From: an uncultured Gemmatimonadales bacterium
GTDB lineage: Bacteria > Gemmatimonadota > Gemmatimonadetes > Gemmatimonadales > GWC2-71-9
Reading direction: 5' to 3'
Assembly (NCBI GenBank): GCA_963739455.1
Contig: CAVUAK010000001.1
Location: 1,376,001-1,440,000 of the forward strand
Length of the DNA stretch: 64,000 nt
The position numbers were made by a program, and so were the translations under genes. Shown here one piece after another: positions 1 to 64,000 of the stretch (positions are counted from its first letter, which is position 1; every line of letters starts with the position of its first letter). Below the pieces are notes generated by a model, which had not been told where the DNA came from, did no database searches, and worked only from the letters and a program-made list of their open reading frames with translations.

Positions 1-1
1 C

Positions 2-679
2 TCGTCGGCCACCAACCACAACGGCGGTGCGCTCGCCTTCGGGCCCGATGGCAAGCTGTACGTTGCGGTGGGCGAGAACGCCAATCCGTCCAACGCCCAG
101 CTGCTGACCAACATCTTCGGCAAGATGCTGCGCTTCAATTCCGACGGGTCGATCCCGACCGACAACCCGTTCTTCAGCAGCACCACGGGGATCAGCCAGT
201 CGATCTGGGCGTATGGGCTCCGCAACCCGTTCACCTTCGTGTTCGAGCCTGGCAGCAGCACGATGTTCATCAACGACGTGGGCCAGGACACCTGGGAAGA
301 GATCGATCTCGGCCGCGCCGGCGCCAACTACGGGTGGCCGACATCGGAGGGTGTCACGACCAACCCGAGCTTCGACTCACCGTTGTTTGCGTATGGGCAC
401 TCGTCCAACAGCACGCTGGTCACCGGCAACGCCATCGTGGGCGGCGCCTTCTACCGGCCGAGCACGGTGCAGTTCCCGTCGTCGTGGGTGGGGCAGTACT
501 TCTTCGGCGACTATGTGGCCGGGTGGGTGAACCGGATGGACCGCAACAACGGCAACGCGGTGTACGCCTTTGCCCGCCTGGGGAACCTCACCGATGTGCG
601 AGTGGGGAGTGACGGAGCGCTGTACGTGCTGGCGGACGTCGGGAATGGGTGGGGGGTGTACCGATACAGCCGGCCGTAG
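2..679 (+). CDS. PQQ-dependent sugar dehydrogenase (glucose/sorbosone dehydrogenase family), 5' truncated by window edge
   Basis: Motifs NHNGGALAFGPDGKLYVAVGE, WAYGLRNP, DVGQDTWEEI, GANYGWP. Confidence 0.88.
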   Translation, partial: SSATNHNGGALAFGPDGKLYVAVGENANPSNAQLLTNIFGKMLRFNSDGSIPTDNPFFSSTTGISQSIWAYGLRNPFTFVFEPGSSTMFINDVGQDTWEEIDLGRAGANYGWPTSEGVTTNPSFDSPLFAYGHSSNSTLVTGNAIVGGAFYRPSTVQFPSSWVGQYFFGDYVAGWVNRMDRNNGNAVYAFARLGNLTDVRVGSDGALYVLADVGNGWGVYRYSRP

Positions 680-682
680 GGA

Positions 683-740
683 GACGTGAGGACGTGAGGA
701 CGTGAGGACGTGAAGACGTGAAGACGTGAAGACGTGAAGA
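683..740 (+). repeat. Tandem octamer array (GACGTGAG)3(GACGTGAA)4
   Basis: Read directly; fills almost the whole gap between two convergent stop codons. Confidence 0.97.
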
Positions 741-741
741 G

Positions 742-1137
742 TTATTGAAGAACTACCGTGCCTGGGCCTGAGACCTTGTTGATGTGACATCCATCGGGGA
801 CTGAGAAGACGTAGTCAACCGTCATTGCCTGCGTGCCCTTGGAGATGCGTGCCTGCACCGACTCGCCCGACCGGCGAATGGCGCTGGTGCTGCCGTCGTC
901 GACGAGGATATAAGTGCCGGGCACTGGAAGCATCAGTGACGTGGGCACGAGTACCTGTCCCGTGCGCACCAGGGTGGCGGTGACGGACGCCTCTTGCACC
1001 GGCTGGCCCGATCCATCGACGACGGTGACCCCGACGGTTGCGAACGAGGCAGTGCACGCGTCGCCCGGCATGCCATCGCTGCTGCAGGCGGCGATGGAGA
1101 GCAACACCGCCGGGAAGCCAACCTTTGCTATCCGCAT
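742..1137 (-). CDS. Small hypothetical lipoprotein (carboxypeptidase-regulatory/Ig-like beta sandwich)
   Basis: Lipobox IAAC; VTVVDGSGQPVQEASVT pattern. Confidence 0.6.
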   Translation of the reverse strand: MRIAKVGFPAVLLSIAACSSDGMPGDACTASFATVGVTVVDGSGQPVQEASVTATLVRTGQVLVPTSLMLPVPGTYILVDDGSTSAIRRSGESVQARISKGTQAMTVDYVFSVPDGCHINKVSGPGTVVLQ

Positions 1138-1147
1138 GGTTCCCCCG

Positions 1148-2410
1148 TCATTTCGGCTTCGCGCCGAGCATCGCCGCCGCTGACCGCATCATGGCCTGAA
1201 ACGGGCCCCGGTCCGGGGCGTCGTCGTTGGCGGTGTTGAACGCGATGATGAATGCCTCACTGGTGGCGGGATTCAATGCCACGAACAGGCGGAATCCGGC
1301 CTGCGATCCGGTATGTCCCACCAGCTTCGTGCCGTTCAGCGAATCCACCGTGAATGAAAGCCCGAATGGGCTCACTCCGCCACCAGTGAGGGGGGTCGGC
1401 CGCCACATCTCCTCCAGGGTGCTGTGCTTGAGCACCGTCTCGTATCGACGAGCGAGCGCCGTATCACCCCTGCTCGCATTGGTGAGGAAGCCAACCCACG
1501 TCACGACGTCGGCGAGAGGCGCGTTCCATCCGCCGTTCGGGATGGTGATCCCCGGATCGAAGTCGCGCCCGTATGCGACCACGGTTTCATGTCCCGTGCT
1601 GTCCCGCTCGATGTCGTAGCTGTTGGCGCGGTCTGCGGCCAGGAAGTAGGGCGTCGTGCCGAAGTAGCTGCGGGTCATGCCGAGCGGGGTCCAGATGTTC
1701 TTCTGGATGTAGGACTGGTAGGGGTCGCCGGTGATCGCCTCGATGATCCGCGCGAGGTAGATGAACGCCGGGTTGCTGTAGCTGGACTTCGAGCCCGGCG
1801 GATAGAGGACCTGCTGGTAGGGCATCATCGCCACCAGCTGCTCCCAGCGGGTCGGCTCGAAGGGCTGCCAGGGCGCACCGCTGCCGTACGGCCAGGTGCC
1901 GTCCATGAACCCGGAGGTGTGTGACAGCAGCATGCGAATGGTGATGTCATCCATGGAGCCGTACGGGTTGTGCACCTGCCGGAGTTCGGGCACCCAGGTG
2001 GTGACCTTGTCGTCGAGGGTGAGCTTGCCGCGATCGCGCAGCTGCATGATGGCGACGGCGGTGAGCGTCTTGGTGACCGATGCCCAGTGATAGATGGTGC
2101 GCTCGTTCACCTTCTGCATGCTGTCCCGGTCGGCGATGCCGTACTCCAGGTGCCGCACCACGAGGCCGTCCCGGACCAGCACGGCACTGGCCCCGAAGAT
2201 CCCCTGGGCCGTTACATAGGCCTGGAGGTTTTCGGTGAAGGTGTCCCAGCCGGGGGCGGGGGCTGGGGCTGGGGCCGGTCGCCTGGACTGGGCGTGGAGG
2301 AGGCCGGGGAGGGCGGGGAGGGCGGGGAAGGCGGGGAAGGCGGGGAAGGCGGGTGTCGAGATCGCCAGAATCGCCATAAACCGCCGCCAATTCAGCATTT
2401 TCGGGGTCAC
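1148..2410 (-). CDS. Serine hydrolase, beta-lactamase class C/AmpC-like family, secreted
   Basis: SxxK (ASVTK), LLSHTSG, YSN, GHTG motifs; N-terminus contains repeat-derived PAFPAFPAFPALPALP. Confidence 0.9.
   Translation of the reverse strand: MTPKMLNWRRFMAILAISTPAFPAFPAFPALPALPGLLHAQSRRPAPAPAPAPGWDTFTENLQAYVTAQGIFGASAVLVRDGLVVRHLEYGIADRDSMQKVNERTIYHWASVTKTLTAVAIMQLRDRGKLTLDDKVTTWVPELRQVHNPYGSMDDITIRMLLSHTSGFMDGTWPYGSGAPWQPFEPTRWEQLVAMMPYQQVLYPPGSKSSYSNPAFIYLARIIEAITGDPYQSYIQKNIWTPLGMTRSYFGTTPYFLAADRANSYDIERDSTGHETVVAYGRDFDPGITIPNGGWNAPLADVVTWVGFLTNASRGDTALARRYETVLKHSTLEEMWRPTPLTGGGVSPFGLSFTVDSLNGTKLVGHTGSQAGFRLFVALNPATSEAFIIAFNTANDDAPDRGPFQAMMRSAAAMLGAKPK
2303..2353 (+). repeat. G-rich nonamer array (GGCGGGGAR)x~5 inside a minus-strand signal peptide
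   Basis: Read directly; translated as PAF/PAL. Confidence 0.95.
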
Positions 2411-2500
2411 CGTTGTCCTTGAGGGGGCTTTGGAGTAGGTTTTACGGCTCTACGGGTGCGCCTTGGGCTCACCCCTGACTCAATGTTCAGCGAGGCTGCA

Positions 2501-2701
2501 ATGATCGAAGTTCGTCTGAGCGACACCGACTCGCTGGAGCGGGCGCTCAAGGTCTTCAAGAAGAAGCTGCAGAAGTCGGGTCTCCTTCGGGAGCTGCGGC
2601 GCCGTCGGCACTACGTGAAGCCGAGCGAGGCGCGTGCGCTCAAGACCGCCGCGGCTCAGCGCCGGGCCCGGAAGAAGACCGACACGAAGGAAACCTGGTA
2701 A
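2501..2701 (+). CDS. rpsU: 30S ribosomal protein bS21
   Basis: MIEVRLSDTDSLERALKVFKKKLQKSGLLRELRRRRHYVKPSE; GAGG upstream of ATG 2501. Confidence 0.93.
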   Translation: MIEVRLSDTDSLERALKVFKKKLQKSGLLRELRRRRHYVKPSEARALKTAAAQRRARKKTDTKETW

Positions 2702-2708
2702 CGCTGCT

Positions 2709-3269
2709 TCAGCGGGGCCAGAGCCATCCAAAAGCTCCTGCCGTAACCAGGCCGTAGATCAAGCCGTCAAGCACTTCCTTGGCGGCAATGGACCACGGCT
2801 TCCCCATCCAGATAGCAGCAGGCAACTGACCTGCCGCGTACGCCAGAAACGCCACCAGTGCGACGGTGTGGAACACCATCATGTACGTGGTGCCGACTGG
2901 CAGCACGGTACAGGCGACGCACGCCACGAGGGTCGATACCACCAGCGAGAACACGAACCACTGGCCCAGGCTCTTTCCCATTCCCACCACTCCGTTGGGC
3001 CGCAGGTTGAGCACCGCCACCGGTCCCTCCGCCAGCTTTGCGAGGTGCTCAGGACTTCCCATCTGCTTCATGTCGGAAATGTGCGGGATGATGTACTGCC
3101 CCGGGGGCGCGCTGGTGCCCCGGAACGCCGCGCGAAAGGCGTCCTCATTGGGCAGGATCTTGTAGTCCGAGGCGTGGTACTTGAGCACCATGTGGATCAG
3201 GGTGCTGCAGACGAAGACCAGGACCGCAGAGAGCACGATGGGGAGCCAGAGCGCGCTGAGCGAAACCAT
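2709..3269 (-). CDS. Conserved hypothetical integral membrane protein (about 4 TM)
   Basis: Hydrophobic segments; GGAG RBS; clean ORF. Confidence 0.75.
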   Translation of the reverse strand: MVSLSALWLPIVLSAVLVFVCSTLIHMVLKYHASDYKILPNEDAFRAAFRGTSAPPGQYIIPHISDMKQMGSPEHLAKLAEGPVAVLNLRPNGVVGMGKSLGQWFVFSLVVSTLVACVACTVLPVGTTYMMVFHTVALVAFLAYAAGQLPAAIWMGKPWSIAAKEVLDGLIYGLVTAGAFGWLWPR

Positions 3270-3308
3270 TGATGGAGCTCCGAATGGGGGCGGGACTTAG
3301 GGTAAGGC

Positions 3309-3332
3309 GAGAAGAGGGAAGAGGGAAGAGGG
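3309..3332 (+). repeat. Heptamer array (GGGAAGA)x3
   Basis: Read directly; abuts the stop codon at 3333. Confidence 0.85.
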
Positions 3333-4355
3333 CTAGGGCGCCGCAACGGTTCCGGTGACGCCTGTCGTCACGAGGCGGAATAGCCCGTGGTAGTCAATGT
3401 CGGGGGTGTCCCCCCGCCCGGTGATCACGGCGACCATATCCAGGTCGCGATGTACCACCACATACTGCCCGCCCTGGCCTGCCATGTAGGGAGTGCCGTC
3501 GGGAGCAATCCACCAGAGAAAACCATATCCACTCGCCGTCGGGTCCGGTCCGCCGGCCTCCACCTGCTTCGTCATCGCCTGGTGCAGATAGTCGGCGGGA
3601 ACGAGCTGCTGTCCCTCCCAGCACCCTCCGCGGAGTGCCAGGAGGCCAAGCTTGCCGAGTTCGCGCGCGGTCAGGAGAAGGCCGGCAGCACCGTCACCAC
3701 TGCCATCGAGCTCGAGCCTCGGCCAGCGCGATTCATCCACGTCAATATCGAGCGGCTTCCACAGCGCCGCCCGGGAGAACTTGAGCGCGCTCTCCTTGCT
3801 GGACTGCCCGATCGCGCGAACCAGGAACTGCACACCCTCGTTGCTGTAGTGGAAGGTGGTACCCGGCTGCGACATGAGCCGGAGCATCAGCGGCTTGTCC
3901 TGGTACCAGACGTCGCTGAGCCCACTGGTCATGGTGAGGAGCTGGCGGATCGTGATCTTCCCTGCGGGGCGCCCTTCGGGCGGCGCCACCTGGGGCACCA
4001 GCTGGATCAGCGGCTGGTCGAGTGAGTCGATGAACCCGCGCTCGAGCGCGATGCCCACCAGGTATGAAGTGACGGTCTTCGTAACCGACGCCACCGGCGC
4101 GGGCTGACCGCGACTTCCGCCATGGAAATACTCCTCGACGGCAACCTGACCATGGCGAACGACGAGGAGGCTGGTCACTCCAGGCATGGCGCGGGTCCGC
4201 GCCACGAGCGCGTTCACCGAATCGGCATTCAGCCCCAGCGCCGCTGGCGTCGCCACCTGCCACTTCTTCGTGGGCCATACCTCGGCTCCGGTGCCGCAGG
4301 TCGCCGCAGGTGTTGCCACCTGTACCAGGAGGGCCAGAATGCCTGCCATCACCAT
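3333..4355 (-). CDS. Serine hydrolase, beta-lactamase class C / 6-aminohexanoate-dimer hydrolase-like
   Basis: ASVTK, LLTMTSG, YSN, YGFLWW, GQGGQ; start moved to ATG 4355 after GGAGG. Confidence 0.88.
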   Translation of the reverse strand: MVMAGILALLVQVATPAATCGTGAEVWPTKKWQVATPAALGLNADSVNALVARTRAMPGVTSLLVVRHGQVAVEEYFHGGSRGQPAPVASVTKTVTSYLVGIALERGFIDSLDQPLIQLVPQVAPPEGRPAGKITIRQLLTMTSGLSDVWYQDKPLMLRLMSQPGTTFHYSNEGVQFLVRAIGQSSKESALKFSRAALWKPLDIDVDESRWPRLELDGSGDGAAGLLLTARELGKLGLLALRGGCWEGQQLVPADYLHQAMTKQVEAGGPDPTASGYGFLWWIAPDGTPYMAGQGGQYVVVHRDLDMVAVITGRGDTPDIDYHGLFRLVTTGVTGTVAAP

Positions 4356-4590
4356 CAGGACTACCTCCGGTTGCTGATCGGGTCGTGCAATACGACGGCC
4401 GGGGTGCAGGCTTTCGCACATCGTCCCGCGAGGGTCGCGGGCAAAGTGCCGTGCGTGGAGCGCTGCAGGGAATTGCTCGCGCGAAACGTCGCCAGAACGC
4501 CTTGCGGCATCAACGGTTGGAGCGGGGGTTTTCGCGAGCAGAACGGTTCGCCACGTGCAGTAGTTCTGGGCGTCCCCAACCTGACACTAC

Positions 4591-6456
4591 GTGCCCCCAG
4601 CCTCGCGCAACCTGCTGCAGGCCTCATCAGCTCATGCGACCCGCTGGGTAACGGGCTCGCTGTCGCTGGGCGCCGGCCTTGCCACCATCCTCGCATCCGC
4701 GCATTCCTGCGGCCTCATCGGCGACGCCTCTGCGACGCGACGCACCGTGATGGACTTCGGTGTCCACTGGGTGGGCGTGACGCCCGCGCACGATACCCTG
4801 GAATCACTCGGTGACACGGTGCGGCTCGCCGCCTCGATCACCGACCAGCGAGGCACGGCGCTGATCGGCGCGTCGCTCACCTGGAGCAGCGAGAATCCCC
4901 AGGTGGCGACGGTGGACAGTTCGGGTGTTGCCGTGGCACAGGCACCAGGTGCCACCTACATCGTGGCGCATGTGGGCGAGAAATCAGGCCGGTCGCGCCT
5001 GGTGGTGGCGCCGCGGATGGCGCGGCTCGAGATCATCGACACGATAGTGACCATCGGTGAAGGCTACAGTCGCCGGGTGGTGTCGCGGGCCCTGGACGCG
5101 CGGGGCCATGTGGCGCCGGCGGTCCCGGTGACATGGGTATCGTCGGACACGGCGGTGCTTGTCGTGAACGATTCAGGCGTGGTTACCGGCGTCGGGGCCG
5201 GCGAGGCCGACGTGACGGTAATGCACACCGGGGTGCTTGCCACCGTGCACGCATCGGTGGCGCCGGTACCGGGGCGGCTGCTGTCGCTCGATGGCAACTC
5301 GCAGTCGGCGGACGCAGGAACAAAGCTCGCCACCCCGGTGCGCGTGCTCCTCGAATCGCGGCGCGGCCGGCCCATGGCAGGCGTCAGCGTGCACTTCGTC
5401 GCGGAGCGTGGCGGCACCGCCGACCCAGCCTACGCGACCACGAACGCCGAGGGGATTGCCGTAAGCAACTGGACGCTGGGTCCGCTGCCGGGGCGGCAGC
5501 GCCTCTCGGCGTCGTGCGCCGAGCTGGACAGTGTGGCGGTGCTGGTGGCGGAGGCAGAGCCAACGGCGACCAATACCCGCGTGACGCCGGTGGGGTATCC
5601 GTGGAGCGGTGTCGCCGGCGCTCCCGTGCCGCTCCACGTCGCGGTGCAGCTCACCGATTCATCGGGGCGGCTGCTGCCGGGCGTGCCGGTGACCTGGGTC
5701 GCGCTGGACAGCGGCACCATCACCACGGTGGAGTCGCGCACCGACTCGATGGGTGAGTCGCACGCTTCATGGCTCCTGGCGCGTCGCGCCGGGACGCAGC
5801 GTGCCCGGGTACGGGTTGGCAACGGGCGCAATGTTCCGGTGGCACCGGTGATCGCGGCGGGTGTTGCCGGAGCGCCGGCGCTGCTGCTCGGCGGCGATGG
5901 AAATGCGCAGAGGGGCATCGCGGGTGAGGCGCTGCGGAAGCCGATCTCGGTGGAAGTGCGCGACGACGCGGGAAATGCGGTGCCGGGCGCCAGCGTCGTG
6001 GCATCGGTGCTGGCGGGGACGGTGGCGGACAGCGTCGCGATCACCGATTCGATGGGCGTGGCGTCGTTCCGCTGGTCGCTTGGTGCCAAGGCGGGACGAC
6101 AGCAGATGGTGGTGCGCTCGGGCGCGCTGCCGCCCCTCACGGCGACGGTGCTCGCGGCCCCGGGTACCCCGGCCAACATCGAGTTCGTGTCGCCGCCGAC
6201 CAGCGGCACGGCGGGGAAGGTGCTGTCGCGACCGGTGCGCCTGGTGATCACCGATGTACACGGCAACCGTGTCACCGATCGCCAGGTGACGCTATCGGCG
6301 ACGTCGGGCTCACTGGCGCCGACGCGCGCAATGCCTGCGCCCGACGGTTCCGTGACGGCGAAGTGGCGACTGGGAAGCAAGCGCGGAGTTCAAGTGCTCA
6401 CCGCCGAGGTGCGGGGGACGGCGGTGAGGGCAAAGACCGAGGTTACGGTGCGGTAG
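4591..6456 (+). CDS. Secreted multi-Ig-like-domain (Big_2/Big_1, invasin/intimin-like) protein
   Basis: TWSSENPQVATVDSSG, TWVSSDTAV, and repeated GD.Q.G..G..L..P..V and TD..G.A...W.LG units. Confidence 0.82.
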   Translation: MPPASRNLLQASSAHATRWVTGSLSLGAGLATILASAHSCGLIGDASATRRTVMDFGVHWVGVTPAHDTLESLGDTVRLAASITDQRGTALIGASLTWSSENPQVATVDSSGVAVAQAPGATYIVAHVGEKSGRSRLVVAPRMARLEIIDTIVTIGEGYSRRVVSRALDARGHVAPAVPVTWVSSDTAVLVVNDSGVVTGVGAGEADVTVMHTGVLATVHASVAPVPGRLLSLDGNSQSADAGTKLATPVRVLLESRRGRPMAGVSVHFVAERGGTADPAYATTNAEGIAVSNWTLGPLPGRQRLSASCAELDSVAVLVAEAEPTATNTRVTPVGYPWSGVAGAPVPLHVAVQLTDSSGRLLPGVPVTWVALDSGTITTVESRTDSMGESHASWLLARRAGTQRARVRVGNGRNVPVAPVIAAGVAGAPALLLGGDGNAQRGIAGEALRKPISVEVRDDAGNAVPGASVVASVLAGTVADSVAITDSMGVASFRWSLGAKAGRQQMVVRSGALPPLTATVLAAPGTPANIEFVSPPTSGTAGKVLSRPVRLVITDVHGNRVTDRQVTLSATSGSLAPTRAMPAPDGSVTAKWRLGSKRGVQVLTAEVRGTAVRAKTEVTVR

Positions 6457-6964
6457 ACCGCGCCATCGCTACGTCCTGCTCCATGGTGTTGCCGAAGAGG
6501 TAAGGCGCGGTTCCCACCTGCACGAAGCCACACTTTCGATAGAAGGCGTGCGCCCGGAAGTTCTTGAACCACGCCAGCAGCCAGATGGTCTCCCGTCCAC
6601 GCCGGCGTGCCTCGACATCGACAGCGGCCATGAGCTGCCGCGCGACGCCCTTTCCCTTCCACACCTGGTCGACGTAGAAGCGCCGGATCTGCAGTGGCGC
6701 CGGGCCGGTGACGCATTCCGGTACCGGGTCCACACCGAGCAGGGTGTAGCCAATGGCGTTGCCGCTGTCGTCCTCGAGGATCAGTGTCGTCGTGTCGGGG
6801 TCGGCGAGCTCGGCGGCCTGCTGGGCAAGGCCAAAGTGCCGGTCCATGTGAACCTGGAGATCAGCGCTCGAGTCGTCGCCACTGTAGGCGTCGTGGAAGG
6901 TGCGACGCGCCACGGCGGCGAGCAGCGCCGCGTCAGCGGGAGTGGCGTGACGGACAGATGGCAC
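6443..6964 (-). CDS. GNAT N-acetyltransferase (PaiA/SSAT-like)
   Basis: RFYV...KGKGVARQLM and NFRAHAFYRKCGF acetyl-CoA motifs. Confidence 0.88.
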   Translation of the reverse strand: MPSVRHATPADAALLAAVARRTFHDAYSGDDSSADLQVHMDRHFGLAQQAAELADPDTTTLILEDDSGNAIGYTLLGVDPVPECVTGPAPLQIRRFYVDQVWKGKGVARQLMAAVDVEARRRGRETIWLLAWFKNFRAHAFYRKCGFVQVGTAPYLFGNTMEQDVAMARSTAP

Positions 6965-6970
6965 GGTCGG

Positions 6971-7666
6971 TCAGGTGAAGCGCGCCGCAAACGCCGCGGC
7001 GAGCTCGGGGCCGGCGGTGTCATTGTCGTGCTTGAAGTAGATCCACGCCTCTTCCCAGGGCTGGGCCTTGATCGTGGCCGCCCAGGTATCGAGCTCGGCG
7101 GGCTCATAGGCCGGCTTGTGGAGGCGGAGGTAGCCGTAGGGAGCGGTGACGGAGGTAACGGCCTCCGTGTCCTCGCTCTCGGCGGTGACAAGCGCTACCT
7201 CGTGCTGGCGCAGCAGGGTGTACACGTCGTCGGTGAACCAGGTGGCGTGGCGGAATTCGATCGCGGCCTTCCAGCGCTTCGGAATGAGTGGCAGGAAGGC
7301 CGCAAGGCGTGGCAGGTCGAGCTTCATGTTGGGCGGCAACTGGAACAGCGTTGGCCCGCGCTTGTCACCGAGCGCAGTGCAGACGCGGAGGAGGTAGGTC
7401 ATCAGCTCCTCGGTGTCCTTGAGGCGCGCGTGGTGCGTGATGCGCTGTGAGGCCTTGATGCTGAAGGTGAAGGTGTCGGGCACGGCGGCGGCCCAGTCCA
7501 TCACCACGGATTCCTTGGGAAGGCGATAGAAGGTGTTGTTGATCTCGACGGTCGGGAAGCGGGCCGCGTAGAAGGGAAGCATCTCGGCGGCGGGCAGGGA
7601 CTTGGGGTAGAAGGAGCCCTTCCATTCGGGAAAGGAATAGCCGCTGGTGCCGACGTGGATGCGCAT
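6971..7666 (-). CDS. DUF72 domain protein
   Basis: VGTSGYS, VEINNTFY, FQLPP, EFRH, YLRLH. Confidence 0.92.
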   Translation of the reverse strand: MRIHVGTSGYSFPEWKGSFYPKSLPAAEMLPFYAARFPTVEINNTFYRLPKESVVMDWAAAVPDTFTFSIKASQRITHHARLKDTEELMTYLLRVCTALGDKRGPTLFQLPPNMKLDLPRLAAFLPLIPKRWKAAIEFRHATWFTDDVYTLLRQHEVALVTAESEDTEAVTSVTAPYGYLRLHKPAYEPAELDTWAATIKAQPWEEAWIYFKHDNDTAGPELAAAFAARFT

Positions 7667-7680
7667 GGGGGAAATGTAAA

Positions 7681-7708
7681 GGCGGGGAGGGCGGGGAGGG
7701 CGGGGAGG
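7681..7708 (+). repeat. Nonamer array (GGCGGGGAG)3 in a divergent intergenic region
   Basis: Read directly; contains GGGGAGGG twice. Confidence 0.95.
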
Positions 7709-7742
7709 TTCGACCCTCCTGGCCTCCTGCTAGCTTTCCCCC

Positions 7743-8453
7743 ATGGCCAGCGCGCGCGAGCTCACGATTCCGGTGGATGGCGGCTCCGTATCCGGCATCC
7801 TCGTGGTTCCCGATGTAGCAGGGGCGTGCTACGTGATGGCGCACGGCGCCGGGGCGGGGATGCGGCACGCATTCCTCGAGGCGACGGCAGCGGCGCTGGC
7901 CGCGCGCCAGATCGCGACGCTGCGGTACCAGTTCCCCTACATGGAGCAGCGGCGCGGGCGACCGGACACGCCCACCGTGGCGATGGGGACGGTGCGGGCG
8001 GCGATCGGCGCTGCAGCAACAGAGTTGCCGGGCATGCCGCTTTTTGCCGGTGGAAAGTCCTTCGGTGGGCGCATGACATCGGAGCTCGCGAGCAGGGAGG
8101 AGTTGCCAGGGGTGCTGGGGCTCGCGTTCCTGGGCTTTCCACTGCATGCGCCGAACAAGCCGGACGTGAAGCGCTCGACGCACCTGTACCAGGTGACGCT
8201 GCCGATGCTGTTCCTGCAGGGGACGCGGGACGACCTGGCGGAAATGGGCAGGATGCGGAGTGTGTGCGCCGACCTCAACAACAGCGGGAACAGGGAAGAG
8301 GGAAGAGGGGCGACGCTTCATGAGGTGGAGGGAGCGGACCACTCTTTCCACGTGCTCAAGCGCTCGGGGCGGACCGATGCGCAGGTCCTGGATGAGCTGT
8401 GCGATACAATGCGCCAATGGATGTCGCAGGTGGGCGCTAACTTTCCCGTGTGA
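7743..8453 (+). CDS. Alpha/beta hydrolase (dienelactone-hydrolase-like)
   Basis: AHGAGAGM, GGKSFGGR nucleophile elbow, QGTRD, GADHS. Confidence 0.88.
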   Translation: MASARELTIPVDGGSVSGILVVPDVAGACYVMAHGAGAGMRHAFLEATAAALAARQIATLRYQFPYMEQRRGRPDTPTVAMGTVRAAIGAAATELPGMPLFAGGKSFGGRMTSELASREELPGVLGLAFLGFPLHAPNKPDVKRSTHLYQVTLPMLFLQGTRDDLAEMGRMRSVCADLNNSGNREEGRGATLHEVEGADHSFHVLKRSGRTDAQVLDELCDTMRQWMSQVGANFPV

Positions 8454-11352
8454 CCTTCTCCCCTAGTCCAAGCCAGCGCGCCGCCATTGAATCACCCGCA
8501 GGGCCAGTCCTTGTGCTGGCGGGCCCAGGCGCGGGCAAGACCTTCTGCCTCATCGAGCGGATCCGGCATTTCGTCGACGTGCAGGGCATCCCTGCCGCGA
8601 GGATCTGTGCGGTGACGTTCACCAACCGCGCTGCGGGAGAGATTGCGGGCCGCCTGCGCGAGGCGGTGGGCGATCGCGCCGGTGACATGTTCGGCGGGAC
8701 GATCCATTCCTACTGCGTCTCCCTGCTGCGCGAGTTCGGCGAGCGGATCGGCGTGCCCCGCGGGTTCGGCATTGCCGACGAGAGCTACCAGGTGCAGGTG
8801 CTCAGGCGCCTGGGTGTTCCCAAGGAGGCGTGGGCCAAGTCGCGACTGGGTGACTTCACGCGGCATCGGCTGGCGGGTGCGGAGCTGCATCCCAACAGCG
8901 TGCCGCTGCTGGCCGACTACAAGGCGTGGCTCGAGCGGCGCAAGCTGCTCGACTACGACGACCTCGTCATTCGCGCGGCGCAGTTGCTGGAACTACCCGA
9001 CGTGCGCCGGGAAGTCGCGGGACGGTGGGACGCCGTGCTGGTGGATGAGTGCCAGGACCTGAACCCGGTGCAGTACGCCGTCATCAGCGCGCTGGCGAGC
9101 CAACACCGCAACCTCTTCGCGGTGGGCGACGACGAGCAGTCGATCTTCTCCTGGGCGGGCGCCGTCCCGGAAGTGCTGCAGCGACTCATGAACGACTTCA
9201 AGATCACCTCGGCCATCGTGCTGGAGGAGAACCGGCGGTCGGCGCGGAGCATCTTCGAGACGGCGCGCCGCCTGCTCACGCCTCAACCCGACGCTGTTCA
9301 AGAAGGCGCTGCGTGCCACACGGGAATCGGCGTGGGGCGTGGAGGTGAAGGTGTTCGACGACGACGACGCGGAGTCGGCGTGGTTGCTCAACGACATCGT
9401 CAGGGACCGGGGTGAGACCGGGCTCCCGTGGGGCGAGTACGGCGTGCTGTACCGCACGCACGAGGCAGGATCGCGCATCGAGGGGATGCTGCTGCAGGCG
9501 GGGGTGCCCTGCCGCCTCGCTGCCGGTCGCGCACTGCAGGACGACCCCGTGGTGCAGTACCTGGTGGCCGCACTCAGGGTCATCGCGGCGCCGGGCGATC
9601 CAGTGACCGAGGAAGCGTTCGCGAAGGTGGTGCTGCCCGAGACGCTCTACCAGCGCATCCGCACCGAGGCCGAAACGGCCCACACCGAGTTCCTCGAATG
9701 GCTTCGGCTCACGGCACGGCGGGGCCAGAGGGAAGATCCCGAGATCAAGAAGCTCCGGCGCTTCCAGGTTGCCCTCGACAACCTGCACGCGCTGGGCCGG
9801 AAGCACACCACCATCAACGGGCTGGTGGACGAGCTGCTGGCGCAGCGGGTGGGCGAGTATCGCACGCTGCTGGAGGAGCGACACGAGGAGCTGAGCGACC
9901 CGGCGGGCGACGCCGGATGTGCGCGCCCTGGCGAGCGAGCTCGGCCACCGCGATGCACGGCCGCCGGCGCGTGTGGGTCAAGCGACTTGGCGGGGTGGAG
10001 ATCGCCCTGGCGGGGATGCTGCGCGGCGGCGGCGTCACCAGCGTGGGCCTGCTCGATGCTGGTGTCGACGTGGCTGCCGGCGACCTGGTGCTCGATCCGG
10101 GTCAATGGGCCGACTCGGGTCCGGGGCTCACCACGTTCAAGGCACTGCAGCTGGCGCACAGCCGGGCGATGCCCGACGCCTTCCGCGATTTCGTGGCCTT
10201 CGACCTCGAGACCACCGACAAGGACATCGAGGGACTGCGAGATCGTCGAGATCGCCGGGGTGCGGGTGCGAAACGGTGTCATTGTCGACGAGTTCCAGTC
10301 ACTCGTCAAGCCGCGCGTGCCCATCGCGCCCAAGGCATCGGAGGTGCACGGGTACACGGCGGAGACACTGCGCGATGCGCCGTACTTCGAGGCGGTGTGG
10401 CCGGCGTTCCGCGCCTTCGTGGGCGATGACGTGCTGGTGGCGCACAACGGTCACTGGTTCGACTTCCCCATCCTGCGGCGGATGGCGGAGCCGATCGGCG
10501 GCGCGGTGGACATCCCGGTATACGACACGCTGCCGCTGGCGCGCGATCTCCATCCGGGCAGCCGGCGCCTCTCCGACCTCGCAGAAGCGTTTGGCGTTCC
10601 GCTGCTCGAGGCGCATCACGCGCTCGACGATGCCCGGGCGCTGGCGCTGGTGTTCCTGCGGCTGGAACAGGACAAGCTGGCGCGCGGGCCGGAAGACGGC
10701 CCTGGTCAACCTGCTCGACTGGCTCGGCCTGGCGCTGGTGCTGGGCGACTGGGCGACACTTTCCGACGAGGCGGGACTGCTGCTCAAGCTCACCCGTGCC
10801 TGGGCACTGGGGCGCTACAGCAACTGCCTCGATGAGTACGCGGTGGAACGGGAGCGACCCGGTGCCGCTGGGGCGCCCACACACGACGAGGTGATCGAGC
10901 GGCTGGGTGGCCGGGAGAAAATGCTGCAGATCCGCGCGGAGAAGACTGCCCACGACCGCTATCCGGCGGCGATGGAGCGACTGGGGCGGATCCTCGACGC
11001 GCTCACCGGCACCACGCTGGAGACACAGCTATCCGAGCTGCTCGAGCGGGTGGCGCTCTCGAAGTCAGACGCCGCCGAAGTGGAGACGGATCATGACCGG
11101 GTCAACCTGCTGACGCTGCACGCGACCAAGGGGCTCGAGTTCAAGAGGGTCTACATCGTGGGTGTGGAGGATGCAGAAATGCCGGGCATCAGGCAGGGCA
11201 AGCAGATGGCGAAGAGTGACATGGAAGAGGCGCGCCGGCTGCTCTACGTGGGGATGACGCGCGCCGAGGACCGGCTGGTGCTGACGCGCGTCCATGAACG
11301 GCATGGTGTGCCCACCGGCGGGGCACAGTTCCTCGACGAACTGGGGCTGTAG
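8450..11352 (+). CDS. UvrD/PcrA SF1 helicase with inserted DnaQ-like DEDDh 3'-5' exonuclease; about 4 frameshifts (near 9285, 9918, 10232, 10687)
   Basis: AGPGAGKT, TFTNRAA, VDECQD, VGDDEQSIF, LTLHATKGLEF, EEARRLLYVGMTRA; exonuclease FDLETT, VAHNG..FD, HHALDDA. Confidence 0.87.
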
Positions 11353-11354
11353 GG

Positions 11355-12204
11355 CTAAGCCGACTTCCGCGCCTTCTTCTTTGCCGGCTTGGCGGTCTCG
11401 GCCTCGTCGTCCTTGTCCTTGGCACCGCCCTTCGACAGGCTCGCCTTCAGCGCCTCCATGAGGTCGATGATCTTGGTCGGCGCCTGTTCGGCGGGCTCCG
11501 AGGTGATTTCCTGCCCATCCACCTTGGCCTGGATGGCCTGCATGCACGCGATCGCGCACCTGGTCGTGATACTTCTCCGGGTGGAACTCGTCGGTGGCGG
11601 TCTGCTCGATGAGCTGCTTGGCCAGCTTGAGCTCGGTGTCCTTCACCGTGGCCTCGGGGATCGGCACTTCTGACGCCTTCTTGAGCTCGTCGGCGTAGTG
11701 CAGCTGCTCCATGACCAGCACACCGTCGGCGGTGGGGCGCACGAGCACCAGGTTCTGCTTGCCGCGGGCGGCGTACTGTCCCAGCGCCGCGCGACCGGTT
11801 TCCTCGAGCGCCTTGGCCAGCAGGTGATAGGCGCGCTCGCCGCCCTTGTCGGGACCGAGGAAGTAGGCCTTCTCGAGGTAGACGCGGTCGATCTTGTCGA
11901 GCGGCACGAACTCGGCGATATCAATGGAGTTGGTGGCCTTCTCGTCGAGCGCCTTGAGCTCCTCGGGAGAGAACACGACGTACTGGCCCTTGGAGAACTC
12001 GTAGCCCTTGGCGATCTCGTCCTTCTCCACGACGCGGTTCTTGTCGGTCGGGACGACGTACTGCTGCTTGAGCCGGGTGCCGGTCTTCTTGTCCAGCATG
12101 TTGAACGACACGCTGACCGACGACTCGGAGGTGGAGAAGAGGCTGACCGGAACCGAGACCAGTCCGAAGGAAATCGTGGCGGAGCCAATGGATCGTGCAG
12201 GCAT
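11355..12204 (-). CDS. ku: NHEJ DNA end-binding protein Ku; frameshift near 11545
   Basis: ISFGLVSVPV, IAKGYE, F.PEKYHD, IIDLMEALKASL and basic C-terminal tail. Confidence 0.93.
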
Positions 12205-12250
12205 AAACGGAAGTAGTCTCCAAAAGCGTTGCGCGTCAACCCGGGCGCGT

Positions 12251-12280
12251 CACGTCCTCACGTCTTCACGTCTTCACGTC
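12251..12280 (-). repeat. Octamer array (GACGTGAR)x~4 on the minus strand, 5 bp before the ligD ATG
   Basis: cacgtcct cacgtctt cacgtctt cacgtc. Confidence 0.92.
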
Positions 12281-12285
12281 CAATA

Positions 12286-14926
<2,641 letters not shown>

Positions 14927-14963
14927 TGCAGACTCCCAACCCATAGCGCTCAACTCTGAACTC

Positions 14964-17308
14964 TTAACTCTCGTCTTCCTGCCTGAGCGCCACCACCGCA
15001 GCCCTGACGCGATCGGCCAGCGTCCGCTCTTCCCGCAGCTGCTCGATGACCGATTCCGCCTGCTTCATGTGCAGCGACAGGCTGCCGGCCTTCTCGAGCG
15101 CCTGATCGAGCACGGCGCGCTGACCGTGCAGCGACTCGAGGCTGGCCCGCAGGTCGAGCGTCATCGCCTCCGCGCGTGACAGGCGCTGCTCGGCGCGCTC
15201 CACCTGCTGGCGGCGCAGCTCGAGCGCTTCGACGGCGCCACTGGCCTGGCGCAACTGGGCCTGGGTGTCGAGGACGATGCGCGCCGTCTCCTCCACCTCG
15301 CGGCGGGCATCGGAAATCGAGCGTGCCGCCGCCAGGGTCTGCGCCGCCTCGGCGTGCACCTGGCGCACTTCCTTCTGCAGCGTATCCACCGCTTCCTGCC
15401 GGCTGAGCACCGACTCGGTGGCGCGGGTCATCTCCCGCTCCGCCACCTGCCAGCGCGAGAGATGCTCCTCGAACTGCCGCAGCTGGTCCTGCACCAGGCT
15501 GAGCGCGATGCTGCGCTCGCCCAGGTCGGCGCTGGAGCGCTCCAGTTCGCGCGACCGCTCCTCTGCGGTGGCGAGTGACGCCGTAAGGACGCGCACCACT
15601 TCCTCGAGCCGTTCGGCGCTGTCGGCGCCGTCGCGACGCAGTTCCTGCGCGCGGGCCAGCTGTTCCATGGCGCGCTCGAGCCCGCCCTCGCGGCGTGACA
15701 GCTCGTCCTCCAGCTGGCGCAGGCGCTCCTTCAGTTCGTCGGCCATGCGGGCCTTGCTGCCGAGTCCATCAAACGCCTCGGCGAGCGACGACATGCGCCG
15801 GTCGGCGTCACCGATCCAGTTGGCCACCTCGGCGATGCGGTCGGCGACGGTATCGGCTTCGTCGGCGCGGCCGGCGATGTGGCCGAACCGCTGCTCGGCG
15901 CCGTCCATGCGCGCGGTGAGCGCGGACGTGCGCTCGTTCAGCTCGATAGCCGAGTGCATGCATGTTGGCCACGCGCTGGCTCAGGTCGTCCAGCTGGGCG
16001 ACGCGGGTGTCGGCGAGGTCGAGCGAGGTGGTGACCCGATCGACGTCCTTCCGCACGCGCTCGACCAGCGGCTCCAGCGCCAGGAGCTCGTTCACCTGGA
16101 CCTTGAGCGTCCGGGTGGACTCGTCGCTCCGCGACAGCCACTTCTCGGTGTCGCCCTGCGACTCGCGCAGGCGCGCCAGCTCCTGCTGTGCGCGACCCAC
16201 TTCCTCGAGCGCGTCACGCACGGCATCCTCGGAGCCGCGCAGCACGCCCAGGTCGCGCATGGCGATCTCGACGGCGGGGCGGGCATCCTCGATCTTCTGC
16301 ACCCGGAGCCCGAGGCCGGCCAGCAACTGCTCGAGGCGCGCCGCCTCGGCCTGAAGGATCCGCGCGCGCTCCGCCTTCTCGCCCAGTGCCTTGAACTCGG
16401 TGGTGAGCCCGGACACCTGCTGGTACAGGTGCTGGGTCTGCCCGTGCAGTCCCACGATGTGGCGGCTCGACTCGCTCAGGACCTGGAGCTTCGTCTCGTA
16501 CTCGCGGATCTCGGCGCGGATCTCGGCGATCCGCTCGGCGAGCGAGTCCATGCCGCGTCGCTCCTGCTCCACCAGTGACACACTCCGCTCCATGTCGGCG
16601 CGCAGCCCGGTGAGGGCCTCACGCAGGGTGGCCTCTTCCGCGCCCAGCCCAGCCTGGCGCGCGCTGAGCGACTCGGTTTCGTGGGACACGCGGCGCTGGG
16701 TCTCGTCGGCGGTGGTGACGCGCACCTCGAGTTCACGGAGCAGGCGGAGCAGTTCGTCCTGGCGGCGGAACCCGCCCTCGAGCTGGGGCAGCATGCCGAA
16801 GAGGTGGGTGACCTGGCCGCTGGTGCGGTCGATCAGGTCACGCTGCTGCTCCAGGGCCGCGAGCTTCTGCGTGGTCTGCTCGGCGAGTGCCCGGAGGACA
16901 CCGATCTGGTGCTGTACCTCGGGAACCCGCTCGCTCTGCTCGCGCAGGGCGCTGACGATCCCGGTGGCCTGCCCGGTGCGCTCCTCGACCGACGGCGAGC
17001 CTCGCTTCCGCGCTGCTCCAGGCCTCGTCGAAGCTGTTGAGGCGCTGCATGGCGCGCTCGAGGGTGGGTGACAGGGCGTCGATGGCCCGCAGCTGCTGCT
17101 CCAGGGTGGCCACCCGCTCGCCGAGGACGGCGGCCATGGCGGCGCTGTCGCCGGACTGGGCGGCCTGCAGCTCGCCCGCTGCCGCCTCGGCTCGCGCGAC
17201 GAGGGCCTCGAGGCCGCTGCGTTCACGCTGGATGGCGCACAGGACCGTGCGGATCTCACCGGCAGTGGGGCCGGTCTCCTGGCGATTGAGGCCCTTGAGG
17301 AAAGACAT
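14964..17308 (-). CDS. Long all-helical coiled-coil protein (about 780 aa after joining frameshifts near 17000 and 15960)
   Basis: Three adjoining ORF pieces rich in E/R/L/A/Q with heptad pattern; GAAGGAG RBS before ATG 17308. Confidence 0.75.
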
Positions 17309-17372
17309 GGAAAGGCTCCTTCGGCGTGACGCCAGCTGCAACGGCGGAATGAACGGCGGATATCTATTTGCG

Positions 17373-17388
17373 CGCAATGCACGTGCCT
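17373..17388 (-). promoter_or_regulatory. Candidate sigma54 -24/-12 promoter
   Basis: Minus strand AGGCACGTGCATTGCG = GG-N10-GC with GGCACG and TTGC, about 65 bp upstream of the coiled-coil gene. Confidence 0.6.
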
Positions 17389-17507
17389 CTTGCAGTGCAT
17401 CGATGACGACAGCGGCGACGTTTTTTACACCGGACGGTGAGAGGGCGAGGAAGGCACTTTCCGCCTCGGCCGAGTGCCGAATACTGCACGAAGGACGGCA
17501 TGAATTG

Positions 17508-17542
17508 GGCGTGATGGCGTGAGGACTTGAGGGCTTGAAGAA
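17508..17542 (+). repeat. Mixed octamer array GGCGTGAT-GGCGTGAG-GACTTGAG-GGCTTGAA
   Basis: Read directly; links the GACGTGAR and GACTTGAA types into one GRCKTGAR family. Confidence 0.75.
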
Positions 17543-17569
17543 GGGTTCCCGCCAGGCCGGAGCTGTGCG

Positions 17570-18592
17570 ATGCGCCGAGTTCTGCAGAGTGCGACGATAG
17601 CGAGCTGCCTGATCCTGCTCGCCGGGTGCGGTGGATCAGAGGCGGCGGGGAATGAACCGCCTCCGGGGGGCAATCCGCCCGCCAATCCACCGGTGCTGCC
17701 GCCGGCCAGCCCTGCCGGCACCCCGGACCTGGGAACCAATGCCAGCCTCAACGGGAAGATTCCATTCCCGGTGGACAATGCCTGGAATGTCCGGATCGAC
17801 ACGGCACAGGTGGATCCCAACTCGAATGCGCTCATTGCCAGTATCGGGCTGACCACGAGCCTGCATCCGGACTGGGGCACGACGGAAACGGAGTACGGCA
17901 TTCCGTATGTGGTGGTGGCCGGCAGCGCGCCAAAGGTGAACGTCACCTTCGACTATGCCGATGAGAGCGACGCGGGCCCTTACCCGATTCCACCCAGCCC
18001 ACCGATCGAGGGCGGCAGCGGGAGCAGCGGTGACCGGCACATCCTCATGCTCGACCGGGACAACTGGATCCTGTACGAGCTGTACTCGGCGTATCCGCCG
18101 GCGTCGCCGGGCCAGCCGTGGACGGCGGGTTCGGGCGCGATCTACGACCTCAACTCGAATGCACTCAGGCCGGAGGGATGGACGTCGGCGGACGCCGCGG
18201 GGCTGCCGATCTTTCCGGGGCTTGCACGCTACGACGAGGCGGCGGCGGGGCAGATCCGCCACGCGCTCAGGTTCACGGTGCGGAACAGCCGGCGCGCGTA
18301 CGTGGCACCGGCCCGGCACTGGGCGAGCAGCAACAGCAGCACCAACTTGCCGCCGATGGGCATGCGGGTCCGGCTCAAGCAGGACTTCGACATCAGCGGA
18401 TTCCCGGCGCACGCCCAGGTCGTGCTGCAGGCGATGAAGACGTACGGGATGATCATGGCCGACAACGGCTCGAACTGGTACGTGAGCGGCGTGTCGGATA
18501 CACGCTGGGACCCGGCCATCTTCGACGCCTTCCGCCAGGTGCACGGCAGCGACTTCGAGGTGGTGAAGATGGGGACGGTGGTGACGCCGTAG
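17570..18592 (+). CDS. Conserved hypothetical lipoprotein
   Basis: Lipobox LAGC, Pro-rich linker, blocks GDRH, SADAAGLPIFPGL, HALRFT, YGMIMADNG. Confidence 0.8.
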   Translation: MRRVLQSATIASCLILLAGCGGSEAAGNEPPPGGNPPANPPVLPPASPAGTPDLGTNASLNGKIPFPVDNAWNVRIDTAQVDPNSNALIASIGLTTSLHPDWGTTETEYGIPYVVVAGSAPKVNVTFDYADESDAGPYPIPPSPPIEGGSGSSGDRHILMLDRDNWILYELYSAYPPASPGQPWTAGSGAIYDLNSNALRPEGWTSADAAGLPIFPGLARYDEAAAGQIRHALRFTVRNSRRAYVAPARHWASSNSSTNLPPMGMRVRLKQDFDISGFPAHAQVVLQAMKTYGMIMADNGSNWYVSGVSDTRWDPAIFDAFRQVHGSDFEVVKMGTVVTP

Positions 18593-18601
18593 CGCCGCGG
18601 T

Positions 18602-19090
18602 TCAGCACCCGAAGTCGCACATGCCTGCCGCGGTGGCCGCCACGAGCACACCGAAGGTCAGCGCGGCCACCCCGACCACCAGGACAACCGTCCCGCCCGC
18701 GTTGCTGCCCCTCGTCTGCACTGAAGTGACTTCGGCAACCGGGAATCCCACCTCAGGGCCGTTCTTCTTCACCAGTCCATAGAGCGAATCATTGGCGACG
18801 CGCGGGTCGTGAAGCTCGATCGTCCCGTGTGTTGCGGTCGTCACCCTGAGCTCGCGCACGCCTTGTGACCCTTGTGTGGACACTGGCTGCTGAGCAAGTC
18901 CCGGTACACCCGCTGGAGGTGCCGGAGCGTCGGGTGACGCCTTGGGGGGCGGAGCCACAATGGTCGCGACGTCGCCCTGCTGGTTATGCCAACCGGTGCA
19001 GCCGGTGGCCGAGACGACGTACGCGCCGAGCAAGAGTGCGGCTGTGGCGCGGCGCAGAAGGGCGCCACGGGTGACGGTAATGGTTGGCAT
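18602..19090 (-). CDS. Hypothetical lipoprotein with C-terminal TM helix (paralog B)
   Basis: ATGCTGW lipobox region; DSLYG...EVTSVQTRG followed by hydrophobic tail. Confidence 0.7.
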   Translation of the reverse strand: MPTITVTRGALLRRATAALLLGAYVVSATGCTGWHNQQGDVATIVAPPPKASPDAPAPPAGVPGLAQQPVSTQGSQGVRELRVTTATHGTIELHDPRVANDSLYGLVKKNGPEVGFPVAEVTSVQTRGSNAGGTVVLVVGVAALTFGVLVAATAAGMCDFGC

Positions 19091-19572
19091 CAGTAGCTGC
19101 CCCCAAAGTCCAACCCGATGGTGTCGAACTCGTTCAGCATCACAACGGTCCCGATGACGAGCGTCGCTCCAAGCGCGAGGCCCACGCCCAGACCGACGGT
19201 CTTTCAAACACTTGTCCCCCGGACCTGGACCGAGGTCACCTCACTCAGCGGCAGCCCGATCTCTGGCTGTCCGCGGCCGGGCGAGCCGTAGAGCGAGTCG
19301 CCACTGATTCGCGGGGCGTCCAGCTTGATCCGGGTCGTGGCGGTGGTGATCCGGATCGACTGCACTTGATTCGGTTGCTCCTGAATCGCCTCATTGCCGG
19401 GCATGCCCAGGGCCGGACCGGCGGGAGCTGGCGCGGCGACCGGATGTGCCGCGAGCACCGCGGCGGCGTCCCCGGACTGGGTTTGCCAGCTGGTGCACCC
19501 GGTGGCTCCCAGGACCTGGGTGACGAGCAGCAGCGAGGCGGTGGCGTGGCGGCTGAAGTCGAGGTGGCGCAT
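19090..19572 (-). CDS. Hypothetical lipoprotein (paralog A) interrupted by an in-frame TGA at 19204-19206
   Basis: ATGCTSW, DSLYG...EVTSVQVRGTSV*KTVGLGVGLALGATLVIG...; the frame continues to a TGA overlapping the next ATG. Confidence 0.65.
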
Positions 19573-19700
19573 GGCACAGCTCCGTTGGAGGACGGGGGGA
19601 AGCTGGGACCGGCCCGTCAAGCAACGATCAAGGGGCGCGGAACCTTCCCTGACCCCCTCGCGTAGGGCTGACATCCCCATCAGTCCAACCCGGAGGCCCG

Positions 19701-20765
19701 ATGCGCAGCGCCCGCACCGCCGTCATGTGTCCGACTCTTTCCCTCCTGCTCTCGCTCATCGTCCAGTCCACACCGCTCGCGGCCCAGGCGTTCACCCTGA
19801 CCGTCCCATTCGGCAGCCAGCGAGCAACCGTGACCCAGACGATCGGCCTGACCGACATCTCGATGTCATACGACCGGCCGGGAGTGGACGGGAGGAAGAT
19901 CTGGGATGGGCTGGTGCCGTACGATTCGGTGTGGCGGGCGGGGGCCAACGTGAACACGGTGATCGCATTCACGTCACCAGTCACCATCGGTGGGAAGCAG
20001 TTGGCCGCGGGACGATACGGGCTGTTCATGATCCCGACCGCCCAGCAGTGGACGGTGATCCTGAGCCGGGAGGCGAATGCCTGGGGACATTTCAGCTACA
20101 ACGAGGCGGAAGACGCGTTACGACTCACCGCGACGCCGGTGGCGGGCGAGATGACGGAGCGGCTGGAATACACCTTCGACAACCCGAAAGCCGATGCGGT
20201 GACGGTGACGCTGCGCTGGGAAAAACTGGCGCTGCCGTTTGTCATATCAGTGAACAGCACGCAGGTAGTGATGGACAGCCTGCAGCAACAACTGCGAGGA
20301 GTGCCGAAGTTCTTCCCCGATGCCTGGCGTCAGGCCGCGGCCTGGGCGTTCCAGCACGACCAGCTGGCGACGGCGAGTTCGTGGGCCGACACGGCCATCG
20401 GACTTGGCCCTACCTACCAGAACCTCATGCTCAAGTCGCGGATCCTGGCGAAGCAGGGCAACCAGGCCGGGGCGGACTCACTGAAGGCCCGCGCGCTCGC
20501 CGTTGCCACTGAGGCGGACATGAACCTCTATGGATACGCGCTGATGCAGCAGGGCAAGAAGGACGAGGCGCTGGCAGTGTTCATCAAGAACACCAAGACC
20601 TATCCGCAGTCATGGAACACGTGGGACAGCCTGGCGGAGTGCTACGGCAACATGGGGAACAAGAAGCTCGCGATCGCGAACTACCAGAAGGCGCTCGGCA
20701 TGGTGGGGGACCCGGCGCAGAAGCGGCGGATCGAGGGGGCGATAGCGGTGTTGCAGAAGACTTGA
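19701..20765 (+). CDS. DUF2911 domain protein with C-terminal TPR
   Basis: TQTIGLTDI..YDRP..GRKIW..LVPY..VWRAGAN; TPR-like NTWDSLAECY. Confidence 0.88.
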   Translation: MRSARTAVMCPTLSLLLSLIVQSTPLAAQAFTLTVPFGSQRATVTQTIGLTDISMSYDRPGVDGRKIWDGLVPYDSVWRAGANVNTVIAFTSPVTIGGKQLAAGRYGLFMIPTAQQWTVILSREANAWGHFSYNEAEDALRLTATPVAGEMTERLEYTFDNPKADAVTVTLRWEKLALPFVISVNSTQVVMDSLQQQLRGVPKFFPDAWRQAAAWAFQHDQLATASSWADTAIGLGPTYQNLMLKSRILAKQGNQAGADSLKARALAVATEADMNLYGYALMQQGKKDEALAVFIKNTKTYPQSWNTWDSLAECYGNMGNKKLAIANYQKALGMVGDPAQKRRIEGAIAVLQKT

Positions 20766-20905
20766 AGACTTGAAGACTTGAAGACTTGAAGGCTTGAAGA
20801 CTTGAAGGAGTGGGAAAGACAGGAGGACGGAATCATGGGATTCCGTCCTCCTGTCACTTCAAGTCCTCAAGTCTTCAAGTCCTCACGCCCTCACGCCCTC
20901 ACGCC
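20759..20905. repeat. Stop-to-stop quasi-palindrome: 6 octamers, 17-bp hairpin, 6 inverted octamers
   Basis: (GRCTTGAA)6 at 20759-20806; (YTCAAGTC)3(CTCACGCC)3 at 20858-20905. Confidence 0.95.
20818..20855. terminator. Perfect 17-bp stem hairpin between convergent genes
   Basis: GACAGGAGGACGGAATC-ATGG-GATTCCGTCCTCCTGTC; no clear U-tract. Confidence 0.7.
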
Positions 20906-21870
20906 TAGAACCGGAAGCCGAACACGAAGGGCACGTACCCCGACGTTGTTCCATCCACCCACACCTTCTGGTACGTCACCTCGATAAAGATCCGGCGGGA
21001 GTTGAGCCCGCCACCGATGCGAGCGCCATAGAGCGGGTTCCGCGCGTAACCGACGAATCCCGGCGGTGGCGAGGTGTTGCGAACGCCACCCACGCCACCA
21101 ATGAGACCGTAGGGCGCCAGGAAGCCGGGAACGCGCTTGCCAACGAGCACATCGAAGGTGCCGGTGAGGTCGTAGAAATTCGCGTCCGTGCTGCTCTCCG
21201 CCCAGTAATTTCCCGCTCCTCCCAACCGCAACTGGGTCACCTTTCCGACGCCAGCGGAATAGGCCAGCATGCCGGCATATCCAATGTCGGTGCTCGTGCC
21301 CATGTCACCAGTTGGCGCCGAGCCACCGCCACCCACGTACCAGTGGGAGAACCTCGCGGGCTTCTTCTCTGCACTGCTGCTCGCCTTCGCGGCCTTTGCT
21401 GGCGCTGCCTTGGCGGGCGCTGCAGCTGGCGGCGGCTCGAGGCCGTCGACGACGGGAGCCGGAGAGGGCGGAGAGGGCGGAGAGGGCGGAGAGGGCGGAG
21501 AGGGCGGGGAAGGCGGGGAGGAAACAACAGCAGGAGCGGACAGAGCAACGGCGGCCGGGGGCTTGGGAGTCGGCGCTACGACCGGTGCCGCAGGTGCCGC
21601 AGGTGCCGCAGGTGCCACTGGTGCTGCGTGCGGCTTCACGATGCTGTCGATCCACACCGTCTTGAGCAGGAAGGTGGTACCCGACTTCGCACTCTTGATG
21701 CGAACGCCGTTGGGGTCGTTGTCGTTCAGGATCTGGCCCTGAATGACGCCGCCTTCCTTGAGGTAGATGGTGGCCATCGCGGGTGCGCCCTGGGCTGCGA
21801 GCGGCGTGACGCCACTGATCGCGCTCCACGCAAGGACAACCACCGCGAGACGGGGTGTGAAAGTGGGCAT
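20905..21870 (-). CDS. Secreted protein with Pro/Ala linker and C-terminal small outer-membrane beta-barrel
   Basis: Signal peptide LAAQ, PAAP/SPP linker, alternating beta strands, terminal FGFRF; GAGGAG RBS. Confidence 0.75.
   Translation of the reverse strand: MPTFTPRLAVVVLAWSAISGVTPLAAQGAPAMATIYLKEGGVIQGQILNDNDPNGVRIKSAKSGTTFLLKTVWIDSIVKPHAAPVAPAAPAAPAAPVVAPTPKPPAAVALSAPAVVSSPPSPPSPPSPPSPPSPPSPAPVVDGLEPPPAAAPAKAAPAKAAKASSSAEKKPARFSHWYVGGGGSAPTGDMGTSTDIGYAGMLAYSAGVGKVTQLRLGGAGNYWAESSTDANFYDLTGTFDVLVGKRVPGFLAPYGLIGGVGGVRNTSPPPGFVGYARNPLYGARIGGGLNSRRIFIEVTYQKVWVDGTTSGYVPFVFGFRF
21461..21521 (+). repeat. Nonamer array (GGCGGAGAG/GGCGGGGAR)x~6 read as SPP on the minus strand
   Basis: Read directly. 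Confidence 0.93.
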
Positions 21871-22124
21871 GGCAAGCGCTCCTCTGTTAGGAATGCCCGA
21901 GGACCCCGGGCATCGAGCCCAACGCGGCAACGGCAGTGCCAGCGAAGCTCCGCGCGCTCGCCCAAACCATGGACGGTGACGCGATGCGATTCAGGCAATC
22001 AAGCGCTTGTCAGTGCAGGGGTTACTGAAAAGAGACGTGCCGCCCGATGAGGGCGGCACGAGGGACTGCAAAGATGGGTGCGTGGGCCGGCTTCGGAGCG
22101 CCCGACTCGTTGCGGATTCCGGCG

Positions 22125-23897
22125 CTACTGCGCGATCTGGCCCAGCTCCCAGGTAGTGCCCTGCCGGGTGAGTTGAACCTGCTCATCCACCACGCGCGTG
22201 CTGCCATACGCCCCGCCGCGGATCTCGGTGGTTGAACCGGTCAGCTGCGCAACGGCACGGTTTCCGTTGACCTGCAACCCCGACACCTTCCAGCGGACAC
22301 TATAGCGTCCACCGGTGGCGAAGAAGCCGCCGAGCTGCTCCTGCCGCGCGCCGGGCATGCCGGGATAGCGACGAAGTGCCTCTGCCATATCGCCCAGCGT
22401 CAGCGCCTGACCATAGCCCTTGAGCACCCGTTCGATCGCCGCGCGTGTCTCGGGGGATACCGCGCCGGGCGCGGCCACTCGTCCGAGCAGCGCATCGCTG
22501 CCGGAGATCTCGCGCTTGGGGGCACCGGCGTCTTCCGGCTCCTCCATGTCCACCACCGACACCGCCACCACCACCGGTGCGGCCTCGGCAGGAGTCGCCT
22601 GCGCGGGCGTTGCTGTCTCGGGCGTCGCAACGCCGGCAGCCGCCTTGGGCCCACGCTTCGGGGCACCAGTGGTACCGGTGCCGGGCGTCTCGGCAGGGCT
22701 GGCCGCATCGGCGCCAACCGTGGCGCCAGGCTGCTGGGCACCGTCGACGGGCTGGTTGGCGGCGACGTCCACCGGAGCGACTGGTGGTGCCTCAGGCGCC
22801 GGGCGCCGCCAGGGCGCGAAATAGATCGCTGCAGCCACTGCGAGCCCAACTGCGGTGACGGCCGCGCCCATTCCCCGGCGGCTCTTCAGCACGCCGATCT
22901 GGACCGTCTTCGCCTCGGACATTCCGAGACTGGCGCGGTGGAACGGAATCGGGCTCCGCGGCGTGGTGTAGCGCACCGTCAGTGGGCGCGAACCGGTGGT
23001 GGCCAGCGTGATGAGCTGCGTTCGCGTGGGCTCGTCCTGCGACGCGGTCAGGTGACCGAGGGCCGCGACTGCTTCCTCGATGGACGGCCAGCGGTCAGCC
23101 GGCTCCTTCGCCAGCATGCGCATGACCGCGGCCGCGAGTTCCGGCGGGCACTCGGCGCGCAGTTCCTCGATGGCCGGCACCGGCACGTGCACGTGCGCAT
23201 ACATCACCGACATCATGGATGTACCGGGGAAGGGCAGGCGGCCGGTCAGCATCTCGTACGCAACGACGCCGAGCGCGTACTGATCGGACGCGCCGCTGAT
23301 GTCGTTCGAGAGGCACTGCTCCGGGCTCATGTACGCCGGCGTGCCGACCATCATGCCCGACGTGGTGAGTCCCTCCGACTCGGCGACCTTGGCGATGCCG
23401 AAGTCGGTGACGACACACCAGCCCTCGTCGTCGATGAGGATGTTGCCGGGCTTGATGTCGCGGTGCACGACACCGTGGCGATGGGCATACCCGACCGCGC
23501 TGGCGACCTGGCCCAGGATGGCCTGGACGGTGGGGACGGGCAGTGCGCCCGTTTCCCGGAGGACGCTGTCGAGCGGGCGCCCCTCGACGTGCTTCATGAC
23601 GAAGTAGAGCAGCCGGTCGGCGTGCCGGACGGAATAGATCGGGATGATGTTGGGATGGCTCAGGGACGCCGCAGTGCGGGCCTCGCGGCGGAACCGCTCG
23701 ACCAGGGCAGGACTGGCGCCGAGGGACGGGGCAATGACCTTGATGGCCACCCGCCGGTCGAGTGCAATATCATGCGCGGCGTAGACCGTGGCCATGCCGC
23801 CGCGACCGAGCTCGCCGAGTATCTCGTACTCGCCCAGCGTGGTCGCGCGGAGGAGGTCGAGTTCGTCGGTGTTTGCGGCGTCCACGGGGGTGGCCAT
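22125..23897 (-). CDS. Hanks-type Ser/Thr protein kinase with TM and C-terminal NTF2-like extracytoplasmic domain
   Basis: LGRGGMATVY, VAIK, HRDIKPGN, DFG, GTPAYMSPEQ; TM MGAAVTAVGLAVAAAIYF. Confidence 0.93.
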   Translation of the reverse strand: MATPVDAANTDELDLLRATTLGEYEILGELGRGGMATVYAAHDIALDRRVAIKVIAPSLGASPALVERFRREARTAASLSHPNIIPIYSVRHADRLLYFVMKHVEGRPLDSVLRETGALPVPTVQAILGQVASAVGYAHRHGVVHRDIKPGNILIDDEGWCVVTDFGIAKVAESEGLTTSGMMVGTPAYMSPEQCLSNDISGASDQYALGVVAYEMLTGRLPFPGTSMMSVMYAHVHVPVPAIEELRAECPPELAAAVMRMLAKEPADRWPSIEEAVAALGHLTASQDEPTRTQLITLATTGSRPLTVRYTTPRSPIPFHRASLGMSEAKTVQIGVLKSRRGMGAAVTAVGLAVAAAIYFAPWRRPAPEAPPVAPVDVAANQPVDGAQQPGATVGADAASPAETPGTGTTGAPKRGPKAAAGVATPETATPAQATPAEAAPVVVAVSVVDMEEPEDAGAPKREISGSDALLGRVAAPGAVSPETRAAIERVLKGYGQALTLGDMAEALRRYPGMPGARQEQLGGFFATGGRYSVRWKVSGLQVNGNRAVAQLTGSTTEIRGGAYGSTRVVDEQVQLTRQGTTWELGQIAQ

Positions 23898-23964
23898 CCG
23901 GTCGGTTTCCTGAGCGGAATTCACGCTTGGTAACGTGCCTCCTTGGGGAGCGGGACGCAAGCTA

Positions 23965-24005
23965 AGTCGGCAGTCGGCAGTCGACAGTCGACAGACAGTC
24001 GTCAG
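23965..24005 (+). repeat. Heptamer array (GTCGGCA/GTCGACA/GTCGTCA)
   Basis: Read directly; last unit contains the stop of the CDGSH gene. Confidence 0.9.
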
Positions 24006-24689
24006 CCGCTCGTGAAGCCTGTCCGGGCATGGCTTCCGTCGCAAAACGGCTTTGTACCAGAGTGGCCACAACGACAGAACGTGGCCTCCGGGGCGGTGCC
24101 CGCCACGGTGCCGCTTGCATCGAGCACGCGCATGTTGCCGGTCAGCTGGAGTGGGCCGTCGCGCTCGGGCTCGATGCGAAGCGGACCCGACGCATCGACG
24201 CTGCTGGTCTCCAGGCTCGCAGCGCGGAATCCGCTTCCCGTCATCCTGGAAGCGCACCTTGAGGTGCGCGTTGTCGCAGTACGGCTTGTGGGCCGACGCA
24301 CCGCAGCGACAGAGCGTGAGCCGCGTCTCCTGCTTCACCGTTCCGTCGGCTGCCACCAACTCGAGTTGCCCGCGCAGGAAGAGCGGACCGTTTCGTGAAA
24401 CCAGGACGTCATTCTCGGCGCTCGGCACTTCCGCGGGGCCGCCATCCTTGCGGACGTACTTGAGGGAGCCGGAGGGGCACAGCTCCACCGCGGCGGCAAT
24501 CCTGTCCGCGGTGCTGTTGCCGGTGATGACCCATGGACGACTGCCGGGATCGAAGACGCGAGGCAACGCGCGGATGCAGGCGCCCACATGGATGCAGCGC
24601 GTCTTGTCGTACGTGACGTCAATGGCGGCACCGGTGTAGAGGTGCAGCTTCTCGGGCAGGGCGTCGCGGGGGTCCAGGTCGTCAGTCAT
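24002..24689 (-). CDS. CDGSH iron-sulfur protein with N-terminal divergent ferredoxin domain; frameshift near 24230
   Basis: CIHVGAC...CPSGSL; LCRCGASAHKPYCDNAH; FCRCGHSGTKPFCDGSH. Confidence 0.9.
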
Positions 24690-24733
24690 CAGTCGTCAGT
24701 CGTCAGTGAGTCGTGAGTCGTCAGTGAGTCAGA
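24681..24733 (+). repeat. Degenerate heptamer array (GTCGTCA/GTCGTGA)
   Basis: gtcagtcatcagtcgtcagtcgtcagtgagtcgtgagtcgtcagtgagtcag spans stop to start. Confidence 0.8.
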
Positions 24734-25152
24734 CGCGCAGGTGGTCGGGGCGCCATTCCTTCACGGCACGCTTGATGTCCCCTGGCTTGGCAAACTCGCC
24801 GGCAAGGACGCGGCGCGCGAGGTCGGGCAGCTCCGCGTCGCTCGCAAAGCGGAGGGCGACGAGCTGCTGCTTGTTGAGCTGCGTCGATCTTTCCGGCAAG
24901 CTCCGGGGCCAGGGCCTGCAGGCGGAGTCGTTCCTCGAGGCGGATGACGCGGTCCTGCACAGTGACCGCCTGGCGCCGGCTAACGCCGAGCACGACGATC
25001 AGGCCGAAGGCGACCACGAAGAGCCACGCCGATGCGGCTGTCGGCACCCGGTACCAGTGCACCCCGGCGATCACGAGATTGGCGACGAAGATCGGCATCG
25101 CGACGAAGTGGAAGAGCGGGTTAAGGCGACGGTGCGTGGCGTAGGATTGCAT
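24729..25152 (-). CDS. DUF6526-like small membrane protein; frameshift near 24885
   Basis: HRR.NPLFHFV, VQDRVIRLEERLR; second frame LVALRFASDAEL...IKRAVKEWRPDHLRV. Confidence 0.75.
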
Positions 25153-25170
25153 GGGACCCTGATAAGAAGC

Positions 25171-25237
25171 GGGAACAGGGGACAGGGAACAGGGAACTGA
25201 AACTGCGTGAGGAGGAACTGCAACTGCGTCAGGCGGA
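25171..25237 (+). repeat. Composite array: (GGGAACA)x~4 followed by two 21-mer AACTGCGTGAGGAGGAACTGC-type units
   Basis: Read directly; ends at the alaX stop. Confidence 0.9.
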
Positions 25238-26410
25238 CTACGCCAGGATCTGGCTCAGGGCTGCGATGACGCTTACAAGTGCCTCCTTCGAGGGGAGGCT
25301 GCCCTGGGCGATGCGCGGAGATCCGCCGCCGCGTCCGCCGGACGCGGTCAGCAATTCCTTCAGTACCTTGCCCGCGTCGACGCTACTCGACGGAGACGTG
25401 GCGAACAGGATCGAGGCGGGGTTGTCGAGTGCGCCAATGAAGATCGCATCGTCGTGGGCGGCAATCGCCTGGGCGAGCGGGCGCAGCGCCTCGAGCGAAC
25501 CGGTCGACACGAGCTCCATGATCACCCGGCGTCCACTGCCGTTCGGCGCCGTGGCAGCGATCCGCTCACTGGCCTGATAGGCAGCGAGCTGGCTGATGAG
25601 CGCCTCGCGCCCGGCGTGCGCATCGCGGAGTTCGCCGCGCTGACGATCGACCAGGCCCGGAGTGTCATCGAGTGCCGCCGAGTAGCCGGTGGCGATATGT
25701 GAGAGCGCCAGGTAGTCGGCACGGGCGCGTCGCACCGCACGGAGCCCGCAGAGGAAATCCACGCGCACCCGCTTCTTCACCCGTTCAACCCGGCGCACCA
25801 GGATGGCACCGATCTCCGCGGTGGAGCGGACGTGGGTGCCGCCACAGGCGCTCCTGTCGAGTTCAGCGATGGTGACGAGGCGCAGCACACCGGCACGCTC
25901 GCTCGGCTTCCTGAGGCCGGTGGCAGTGGCGGCGTCCTCGAAGCTCACGGTGACGGGGCGATTCTCGGCGGCCACGGCATTCGCGCGATCCTGCACATCG
26001 GCGAGCTCGCCGGGCGAGACTTCACCGACGTCGAGGTCCAGCGTGGCGTAGTCGGCGCCGAAGTGCACGCTCACCGTCTCGGCGTTCAGCAGTTCGATGA
26101 AGACCGCAGAGAGGAGATGCTGGCCGGTGTGCTGCTGCATGTGGTCAAAGCGCCGGGGCCAGTCTACCAGTCCCTGGACGCTGGTGGCCGAGAGCGGTGC
26201 GGCGAGCAGGTGCGCCACGCGATCCTCTTCATCAACGACGTCGAGCACGGGAATGCCGTCGAGGGTGCCGAGATCGTGCGGTTGTCCGCCGGACGTCGGG
26301 TAGAAGGCGGAGCGGTCGAGGTAAACGCGACGGCCGCCGTCAGTGCTTTCGCTGACAGCGGCCGAGAACGAGGCGAGATAGGCGTCGGTGTAGTAGAGGC
26401 GCTCGGTCAC
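25238..26410 (-). CDS. Alanyl-tRNA editing protein AlaX (long form with DHHA1)
   Basis: RLYYTDAY, FYPTSGGQPHDLG, QQHTGQH, CGGTH, GGRGGG...AQG. Confidence 0.92.
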   Translation of the reverse strand: MTERLYYTDAYLASFSAAVSESTDGGRRVYLDRSAFYPTSGGQPHDLGTLDGIPVLDVVDEEDRVAHLLAAPLSATSVQGLVDWPRRFDHMQQHTGQHLLSAVFIELLNAETVSVHFGADYATLDLDVGEVSPGELADVQDRANAVAAENRPVTVSFEDAATATGLRKPSERAGVLRLVTIAELDRSACGGTHVRSTAEIGAILVRRVERVKKRVRVDFLCGLRAVRRARADYLALSHIATGYSAALDDTPGLVDRQRGELRDAHAGREALISQLAAYQASERIAATAPNGSGRRVIMELVSTGSLEALRPLAQAIAAHDDAIFIGALDNPASILFATSPSSSVDAGKVLKELLTASGGRGGGSPRIAQGSLPSKEALVSVIAALSQILA

Positions 26411-26419
26411 CCGGGCAAT

Positions 26420-26842
26420 TTAACGCTCGCGATTCTGCATCGCCTCGATGGACGCCTTCACCGCGAGGGCGGAGAGGGTGGCCATGGTGATCTGTACGGT
26501 GATCAGGTCCTGCCAGATGGCGTGGCGGCCGGCGGGATCGACGGCATCGCTGCGGCGGAGCAGGGTGCGGCGGTCATTGGGCCGGGCGCAGCCGGTGGCG
26601 ATGGCGGCGTTCATTTCGGCGGCAATGCGACGCGCGCGGTCCATGAGGCTCTCGGACTTCTCCGCGGCGGTGCGGCACTCGAAGACGGGATCGCGGCCGT
26701 AACGCCAGTCCCAGGACCAGAGCAATCGCACATCCTTGAGGTAGACGTGACCGTCAGCCCCATAGTGTGTGATGCGATAGTTGTGGACGGCTCGACTGGC
26801 CACGGAATCCTCGGCTCGAGTGACAGCAGCAGAGGATCGCAT
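26420..26842 (-). CDS. Hypothetical protein (orphan, start uncertain)
   Basis: Only ORF that fills the efp-alaX gap in operon direction; no recognisable motif. Confidence 0.4.
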   Translation of the reverse strand: MRSSAAVTRAEDSVASRAVHNYRITHYGADGHVYLKDVRLLWSWDWRYGRDPVFECRTAAEKSESLMDRARRIAAEMNAAIATGCARPNDRRTLLRRSDAVDPAGRHAIWQDLITVQITMATLSALAVKASIEAMQNRER

Positions 26843-26890
26843 ATAGCGCGCCGCAGGATGCGGGAGGGGTCCTAGTTGCTAAGTGGTTAG

Positions 26891-26913
26891 GAGTTAAGAG
26901 TTTAGAGTTAAGA
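26891..26913 (+). repeat. Heptamer array GAGTTAA/GAGTTTA x3
   Basis: Read directly; adjoins the efp terminator. Confidence 0.8.
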
Positions 26914-26950
26914 GAAATGGGTGCTGCAAATTCTTGCAGCACCCACTTTC
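26910..26950 (-). terminator. Intrinsic terminator downstream of efp
   Basis: Stem TGGGTGCTGCAA/TTGCAGCACCCA followed by TTTCTCTT on the minus strand. Confidence 0.82.
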
Positions 26951-26975
26951 GTTGCGGTGGCCAGACAGTGTCGGG

Positions 26976-27533
26976 CTACTTCACGCGCTCGAGGTACTCG
27001 CCTGTGGTGGGATTGACCCGCACTTTTTCGCCGCTGCCGACGAACTCGGGCACCTGAATGGTGGCGCCATTCACCAGCGTCGCCGGCTTGCTGCTGGCGG
27101 TCTTGGTGGCGGTCTTCATGACCGGCGCGGTGTCGGAGATCTCGATGTCCAGGGTGGCCGGGAGCTTGATCGAGATCGGGCGGCCATTGAGCCACTCGGC
27201 CTGGAACTTCATCTCCGGCTGCATCCAGGGGCGGAGCTCGCCCACGACTTCGGTGTCAAAGGTGAACTGGTCGTAGGTATGCGAGTCCATGACGTGCACG
27301 TCGGTGCCGTCGTCGTACATGACCTGCATTTCCTTCGTGTCCAGGCGGGCGGTTTCGAGGTCTTCCGTGGAGCTGAAGCGGGTCTCGAAGCTGTTGCCGT
27401 TGGACAAGTTACGCATGCGGACCTGGACGAACGCCCGGAGGTTCCCGGGGGTGCGATGCTGGAAGTCCATCACCCGGCAGGGCTGTCCCTCGTAGATCAC
27501 CACAATGCCCTTCCGGATGTCATTGGCCTTCAT
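26976..27533 (-). CDS. efp: Elongation factor P (loop HRTPGNLRAF)
   Basis: KANDIRKG, AFVQVRMRNL, KPATL.NGA.IQVPEFV..GEKVRVNPTTGEYLER. Confidence 0.92.
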   Translation of the reverse strand: MKANDIRKGIVVIYEGQPCRVMDFQHRTPGNLRAFVQVRMRNLSNGNSFETRFSSTEDLETARLDTKEMQVMYDDGTDVHVMDSHTYDQFTFDTEVVGELRPWMQPEMKFQAEWLNGRPISIKLPATLDIEISDTAPVMKTATKTASSKPATLVNGATIQVPEFVGSGEKVRVNPTTGEYLERVK

Positions 27534-27604
27534 GCCTGGTTCCGCCTTCAATTCGGTGGTCAATCAAGGGCGGGTGCCCGCGCCCAGTGTGTGGGGACAA
27601 AATA

Positions 27605-27657
27605 GGGCAGGGCGGGTAGGGCGGGTAGGGCGCTGGTAAGGCGGGTAGGGCGGGTGG
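27605..27657 (+). repeat. Nonamer array, GGCGGGTAG variant, with four exact GGGNAGGG
   Basis: GGGCAGGG at 27605; GGGTAGGG at 27614, 27623 and 27643. Confidence 0.93.
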
Positions 27658-27732
27658 ATGGTTCAGGGTGAAACTCGTCGTGCGGGGGGACGTATATCAC
27701 ACGCACGACCAACCGCTTCAGCGGAGACGACG

Positions 27733-28035
27733 ATGTCGAACGAGATTACGACGGTATCCAAGGGAGAGATCATGTCCACGACAGAGCAGGTCCACACCGA
27801 AGAGCACAAGGTGGCTGGCGATCGCCTGGTGGAGCGTATCAAGGAACTGGTACGCCAGGGAAATATTCGCCGAGTGATCGTGAAGAACGATGATGGGAAG
27901 TCGCTGATCGAGATTCCGCTCACGATCGGCGTGGTGGGCGCAGTGCTGCTGCCGGTGTGGGTGGCGCTTGGTGCCATTGCGGCACTGGCGGCGCAGTACA
28001 CGATCGAGGTGGAGAAGAGCGACGAAACAGCGTAA
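27733..28035 (+). CDS. DUF4342 domain protein (start 27733 or 27772)
   Basis: LVERIKELVRQGNIRRVIVK...EIPLTIGVVGA..P..ALGAIAAL. Confidence 0.87.
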   Translation: MSNEITTVSKGEIMSTTEQVHTEEHKVAGDRLVERIKELVRQGNIRRVIVKNDDGKSLIEIPLTIGVVGAVLLPVWVALGAIAALAAQYTIEVEKSDETA

Positions 28036-28147
28036 GGCGGCACAGCGACAGCGTAAGGAGGAACCGCGACTGCGGAAGTTCATCCCGCAGTTGTAGTTCC
28101 TCCTTACGTTTTTTCAGTTCCTCCTCACGCTCTTGCTCCTCCTCACG
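28027..28147. repeat. Palindromic cluster of 21-mer GGAGGAAC-family units between convergent genes
   Basis: Two direct units, an ACTGCGG..CCGCAGT core and three inverted units; both stop codons lie within units. Confidence 0.9.
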
Positions 28148-28673
28148 TTTTCCGCTTCACCACAACCTCGGTTGCGGCCGGGTCGATCTTGAGGCCGATC
28201 CACTCCCCGGCGATCGCGTGAGCGGGCACCCCACAGAGCACCCAGAACCACCCCCCGTCCTCGGCCTCGAACGAGGTGTCGTCAGTGCGCCCGACGGGCA
28301 GGCCGGGAAGCACGGCCCGGGTCATGGCATTGGTGAACACCGCCTGGCCACCCTGCTGGGGGAGCTTTTCGCGCTCCGCGACGACCACCAGGCTGTGGCT
28401 GGCGGTTGAGTCCTGGTTGATCCAGTGCCACTTGATGGTCCAGCCGCGGGGCACGATGACCTGGATGCCGCCGTCATGTTCCCCGCTGATGAGGGCGCTG
28501 GCAGCGCCTGCCGGGTGGGTGACGGTGAGATCAAGGAGCACGGTCTTCGCGGCCGGGTCGGGATGGACCCAGCTGGGCAGATCGGCGGCCTGGGCCGAGG
28601 CGGGCTGGGCGAGAGCGGTGACCAGGAAGGCCCCGAAAAGGCCGAATCGCATGCCGGACAAAACCTTAGACAT
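28143..28673 (-). CDS. Sulfocyanin-like cupredoxin with axial Met replaced by Glu
   Basis: Signal peptide; VPRGWTI..WINQD..SHSL; CGVPAHAIAGEW. Confidence 0.8.
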   Translation of the reverse strand: MSKVLSGMRFGLFGAFLVTALAQPASAQAADLPSWVHPDPAAKTVLLDLTVTHPAGAASALISGEHDGGIQVIVPRGWTIKWHWINQDSTASHSLVVVAEREKLPQQGGQAVFTNAMTRAVLPGLPVGRTDDTSFEAEDGGWFWVLCGVPAHAIAGEWIGLKIDPAATEVVVKRKT

Positions 28674-28847
28674 TGGGCTCCAGGGTAAGACGCATCTTGA
28701 CATGGGGCGTACTAACCGGAAATTTGATACACCTCAAAACCACCAAATTCAAATAAAGCAGGTCACCGGATCCGTTGGGGAGCGGGGCCGGGCGTGGGTT
28801 CGATCCGGACCGCGCGAACATCACCACATCACGGGAGCGCACCACAG

Positions 28848-30518
28848 ATGAACTTTCGTCGACTGAGTTGGTTGCCGGCGCTGTGCCTGATCACAGGCAC
28901 CGCGGCTGCGCAGAAGCCGACCGGAGATGACTGGACCACGTACGGCGGAAGCCAGTGGAACCAGCGTTATTCCGGCCTGAATGAGATCAACGCCAGTAAC
29001 GTCGCCCGGCTGGTGCCGCGCGGCATGCTGCAGACCGGCATCGCCAAGGTCGGGTCGTTCGAGAACACGCCGGTCATCGTCGGCAACCGGGCCTACGTCA
29101 CGACGCCGTTCAATACGGCGATCGCGTACGACCTGGACACCGGCAAGCAGCTCTGGCGCTATGAGCACAAGCTCGGCACCACGATCTACTGCTGCGGCCC
29201 GAACAATCGCGGAGTCGCCATCCACGGCCCGCACGTGTACATGGGAACCCTCGACGCCCGTCTTGTCGCACTGAATGCGACGACGGGCGAAGTTGTATGG
29301 GACAACGAGGTCGCCGACCCGACGTACGGGTACAGCATCACGCACGCGCCGCTGATCGTGGACAACACGGTCATCGTGGGCGTGTCCGGTGGTGAGTACG
29401 GCATCCGCGGCCACGTGACGGCGTATGACGCCGTGACCGGCAAGCAGGTGTGGCGCTGGTACTCCATCCCGGCCCCGAAGGGCGATCCGACGTTCGACGA
29501 CAAGGCGCCGAACGGCTGGTGGGGCACGTGGGAGCGCAGCACGCCGGATGGCGCGAGCCTGCACCGTGACATCGCGCAGGAAAAGGCCGACAGCGCGAAG
29601 AACGGCGATGCCTGGACGCGTGGCGGCGGCGGTGTCTGGATGACGCCGGCGTACGATCCCGAGACGCACACCATCTACGTCGCGGTGGGCAACCCGTCCC
29701 CCGACCTGTATGGCGCGATCCGTCCGGGCGACAACCTCTACACCGATGCCGTCGTGGCGATCGATGCCACCACCGGCAAGACGAAGTGGTTCTACCAGAC
29801 CGTTCCGCACGACGTGTGGGACCTCGACGCCGTCTCGCCGCCAGTCGTGGCGACGATCGGTGGCAAGAAGGTCGTAGTGCACGCGGGCAAGACCGGCTGG
29901 GTGTACGTGCTCGACGCCGCGACGGGCAAGCTGGTGCGCCGGTCGGATGCGTTCGTGCCGCAGGAGAACATGTTCGCGCTGCCGACCGGTGGCGAGGGCA
30001 CGCGCATGCTTCCGGGCGCGAACGGTGGTGCGGAGTGGTCGCCGATTTCCATCGACCCGACGCTGGGCTATGCCTACGTCGCAGCACTGCACCAGCCGAT
30101 GTGGTACCGCGCGAACTTCGCGCCGTGGGAGAAGGGCCGTCTCTGGCTGGGTTCCGCCTTCGTGGCGATCCCGACCGAGGAGCAGTACGGCCTGTTCTCG
30201 GCTGTTGACCTGGCCACCGGCAAGATCGCGTGGCAGAACAAGGTGCCGCAGCCGATGATGGGTGGCGCGCTGTCGACCGCTGGTGGCCTGACGTTCACCG
30301 GCGAGGGCAACGGCAACTTCAACGCGTACGAGTCGAAGACGGGCAAGCTGCTCTGGACGTTCAACGCGGGCGCCGGCTGCAACAGCGCCCCGATGAGCTT
30401 CAAGCGCAAGGGTGAGCAGATGATCGGCGTCGCGTGCGGCGGTAACTACCAGCTGAACTACCCGCTGGGCAGCACGATCCTCTTCTTCGGGCTTCCGAAG
30501 AACGTGGCGTCGAAGTAA
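28848..30518 (+). CDS. PQQ-dependent alcohol/methanol dehydrogenase family quinoprotein with no heme domain
   Basis: Signal peptide, QRYS.L.EIN..NV, vicinal CC (YCCG), GGEYGIRG, GNPSP, PHDVWDLD, Trp-docking repeats. Confidence 0.92.
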   Translation: MNFRRLSWLPALCLITGTAAAQKPTGDDWTTYGGSQWNQRYSGLNEINASNVARLVPRGMLQTGIAKVGSFENTPVIVGNRAYVTTPFNTAIAYDLDTGKQLWRYEHKLGTTIYCCGPNNRGVAIHGPHVYMGTLDARLVALNATTGEVVWDNEVADPTYGYSITHAPLIVDNTVIVGVSGGEYGIRGHVTAYDAVTGKQVWRWYSIPAPKGDPTFDDKAPNGWWGTWERSTPDGASLHRDIAQEKADSAKNGDAWTRGGGGVWMTPAYDPETHTIYVAVGNPSPDLYGAIRPGDNLYTDAVVAIDATTGKTKWFYQTVPHDVWDLDAVSPPVVATIGGKKVVVHAGKTGWVYVLDAATGKLVRRSDAFVPQENMFALPTGGEGTRMLPGANGGAEWSPISIDPTLGYAYVAALHQPMWYRANFAPWEKGRLWLGSAFVAIPTEEQYGLFSAVDLATGKIAWQNKVPQPMMGGALSTAGGLTFTGEGNGNFNAYESKTGKLLWTFNAGAGCNSAPMSFKRKGEQMIGVACGGNYQLNYPLGSTILFFGLPKNVASK

Positions 30519-30546
30519 CTATCGGCAAGTCGTTTGCACTGCTGAT

Positions 30547-30590
30547 GGGCGGGAGTGCCTCACGGGGTGCTCCCGCCCTTCAGTTTCTAC
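30547..30590 (+). terminator. GC-rich hairpin with T-rich tail after the dehydrogenase
   Basis: GGGCGGGAGTGCC...GGTGCTCCCGCCC-TTCAGTTTCT. Confidence 0.7.
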
Positions 30591-30611
30591 CGGCCATGAT
30601 GAGGATTCGCA

Positions 30612-31139
30612 ATGATTTACCGCTCGTTTGCCACGACTGCGCTGTTGTTCATCGGTGTCACCGGCATGGTCCACTGCCAGGGACAACCCGCCGCGCGGAA
30701 GCCGGATCCGACCTGGCTCAAGTGGAATGCTGATACCAAGACCGTCACGTTCCAGCTCATCGCTGGAGTACCGGCGGCGTCGAGTCCGTTCAACTTCAAC
30801 GGCTTCACCGACGGCAACCTGACGCTGGTGGTACCGGCGGGCGCCACCGTGGTGATGCCGTTCGTCAATGAAGACGGCGTGCCGCACAGCGCTGAAGTCA
30901 TCTCGGGTACGCTGCCGATCCCGAACATGGGTGGTGACGCCGCGATCCCGAGGGCGTATACGATCAACCTGCTCGAGGGACTTCCCCAGGGCGGGAAGGA
31001 CGTGATGCGCTTCACGGCCGCCCCGAACGCGACCTATCGCATCTTCTGCGGTGTGCCGGGCCACGGACTCTCGGGGATGTACATCGACATGAAGATCGAC
31101 CCGACCGCCAAGGAACCGTCGATGGTGGTCAAGAAATGA
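30612..31139 (+). CDS. Sulfocyanin (SoxE)-like type-1 copper protein
   Basis: FNFNG...LVVPAGATV..FVNED..PHS; CGVPGHGLSGM. Confidence 0.87.
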   Translation: MIYRSFATTALLFIGVTGMVHCQGQPAARKPDPTWLKWNADTKTVTFQLIAGVPAASSPFNFNGFTDGNLTLVVPAGATVVMPFVNEDGVPHSAEVISGTLPIPNMGGDAAIPRAYTINLLEGLPQGGKDVMRFTAAPNATYRIFCGVPGHGLSGMYIDMKIDPTAKEPSMVVKK

Positions 31140-31525
31140 AGGCGGGGAGGGCGGGGAGGGCGGGGATGTTCGGCGCGGTGGCCGGGTCCCTCCTGACGGC
31201 CGGGTTCATGAGCGCCTGGCAGGATCGGTCGTGGTTCGAGCTCGATGGAAGCGACTGGATCGCCATGGAGGCCCCGCAACGCATCGCGTGGACGCAGGGG
31301 TTCCTGGCGGGACGCGCGGTGGGGCAGGTGCCCGATTCAGTGGCTCGCGACACGATTGCCTTTGCGCGGGACCTGACGCGGCTCAAGCAGGATCGCGCGC
31401 TCGCCTTTCCGTATGCGGCTTCGCTGTATGTCTCCCGCATGGGGGACTACTACTACTGGGAAAACAATCGTCCGCATCCGCTGTGGTGGGGCATGCAGGA
31501 CGTGAATGGAGAGTTGAAGAGATGA
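31136..31525 (+). CDS. Hypothetical secreted protein
   Basis: ATGA overlap with the upstream gene; repeat-derived N-terminus MKAGRAGRAG then hydrophobic stretch. Confidence 0.7.
   Translation: MKAGRAGRAGMFGAVAGSLLTAGFMSAWQDRSWFELDGSDWIAMEAPQRIAWTQGFLAGRAVGQVPDSVARDTIAFARDLTRLKQDRALAFPYAASLYVSRMGDYYYWENNRPHPLWWGMQDVNGELKR
31139..31166 (+). repeat. Nonamer array x3 forming a signal-peptide n-region
   Basis: AAGGCGGGGAGGGCGGGGAGGGCGGGGA. Confidence 0.93.
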
Positions 31526-32028
31526 AAGACGTGAAGGCGGGGAGGGCGGGGAGGGCGGGGAGGTCGCTTGTTGCTGCGGTCGCGATGGTCGCGTTGGCTG
31601 CGCCACTGGTTGCGCAGACGGCGCCGACGAAGCCAACCACCCTGGCGTTCGACAGCGTGAACGCCGTCATCGCGGCGCTCATCCCGGCGAAGGACCGCGG
31701 CAACGTGCGGAGCATCAAGCTCTCGGCCGCGGGGAAGGAACTGCAGGTCGATGCCGATGTGCGGATGTCGGCGGTGCCGGGACTCGAGATGTTCGGGGCC
31801 ATGGGCTTCGCGCATGTGACCGGCGTGGGTCCGGTGAGCCTGATCAAGCCCGGTACGGTGGGTTGGCAGATCCGCTCGATCGAGGTGGCGGGTGCGCCGA
31901 TTTCGCAGTCGCTATGGGGGCCACTCCTGAGGAAGGGCACGAAGCGCACGGACAACGTGGTGCCGGTGCCGGTGGGTGCGTGGGTGAAGGGGGTGGAGGT
32001 GGTGCCGACGGGGTTGCGACTGTACTGA
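31522..32028 (+). CDS. Hypothetical secreted protein
   Basis: ATGA overlap; [32 protein letters not shown] signal peptide. Confidence 0.7.
   Translation: MKDVKAGRAGRAGRSLVAAVAMVALAAPLVAQTAPTKPTTLAFDSVNAVIAALIPAKDRGNVRSIKLSAAGKELQVDADVRMSAVPGLEMFGAMGFAHVTGVGPVSLIKPGTVGWQIRSIEVAGAPISQSLWGPLLRKGTKRTDNVVPVPVGAWVKGVEVVPTGLRLY
31528..31563 (+). repeat. One GACGTGAA octamer fused to (GGCGGGGAG)3 in a signal-peptide n-region
   Basis: Read directly. Confidence 0.9.
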
Positions 32029-32030
32029 GC

Positions 32031-32069
32031 CGGAGGAACCAAACGCGGAGGAACCAAGAGCGGAAAAAC
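32031..32069 (+). repeat. 15-bp-period repeat CGGAGGAACCAA x2 plus a degenerate third copy
   Basis: Directly after the stop codon; shares the GGAGGAAC core with the 21-mer family. Confidence 0.7.
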
Positions 32070-32243
32070 GGCGTGATGAAGATCACTGCTGAAAGCTGCA
32101 CTATGTCAAAGAGCTGAAAGCAGTTGCACCACCCCGCACTACGCCTCGAATAGCACCGTTCTTGCCTCGTTGATGGGTCGAGTTTCCCAAGTCATCCAGT
32201 GACAGCGTCTTGGATAGAACCGACCCCGCATCACGAGGTCAGT

Positions 32244-34644
32244 ATGCAAACGTCCCGTGCGATCTGCGCTGCAGTTTCCGTTGTCAGTTTCTTGTCGCTC
32301 TCGTCATGTACCGCGGTGTCCGAACCGGACCCAGGTGACGGCGGGACGCCTCCACCAGTCGTGAACGCGAACTGGTCGGATCCGGCAACGTGGGGCGGTA
32401 CGGTGCCCGCTGCCGGCGCTGACGTCGTGATTCCGGCCGACAAGAACGTGCTCCTCGACATGGACACGCCGGCGCTTGGCAGCCTCACGATCAATGGCTC
32501 GCTCACGTTCTCCCCGGCAAAGGACCTGGCGCTCACGTCACGCTACGTGATCGTGCAGGGCACGCTGCAGATCGGCACCGAGTCGTCCAAGCGGACGAAG
32601 AAGGCGACGATCACGCTGACCGGCGACGGCAGCGGCGAGATCCAGGGCTTCGGCGACAAGATGATCGGTGTGCTTGCCGGTGGCCGTATCGAGCTGCATG
32701 GCGAGTCGCGGCTGGCCTGGACCAAGCTGGCGTCGACCGCTGCCGTGGGTGCGACGCAGATCACGCTGGCGCAGTCGCCCAACTGGCGCGTGGGCGACCG
32801 GATCGTGCTCGCCTCGACGGACTTCGATCCATTCCAGGCTGAAGAAGCGACGATCACTGCCAGGTCGAGCGGCTCGAGCGTGACGTTCGAGACGCCGCTG
32901 CGCTATGCGCACTGGGGCGTGATGCAGTCGGTCAGTGGTGTGTCGCTGGATGAGCGGGCGCGAGGTGGGCCTGCTGACGCGCAACATCACCATCCAGGGC
33001 GACAGCGCGTCGCTCACCACCGGCATTGGTGGTCACGTGATGGTGATGCAGGGCGCCACGGCGCACGTGGAGGGCGTGACCTTCACCCGCATGGGGCAGA
33101 AGGCGCGACTGGCGCGCTACCCGATGCACTGGCACATGGCCGGCGCGGTGGATGGCCAGTATTTCCGCAACAACTCGGTGTGGAAGAGCTTCAACCGCTG
33201 CCTGACGGTGCATGGCACCGACAACGTGGTGGCCGACGGCAACGTCTGCCATGACCACATCGGTCACGGCTTCTTCCTCGAGGATGGCGCCGAGTCGGGC
33301 AACACCTTCACCGGCAACCTGGTGATGACGACGCGCGCGCCGGCGACGGGCGAGGCGGTGCTGCCGTCGGATACCCGGCCGGCGAGCTACTGGATCACCA
33401 ACCCGGACAACACCTATCGCGGCAACGTGGCGGCAGGCTCGCGCGGCATCGGCTTCTGGTGCGCGTTCCCGGCGTCACCCACCGGTCTCTCGGTGGGCGC
33501 GGCAGACCTGCCGCGGCGGACGGCGCTGCGCGAGTTCAAGGACAACGTGGCGCACTCCAACCGTTCGGTCGGCCTGAACGTGGATGACGGCCCGACGATG
33601 GACGGCACCACCGAGGTGACCAACTACTCGCCGAGGACGGATCCGGCGACGGATTCGCCGGCGGTGATTGGCGACTTCACCGGGCTCAAGGCGTGGAAGA
33701 ACAGCGGCCGCGGTGTCTGGCTCCGCGGCAGCAACCTGCGCATCACCAACGGCGCTGCATGGCCGACAACGGCATCGGCGCCACGTTCGCGGCGAACGAG
33801 ACGTTCGTGCAGAACTCGACCTTCATCGGCGAGAGCGAGAACGTGGGCACCGCGGCGCTGGGCTTCTACCGCGGCTACGAGTTCTACGATGGGCGGGTGG
33901 GTGCCGACAACGTGAAGTTCATCAACTTCACCAAGATGGGCACGATCCCGTCGAGCGCGCTGGGCCAGAACCGGAACAACTCGTTCCCGATCAGCACCGG
34001 CAACTTTGCGCGGCAGCTGCAGTTCATCAACTCGAACGAGGTGTACTTCGAGGACCCGCATGCCGACCGCGACGGCGACAAGGCCGCCGCGTTCTACGAC
34101 TCGACGGGCTCGGTGTCGGGCACGACGGGCGCATTCGTGGTGGCCAACGTGCCGTTCATGGTGGATGGCACCTGCACGCTGCGCTCGGCCTGGAACTCCC
34201 AGGTCTGCACCGGGCGGCGGGTGAACCTGCGGATCAACAACAACGGCGCCGAGGCGGCGGGCCCGTTTACGCGTGACGCGCGATGACGGCGCGGCGATTA
34301 CGCTGGTGGGCGTGCCGAATACGCAGACGACAGGCACCACCACGGCGCTGCCGGGGCGGAGCTACGTGGTGTCGTGGGGCGGCGCGGTGCCGCCCAAGCC
34401 GCGGGTGTTCATCAACCGGACCCAGGTGGGCGAATGGGCCCGGGTGACGGTGCCGTACCCGACGGCGAGCATCCGGGTGATCCGGGACTATGACTCGGGG
34501 CATCCGCTGACGCAGGTGGGGAGCGTCGCCGAAGTGGATGCTGCAACCGATGCCGCGTGGTATTACGACGGAACGTCGGTGCACTTGAAGCTGATCACCA
34601 AGACCGGCAGGGATTACGCGGCGATGTTTATCGAACCACTCTAG
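32244..34644 (+). CDS. G8-domain / parallel beta-helix lipoprotein, TMEM2/CEMIP-like; frameshifts near 32958, 33757 and 34270
   Basis: WSDPATWGG.VP..G.DV.IP (G8); EVGLLTRNI, MGQ...ARYPMHWH, NRCLTVHGT, GHGFFLEDG.E, YWITNPDN, NVAAGS. Confidence 0.85.
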
Positions 34645-34670
34645 CGGCGAAGCCGCTCGAGCGGTTCTCA

Positions 34671-34696
34671 GGACGTGAGGACGTGAGGACGTGAGG
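34671..34696 (+). repeat. Octamer array (GACGTGAG)3
   Basis: Read directly; lies between two small hairpins. Confidence 0.93.
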
Positions 34697-34699
34697 GGG

Positions 34700-34730
34700 G
34701 GCGGGCCGAGAGGGTCCGCCTTCTTCATTT
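34700..34730 (+). terminator. Hairpin GGCGGGCC...GGTCCGCC with TTCTTCATTT tail
   Basis: Inverted repeat followed by T-rich run. Confidence 0.6.
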
Positions 34731-34800
34731 GTGCCGCCGGGCGTTCGCCTGCGCCCTCGGTATCGGGCGCACGCGTCTTCCCTCTTCCCCGCCTCTCCTG

Positions 34801-36189
34801 TCACGTCCTCAACTCCGCCGGTACCTGCTCGATCATCACCCGTGTGATCGGGCGACGGAGGAGCGTGTACACCCGCAGCGTGAGGATGGCGGCGACGACC
34901 GCCAGGGCCGCGGCAAGGCCCCACCAGAGGCCTACAGGGCCCATGGAGGTATGAAAACCCAGGAGGAGGCTCAACGGGATCCCGAAGAGCCAGAAGCCGC
35001 CCAGGTTGATGAGCATGGGCACCCGGGTATCGCCGGCACCGCGGAGGATGCCGGCCGTGACGGCCTGCCCGCCATCGAAGAGCTGGAAGACGCCGGCAAC
35101 GGGCAGCAGTGTCGCGGCCAGGGCAATGGTGGCGACGTCGTTGGTGTACAAGTGCGCGAGCCAGTGCGGCACGGTGAGGAACATGAGGCTCGTGATCGCC
35201 ATGAACCCGACGCCATAGACGATCGCGGCGCGCGCCGCGCGGCGGGCGCTCGGCATGTCCGCGGCACCGATCGCGTGGCCCACGAGCACGGCCGCGGCCT
35301 GGCCCATACCGAGTGGCACCATGAACGTGAGTGAGGCGAGGTTGATGGCCACCTGGTGCGCGGCGACAGGAATGGTGCCGATGTGTCCCATCATGAGGCC
35401 CACGCCGCCGAAGGCGGTGAACTCGAGCGCGGTCTGGATACCGATGGGGAGGCCGAGGCGCAGCATGCGGCTGAGCGGTGCCAGTTCGAGCGTCTCGCGC
35501 CGCAAGGGGCGCAACGCGGGCCTGAGTTCGCGCCATGCAATCGCCAGCAGAATGAATGGCAGGATCCAGCGACCGATGGTGGTGGAGATCGCGGATCCGG
35601 TGACGCCCAGCGCGGGCGCACCGAGATGGCCGTAGATCAGCACCCAGTTCATGAAGCCATTGATGAGGTTGCCGACGAGGATGCTGATGACAATGGGCCG
35701 CACGGCGCGCAGCGCCTGGAGGCTCTGGCGTAGCACCACGAAGAGGTACAGGGGCAGCACGCCCGGCGCGCTCCACCGGGCGAACGCGCCGGCGAGGGGC
35801 ACCACCTCGGCCGGCTGGCCCAACCAGCGAAGCAGCGGCTCGGCATAGAGCAGCGCGATGACGACGGGAGCCGAAAGCCCGATGGCGAGGAGCAGGCCTC
35901 GCTGCACTCCACGCGCCACCGCGGTATGGTCCCTGGCACCAAGGGCCTGTGCCACGATCGGATCGAGGCCCGAGAGGGCACCCATGCCGAGAATGGCGCA
36001 GCCGAAGAAATACAGGTTGCCGAGGGCCACGGCGGCGAGCGCAGTGGCGGAGAGGTGGCCCACCATGATGGTGTCCACCACGCCCATCGCCATGATGCCG
36101 ACCTGCACCACCACCACGGGAAGGGCGAGGCGCAGCAGGGCCCGGCTCTCCTCCCCAGTGGGGAAGGCGCGGGCGACTACATTTCTCAT
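34801..36189 (-). CDS. MATE family efflux transporter (NorM-like)
   Basis: LRLALP, VDTIMVGHL, IVAQALGA, LGVTGSAIST, GILRGAGDTR. Confidence 0.93.
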   Translation of the reverse strand: MRNVVARAFPTGEESRALLRLALPVVVVQVGIMAMGVVDTIMVGHLSATALAAVALGNLYFFGCAILGMGALSGLDPIVAQALGARDHTAVARGVQRGLLLAIGLSAPVVIALLYAEPLLRWLGQPAEVVPLAGAFARWSAPGVLPLYLFVVLRQSLQALRAVRPIVISILVGNLINGFMNWVLIYGHLGAPALGVTGSAISTTIGRWILPFILLAIAWRELRPALRPLRRETLELAPLSRMLRLGLPIGIQTALEFTAFGGVGLMMGHIGTIPVAAHQVAINLASLTFMVPLGMGQAAAVLVGHAIGAADMPSARRAARAAIVYGVGFMAITSLMFLTVPHWLAHLYTNDVATIALAATLLPVAGVFQLFDGGQAVTAGILRGAGDTRVPMLINLGGFWLFGIPLSLLLGFHTSMGPVGLWWGLAAALAVVAAILTLRVYTLLRRPITRVMIEQVPAELRT

Positions 36190-36239
36190 GTTCAGTCTGG
36201 TCCCAGGGTTTCGCAGGCCGAAAGGTACACAGGTACTCC

Positions 36240-38087
36240 GTGGCGTCAGCCGAAGAGAAGAAAAAGAACCGGGTTACCACCGAGGTGGTCTGGCGCGAGG
36301 CGCGCGAGCTCGTCTGGGCACACCGGGGCAAGCTGGCCGTCGGCATGCTGCTGATGGTGGTGAACCGGCTGGCGGGACTGGTGCTTCCGACCAGCTCGAA
36401 ATTCCTCATCGACCGTGTGCTGCCGCAGCACCGCGTTGACCTGCTCGGCGAACTGGCGCTCGCGGTGGGCCTGGCAACGCTGGTGCAGGCGGCCACGTCG
36501 TTCGGGTTGTCGCAGGTCATGAGTATTGCGGCACAGCGGGCCATCACCGACCTGCGCCGGTCGGTGCAGGAGCACCTGCTGCGACTGCCGGTGAGCTACT
36601 TCGACTCGACCAAGACCGGCGTGCTGATTTCCCGGGTCATGAACGACGCGGAAGGCATCCGGAACCTGGTGGGCACCGGCATCGTGCAGCTGGTGGGCGG
36701 CTTCATGACGGCGACGATCGCGCTGGGTGTGCTCTTCTGGCTCAACTGGCGGATGACGACCATCACGCTGGTGGTCCTGATGGCGTTCGGCGGCGTGATG
36801 GCGGCAGCGTTCAACCGGTTGCGGCCGATCTTCCGGCAGCGGGGCGCGATCAACGCCGAGGTGAGCGGCCGGCTGGCGGAGACGGTGGGCGGCATCCGCC
36901 TGGTGAAGACGTACACCGCCGAACGGCGCGAGCGGCTGGTGTTCACGCGCGGGGTGCACAAGCTGTTCCGCAACGTGGCGGCGACGATCACGGCCATATC
37001 GTGGGTGTCGGCAGTGACCACGGTGATCATCGGCATCGTGGGGATGCTGCTCATCACCATGGGCGGTCGCGCGATCCTGAGCGGCCAGATGACGCTGGGC
37101 GACTTCATCATGTACGTCTTCTTCATCGGGCTGGTGGCGGCACCGCTGGTACAGATCGCTTCGATCGGCACGCAGGTGAGCGAGGCGTTCGCGGGGCTGG
37201 ACCGGATCCGCGAGGTGCGCGGGCTGGTCACGGAGGATGCCGGCGACGCAGGGCGGCGCGAGGTGCCGGTGATCGACGGCGACGTGCTGTTCGACGACGT
37301 GAGCTTCAGCTACGTGCCGGACGTGCCGGTGCTGCAGGAGGTCAGTTTCCATGCGCCGGCAGGCTCGACCACGGCGCTGGTGGGTTCGAGCGGATCGGGG
37401 AAGAGCACGATGCTGAGCCTGATCCTCGCATTCAACCGTCCCGTGACCGGACGGGTGATGGTGGACGGGATGGACCTGACGTCGCTCCGGCTGCGCGACT
37501 ACCGGAGCCAGCTGGGTGTGGTGCTGCAGGACAACTTCCTCTTCGACGGAACGATCGCCGACAACGTGGCGTTCTCGAAGCCGGGGGCGACGCGCACGGA
37601 AATCCTCGCGGCGGCCGGCCTGGCGCACTGCGACGAGTTCGTGAGCCGCTTCACCGAGGGCTACGACACGGTGGTGGGGGAGCGGGGCGTGAAGCTGTCT
37701 GGGGGCCAGCGGCAGCGGGTGGCGATCGCGCGGGCGATCCTGGCCGATCCGCGGATCCTGATCCTGGATGAGGCGACGTCGAGCCTCGACAGCGAGAGCG
37801 AAGAGCTGATTCGCGATGGCTTGCGGCGGCTGCGCACGGGGCGGACGACGTTCGTGATTGCGCACCGCCTCTCGACGATCGCGAGCGCAGACCAGATCCT
37901 GGTGCTCGAGGGTGGGCGGATCGTGGAGCGGGGCACCCAGCCGGAACTGCTGGCGCTGGGCGGTCGGTACAAGCAGCTCTACGACAAGCAGTATGGGCTG
38001 GAAACGGACCGGTTCATCAATCCGGGAGAGGATTTTACGCCGGAACTCGAGGCGGAGAAGGTGGTGGCGAAGACGGGAGCACTCTAG
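36240..38087 (+). CDS. ABC exporter, fused permease and ATPase (MsbA/Sav1866-like)
   Basis: TM domain, GSSGSGKS, LSGGQRQR, ILDEATS, IAHRLST. Confidence 0.95.
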   Translation: MASAEEKKKNRVTTEVVWREARELVWAHRGKLAVGMLLMVVNRLAGLVLPTSSKFLIDRVLPQHRVDLLGELALAVGLATLVQAATSFGLSQVMSIAAQRAITDLRRSVQEHLLRLPVSYFDSTKTGVLISRVMNDAEGIRNLVGTGIVQLVGGFMTATIALGVLFWLNWRMTTITLVVLMAFGGVMAAAFNRLRPIFRQRGAINAEVSGRLAETVGGIRLVKTYTAERRERLVFTRGVHKLFRNVAATITAISWVSAVTTVIIGIVGMLLITMGGRAILSGQMTLGDFIMYVFFIGLVAAPLVQIASIGTQVSEAFAGLDRIREVRGLVTEDAGDAGRREVPVIDGDVLFDDVSFSYVPDVPVLQEVSFHAPAGSTTALVGSSGSGKSTMLSLILAFNRPVTGRVMVDGMDLTSLRLRDYRSQLGVVLQDNFLFDGTIADNVAFSKPGATRTEILAAAGLAHCDEFVSRFTEGYDTVVGERGVKLSGGQRQRVAIARAILADPRILILDEATSSLDSESEELIRDGLRRLRTGRTTFVIAHRLSTIASADQILVLEGGRIVERGTQPELLALGGRYKQLYDKQYGLETDRFINPGEDFTPELEAEKVVAKTGAL

Positions 38088-38088
38088 G

Positions 38089-38158
38089 AACTGCGTGAGG
38101 AGGAACAGCAACTGCGTGAGGAGGAACTGAACAGCGTGAGGGGTGAGGGGTGAGGGGG
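38089..38158 (+). repeat. 21-mer units x~3 grading into TGAGGGG heptamers
   Basis: AACTGCGTGAGGAGGAACAGC x2, AACAGCG(TGAGGGG)3; fills the convergent gap. Confidence 0.92.
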
Positions 38159-38163
38159 ATCCG

Positions 38164-39594
38164 CTAGGCTGAGATCACAATGAGGTCGGCGCGGGCGGAT
38201 TCGACCCGGTTCCTTCCCAGGGCCTTGGCGCGGTAGCAGGCCGTATCAGCGCGGTGGAGAAGATCATCCGGCAATTCGGGCGCCGGCTCGGCGGTGGCAG
38301 AGCCGATGCTGATGGTAAGATCGATGGAATCGGTGTTGGGATCCTTGCCCAGCGGCTCATCGGCAACGGCGCGGCGAACACGCTCGGCGACAGCGGCGGC
38401 CTCGGGCGCCCGGGTATGCGGCAGCAGGACCACGAACTCCTCACCACCCCAGCGGAAGAGCACGTCGTGCTCGCGCAGGGCTCCAGACACCCTCCGACAC
38501 AGCAGGTGCAGCACCTCGTCTCCCACTTCGTGGCCGAAGCGGTCGTTGAGCTGCTTGAACCGGTCGATATCGAAGAAGAGGAGCGAGACTGGGCGGGAGA
38601 GCCTGCGACTGCGGTCACCTTCGCGGCGGTAGAGTGCCCCGAAGGCGCGTCGATTCAAGCAGCCGGTAAGGGCATCGCGCTGGGCGCGGGAGTGATCGCG
38701 CTCGCCGAAACGCGCGAGGGCCATGGCGAAGGACATGGCGAGCGCCACGGCGATGAGCAGCAGCAGGCCCATGAAGCCGAGTCCCTCGCGCAGGCGGGTC
38801 ATGATGGCCTGCGCCTCGGGAGACGACCACAGCGGGTTGGCCGAGACGCTGTGGAGCATCAGGGCGACGCCGCGTGCCACCATGATCGCGAGCAGCGCAA
38901 TGATGGCAATAACCAGCGTGGTGGCCCGGGTGTAGCTGACGGTGAGGCGCGGCGGCGCCGGCACCTGTTCGTCGATCCACTTGCGGACGCCCGGCCCGAA
39001 CAGCCGGAGCACGATGGGCGCGAGCACGGCCATTTCCAGGAAATCTCCCACCAGCCAGCCCTGCCAGATGCGCTCACCCGACAGCACGTCGAGCCGGTGC
39101 ACCTCGATCCAGATCAGCCCGCCAAGCGACGATGCCGCGGCCGCCACCAGGCCGATGCCGGCGAAGAGGGCGAGGTCGCGGGTGCGTGGCAGGTCGGGAT
39201 GAATCTGGAGGAGGACCATGGTGCCCCAGATGATGAGCACCTCGACGGGCGTGGCACAGGCGAAGATGAGCGACTGCGGAAGCGTGAGCCCGCCGATGAG
39301 CCCGCTGATGAGGCCGGCGGCGTACCCCGGAATGATGCCCCACATCGGGCCGAGCCAGATGGCCAGCAGCAGGGAGAAGAAGAGCGGGGGATAAATGGTG
39401 AGCCCGACGGTCGCGTCGCCCACCTGGATCGGGATGCCGCTCCAGTTGAGGCGCGCCTCGAGGATGGCGAGCACCACGGCAACAGCGCCGACGGCAAGCC
39501 AGACGACACTGAGTCGCCGCACACCGGGATGGGCTCTTTCACGGAGAATCTTGACGGGCCACCAGCTGGGGCCCGCGTACTCACCTGCGCGCAT
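38164..39594 (-). CDS. Membrane-bound diguanylate cyclase (multi-TM sensor plus GGDEF)
   Basis: DALTG, DIDRFK.LND.FGH..GD, RxxD (REHD), GGEEF. Confidence 0.92.
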   Translation of the reverse strand: MRAGEYAGPSWWPVKILRERAHPGVRRLSVVWLAVGAVAVVLAILEARLNWSGIPIQVGDATVGLTIYPPLFFSLLLAIWLGPMWGIIPGYAAGLISGLIGGLTLPQSLIFACATPVEVLIIWGTMVLLQIHPDLPRTRDLALFAGIGLVAAAASSLGGLIWIEVHRLDVLSGERIWQGWLVGDFLEMAVLAPIVLRLFGPGVRKWIDEQVPAPPRLTVSYTRATTLVIAIIALLAIMVARGVALMLHSVSANPLWSSPEAQAIMTRLREGLGFMGLLLLIAVALAMSFAMALARFGERDHSRAQRDALTGCLNRRAFGALYRREGDRSRRLSRPVSLLFFDIDRFKQLNDRFGHEVGDEVLHLLCRRVSGALREHDVLFRWGGEEFVVLLPHTRAPEAAAVAERVRRAVADEPLGKDPNTDSIDLTISIGSATAEPAPELPDDLLHRADTACYRAKALGRNRVESARADLIVISA

Positions 39595-39690
39595 TCGCAG
39601 TCCCCCTCACGGAAACGAAGCGACGGGAGGAGAATGTAGGCCGGTCCGGTCGGCTCCACAACGCATGCAGGCCCGGGAAACCGCTTCCGG

Positions 39691-40590
39691 CTACAGCTGT
39701 CCAGCGGCGGTACCAGCTGCCTCCTTCGTGAGCCACGCATCGAGTGCCTGTGGCTTGCGCCCGGTGAGCAGCTCGACGGCATCGGTGACGGTCGCGAGCT
39801 TTCCCTCGCGCGTGTTCTGGTCGAACTCCACACTGAGGCGCGCCATGACCGCGGGAACGCCGGCGGCGAGAAGTCCCGCAAGCATCTGCTCATCGTTGAC
39901 GTGCACCGCCTCGATGGGCTTGCCGTATGCCCGGGCCACGAGGGCGGCCACCTCATCCTGGCTCCACGCTTTACCGCCGGTGATATCGTACCGGATATTG
40001 GACGATCCCTTCATCATTGCCGCTGCGGCAGCGCGCGCCGTGTCCTCCCGGGTGACATAGGCGATCTTCCCGTCCCGCGCGGCGGTGTACCACTTTCCCG
40101 AGGCGAGCGCGGCCGGAATGGCGTGCATGAGATTCTCGGCGTACCAGTTGTTGCGCAGCATCGTCCACCGCGCGCCGCTGGCCTCAATTGCCTGCTCGGT
40201 GACCCAGTGGTCGGGCGCAAAGGACACGGCGGAGGGCGGCTCGGGACGGGGCATGGAGGTGTAGTAGATGTCCCCGACACCGGCGCGAGTGGCGGCCGCG
40301 ACTGCGGCCAGTTGCTGGCGCTGGCGGACACCTGGGACGACAAGGGCGTCGGTGGAGATGATGAGGAGCCGATCGACGCCAGCGAAGGCAGCATCGAGTG
40401 ACGCCGGATCGTCGAAATCGGCGGGCCGGGCCTCGGCACCGCGATCCACGAGGCCGGCGATGCGAGCGGGACTCCGGGTACCGGCGATGATGTGGCCGGC
40501 GCCGGCGTCGAGCAGGCACTCAATGACCGTGGTACCAAACCGTCCGGCGGCGCCGGAGACGAAGAAGGTAGGCCGGGTGGTGCCAGGCAT
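39691..40590 (-). CDS. NmrA-like NAD(P)H:quinone oxidoreductase (QorB/YtfG-like)
   Basis: SGAAGRFG, ADFDDP, GVDRLLIIS, LRNNWY, KPQAL. Confidence 0.88.
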   Translation of the reverse strand: MPGTTRPTFFVSGAAGRFGTTVIECLLDAGAGHIIAGTRSPARIAGLVDRGAEARPADFDDPASLDAAFAGVDRLLIISTDALVVPGVRQRQQLAAVAAATRAGVGDIYYTSMPRPEPPSAVSFAPDHWVTEQAIEASGARWTMLRNNWYAENLMHAIPAALASGKWYTAARDGKIAYVTREDTARAAAAAMMKGSSNIRYDITGGKAWSQDEVAALVARAYGKPIEAVHVNDEQMLAGLLAAGVPAVMARLSVEFDQNTREGKLATVTDAVELLTGRKPQALDAWLTKEAAGTAAGQL

Positions 40591-41058
40591 CTATTTCACC
40601 CCCATGAGCTCGACGTCGAAGATGAGTGTCGCGTTGGGGGGAATAACCGGCGGCGAGCCGGGGGCGCCGTAGCCGAGATCGGGCGGAATGACGAGGCGAC
40701 GCTTGCCGCCGACCTTCATGCCGGCGATGCCCTCGTCCCATCCGGCAATGACGCGTTCCTGGCCGAGCGGGAACTCGTAGGGCTTCCCGCCGATGCTGGA
40801 GTCGAACTGCTTCCCGTTCGCGAGCCATCCGGTGTAGGCCACCTGGACCGTCTTTCCGTTGACGGCCTCGGCGCCGGTGCCTTCCTTCACGTCGAGCACG
40901 TAGAGGCCGCTGGGCCGCTTGGTCATGTGGTCGAGATGCACGTCGAGCTCCTTGGCGTACTTGATGGATTCGGGAGGGCCCGACACCTGGGCGCTGCTGT
41001 CGCCCTGCCGGCAGGCAACAAGAACCGTCAAGGTGGCGGCGAGGTATAACTTGCGCAC
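40591..41058 (-). CDS. FKBP-type peptidyl-prolyl isomerase, lipoprotein
   Basis: LVAC lipobox; [33 protein letters not shown]. Confidence 0.95.
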
Positions 41059-41137
41059 GGGAATCTCCCGGGTTGGGTTGACCCTGAATCTAGCCGCTTG
41101 ACGCTCCCACCTCGTGCCCCTAGCATCCCCTCGCTCC

Positions 41138-42364
41138 ATGAGACTCAACCCCTTCCGCGCCCTGCGTCCGCCCCCGGAAATCGCCGCCCAGGTGGCGTGC
41201 GTGCCGTATGACGTGGTCAACCGTGACGAGGCGGCATCGCTGGCGGCGGGGAATCCGCGCAGCTTCCTCCACGTCGGGCGCCCGGACATCGACCTGCCGG
41301 CAAGCACCGATCCGTACGATGCGTCGGTCTACGCCCAGGGCCGCAAGGCGCTGGACGGGTTCCTGCGCGACGGGACGCTGCTGCGTGATGCCGATTCCAC
41401 GGTGTACATCTACCGGCAGGAGATGGACGGGCGGGGCCAGACCGGCGTGGTGGGCAGCGTGCACGTGGATGACTACGAGAACGACATCATCCGGAAGCAC
41501 GAGAAGACGCGGAAGGACAAGGAAGACGATCGCACGCGCCACGTGCTGACGCTCAACGCCAACGCCGAGCCGGTGTTCCTGGCCTACCGCCCGAGTGCGG
41601 CGATCAATGCCGACGTCGCCGCTGCGGTGAAGGGGAAGCCGCTGTACGACTTCGTGGCCGATGACGGCGTGCGGCACATCGTGTGGAAGGTGGCCGACCC
41701 GTCGCCGTTGCTGCAGCACTTCGCCGAGGTGCCGCTGGCATACGTGGCCGACGGCCATCACCGCTCGGCCAGCGCCTGGCGCGCCGGACAGGAGCGCCGC
41801 AAGGCGAACCCGAAGCACACCGGCGACGAGGAGTACAACTGGTTCCTGGCGGTGCTGTTCCCGTCGGACGAGCTGGCGATCCTGCCCTACAACCGGGTGG
41901 TGAAGACGCTCAACGGCCAGACGCCGGCGGCGTTCCGCGACCGGCTTGCCCTGCTGGGCCGGCTCGAGGCGGTGACGGATTCGCGGCCACCGCGGCCGGG
42001 GTCGTTCGCGTTCTTCCTCGAGGGCCGCTGGTGGCTCCTCACCATGGACGAATCCACGATCGACCGCCGCGACCCGATCAGGTCGCTCGACGTGTCGCTG
42101 CTGCAGGAGCGGGTCCTGGCGCCGATCCTGGGCATCAGCGATCCGCGCACCGACAAGCGGATCGACTTCGTGGGCGGCATTCGCGGCGCGGCGGAGCTGG
42201 AGCGCCGGGTGACGAGCGGCGAGATGGTGCTCGGGGTCTCGATGTTCCCGACGACGATGGAGCAGCTGCTGGCGGTGTCGGATGCGGGCGAGATCATGCC
42301 GCCGAAGAGCACGTGGTTTGAGCCGAAGCTGAGGAGCGGATTGTTTGTGCACGAGTTGAGTTGA
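41138..42364 (+). CDS. DUF1015 family protein
   Basis: [39 protein letters not shown]. Confidence 0.93.
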
Positions 42365-42388
42365 GGGTCGAGGGTCGAGGGTCGAGAG
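42361..42388 (+). repeat. Heptamer array TTGAGGG(TCGAGGG)2TCGAGAG
   Basis: First unit contains the DUF1015 stop. Confidence 0.9.
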
Positions 42389-42448
42389 TATTCGACACTC
42401 CGTGCCCTGAACCTCTGACCACGACCCCACGACTCAGACTGGGAGACC

Positions 42449-43664
42449 ATGCGAGTCCTCATCGCAGACAAGTTCGAAAAAATCGGCATCGACGGCCTGA
42501 AGGAACTGGGCTGCGAGGTGGAGTCACAGCCCGACCTGGGTGCCGAGACGCTGCCGGGGGCGCTGGAGCGGGTCGACCCGCAGATCCTGATCGTGCGAGG
42601 CACGAAGGTGTCGGCGGCGGCGCTCAAGTCGGGGCGAGCCTGAGCCTGGTGATCCGGGCCGGCGCCGGGGTCGACACCATCGACGTGCCGGCGGCGTCGA
42701 GCCTCGGCGTGTTCGTCACCAACTGCCCGGGCAAGAACTCGATGGCGGTGGCGGAGCTGGTGATGGCGCTGCTGCTCTCCTGCGACCGGCGGATCCCGGA
42801 CCAGGTCGCAGAGCTCAGGGCGGGCCAGTGGAACAAGGGCGAGTACTCCAAGGCCCGTGGCCTGCACGGCCGCACGCTGGGCATCGTCGGGCTGGGGCAG
42901 ATCGGCCGCGAGATCGTGGCGCGGGCGCACGCCTTCGGGATGAACGTGGTGGCCTGGACCCGCAACCTGACGCTCGCGGAGGCGACGCGGCTGGGCATCG
43001 CCTACGCGGAGACGCCGATCGAGGTGGCGCGCCGCGGCCGATGCGGTGACGATCAACGTCGCGGCCAACGCGGAGACCAAGCACCTGGTGAACGCCGAGT
43101 TCCTGGCGCGCGATGCAAGCCGGGCGCCTACCTCATCAACACGTCGCGCGGCTCGGTGGTGGATGAGGCGGCGCTCGCCGAGGCGGTGCAAGACGCGCGG
43201 CATCCGCGCCGGTCTCGACGTGTACGAGGGCGAGCCGGGCGGCGCCAAGGCGGAGTTCGCGCCCGCGATGGTGAAGCTCCCGGGTGTCTACGGCACGCAC
43301 CACGTCGGGCGCATCCACCGACCAGGCCCAGGTGGCGATCGCGCACGAGGTGATCCGGATCGTGCAGCAGTTCCTGCACGCGGGGCTGGTGCCCCACTGC
43401 GTCAACCGGCTGGCACGCAGCTCGGCGACGCACGTGCTCTCGGTCCGGCATCAGAACCGTCCCGGCGTCCTGGCGCACGTCTTCAAGGTGCTGTCCGATG
43501 GTGCGATCAACGTCGAGGAAGTCGAGAACATCATCTATCACGGCGCCACGGCGACGCTCGCGCGGATCCACCTGGACGGCCGACCGGCCCCCGAGGCGCT
43601 CCAGGCGATCCGCAGCGGCAACTCGCACATCATCTCGCTCGACCTGACGGAGATCGACAAGTGA
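42449..43664 (+). CDS. serA: D-3-phosphoglycerate dehydrogenase with ACT domain; several frameshifts
   Basis: [53 protein letters not shown]; adjacent to serC. Confidence 0.85.
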
Positions 43665-44754
43665 CCGATCGCATCTGGAATTTCGGCGCCGGCCCCGGCC
43701 GTGCTCCCCGAGTCCGTCCTCAAGAAGGCCCAGCAGGACATCTGGAACGTGGCCGGCAGCGGCATCGGCATCGGCGAGCACAGCCACCGGGGCAAGGTGT
43801 TCGACAAGATCATCAAGGACACCGAGCAGGCGTGCCGCGACCTGGCGGGCATCGACGACGACTACCGGGTGCTGTTCCTGCAGGGCGGCGCCTCGCTGCA
43901 GTTCTCGATGGTGCCGATGAACCTGCTGCCGCCGGATCGCACGGCCGACTACCTGGTGACCGGTGTCTGGTCGGAGAAGGCGGTGATCGAGGCGCAGCGG
44001 GTCGGCAGCGTACACGAGGCGGTGAGCGCGGCCGGCACCAAGTTCGACCGCATCCCGCCGGTGGCGGACATCAAGTACTCGCCGAACCCGGCGTACGTGC
44101 ACTTCACCACGAACAACACGATCTACGGCACGCAGTGGACGGCGGAGCCGCCGGTGCCGGCGGGCGTGCCGCTGATCTGCCGACACGTCGAGCGACATCT
44201 TCAGCCGGCCGATCGAGGTTGGCGAAGTACGGGATGATCTACGCCGGGGCCCAGAAGAACCTGGGCCCGTCGGGCGTGGTGCTGGTGATCATCCGCAACG
44301 ACCTGGTCGAGGTGGGCAGCAAGGACCTGCCGACGATGCTGCAGTACCGCACGTATGCGAAGGAAAACTCGCTGTACAACACGCCCAACACGTTCGGCAT
44401 CTACGTGATGGGCGAGGTGTTCAAGTGGATCAAGGCCGAGGGCGGGCTGACGGCGATGGCCGAGCACAACGAGGCGAAGGCGAAGGTGCTCTACGACTAC
44501 CTGGACCAGAGCAAGATGTTCACGGCGCGCGCGCGGCCGGGCAGCCGGTCACTGATGAACGTCTGCTTCTACACGGCCGAGCGAGGAGCTGGACAACAAG
44601 TTCGTGGCGGAGGCGACCAAGCGCGGGTTCGAGGGGCTCAAGGGCCACCGCTCGGCGGGCGGGCTGCGGGCCAGCATCTACAACGCGATGCCGGCGGCCG
44701 GCGTGAAGGCGCTGGTCGACGTTCATGAAGGAATTCGAGCGCGCCAACGGCTGA
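43661..44754 (+). CDS. serC: Phosphoserine aminotransferase; several frameshifts
   Basis: [55 protein letters not shown]. Confidence 0.93.
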
Positions 44755-44766
44755 GGCAGGTCGCCC

Positions 44767-45834
44767 TCAGTGCGCCGGTCCCGTCGAGGGACTGGTGCGC
44801 TGGGGATCGTCGAGGTTGATGGTCCACTCGTCCGCCATGAACGATTCGCGGTAGTACAGCGGCTCGTCATCCTCCGAGCCGCCCGCCAGCTTCCAGAAGT
44901 AACTCACCAGCGGCAGCAGTGCCGACGACGTCCCCGTCAGGAAGACGATCTCCCCGCCCGCATCCTCCTTCGGCTTGCCGGTCAGGAACTGCCACTCCGC
45001 CCGCGTGAAGGCATAGCTGCTGTCGATGCGCATCACGCCCGCAATGCCGGGACGCGTGGTGCGCCTGGTGCAGAACCCGATGGTCCATCCGGTCGGGCCC
45101 GACGAAATGGTGTAGAGCGCATTGAGCTGGCCGAACTCCGGCCGGGCGAAGTGGTCGGCGTTCCAGGTGCTGGAGCTTCGGGTACCACCAGGGGCCGGTG
45201 CCGCTGGTGGCGATGATGCCGACCGATCGTCCCGGCTTCCGGCGGATCGCGTAGCCCGAGTCGAGGATGAACTGGGAGGTTTGCGCCCGGGCCTGGCCAC
45301 TCACTCCCCAGCGCGTCGTGCCCCAGCTGTCGGGCGACGAGACTTTCGAGAGGATCGCCGTTTCCTGCGGTGCCGCGCCCGACGGCCCAGTATCGGCGCT
45401 CAGTCGGGAGGAGGGTGTAGCGCATGGTCGCGGCCTGCCAGACGCCGCGCGCAGCGGGCTCGTCCTCGCGACACTCGTACCGGGGCAGCGCCTCGACGAC
45501 GATGTCCGGGATCCGCGGGACGACCTTGCGCGAGCCGTACCTCGAGCGTGTCCGCTGCGGCCCACCGGGACCGAGGCGGCCTGATAGCCGATCGCCCGCG
45601 CAGACGACCGAGGTGAGTGACGGGAGCTTCTTGCGCTGGGCGAAGGCGAGCCCATCCTCCCGCGTGCTGAGGGTGAGCACGCGCCGGGTGCCGGCCCAGA
45701 GTTCGACGGCAGCGTTCGCGATCGGGGTGCCATCATCGGCGACCATCACCCGCACGACGAGCTGTTGCGCGGCGAGCGGGCGACCCAGGACCGTCAGTGG
45801 CCGCCAGCGACAGGCACAACCACAAGGCCTTCAC
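44767..45834 (-). CDS. Hypothetical secreted protein with N-terminal carboxypeptidase-regulatory-like domain; frameshifted
   Basis: Signal-like start, [12 protein letters not shown]...TREDG; adjoining coding fragments. Confidence 0.5.
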
Positions 45835-45849
45835 GAGGGATCGGAGGGC

Positions 45850-47001
45850 CTAGCTCCGCGCTCCAGCCTTCGCAAACGACGCGATGAACTCGGCGTTGGT
45901 GGGATAGCGCTTCAGCTCGTTGACGAGGCGCTGCATGACATCGGCCGGTGCGAGCGAGGCAAACCCCGCCCTGCACCTGCCGCACGTGCTTCCAGCGCAT
46001 CGGGCGACATGAGCAGTTCCTCGCGCCGGGTGCCGCTCGCCCTGCAGGTCGATGGCGGGGTAGATGCGCCGCTCGGCCATCTCGCGGCTCAGCACCAGTT
46101 CGCTGTTGCCGGTGCCCTTGAACTCCTCGAAGATCACCTGGTCCATCTTGCTGCCGGTGTCGATCAGCGCCGTGGCGATGATCGTGAGGGAGCCGGAGCC
46201 GGCCTTCGGGTCCACCTGGCGCGCGCTACCGAGCAGGCGCTTCGGGGTTTCCAGCGACTGCGCATCGAGGCCGCCCGACAGCGTGCGACCGGTGCCGCGC
46301 TCGGTGGTGTTGAAGGCGCGGGCGAGGCGGGTGATCGAGTCGAGGATGATCACCGCGTCGCGGCCCTCCTCGACGCGGCGTCGCGCGCGCTCCACCGTGA
46401 GCTCGGCGAGGGCGACGTGCCGCTCGGCGGGGTGATCGAAGCTGGAGGAGATGACCTCGCCCACTCCCGCCATTTCCATCTCGCTCACTTCCTCGGGCCG
46501 CTCGTCCACCAGCAGGATGAAGAGCTGGGCCTCGGGATGGTTGTGCGCGATGCCGGCGGCGATGGTCTGCAGCACGGTGGTCTTGCCGGCCTTGGCCGGC
46601 GCCACGACGAGGGCGCGCTGGCCGAAGCCGAGCGGGGCGATGAGGTCGACGAGGCGACCGGTCATGTCGCCCTTCCGGCCCGGGGCCTGGGCGCCCTCGA
46701 GCTTGAGGACGCGGAACGGATGGGTCGCCGGGAGCCGGGTGAAGTCGGGGCGGCGCCGGGCCTCCTCGGGGGGACGGCCGTTGACGGCGGTGACCTTCCG
46801 CAGGAGTGGCGGCTTGCCGCGGTTGGGCGCGAGCACCTCGCCGGTGAGTTCGTCACCGGAGCGCAGGCCGAACTCGCGCACGGTGCGCTCGTCGACGCGC
46901 ACGTCGTCGCGCTGCGGATCCCACGCCATGCTTTGCCGGCGCAGGGAACCCTGGCGCCCATCGAGTTCGAGGACGCCGAGGCTTTCTGGTGTTGCCGTCA
47001 T
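45850..47001 (-). CDS. rho: Transcription termination factor Rho, short form; C-terminal frameshifts
   Basis: PLGFGQRAL, APAKAGKT, LVDERPEEV, LDSITRLARA, ATALIDTGS, EEFKGTGNSE. Confidence 0.9.
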   Translation of the reverse strand: MTATPESLGVLELDGRQGSLRRQSMAWDPQRDDVRVDERTVREFGLRSGDELTGEVLAPNRGKPPLLRKVTAVNGRPPEEARRRPDFTRLPATHPFRVLKLEGAQAPGRKGDMTGRLVDLIAPLGFGQRALVVAPAKAGKTTVLQTIAAGIAHNHPEAQLFILLVDERPEEVSEMEMAGVGEVISSSFDHPAERHVALAELTVERARRRVEEGRDAVIILDSITRLARAFNTTERGTGRTLSGGLDAQSLETPKRLLGSARQVDPKAGSGSLTIIATALIDTGSKMDQVIFEEFKGTGNSELVLSREMAERRIYPAIDLQGERHPARGTAHVARCAGSTCGRCRAGFASLAPADVMQRLVNELKRYPTNAEFIASFAKAGARS

Positions 47002-47021
47002 ATGCTCAGTGGCTCAGTTCT

Positions 47022-48580
47022 TCAGTCAGGGACGCGGCTGCGCCGGAGGGTGGGAGGTCGGGTTCCGCCGAGTGCGCGCGCGATGCGGCGCGAGGTAGGC
47101 GAAGACGAGGTGTTGTCGGATTCGTTGTCGAGCTGTGCGATGTGCGCCTGCAGCCAGTTGGCGAGGACCTGGTACTCGTCGGCCACTGACGGATCGTCGA
47201 AGGAGATGGTGTTGCCGCTGATCTCGTACTCACCCCAGTGCCCGAGCAGCAGGGTGTAGAGGTTGTCGGTGTAGGTGAGGAGGGAGTCGGAGAGCTCGGA
47301 TCCCTCGTAGCTCTCCTTGAGCGTGGCGCGGGCCTTCCAGTCGGACTGCTGGCCGCGGCTCCACCCCATGCGGGTCACCTGGTAGGTGACGGTGTCGCGG
47401 TAGGCCCGCTCGATCTGCACTTCATCGGAGTGGTAGACGCGCACGATGTTCTGCGCGCCGCGTGATGAGCCGTCGGCCGGCGCGGAGGCTGTCGCGACTG
47501 GTGAGGCGCGCAGTCGAGAAGAGGCGCGTCACACCGCCCAGGGCGAGGTCGGAATCCATGGCGGCGCGGGCGTTGGCGTACGCGGCGGCATAGCTGCGGC
47601 GCAGCTCGATGGGCGTCATGGGGCGCAGCCCCTCGACCGATGACCGCGGCTGCGACCCGGGGATGAGCCGCCCTGGCCGACTCGTGGCGCGCGGCCCCGT
47701 GCCTGCTGTCTCGGCCACGGCGAGCAGGGCGATCGCCTGCGCCAGGTCCCTGTCGGAGACGGAATCGACGGCCTGCACGGCGAGTGCGGTGTCACCCGGT
47801 GTACGGAGTCGGGCCTCGGTGGCCTGATGCACGGTCGCGGGACGATTGGACCACCACTGCCAGCCGAACCAGGCCCCGGTGCGAGACGAGCAGGACCAGG
47901 GCAACTGCCCCACCGATCAACGCCAGGCCGCGGAATCGCGGCTCCGGCTTCCACTCGAGCGGCTTGTACTCCGTCGAATCAGGCTCGTCCTCCGGCAGTG
48001 GCGCGAGCTCGCCGTCCAGCGGCGGCTCGTCCATGTAGGAAGTCGGCGATGGGATGGGAGCGCGGCCGCTCGTTGAGGGCGGGGAGGGCGGGGAGGGCGG
48101 GGAGGGCGGGGAAGACGGGGAAGACGGGGAAGACGGGGAAGACGGGGAAGACGCGATGGGGACGAGAGAAGGGATGGGTTCCTTCAGCGTCAGGAATTCA
48201 CCGGCGATCGCGAGTCCGTCGGCCGGCTTCACCTCCGGCGGCGCCGAGGCCATCTGCGCGGCGGTATCGATGGCGATGTCGGTATTGATGACGAGGTCGG
48301 CGATGGGGGCGACGGGCGGTTCAGGGACCTTGGGCGCCATGCCCTTGATCTCGGCGTCGCTCAGGAGATCGAAGTCGAGCCCGACCTCATCGGCGGTACC
48401 GTCCTCGGAAACGAAGCGCGTCCCGAGCTGCGGGTGCCGCGTGACCAGCACCCATTCCTTGGTTGCCGGATGAAAGATCAGCGCGTCCTTCGTGATCACG
48501 CCAAGCTCGACGTCCCAAACCATCTCTTCGACGGTTCGATACGTCTTCTCGTCTCCCGAAGGCAACCGGACGTAGTACAC
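47022..48580 (-). CDS. Hypothetical membrane-anchored protein with acidic/Pro-rich linker; frameshifted
   Basis: Small N-terminal domain, SPS/SPP repeat linker, TM near 47900, helical C-terminal fragments. Confidence 0.55.
48075..48152 (+). repeat. Nonamer array (GGCGGGGAR)4(GACGGGGAA)4 read as SPP/SPS
   Basis: Read directly. Confidence 0.96.
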
Positions 48581-48693
48581 GGCTAGCGCACCGGGGTGAC
48601 GGGATGGGCGGCAACGATCAGCAGCGGCCCTCTCATGGAGTGACCGTGAAAAGTAGGCACATGGTTGACGCAAGTCTATGAGCCAGCAGGGGA

Positions 48694-49302
48694 TCAGGCC
48701 TCGAGGCGGGTCAGGGAACGCGCAATGTTGGCGCGGGCGCGCGGTTCGCGGGACTGCATCACCGGGGTGAAGAAAAGCGGCCGCCGGGACGCAAAGTCGG
48801 CGAGGATCGTGGCGCGCCCAGCGCGGAACTGGCCGGCCGGGAGCATGGCGTACTCGGCGCGGATGGCGTGTTCGTACGCGTCAAAGGCATCGTCATCGGC
48901 GGCCAGGATGGAGAGGTCGGCGTCGCGCACGACGGCGGCGTCGGGTGATACAGACGCGGCGGCGAGGTGGCGGGTTTCGAGTATGAGGGCGGGGAAGACG
49001 GGGAGGGCGGGGAGGGCGGGGAGGTGCTCCATTCCCCATTCAACGCTCCGCTGCTCGCAATCGTTTCGCATCGGCTCCCAGACGACGTCGTGCAGCCACA
49101 GGGCGAGTTCCGCTACGTCCGGATTGGGGGCGAGGTGGCGGAGCTCGTCGAACGTGGCGAGCACTGCGTCGAGGTGCGCGAGGGTGTGATAGTGCCGACC
49201 GGGTGCGGAGTACTGACGCTCGAGCTCGGCAAAGGCGTCGTCGGAGGGCACAGTACCGAGGCGCTGCCAGAGCGCATCCCAGCGCGCCCGGCGCGGGGTC
49301 AT
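48694..49302 (-). CDS. HD-superfamily metal-dependent phosphohydrolase (COG4339-like)
   Basis: [33 protein letters not shown]. Confidence 0.85.
48986..49024 (+). repeat. Nonamer array x4 inside the HD domain ([13 protein letters not shown])
   Basis: Read directly. Confidence 0.93.
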
Positions 49303-50780
49303 GACGAGCAGCTGAGCTCGATTGACCCAGCCCAGGCGGGTGAGACGGTGGCCCAGGCCTCGCGCCCCGGCTGTTCCTCAAAGGGGCGACCTCAGGGTCT
49401 GCATAGCGCATCGACCACGCTGAAGTCACCCTTCTGCGCGGCGGTGATGGCCTCGTGGGCCATCCAGGTGCGAAGCACGTACTTCGGGTTGGTGGTGTCC
49501 ATCCGCGCCGGGCGCAGGGTATCGTCGCTGTTCTCGGCGCGGAGCCGCGCACGGTATGCGGCGAGCCAGGTATCGCATGCCACGCGATCGGCGAACTGGG
49601 ACGAGAAGGCCCGGCTATCGGTGTCGACGCCGATGCCCCCGAGTGCGCGCCAGGTGATGGTCCAGTCGGCGCGCGCGTTGTGCATGAGGACCAGGAGTTC
49701 ATCGAGCAGCTTTTCGTCGCCGGGCTGTGCCGTCTCCAGGCCAAGTTTCGCCCGCATGATGCTGGCATACGCCTCTTCCCACGCCGGGACGTAAGTGTCG
49801 AAGGCAGCGACTGCCTGCTCGCGCGGCATGAGTGGCAGCAGGGCCTGCGCCAGCGCACTCACATTCCACTGCCCAATGGCGGGCTGCTGGTCGTAGGCGT
49901 AGCGGCCTTGGGGATCGGAGTGATTGGGAATGAACCCGCTCTCGAACGCCTCCATGAAGGCGTAGGGGCCGTAGTCGATGGTGAGGCCGGTAATGGAGAA
50001 GTTGTCGGTGTTCATGACGCCATGCACGAAGCCGACGGCCTGCCACCGGGCCATGAGCGACGCGGTGCGACGCGCGACCGTCTCCAGCATGCGAGCGTAG
50101 CGATCGTCGAGACCAACGAGCTCGGGGAAGTGAAGCTCGATGGTGTAGTCGGCCAGTTGCCGGAGGTAGTCCACCTGGCCGCGCGACGCGAAGACCTCGA
50201 AGCTGCCGATCCGGACGTGGGTCGGCGCCATGCGGATGATGCTGGCGGCGGTCTCCACTGTTTCACGGCGCACCGGCTCGGAGCTCCCCACGACACAGAG
50301 TGCCCGCGTGGTGGGAATGCCGAGGGCGTGGAGCGCCTCGCCGCAGAGATACTCGCGGATGGCGGAGCGGAGCACGGAACGGCCATCGAAGCCGCGGGAG
50401 AATGGCGTGGGTCCGCTGCCCTTGAGGTGAAGGTCCCAGCGATCACCGCGGTTGTTCACCACCTCACCCAGGAGGATGGCGCGGCCGTCGCCCAGCTGGG
50501 GCACGAAGCTGCCAAACTGATGGCCGGCGTAGAGCATGGCGACGGGATCACTGCCGGGGATCGACTCCGCGCCCGACGCATAGCGCAGGAATTCAGGGCG
50601 CGCACCCTCGGCGGGATCGAGGTCGATGAGGCGCGCCGCATCGCTGTTGAAGTGGACAAGCACGGGATCGGGCAATGGCGTGGGGTCCACCCGCACGCCA
50701 AACGGCTCGCCGAGGCGAGCGTAGCTGTTATCGAAGGCGAGGCCGGTGATCGGGCGCAGCGCGGTAGCAGTTGCGGTCAT
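49299..50780 (-). CDS. selO: Protein adenylyltransferase SelO/YdiU; frameshift near 49400, true C-terminus ...ELSCSS
   Basis: [47 protein letters not shown]. Confidence 0.95.
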
Positions 50781-52081
50781 CCTTTAATGATACCTCGGCA
50801 CTCGCCGAACCCGATGCGGACAAACCCCTCGCGTTCGCAGGCGCCGCGCATGATGACTTCGTCGCCATCCTCGAGGAAACGACGGGTTTCGCCTGAGGGG
50901 AGCTGGACTGGATCGGCACCGCGCCAGGTGAGTTCCAGGAGGCAGCCCCGCGCGTCCTTCGCCTCGCCGGAGACAGTGCCGCTGCCGAGCAGGTCACCGG
51001 GCTGCAGGTTGCAGCCGTTCGACGTGTGGTGGGCCAGGAGCTGGGCCGGCGTCCAGTAAAGATCGGCCAGGGTGGAGTGACTGATGCGCGCCGGGGCGAT
51101 TCCCTCGGCGCGCATCCGCGCACTGGAGAGCAGCACCTCCAGCCGCACGTCGATTCCGCCGCCGGCCTGGTCGGCCTCGTCGGTGAGATACGGCAGCGGA
51201 GCGGGGTCGCCGTCGGCGCGCGGGAAGGCGGGCACGCGGAACGGCGCGAGCGCCTCGAGTGTCACCACCCATGGGGAGATGGTGCTGCTGAAATTCTTGG
51301 CGAGGAACGGCCCGAGCGGCTGGTACTCCCAGGTCTGGATGTCGCGGGCCGACCAGTCGTTGAGGAGGCAGAGGCCGAAGAGCCGCGCGCCAGCGTGCTC
51401 GATCGGCACCGGTTCGCCCTGGGCATTGGCGCGCCCGACGAAGAACCCGACCTCGAGTTCGTAGTCGAGGCGTCGCGTGGGCCCGAACGCCGGCGGCTGG
51501 GCGGCGTCATCACGGGCCTGCCCACTGGGTCGGGGCACCGCCGTGCCACTTACGACGATGGATGACGCGCGGCCGTGGTAGCCGATGGGGACGTACTTGT
51601 AGTTGGGCAGCAGCGGGTTGTCGGGCCGGAACATCTTCCCGACGTTGGTGGCGTGATAGATGGAGGCGTAGAAGTCGGTATAGTCGCCGATGGTCGCGGG
51701 GAGCAGCATCTCGGCGTCATCCTGCGACACGAGCTTCGTGCGCGACGCATCGGCACCGGAGCGGAGCAGCGCGCTGATGGTGTGACGGAACTGGAGCCGA
51801 TGCGCGTGCGGGAGCGACATCAGGGCATTGAGGGTGGGCGCCTCGCAGGCCTCGCGCAGGCTGTCGGCGCCGGTGACCAGGTTCTCCTGCGTGGCGTGGT
51901 ACAGGTCGAAGATGGCATCGCCGATGGCGACGCCGATGCGGGGCCGGTCGTTCGAGCCGCGCCGGCGGAAGATCCCGAGCGGCAGGTTCTGCACGGGAAA
52001 GTCGGTGCCGCGCGCATTGGCCGATGGGACCCAGCTGCTGAGCGCGGCGTCGTGCGTTTCGTCTACTGGAAAGCGAGTCAC
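50777..52081 (-). CDS. fahA: Fumarylacetoacetase
   Basis: DFPVQNLP.G, GDYTDFYAS..HATNVG, YHGRASS, LDYELE, NDWSARDIQ.WEYQPLGPF. Confidence 0.95.
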   Translation of the reverse strand: MTRFPVDETHDAALSSWVPSANARGTDFPVQNLPLGIFRRRGSNDRPRIGVAIGDAIFDLYHATQENLVTGADSLREACEAPTLNALMSLPHAHRLQFRHTISALLRSGADASRTKLVSQDDAEMLLPATIGDYTDFYASIYHATNVGKMFRPDNPLLPNYKYVPIGYHGRASSIVVSGTAVPRPSGQARDDAAQPPAFGPTRRLDYELEVGFFVGRANAQGEPVPIEHAGARLFGLCLLNDWSARDIQTWEYQPLGPFLAKNFSSTISPWVVTLEALAPFRVPAFPRADGDPAPLPYLTDEADQAGGGIDVRLEVLLSSARMRAEGIAPARISHSTLADLYWTPAQLLAHHTSNGCNLQPGDLLGSGTVSGEAKDARGCLLELTWRGADPVQLPSGETRRFLEDGDEVIMRGACEREGFVRIGFGECRGIIKG

Positions 52082-52980
52082 AGGAGTCCGAGGGAGCGAA
52101 GGTCATCCACGGGCTCCTGGAAGGAACAGGAGCCGAAGCTGAGTGCCGCGTGGTGCCGAATGGCGGAAATTTCGGTGCGTGTCACCGTCTTACCGCGCCA
52201 ACTCGCGCTGGTTTCGGTGAACTCGAATGCCGTTGCGTCCTTCTCCTCGAGCAACTGCGCCAGCTCCTTGAGCGTGAGACCGGCGCGGGCGAAGGCAGCG
52301 GCGAGGAAAACGTTGAGGAAGCCGAACATCATGCCGTGCGGACTGGCCGGTTCGTAGGTGAGGCGATACTCCCCACGCAACGGATGGTGCAGTCCGGCCG
52401 TGGCCTTGAACGGCACGCCCGCGTCGGCGCAGGACTGAATGAATCGAGCGAGGGCGTGGCTCGCCGGAAAGGCCCCGGGTGTGACGCCACCGGTACGGAC
52501 CTTGGCGCGGCCGCCGGCCCGGGAAATGGCAGCGAGATGCGGGGCGAGGTCATCGTCGATGGGGAGCTCAACGTAGGTGGTGAGGGTGGACGGCAGGATC
52601 GCGAGGGCGGCGTCGAGATCGGGCACCGACTCGAGCTTGAGCTCGATGGTGTCGACAACGGCCGAGCGGGGCTGGGCCACCTTGTTGCTCTGGTTGAAAT
52701 CGCCGATCGCCGCTACCGTGGCGTCGAGGTCGGCACTGGGGAGGACGCTGAGCTGCCAGACGTCGCCAATAGTGGAGCTGCCGAGCGAAGCAAGTGCAGT
52801 CTCGAACTCGGCGAGGCGGCTGACGGGGAGGATGAAATGGCCGAGCATCCAGGCATGGTCGCTGGCGCGATGGAGCGCGTATTCGTGAACGGCGGCGTTC
52901 ATGTCGAGGGCGGCCGGGGGAAAGAGGCCGGCGTAGTCGACGAGGGAGTGGAGGAGGGTGCGGAGGGTGGTCGAGGTCAC
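52078..52980 (-). CDS. Conserved hypothetical protein coupled to fahA
   Basis: LVDYAGLFPPA, KVRTGG, PFKATAGLHHP, GFLN, SFGSCSF.EP; GTGA overlap with fahA. Confidence 0.8.
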   Translation of the reverse strand: MTSTTLRTLLHSLVDYAGLFPPAALDMNAAVHEYALHRASDHAWMLGHFILPVSRLAEFETALASLGSSTIGDVWQLSVLPSADLDATVAAIGDFNQSNKVAQPRSAVVDTIELKLESVPDLDAALAILPSTLTTYVELPIDDDLAPHLAAISRAGGRAKVRTGGVTPGAFPASHALARFIQSCADAGVPFKATAGLHHPLRGEYRLTYEPASPHGMMFGFLNVFLAAAFARAGLTLKELAQLLEEKDATAFEFTETSASWRGKTVTRTEISAIRHHAALSFGSCSFQEPVDDLRSLGLL

Positions 52981-52992
52981 GGGTGAAGTATA

Positions 52993-53021
52993 GGGCGGGG
53001 AGGGCGGGGAGGGCGGGGAGG
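52993..53021 (+). repeat. Nonamer array (GGCGGGGAG)3, intergenic
   Basis: Read directly. Confidence 0.95.
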
Positions 53022-53057
53022 TTAGCCGCCCCACCCGCCTCCCGCGCCTTCCCGGTC

Positions 53058-54986
53058 CTACCTGGCGCCCACCTCGTCGTTCTCCCCGCCGCCCATCCCT
53101 CGCGCGACCTCGGCGAGGCGGACGAACTCGGCGCGGTACCCGCCGGGATCGGTGCCAATGTTCTGGCGGGCCATCGCAATGACGTTCTCCCAACTCGACT
53201 GCGCCTTGTACTCCGAGTTTCGGAGGAGCATGCCGTACTCAGCCACGGCAGCAGCGAAGCGGAGGTTCTCGTTGCCGCTGGCATTGTCGTCGCGGCGCAC
53301 GGTCTCGGAGATGAGGCGACTGGCGCCCACACCAGTGGGCTGCTGGTAGCGCAGCTTCACGGTGAAGAGTTCGTCGGTTGAAGCGCCGGTGTTCTTCGGC
53401 GCCTGGTACTTGAGCGGATCGACGCTGGTGCCGGTGCCACCCTTGCCCACCAGGACCACCTCGTAGATCGCCGTGACAGCGTGACCCGCGCCGAGCTCGC
53501 CGCCATCCTTGGTGTCGTCATTGAAGTCTTCCGCCGCCATGAGGCGGTTCTCGTAGCCGATGAGGCGGTACTCCGCCACCTGCGCCGGATTGAACTCGAC
53601 CTGGACCTTCGCGTCCTTCGCGATGGTCACCAGGGTGGCGCCCATTTCCTGCACGAACACCTTTCGTGCCTCCATGATGTCGTCGACATAGGCGTAGTGA
53701 CCGTTGCCCTTGTCGGCGAGGGCCTCCATGCGGCTGTCCTTGAGGTTGCCGGTGCCAAAGCCGAGCACGGTGAGATAGGTGCCCTGCTGCTTCCTCGACT
53801 CGATAAGCCGCACCAGCTCGCCCTCGCTGGAGACACCGACGTTGAAGTCACCGTCGGTGGCGAGAATCACGCGGTTGTTGCCATTGGCGAGGTGATTCTG
53901 CTGCGCCACCTGGTAGGCGAGCTTGATGCCCTCGCCGCCGGCGGTAGAGCCACCGGCCTGGAGCTCATCGAGCGCCGCAAGGATGGTGCGCTTGTCGGAG
54001 CCGGGCGTGGATGGAAGCACCAGGCCCGCGGCTCCGGCATAGACGACGATCGCGACGCGATCCTCCGGGCGAAGCTGCTCGACCAGGAGACGGAAGGCGC
54101 GCTGCACGAGCGGCAGCTTGTCGGGCGACGCCATGGAGCCGGAGACATCGAGCAGGAAGACGAGGTTGCTGGGCGGCAGCTCGCGCGCATCGATGCGGCG
54201 GCCCTGCAGCCCAATGAGTACGAGGCGATGGTCGTTGGCCCATGGTGCCGGCATTTGCGCGGTAGTTACGGAAAAGGGGTCGCTGCCGCGGGGATCGGGA
54301 TAGTTGTAGGGGAAATAGTTGATGAGCTCTTCGACACGCACGGCATCGGCGGGCGGACGCTGTCCCTGGGTGAGGAAGCGGCGGACGTTGGAGTAGGATG
54401 CAGCGTCAACGTCGATCGCGAAGGTCGAGAGCGGGCTCGTCGCGGGGCGCTGGAACCCGTTGTCCCTGAAGTTGTGGTAGTCCTCGGTGTTGAACGGCTG
54501 CTGCCTGGCGTACGCCACACCCGGCATGTTGAAGGTCGAGGTCGCGCTCATGCCGAGGGCACGGACGCCGGGAGGCACGGCCTGCTTCGAGGCTACCTCG
54601 TCGCGTGCCGCGATGTCCTTCTCCTTCTCGTCGAGGCGTCCGGGTACCAGGCGAATATCGACAGTGGTGGCCTGGCCGGCGCGCACCACCACATTTGCAA
54701 TTACCGCGGTCTTCCACCCGGTCTGGGTAGCGCGAACGGTGACCATGCCTACGGGTACGCTGGTGAGGGCGTAGTGGCCGAGTGGATCGCTGACGGTGGA
54801 GATGCGGGTGCCGTCGACGGAAACAGCGACCCCGGCGATCAGGGCACCGTTGATGTCACGGACGGCGCCCTCGATGCGGCCGGTGGCCACGGGGCGGTCG
54901 GCCAGGGGAACCGCGGGGATCAGGGCGCAGGCGAGTGCCAGGCCCCGGGATTCGCGCAGCAGGTGCTGGAGAAAGGTGAAAGACAT
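53058..54986 (-). CDS. vWA-domain protein (YfbK-like) with N-terminal carboxypeptidase-regulatory-like domain
   Basis: STFAIDVD.ASY, DVSGS MIDAS, ATDGDFNVG, YRLIGYENR; GGAG RBS. Confidence 0.92.
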   Translation of the reverse strand: MSFTFLQHLLRESRGLALACALIPAVPLADRPVATGRIEGAVRDINGALIAGVAVSVDGTRISTVSDPLGHYALTSVPVGMVTVRATQTGWKTAVIANVVVRAGQATTVDIRLVPGRLDEKEKDIAARDEVASKQAVPPGVRALGMSATSTFNMPGVAYARQQPFNTEDYHNFRDNGFQRPATSPLSTFAIDVDAASYSNVRRFLTQGQRPPADAVRVEELINYFPYNYPDPRGSDPFSVTTAQMPAPWANDHRLVLIGLQGRRIDARELPPSNLVFLLDVSGSMASPDKLPLVQRAFRLLVEQLRPEDRVAIVVYAGAAGLVLPSTPGSDKRTILAALDELQAGGSTAGGEGIKLAYQVAQQNHLANGNNRVILATDGDFNVGVSSEGELVRLIESRKQQGTYLTVLGFGTGNLKDSRMEALADKGNGHYAYVDDIMEARKVFVQEMGATLVTIAKDAKVQVEFNPAQVAEYRLIGYENRLMAAEDFNDDTKDGGELGAGHAVTAIYEVVLVGKGGTGTSVDPLKYQAPKNTGASTDELFTVKLRYQQPTGVGASRLISETVRRDDNASGNENLRFAAAVAEYGMLLRNSEYKAQSSWENVIAMARQNIGTDPGGYRAEFVRLAEVARGMGGGENDEVGAR

Positions 54987-55046
54987 TGCACGGCTCCATT
55001 GTGATGGTCGCATGGGGATGCGGGGAGCCGGGATTGGTGCACAAGA

Positions 55047-55142
55047 CAGTCGGCAGTCGGCAGTCGTCAATCGGCAAGGAGTCGTCAGTCGACGTAAGTG
55101 GCTGTTGACTCTCTGACGACTGTCGACTGCCGACTGCCGACT
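55047..55142. repeat. Inverted pair of heptamer arrays (GTCGGCA)n ... (TGCCGAC)n
   Basis: Left arm 55047-55093, right arm 55114-55142. Confidence 0.9.
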
Positions 55143-55147
55143 TGGAC

Positions 55148-56368
55148 CTAGACGCGACGCTCCGGTGAGATGATGTCGGCGAACAGGAGGCCTGCAACGA
55201 GCGCGATGGCAGTGAGGACCATACGGAAGGCGGTCTGCACAGCGGGGACAACCTGGGCGTCGAGGAGCGACGACAGACTATTGAAGCCGATGGTTCCGGG
55301 GACGAGCATGAGCGTACCGGGAACGAGCATCACCACCGACGGCCGATTGCGGAGGCGACTGAAGAGGTTGCTGGCGATCCCGACCACCGAGGCGCCGACG
55401 AAGCTGCCCAGCTCGAGTCCAAGCGCCTGGGCGCCGATGCGTCCAGAGAGGACGGCGAGGAGCCCGGCGAGCACGACCCAGGGTGCATCGCGCAGCTCGG
55501 CCTTGAGGATCACGGTGAAGGCGAGGCCGGCGAGGAGTGCGCTGAGGAAAAACGTCCACTCGGGCAATGGCTGAATGGGTGCCAGCATCGGCGGCCCGAC
55601 CACGACAAGAGCGAGGCGGTTGCCGAGTGCGACGCCAAAGATGATGCCGAGAAACGTGATGCCGGCACCGGCGAGACGGGCGGTGCCCGACGCGAGGTGG
55701 CGAGTGGAGAGCTCGCGAATGGCGATGGTGAGCATGAAGCCCGGAATGAGCACGATGAGCCCGGCGAGCGTCGCGGTCATGGTGGCGAACGGCATCCAGA
55801 TGACGCTCAACACGCCGGCAATGAAGCTGGCGGTGCACGCGGCGACCGGCTCGTAGACGTCGCCCAGTGGCTTCACCCTGGCGGCCAGGAGTGCCAGGAG
55901 GCCGGTGATGATCCCGATGACCACGCCGACACCGATCTCGCGCAGGCCGCCGCCAAGGAAACGGGCGACGGCGCCAGAGGTGAGGGCGAAGGCGGTCACC
56001 AGGAGCACATCGCCGTACGGCGCGGGGGACGCCTCGATCTCGTCGATGCGGGCGAGGCCGGCCTCGGGCGACATGGTGCCACCCACGACGTCGCTCACGA
56101 TCCGGTCCAGCCGGGTGAGGTGCGTCAGGCTGATCGAGCCGGGCTCGACCCGGAGGAGGTGCGTCCGCTGATTGTCGAGCGCACCGAACGCCGCATAGAT
56201 GGCGGTGGGCGTGGAGAAAATCTGGGGAAGGGGCAGCCCGAGCTTCTCGGCGAGCCGGGCCATGGCGCGTTCGAGGCGGCTGGCGGAGAACCCGGCGCGG
56301 TGGAGTGCGCGGCCCATGCGGAGCACGAACTCGACGGCATGCGGTGAGAGCGGTGCGGATGACGTCAC
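55148..56368 (-). CDS. ThrE family threonine/serine exporter
   Basis: GRALHRAG.SASRLE, STPT, LIPG, AIREL, LVPG; about 10 TM. Confidence 0.88.
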   Translation of the reverse strand: MTSSAPLSPHAVEFVLRMGRALHRAGFSASRLERAMARLAEKLGLPLPQIFSTPTAIYAAFGALDNQRTHLLRVEPGSISLTHLTRLDRIVSDVVGGTMSPEAGLARIDEIEASPAPYGDVLLVTAFALTSGAVARFLGGGLREIGVGVVIGIITGLLALLAARVKPLGDVYEPVAACTASFIAGVLSVIWMPFATMTATLAGLIVLIPGFMLTIAIRELSTRHLASGTARLAGAGITFLGIIFGVALGNRLALVVVGPPMLAPIQPLPEWTFFLSALLAGLAFTVILKAELRDAPWVVLAGLLAVLSGRIGAQALGLELGSFVGASVVGIASNLFSRLRNRPSVVMLVPGTLMLVPGTIGFNSLSSLLDAQVVPAVQTAFRMVLTAIALVAGLLFADIISPERRV

Positions 56369-56409
56369 GCGCCGAAGATAGCGGGAGTGCCGGGGCAGCG
56401 CGTTAGGTT

Positions 56410-57687
56410 ATGCGCGTGACTGACGAGCGAGCGGAAGGTCCGGGAAGAATCGTGATCGTCGGTGCCGGCGCGACCGGTACGATGGCGGCAATTTTCGCGG
56501 CCGAGGCTGCCGCGTTGCGGTTGCCCCGGCGTGAGGTGTTGCTGCTGGAGCGGACGCAGGATGGGGGGCGGAAGATCCTCATCAGCGGTGGCGGACGCTG
56601 CAACATCCTCCCGTCGAAGGTCGACGTGACGCGGTTCGTCACCGACTCATCGACCAACAGCCTGCGCAACATCCTCAAGGGCTGGCCACTGGAGGAGCAG
56701 GTTCGCTTCTTCAACGAGCGGCTCGGCCTCGACCTTACGCTCGAGGAGGAGAGCGGGAAGCTCTTTCCGCGATCGAACAAGGCGCGGGACGTGCGCGACG
56801 GGCTGCTCGCGCTGGCGACGTCGGTCGGTGTGCAAATGCGCTTCGGCGTGACAGTGGAGAGCGTGGAGCCGCCGGGCAGGCTGGGCGAGGAATGGCAGGT
56901 CGTGTTGACGGGCGGCGAGCGGATTGCAGCAAGTGCCGTGGTGCTGGCGACGGGAGGGCTCTCGGTGCCGGCGACGGGGAGCGACGGCACGGGGCTCCGG
57001 GTCGCGGCAGCGCTGGGGCATGAAATGCATCCTACTTATCCGGCGCTCACCCCACTCACGGCGAATGAACCTCGACACTCGGCGCTCTCGGGGATTTCGC
57101 TTCCCGTCACACTGGGCGCACGGGTGGATGGGAAGCGATTCAGTGCCACCGGTGGATTCCTGTTCACGCACAGGGGGTACAGCGGGCCATCGGTGCTGGA
57201 CCTGTCGCACCTCGCGGTGCGGTCGCGGCTCGGGGGTATGGCGAGGCAGGAGATCACGGTGCAGTGGACCCCACTCGACGCTGCAGCCTGGGAGGAACGG
57301 CTCCGCGCCGGCGGGACGGTGCACGTGGGTACGCTGGTGCGGCGCGAGCTGCCCGAACGCCTGGCGGAGATGGTGCTGGCGTCGGCGGAAGTGAATGGTT
57401 CCACGCCGGCGGCGCAGCTCAAGCGCGACGATCGACAGCGCCTGGTGACGGCGCTCGCGAGCATGGCCCTGCCGTGGACGGGCGATGAGGGCTACAAGAA
57501 GGCAGAGGTGACGGGCGGAGGTGTCGCTCTCAGTGAGATCGATCCACGGACGATGGAGAGCCGGCGGCACCGAGGATTGTTCCTGTGTGGTGAAATGCTG
57601 GACGCGTTCGGGCCGATCGGGGGATACAACTTCTTGTGGGCGTGGGCGACGGGGAGGGCGGCGGGGATTGGAGCGGGAACAGCATGA
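56410..57687 (+). CDS. HI0933/YhiN (BaiN-like) flavoprotein oxidoreductase
   Basis: GAGATG, GRKILISGGGRCN, ATGGLS.P.TGSDG, FTHRG.SGP, VTGGGV, GGYN...AW.TG. Confidence 0.93.
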   Translation: MRVTDERAEGPGRIVIVGAGATGTMAAIFAAEAAALRLPRREVLLLERTQDGGRKILISGGGRCNILPSKVDVTRFVTDSSTNSLRNILKGWPLEEQVRFFNERLGLDLTLEEESGKLFPRSNKARDVRDGLLALATSVGVQMRFGVTVESVEPPGRLGEEWQVVLTGGERIAASAVVLATGGLSVPATGSDGTGLRVAAALGHEMHPTYPALTPLTANEPRHSALSGISLPVTLGARVDGKRFSATGGFLFTHRGYSGPSVLDLSHLAVRSRLGGMARQEITVQWTPLDAAAWEERLRAGGTVHVGTLVRRELPERLAEMVLASAEVNGSTPAAQLKRDDRQRLVTALASMALPWTGDEGYKKAEVTGGGVALSEIDPRTMESRRHRGLFLCGEMLDAFGPIGGYNFLWAWATGRAAGIGAGTA

Positions 57688-57728
57688 GGAGGAACCGCAA
57701 CTGCGTGAGGAGGAACTACGACTGCGTA
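57678..57728 (+). repeat. 21-mer array x2.5 overlapping both convergent stop codons
   Basis: AACAGCATGAGGAGGAACCGC AACTGCGTGAGGAGGAACTAC GACTGCGTA. Confidence 0.92.
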
Positions 57729-59807
57729 AAGCGGGTCGTATCCAGCACGAAGGCATACCTGAAGGCGACTTCCCTCAAGTAATCGTACCTCCCACTGGCC
57801 CCGGCGTGACCGGCGCCCATGTTGGTGCGGAGGAGCAACCGATTGCTGTCGGTCTTCAGTTCGCGAAGCTTCGCGGTCCACTTGGCCGGCTCCCAATAGG
57901 CCACGCGGGGATCGTTGAGCCCGGCCGTGACGAGCAGGTTGGGATACGCCTTCGGCGCCACGTTGTCGTATGGTGAATACGACAGGATGTACCGGTAGGC
58001 CGACTCGTCGGCGGTGGGATTGCCCCACTCGTCGTACTCGATGACGGTGAGTGGCAGGCTCGGGTCGAGCATGGTGTTGACGACGTCCACGAAGGGCACG
58101 TCGGCCACCACGGTGGTAAACAGGTCGGGCCGGAGGTTGGTGACGGCGCCCATGAGCAGGCCGCCGGCGCTGCCGCCGGTAATCGCCAGGCGGTCGCTGG
58201 AGGTGTAGCGCTGCGCGACCAGGTGCTCAGCGCAGGCAATGAAGTCGGTGAAGGTGTTGCGCTTCTTCTTCTGCTTCCCGTCGTCGTACCAGCGACGGCC
58301 CATTTCCTCGCCGCCGCGCACGTGGGCGATGCCCACGATGAATCCCCGATCGAGCAGGCTCAGGTAGTGAGACGAGAACGAGGGATCGAAGTTGATCCCG
58401 TAGGAGCCGTACGCCTGGAGGTACATCGGGCGCTGGCCGTCCTGCACGAGCGGCTCCTTCCACACCAGCGAAATCGGCACCTGCACACCGTCGCCGGCGG
58501 TGGCCTGGAGACGGGCAGAGCGATACTGCGTCCGGTCGTACCCGCTGGGGATGACCTGTTCCTTCCGCAGGCTCCAGGTGCGCGCGTTCATGTCATAGTC
58601 GACGACCGACGCGGGGGTGACGAGCGAGGTGTAGGTGAAGCGGACGGTGCTGGAGTTCCACTCGGGGTTACCGTGGCGGCGCACGCTGTACACCGGCTCC
58701 GGGAAGGCCACCCGATGGCTCATGCCGCCGTCGATGTCGATGATCCTGACCTGCGGCAGCCCGCCCTCGCGCTCGTACACCACGAGGTGCGAGGCGAACG
58801 CCTCCACCGCGTCGAGCTTGATGGACTCGGTGGGCGGAATGACGACCTGCCACGCGGTGGACGGATCGCTGGTGGGCACACTCACCAGCTGGAAGTTGCG
58901 GGCACCCTTGTTGGTGACGAGGTAGAACCGGTCGCCACGATGGGTGACGTCGTACTCGATGCCGGCCATGCGCGGGCGCACGATCCGGAACGGCGCTTCC
59001 GGCTGCGTGGCCGGGGCGTAGCGCGTCTCGGACGTGGCGTGACTGGCCGACTCGATGAGAAGGAAGGCGCGACTCTTCGTGAGCTCGACGCCCACCCAGA
59101 AGGCCTCGTCCCTCTCCTCGTACACCATGGTATCTGCGCCCAGGGTGCCGACCCGATGGCGCCAGACCTGTGAGGGCCGCTGGGCGGCGTCCAGGGTGAC
59201 GTAGAACAGCGTCTCACTGTCAGCGGCCCAGGCGAGATTACCGCTGGTACCTGGAATGGCCTCGGAAAGAATGGTGCCGGTGACCAGGTCCTTCACGCGC
59301 GCGACGTAGACCTCGGAGCCGGAGATATCCTCGCCCCAGGTAAGGCGCCGCTGGTCAGGGCTGACGCGTGAGGCCGGCGGCCCGGTAGTAGGCGTGCCCG
59401 GCGGCCCGCTCGTTCTGGTCGAGCAGCACTTCCTCGGCAGCATCAGCGGCGTCGCGGCGCCGGCAGAGGATCGGGTACTGGCTTCCCTCAGCGGTGCGCA
59501 GGTAGTAGAGCCACCCGCTCTCGAGCTCGGGAACGGTGAGGTCCGTCTCCTGGATTCGTCCACGCAGCTCCTGGAACAGCGTCTCCTGCAGCGCGCGCGT
59601 CGGCTGCATGACGGTGTCGGTCCAGGCATTCTCGGCCCGCAGGTACTCGAGCACGGCCGGGTCTTCCCGGTCCCGAAGCCAGAAGTACTGGTCGACGCGG
59701 GTATCACCATGCACTGTCGTGACATGGGGGCGCCGCGGGGCTCCCGGAGGGGTGGGGCCCGACGGGGCCTCCAGGGCAGGACCAGGGATGGTGGACGGGG
59801 TACTCAT
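57716..59807 (-). CDS. ptrB: Oligopeptidase B (S9A); frameshift near 59372
   Basis: HGD.RVD.Y.WLRD, YGSYG, HVRGG, GGSAGG, EYDEWGNP, DPRV.YWEPAKW, GH.GASGR. Confidence 0.92.
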
Positions 59808-59957
59808 AGGGGGCGGGAAATAGCGGCAACCAGGGACGGGCGTCAAGCGCGTGTCCAGTTTGGGAGGTATCTTTGACGACACAATCTCCGCCCGACGGCA
59901 GGGAATCCAGTGGCGCAGGTTGGCCTCCTAACTCACTTCGTAACAAGAGGTTGAAGC

Positions 59958-61402
59958 ATGAAGCGGTGCATCATATCGATGCTCCTTGCTGTCGCGACGG
60001 TGGCCTGTGCCACCAACCCTGTTACAGGGAAATCCGAGCTCTCACTCATCTCTGAATCGCAGGAGATCGAGATCGGGCGCCAGGAGGCCCAGAAGACGCT
60101 CCAATCGATCGGCGAGTACGACAATGCCGCGGCGCAGGCGCTGGTGCGGCAGATCGGGATGCACATGGCGTCAACGTCGGAGCGGCCCAACCTCCCGTGG
60201 GAATTCCACGTGCTCGACGACGCCCAGGTAAACGCGTTCGCCCTGCCGGGCGGCTACATCTTCGTGACGCGCGGGATCATGGCGTACATGAACGACGAGG
60301 CGGAGCTGGCATCGGTGATCGGTCATGAGATCGGGCACGTGACGGCGCAAGCACTCGGTGAGCCAGATGAGCAACCAGCAACTGGCCCAGGTGGGCCTGG
60401 TGGCCGGGATGGTGATCTCGCCCACGGTGCGGGGCATGGGCGCCGAGCTGCAGCAGGGAATGCAGCTGCTCTTCCTCAAGTTCAGCCGGGATGACGAGTC
60501 GCAAGCCGACGTGCTCGGCTTCCGGTACATGGCGAAGGACGGTTACGACGTGCGCGCGGCGACGGACATGTTCCGCACGCTGGACCGGATCAGCGGCCCG
60601 CCAGGACAACGGCTGCCGGAATGGGCGTCCACCCACCCCGACCCCGACAACCGGGTGCACAAGGCGGAGCAGCGGGCGGACTCACTGCAGCAGGGTGGGC
60701 GCAGCCTCAGCGGCGCAACGATCGGCCGCGAGTCGTACATGAAGCTGCTGGACGGATTCGCCTTCGGGGAGGATCCGCGGCAGGGCTACTTCAAGAACGG
60801 GGTGTTCTATCATCCCGACCTCAAGTTCGAGCTGACGTTTCCCGCGGGGTGGCCGACGCAGAACAAGCCGGAAGGGGTGCTCGCGGCGTCGCCGCAGTCA
60901 GATGCGGCGGTGCAACTGCGCCTGGCGGGGAAGGGCACGTCGGCGGCCACGGCGGCCAGTACGTTCTTTTCGCAGGAGGGAGTGCAGACCGCCGGAACGA
61001 GCAATGCGCGGATCAACGGACTGCCGGCGACCGCGGGCGATTTCCAGGCGCACCTCGAGGACGGCACGACCGTGGCCGGCAGCTGCCGCGTTCATCGAGT
61101 ACGGCGAGTACACGTACATGATCATGGGGTATACGCTGCCGTCGCACACGCAGTCGGTGGCGGCGATCCGGCAGGTGATGCGCACCTTCAAGCCGCTCAC
61201 CGACCCGGCATACCTCAATGTGCAGGCGGCGCGACTCGACATGGTGAAGGTGCCGCGCGAGATGTCGCTGGAGCAGTTCAACCGCCAGTTCCCCTCGACG
61301 ATCAGCATGGCCCAGCTGGCCGCGATCAACGGGGTGGACAATGAGAGCTCTGCGTTGCGGGCGGGGCAACTGGCGAAGCGGGTGACCGGGGGACTCAAGT
61401 AA
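59958..61402 (+). CDS. M48 family zinc metalloprotease lipoprotein; frameshifts near 60350 and 61085
   Basis: VACATNPVTG, NAFALPGG, HEIGH, FSRDDESQAD, STHP. Confidence 0.9.
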
Positions 61403-61423
61403 CTGTCACGCTGGAGCGCAGGT

Positions 61424-63298
61424 TTGCCGGAGTCGCCACACAACGTCCGATTTCCCATCATGGCACCGCCGCGTCCGTCGACGGTGCATGAGGTTGCGTC
61501 CGCGTCCGACGCCGGTCGCCGGCGGGGTCGCAACGTGGACGCGGTCGCCGTCTTGGGCCTTGGGCTGCCACAGGACGACCTCGACATCGTGGTGCTCGCG
61601 GTGTCGGATGGCCTGGGCGAGCATGCGCGGGGTGACGGCACCAGTTCGGTGGCGGTCGAGGCGTTCGGGGATGCGCTGGGCGGGCTGGTGGGTTCGCTGC
61701 ATATCGGGCCGCGCTGGCAGTTCGCGATGGCGGAGATCGTGGAGACGGCGGTGGCCGACACGAACGCGAGGGTTCGCGCGCTGCCGGAGGTGAGCGACGG
61801 CGTGCCGGCGGCCACCACGCTCACGGCGGCGGTCCTGATGGGCGACTGGCTCTGTGCGGTGCACGTGGGGAACAGCCGGGTATACCGGTTGTCGGCGAAC
61901 GAGCTGGAGCAGCTCACCGAGGATCATGCGCAGGACCCGCTCGCGCTGCTCACGCCGCCGCGCGAGGACATGCTCACGATCAACGACACGGGGCGCCTGG
62001 CGTCGGCGCTGGGCGTGTCCGAGGTGGCGACGCCGAGCGTGCTGTTCCGGCGGATAGCGCCGGGTGACGTCATCGCGGTGTGCAGCGATGGCCTGCATGA
62101 GCAGCTGGAGGGTGAGGAACTCGCGCGGCTGCTGAATGCGCCCGGTTCGCTGGAGGACATCGCGGCGCGGCTGGTGGCCGCGGCGAATGCGCATGGGGGC
62201 GACGACAACGTCAGTGTTTGCCTGGCGCGGGTGGGGAAGGTGACGACCCGGCTCCCGGCCCCGGATGAGCGGGCGGCCCGCCTGTACGGCGACGTCGCGG
62301 CGACGATCCTGCCGAGGTACCAGGCGGAGGCTCCACGGCAATGGCTGCCCGACCGGATCGGGCTGGTGGCGGGATTCCTGGGTTCGCTGGTGTTGCTGGT
62401 GGGGTTCGTGGCGTGGGATGGTTATAAGGCGGGGAAGGCGGGGAAGGCGGGGAGGGCGGGTGAAGAGAGGGCGGGGATGGCGGGGATGGCGGGGAAGGCG
62501 GGGAAGGCGGGAGACGTTCTCGCAGAGTCGGTGTGGAGTGCGGGGCCGGCACCTGCGCCGCCCCCGGTGGCGGTGGCAGCAGATACGCACGCCGTTGCAG
62601 AGAAGCCGACCAAGTCGGCTGTGAGTATCGACTCGACCCCGCGTGTTCCGTCGGCGGTGGTTGCGGACTCGATCGCGGGGGCACTGGCCCTCAAGCGAGA
62701 GGCGGCGCAGGAAAAGGTGCAGCGCCTGCGCGATTCGCTGGTCGAGTCGCGCATGGCGGAGGCGGAGCGTCAACGGCGCGACTCGGTGGAACTGGCCGAC
62801 GCGGCCGCGGTGAGGCTGGCAGAGCAGCGCTCGCGAGATTCCTCTGCCGCCGCCGAGAAGCACCGGCGCGACTCGGTCGAGGCACAGGAGCGGGTGGAGG
62901 CGCAGGCGCGGGCGGCGGCGCAGGCGGAAACGACGCGGGTGACCCAGGAGCGCTTGCGGGAGACGCGGCTGGCCTCGGGGCGCGCGGCGCTCAACGGGTG
63001 GTTGCAGCGCGTGGTCGCAGCGGTGAGTGCGGGAGAATCACACGCGGCGGTACTGACGGCGGGGCCATCGAGCTTTGCCGCGTTCGTGGAGAAGAACAGC
63101 CCGAAGATCTCGGACGCGAGCATGACGTCGCTCGAGGTGGATGAATCATCGGGCGAGGCGACGGCGGAGTGGCTGCTCAAGTGGCGGAGCAACTTCGGCA
63201 CGGCGACACAGCGACGGGTGAAGGCATCGGCGACGGTGGTGCGCGATGGAGAGACATGGCGCCTGCTGGGGTGGAAGATTCTCGAGGGGGAGCCGTGA
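61424..63298 (+). CDS. PP2C/PPM-like phosphatase with TM, coiled coil and NTF2-like C-terminal domain
   Basis: SDAGRRR..NVD, SDGLG, TTLT, HVGNSR, QLTEDH, CSDGL, GGDDNVS. Confidence 0.8.
   Translation: MPESPHNVRFPIMAPPRPSTVHEVASASDAGRRRGRNVDAVAVLGLGLPQDDLDIVVLAVSDGLGEHARGDGTSSVAVEAFGDALGGLVGSLHIGPRWQFAMAEIVETAVADTNARVRALPEVSDGVPAATTLTAAVLMGDWLCAVHVGNSRVYRLSANELEQLTEDHAQDPLALLTPPREDMLTINDTGRLASALGVSEVATPSVLFRRIAPGDVIAVCSDGLHEQLEGEELARLLNAPGSLEDIAARLVAAANAHGGDDNVSVCLARVGKVTTRLPAPDERAARLYGDVAATILPRYQAEAPRQWLPDRIGLVAGFLGSLVLLVGFVAWDGYKAGKAGKAGRAGEERAGMAGMAGKAGKAGDVLAESVWSAGPAPAPPPVAVAADTHAVAEKPTKSAVSIDSTPRVPSAVVADSIAGALALKREAAQEKVQRLRDSLVESRMAEAERQRRDSVELADAAAVRLAEQRSRDSSAAAEKHRRDSVEAQERVEAQARAAAQAETTRVTQERLRETRLASGRAALNGWLQRVVAAVSAGESHAAVLTAGPSSFAAFVEKNSPKISDASMTSLEVDESSGEATAEWLLKWRSNFGTATQRRVKASATVVRDGETWRLLGWKILEGEP
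62427..62511 (+). repeat. Nonamer array x~9 read as KAG/RAG/MAG directly after the TM helix
   Basis: Read directly. Confidence 0.93.
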
Positions 63299-63882
63299 TG
63301 ATAAAGGCGGGGAGGGCGGGGAGGGCGGGGAAGGCGGGGAAGGCGCTGGGGTTCCTATTGCTACTTGCGGTGCCGCTCGCGGCGCAGTCGCGGGAGCTCG
63401 TATCCGTCCAGGTGTCCGGGGAACTGGTGTTCCCGACGGAAGACTACGGTGTACTGGAGAAGAGCGTGACGCTTGGGTGGGAGGCGCAGGCGCGCCTCAC
63501 GTTCGGGCGCTTCTCGGTCGGTGCCGGCTACCAGCGGAGCACGGTGTTCAAGTCTGACGCGAGCGTCGGGGATATCACGGCGACGCTGTCGGTGGGCTTC
63601 GTGGAACCGAGATATGTGCTGGGGGTGTTCGGGAATGTGGCGGCGCCCTATGTGGCGGCGCGACTCGGTTACGGCGGGCTGCTGATCCGCTCGCCGAGTG
63701 ACCTGGTCCGCTCGACGGAGAACTCGTTCATCTACGGCGGCGGCGCGGGCGTGATCTTCCAGCTGGCGCAGCGGGTCGGCATCGACCTCGGCGCACAGTA
63801 CTTCGTCGCGGACTTCACTGGGAACCAGGGAAGCGCGGGTTATTTCCTCACTCGACTTGGGGTGTCTGTTGGTCTCTTCTAG
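63298..63882 (+). CDS. Small outer-membrane beta-barrel protein
   Basis: MIKAGRAGRAGKAGKALGFLLLLAVPLAAQ signal; PYV...GYG, YGGGAG, terminal F. Confidence 0.8.
   Translation: MIKAGRAGRAGKAGKALGFLLLLAVPLAAQSRELVSVQVSGELVFPTEDYGVLEKSVTLGWEAQARLTFGRFSVGAGYQRSTVFKSDASVGDITATLSVGFVEPRYVLGVFGNVAAPYVAARLGYGGLLIRSPSDLVRSTENSFIYGGGAGVIFQLAQRVGIDLGAQYFVADFTGNQGSAGYFLTRLGVSVGLF
63305..63345 (+). repeat. Nonamer array x4 forming a signal-peptide n-region
   Basis: Read directly. Confidence 0.94.
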
Positions 63883-64000
63883 GTACTTGCTGCTCGGCCT
63901 GCTGGCGGTCACGGGCTGCGGTGGTGGCGGCGGCGACGGCGGGGGTGACTGTGACCCGATCGCGGCGACGCTGGTGTCACGCATCGTCGTGACCCCGGCC
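63869..64000 (+). CDS. Lipoprotein, probably Ig-like, 3' truncated by window edge
   Basis: RYLLLGLLAVTGCGGGGGDGGG...SRIVVTPA. Confidence 0.55.
   Translation, partial: MVSSRYLLLGLLAVTGCGGGGGDGGGDCDPIAATLVSRIVVTPA

Follow-up and report, generated by a model that had tools for sequence, protein, structure and literature searches.

A Gemmatimonadota PQQ dehydrogenase gene linked to SoxE-family cupredoxins, its candidate electron acceptors

To our knowledge, the acceptors of heme-less PQQ alcohol dehydrogenases are c-type cytochromes. PedH/ExaF is paired with cytochrome c550 PedF, and XoxF is accompanied by XoxJ and XoxG. Methylamine dehydrogenase, another quinoprotein, does reduce a cupredoxin (amicyanin) directly, but it carries TTQ instead of PQQ, has an unrelated fold and uses no lanthanide. 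XoxF is common in Gemmatimonadota (PMC10875860). The blue copper protein azurin is the natural acceptor of the type II quinohemoprotein alcohol dehydrogenase (EC 1.1.9.1) (PMC8348568). In the literature, the only mention that we found of direct transfer from PQQ to copper is a hypothesis on marine archaea: an excerpt of PMC7300363 proposes PQQ dehydrogenases as possible feeders of blue copper proteins in heterotrophic marine Thaumarchaeota. The proposal, as that excerpt gives it, concerns archaea without cytochrome c and includes neither gene linkage nor Cys-Cys enzymes nor a test.

Here we describe a locus in a 64-kb window, that is, the whole stretch of DNA analysed. All five ORFs of a first-pass annotation were found at this locus, which has the following features:

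28143..28673, minus strand: cupredoxin A, SoxE family, with a signal-peptide-like N-terminus (Pfam SoxE, 4e-12)
28848..30518, plus strand: almost certainly a PQQ dehydrogenase, heme-less and eight-bladed, 556 aa, with a signal-peptide-like N-terminus (TIGR03075, PDB alignment)
30547..30578, plus strand: terminator-like 14-bp hairpin in the gap between the enzyme and cupredoxin B (hairpin scan)
30612..31139, plus strand: cupredoxin B, SoxE family (Pfam SoxE, 3e-20)
31136..31525, plus strand: small helical protein, secreted-type, no known family (gene linkage, AF2)
31522..32028, plus strand: beta-rich unknown protein, secreted-type (no family match)

The first-pass annotation placed sulfocyanin-like cupredoxins on both sides of the enzyme. 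The flanking arrangement holds, with the cupredoxin A gene lying head-to-head with the enzyme gene on the opposite strand (a correction to the earlier reading), but the sulfocyanin identity does not. Both proteins pass the Pfam SoxE cut-off (PF06525; 46 bits for A and 73 bits for B against 21), and by the gathering cut-off and the cupredoxin fold they belong to the SoxE domain family; both fall below the sulfocyanin equivalog TIGR03094 (37.5 and 57.5, respectively, against 168.4). The absence of a nearby cytochrome c extends to the whole window, where a single ORF, Arg-rich (23% Arg) and opposite a real gene, contains a CxxCH match, and the enzyme itself has no CxxCH. The terminator-like hairpin is a further correction to the earlier reading; it parts the enzyme gene from the cupredoxin B gene and as such speaks against the explanation that we favour below. 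The scan gave one such hairpin against 2.1 +/- 1.5 in shuffles, a count not above chance. A search for a sigma-70-like promoter found none. In three metatranscriptome runs, short contigs of relatives, with small shares, lie over the enzyme, and in one of these runs such contigs also cover the two cupredoxins and the helical gene, too little to establish transcription or operon structure.

The enzyme is a member of the eight-bladed PQQ alcohol dehydrogenase superfamily (PF01011, 286 bits). Its best PDB match and best solved relative is PedH (6zcv; E 3e-82), and its PQQ and metal residues were aligned to 6zcv and 1flg. The 6zcv alignment bears out the motifs first read for a secreted quinoprotein: C115-C116, E183 in GGEYG, N282 in GNPSP, and D325 and D327 in WDLD. 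E72, C115-C116, R121, E183, W264, N282, D325-x-D327, K348 and E396 are invariant in 76/76 aligned rows, and WDLD and CC occur in all 78 ORFs listed from 80 loci, two partial or frameshifted ORFs being excluded. Some loci seemed to have lost D-x-D (WDIE, WDVE), but this was a regex artefact; the alignment retains the motif. The enzyme scores below the cut-offs for the methanol/ethanol family (TIGR03075; 449 against 480 bits) and for membrane glucose dehydrogenases (TIGR03074; 226 against 833 bits). At 556 aa, with neither CxxCH nor a C-terminal heme c domain, it does not belong to the type II quinohemoprotein alcohol dehydrogenases. Phylogeny against the XoxF and PedH/ExaF clades, which the first-pass annotation had called for, went against membership in either. 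The enzyme lies outside the XoxF/MxaF clade (AU p 2.4e-5), and neither xoxG nor xoxJ is beside its gene. It also lies outside the PedH/ExaA clade (type 2b; AU p 1.3e-84), for which the references were three plasmid-borne proteins named from annotation and neighbours, not characterised enzymes. The clade may already have a type number among the Keltjens PQQ-ADH types 1-11.

The enzyme has the lanthanide-type arrangement of a second Asp (D325-L-D327) with the Glu and Asn ligands, and its D-x-D motif makes lanthanide dependence likely. The caveat that D-x-D occurs beyond lanthanide enzymes was well founded, as E. coli Gcd carries D-M-D. Furthermore, Lys348 and Glu396 are common to our enzyme and Gcd, the corresponding residues of XoxF and PedH being Arg and Asp/Asn, and D-x-D needs verification where the enzyme is unknown (PMC11996626). 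The enzyme might therefore use Ca2+ or Mg2+, or be indifferent to the metal, with D-x-D inherited and not diagnostic and with copper wiring as proposed. We consider this unlikely because the full Glu/Asn/Asp/Asp set is as in PedH and invariant in 76/76 rows, whereas Gcd lacks Glu and Asn at the corresponding columns, and because a Ser-to-Asp change is what distinguishes PedE from PedH (PMC5487730).

The linkage on which the first-pass proposal depended is conserved. A SoxE-like cupredoxin lies within 5 kb of the enzyme in 76 of 80 Gemmatimonadota loci (Glu type only in 34, Met type only in 30, both in 12, none in 4), and a CxxCH ORF lies within 1.5 kb in 2/80. We also surveyed an even sample of 201 Gemmatimonadota genomes, calling the enzyme at >=60% identity; kin in this sample are not independent. 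The enzyme is present in 44 genomes and has an adjacent cupredoxin in 36 of them, leaving eight with none beside it. Every carrier has a non-Glu SoxE protein somewhere in the genome (44/44), against any SoxE in 31/157 others; one of these 31 genomes, which have SoxE but no 60% match, holds a partial enzyme copy at a contig end. The sole adjacent cupredoxin is the Glu type in 15/44 genomes and the Met type in 10/44. In the 15 Glu-only genomes cupredoxin B is encoded elsewhere; in the three that were inspected, its neighbour is a uvrA-like gene. Porin and MFS transporter genes adjoin the enzyme in many relatives.

The enzyme could instead reduce a membrane quinone, as glucose or sorbose dehydrogenases do, and need no protein acceptor. 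Although Lys348 and Glu396 are common to it and Gcd, and a carrier gene is absent from a few loci, we regard this as very improbable: the enzyme lacks a membrane domain, retains the Cys-Cys ring and falls far short of TIGR03074, and the cupredoxin at 76/80 loci argues against a quinone acceptor.

Sister enzymes point to the kind of carrier that the cupredoxins may replace. A c-type cytochrome is encoded directly downstream in three of four proteobacterial sister loci and, by Pfam, directly downstream of two Gemmatimonadota paralogues of 52-53% identity. Because copper-type proteins take the place that a cytochrome has in its closest relatives, the enzyme likely passes its electrons via copper. 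In nature the two domains are also found fused. PQQ-SoxE(Met) fusions rank second and third among 150 representatives, P0205 is a third such fusion, and four further fusion clusters were found; the axial residue is Met in all of them and never Glu. PQQ-plastocyanin-type fusions are present as well (P0153, Chloroflexota). The PQQ-SoxE fusions are more distant relatives than the cytochrome-linked sisters; a single clade of fusions and the focal group is rejected (AU p 0.047), and the placement of the fusions differs between two trees. They surfaced only through the search of representatives: the 19 longer relatives retrieved with cupredoxin B alone include SoxE-catalase and SoxE-TonB forms and no PQQ fusion. 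Thus, conserved linkage, a sister cytochrome in the same position and natural fusions support, from genes alone, the copper-for-cytochrome wiring first suggested, and a cupredoxin is probably the acceptor of the enzyme.

The real acceptor might still be, as in PedH/ExaA and XoxF, a c-type cytochrome, here with its gene at another locus, and the cupredoxins would be co-regulated and act further downstream. The host has a xoxF-J-G-like operon of its own, 54 CxxCH ORFs by a crude filter and five other plastocyanin-family matches, and CxxCH or plastocyanin-family proteins could serve the enzyme in trans. In sister enzymes the linkage is to cytochrome c, an adjacent cupredoxin is missing in 8/44 genomes, and the Cys-Cys ring, which the title of a cited work ties to electron transfer to cytochrome c550, is kept. 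The c-type cytochrome genes that adjoin two other PQQ dehydrogenases of the host bear on both sides: they show what its other PQQ enzymes have as neighbours, but the same host keeps no cytochrome beside this one, and only 2/80 loci have one near the gene. As the PQQ-cupredoxin fusions also join both domains without a heme domain, we find a cytochrome acceptor quite unlikely.

The two cupredoxins differ in their predicted sites. Cupredoxin B has the canonical type 1 set H92, C146, H151 and M156 by alignment with rusticyanin, and this type 1 blue copper signature is invariant (43/43 rows). Met-type SoxE is a common Gemmatimonadota protein that also occurs without the enzyme, and 62 of 85 non-Glu SoxE matches in the genome sample lie away from it. 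The predicted ligands of cupredoxin A are H93, C147, H152 and E157, with Glu at the axial Met/Gln position; the C-terminal motif is C-x4-H-x4-E, not M, where the earlier reading had missed the axial Glu. This Glu, in the alignment column of the axial Gln of mavicyanin, is found in 39/39 aligned rows and sets cupredoxin A outside the type 1 definition by axial Met (or Gln). Its AF2 model (pLDDT 81) has a cupredoxin fold with rusticyanin as the best match. Cupredoxin A is dedicated to the enzyme: the enzyme is present in 23/23 metagenome loci of the Glu type with at least 3 kb upstream, and within 5 kb in 26 of the 29 genomes with this type, all of one family. We rejected cupredoxin A as the partner of a neighbouring MFS transporter on gene locations, since in the host it adjoins the enzyme and the MFS and porin genes lie together ~375 kb away.

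It is possible, if rather unlikely, that cupredoxin B is the sole acceptor and that A serves the enzyme in some other way, by binding or delivering zinc, iron or copper, by sensing, or as a small catalytic site of the red-copper kind. Every SoxE fusion has Met. Cupredoxin A is also dispensable, because the Met type alone is adjacent in 10/44 genomes and the Glu type occurs in just 29/201. Its metal site may be something other than a redox copper centre, because nitrite reductase with an engineered Met-to-Glu type 1 site (M150E) holds zinc, going by the title of PDB 1ntd. Met121Glu renders Fe-azurin redox-active, according to an excerpt of PMC12071310. On the other hand, cupredoxin A retains His, Cys and His at type 1 spacing within a predicted cupredoxin fold, and it is the sole adjacent cupredoxin in the 15 genomes that encode B elsewhere. 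Complex prediction for the enzyme with cupredoxin A gave 0.17, 0.51 and 0.27, with the median below the 0.32 mark, and weighs neither for nor against an interaction.

Two translationally coupled secreted proteins had been read downstream. Both ATGA stop/start overlaps are present, but only the first protein is part of the conserved module. The small helical protein is a conserved module member, found in 52/80 loci and in 28 genomes, all with the enzyme; the beta-rich protein (7/80 loci), which has no Pfam or NCBIfam match, is lineage-restricted and probably outside the core, and on that count we rejected the idea that the two genes are both core. AF2 predicts an all-helical structure for the small protein (pLDDT 91). 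It has no PDB sequence match and nothing in Foldseek at E <= 0.001; HdeA (E 1.5) is not significant, and an Atlas Rap1a row (0.82) is a lead only.

The genes, motifs, linkage, tree position and fusions are observed here; what we infer, in the model that follows, is the metal, the substrate, whether the cupredoxins are loaded with copper, and which way and in what order electrons flow. On balance we favour a periplasmic, likely lanthanide-dependent PQQ dehydrogenase that feeds SoxE copper proteins, with the Glu type as the likely first acceptor. The enzyme, likely periplasmic, would oxidise a small alcohol or aldehyde, and the SoxE-family proteins would take electrons in place of the cytochrome c encoded beside sister enzymes. 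Single electrons would pass from PQQH2 to the Glu-ligand cupredoxin A, of predicted low potential, and from A, or directly from the enzyme in lineages without A, to the Met-ligand cupredoxin B. Cupredoxin B, as a general periplasmic carrier, would feed a heme-copper oxidase. In favour of this model, the host has pqqBCDE-like genes and two COX1 genes, and Met121Glu lowers the azurin potential to 184 mV, according to an excerpt of PMC12071310. The relay from A to B is a tentative part of this model. Equally speculative is its widest form, in which a natural His2-Cys-Glu cupredoxin is the dedicated low-potential acceptor of a lanthanide PQQ enzyme in a heme-free PQQ -> Cu(Glu) -> Cu(Met) -> oxidase chain across a widespread Gemmatimonadota group. 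The small helical protein is likely an assembly or chaperone factor, and the porin and MFS transporter of relatives would bring in substrate and take up the acid product.

Compared with PedH/ExaF (6zcv), the enzyme is likewise heme-less and eight-bladed, with Cys-Cys and a Glu/Asn/Asp/Asp site. However, it is only ~35-38% identical to the PedH/ExaA-like plasmid proteins and forms a separate clade, near PQQ it has Lys in place of Arg and Glu in place of Asn, and its neighbour is a cupredoxin, with no pedF and no substrate-binding (xoxJ-like) gene. It shares D-x-D with XoxF but again falls in a separate clade, at a locus without xoxG or xoxJ. The group is a new clade in which D-x-D can be tried as a lanthanide predictor outside XoxF and PedH. 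Type II enzymes also have Lys at the 348 column, but use a fused heme c as first relay and carry D-x-T, whereas our enzyme has no heme and carries D-x-D. Because it has no heme, electrons would go straight from PQQ to copper. This question is directly testable because the module, present in 44/201 sampled genomes, is compact and soluble, with natural fusions and cytochrome-linked sisters as controls.

The His2-Cys-Glu set predicted for cupredoxin A also occurs in nitrosocyanin and in two mutants, azurin Met121Glu and nitrite reductase M150E; in print we found axial Glu at such sites only in engineered mutants. The Glu of nitrosocyanin stands in for an equatorial His (PMC10804444) and is not a C-terminal axial ligand, unlike in cupredoxin A. 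If the prediction is right, cupredoxin A would be what Met121Glu azurin is by design, but of natural origin, and interesting with any of copper, zinc or iron bound.

The five open reading frames and the motifs named in the first-pass annotation are all present in the sequence. The features that concern us are the following.

28848-30518, + strand: the enzyme, a heme-less PQQ dehydrogenase of 556 aa
28143-28673, - strand: cupredoxin A, upstream, with an axial Glu
30612-31139, + strand: cupredoxin B, downstream, with an axial Met
31136-31525, + strand: the helical gene, for a small secreted-type protein
31522-32028, + strand: the last unknown gene
28026-28147: an imperfect palindromic repeat of about 110-120 bases, just beyond the end of A
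27606-27657, 31140-31165 and 31536-31563: tandem G-rich 9-base repeats
32199-34730: a G8 and CEMIP beta-helix protein, broken up by frameshifts in the assembly

The enzyme is an eight-bladed protein whose best solved relative is PedH. It contains C115-C116, E183, N282 and D325-L-D327, lacks a heme motif, and scores slightly below the methanol/ethanol family cut-off. As had been claimed, no cytochrome lies near it: we found no credible CxxCH gene within the 64-kb window. The flanking proteins had been called sulfocyanin-like. Pfam places both in the SoxE family, but both fall far under the sulfocyanin equivalog score.

The linkage of enzyme and cupredoxin is conserved, a point that the first-pass annotation had left to be checked. 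Among the best 80 of 234 confirmed loci of enzyme relatives, 76 have a SoxE-like gene within 5 kb, and a plausible CxxCH ORF lies within 1.5 kb in two. The same 80 loci include the helical gene (52), a porin-like gene (46; porin is our reading, without a Pfam match), an MFS transporter (34) and the last unknown gene (7). A frequent order in relatives is A, MFS, enzyme, helical gene, porin. The taxon titles of the 80 nearest named loci give Gemmatimonadota or one of its subgroups in 79 cases and Gemmataceae in one. We also sampled 201 genomes spread evenly across the phylum, which gave 45 enzyme matches at E <= 1e-130; the 44 with a copy of at least 60% identity were counted as enzyme-bearing and weaker paralogues were excluded. 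A cupredoxin lies within 5 kb of the enzyme in 36 of the 44, and the other eight have none adjacent. A non-Glu SoxE gene occurs somewhere in all 44, compared with any SoxE gene in 31 of the 157 others, although these counts are descriptions rather than statistics because related genomes are not independent. On comparative evidence, the enzyme-cupredoxin locus is a real, conserved module.

Trees of 180 propeller domains (FastTree) and 32 (IQ-TREE quick) both placed the Gemmatimonadota enzymes in one group (support 92-93), with proteobacterial enzymes as sister (support 96 and 91). The group stands apart from XoxF, PedH/ExaA-like and quinohemoprotein references, which are plasmid-borne genes named by annotation and neighbours rather than characterised enzymes. 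Placement with XoxF/ExaF/PedH, raised earlier, was rejected by the AU test (PedH/ExaA, p 1e-84; XoxF, p 2e-5). A c-type cytochrome gene lies directly downstream of the sister enzyme in Ideonella, Alloyangia and Paraburkholderia caribensis, and none was found in that position in P. sprentiae. Thus, this gene slot is occupied by a cytochrome in one of the two branches and by a cupredoxin in its sister. A paralogous PQQ protein (G000:C1:913197-914933; loci L002 and L005) is 45% identical, and its metal ligands are altered, with Gln in place of Glu and G-Y-D in place of D-x-D; it belongs to a sister group with degenerate sites.

The host genome carries pqqB, C, D and E-like genes and two COX1 loci. 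Frameshifts split pqqE as well as one porin gene and one COX1 gene, a pattern suggestive of assembly errors. As the host also has an xoxF-xoxJ-xoxG-like operon, and a second methanol-dehydrogenase-like gene is accompanied by a cytochrome, it can use cytochromes for PQQ enzymes. Unlike these, the focal enzyme has no cytochrome gene beside it.

The two cupredoxins differ at the axial position. B ends in C-x4-H-x4-M, a normal type 1 site, whereas A ends in C-x4-H-x4-E. This Glu occurs in every one of the 39 aligned rows, which were best matches to A with M or E permitted (38 of 40 candidates used), so that Cys and His are present by selection but Glu is not. It aligns with the Gln that closes the same loop in mavicyanin, which we take to be the axial ligand there. 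A is predicted to adopt a rusticyanin-like fold. B-type proteins are scattered (in the 201 genomes, 23 of 85 non-Glu matches lie near the enzyme), and Met was present in all 30 of the best SoxE loci read. The A-type gene occurs as a single copy in 29 of the 201 genomes, which all belong to one family; it lies within 5 kb of the enzyme in 26, and in the remaining three, all fragmented assemblies, the two are on different contigs.

A reverse metagenome search with A, in which one pattern required Glu, retained the best 80 of 284 loci, including some near duplicates. The 23 loci that extend 3 kb or more upstream all have the enzyme in head-to-head orientation, either next to A or with an MFS gene in between. 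Of those with less than 3 kb, 13 show the enzyme, 37 reach the contig end after the MFS gene alone, and seven have less than 250 bases. A could instead be a partner of the transporter, but we ruled this out: in the host, MFS and porin are together at another place on the contig and keep the same flanking genes, whereas A remains beside the enzyme. Thus, A follows the enzyme and not the transporter.

Other copper proteins were seen in passing. At L049:6697-7799, L053, L079 and L139, the enzyme has two further neighbours, a small TTHB210-like protein and a plastocyanin-family cupredoxin of the Tat type; the latter is a third type of copper protein in the module. In Deinococcus sp. NW-56 (L094:4340-6402), a sulfocyanin-like gene lies directly 3' of nirK, which is consistent with sulfocyanin-like proteins being general carriers. 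Several clusters (P0131-P0139, P0143) are catalase-domain (PF00199) proteins of about 500 aa fused to a Met-type SoxE cupredoxin.

Fused cupredoxin domains also occur on PQQ proteins. Among the best 150 representatives at 50% identity (20 scanned with Pfam, all 150 with our own profiles), P0146, P0147 and P0205 have a C-terminal SoxE domain with Met, P0153 and P0194 have other cupredoxin domains, and many others have CxxCH domains; a search with the fused domain added four PQQ-SoxE clusters. The acceptor domain can thus be exchanged within the wider group. The fusions share 46-48% identity with the enzyme but lie outside its clade (AU p 0.047), which makes them an analogy and not direct proof.

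The window also contains repeats and a split gene. The palindromic repeat has 47 blastn matches in the genome, on both strands, occurs in same-genus genomes, and resembles a REP- or MITE-type element. Arrays of a closely related G-rich 9-base unit number 51 in the genome. Two of those in the window fall in the first codons of the unknown genes, one in each, and read AGRAGRAG, a run absent at the first junction from the six relatives shown. The G8 and CEMIP protein is a long intact ORF in relatives (L013).

We propose that the enzyme probably uses Ln-PQQ in the periplasm to oxidise a small alcohol or aldehyde, and that its electrons likely pass to copper. A would be the first acceptor for PQQH2 and B a higher-potential carrier to the oxidase. 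By analogy, the axial Glu may suit A to this role because a polar Glu lowers the potential of azurin (Met121Glu, 184 mV versus 310 mV; PMC12071310). Several points stand against this route: many loci lack A, the fusions use Met, a hairpin lies between the enzyme and B, and the eight enzyme-bearing genomes mentioned have no adjacent cupredoxin. In addition, an engineered Met-to-Glu site can hold zinc, and A might do likewise.

Neither a PQQ dehydrogenase with a linked SoxE-type protein nor a naturally occurring cupredoxin with an axial Glu was found described in full-text literature mainly outside subscription journals, represented mostly by titles and the starts of abstracts, or in passages of PMC6315138, PMC11996626, PMC10875860, PMC7300363, PMC10804444, PMC12071310, PMC8348568, PMC8915257, PMC5487730 and bioRxiv 10.64898/2026.07.10.737718. 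The enzyme clade may already be included in the supplements of PMC11996626 or the bioRxiv study. In the accessible part of the latter, the partners described are cytochromes. What appears to be new here is a quinoprotein with a cupredoxin as its carrier gene in place of a cytochrome, in a module that also includes a dedicated cupredoxin whose ligand set is unusual.
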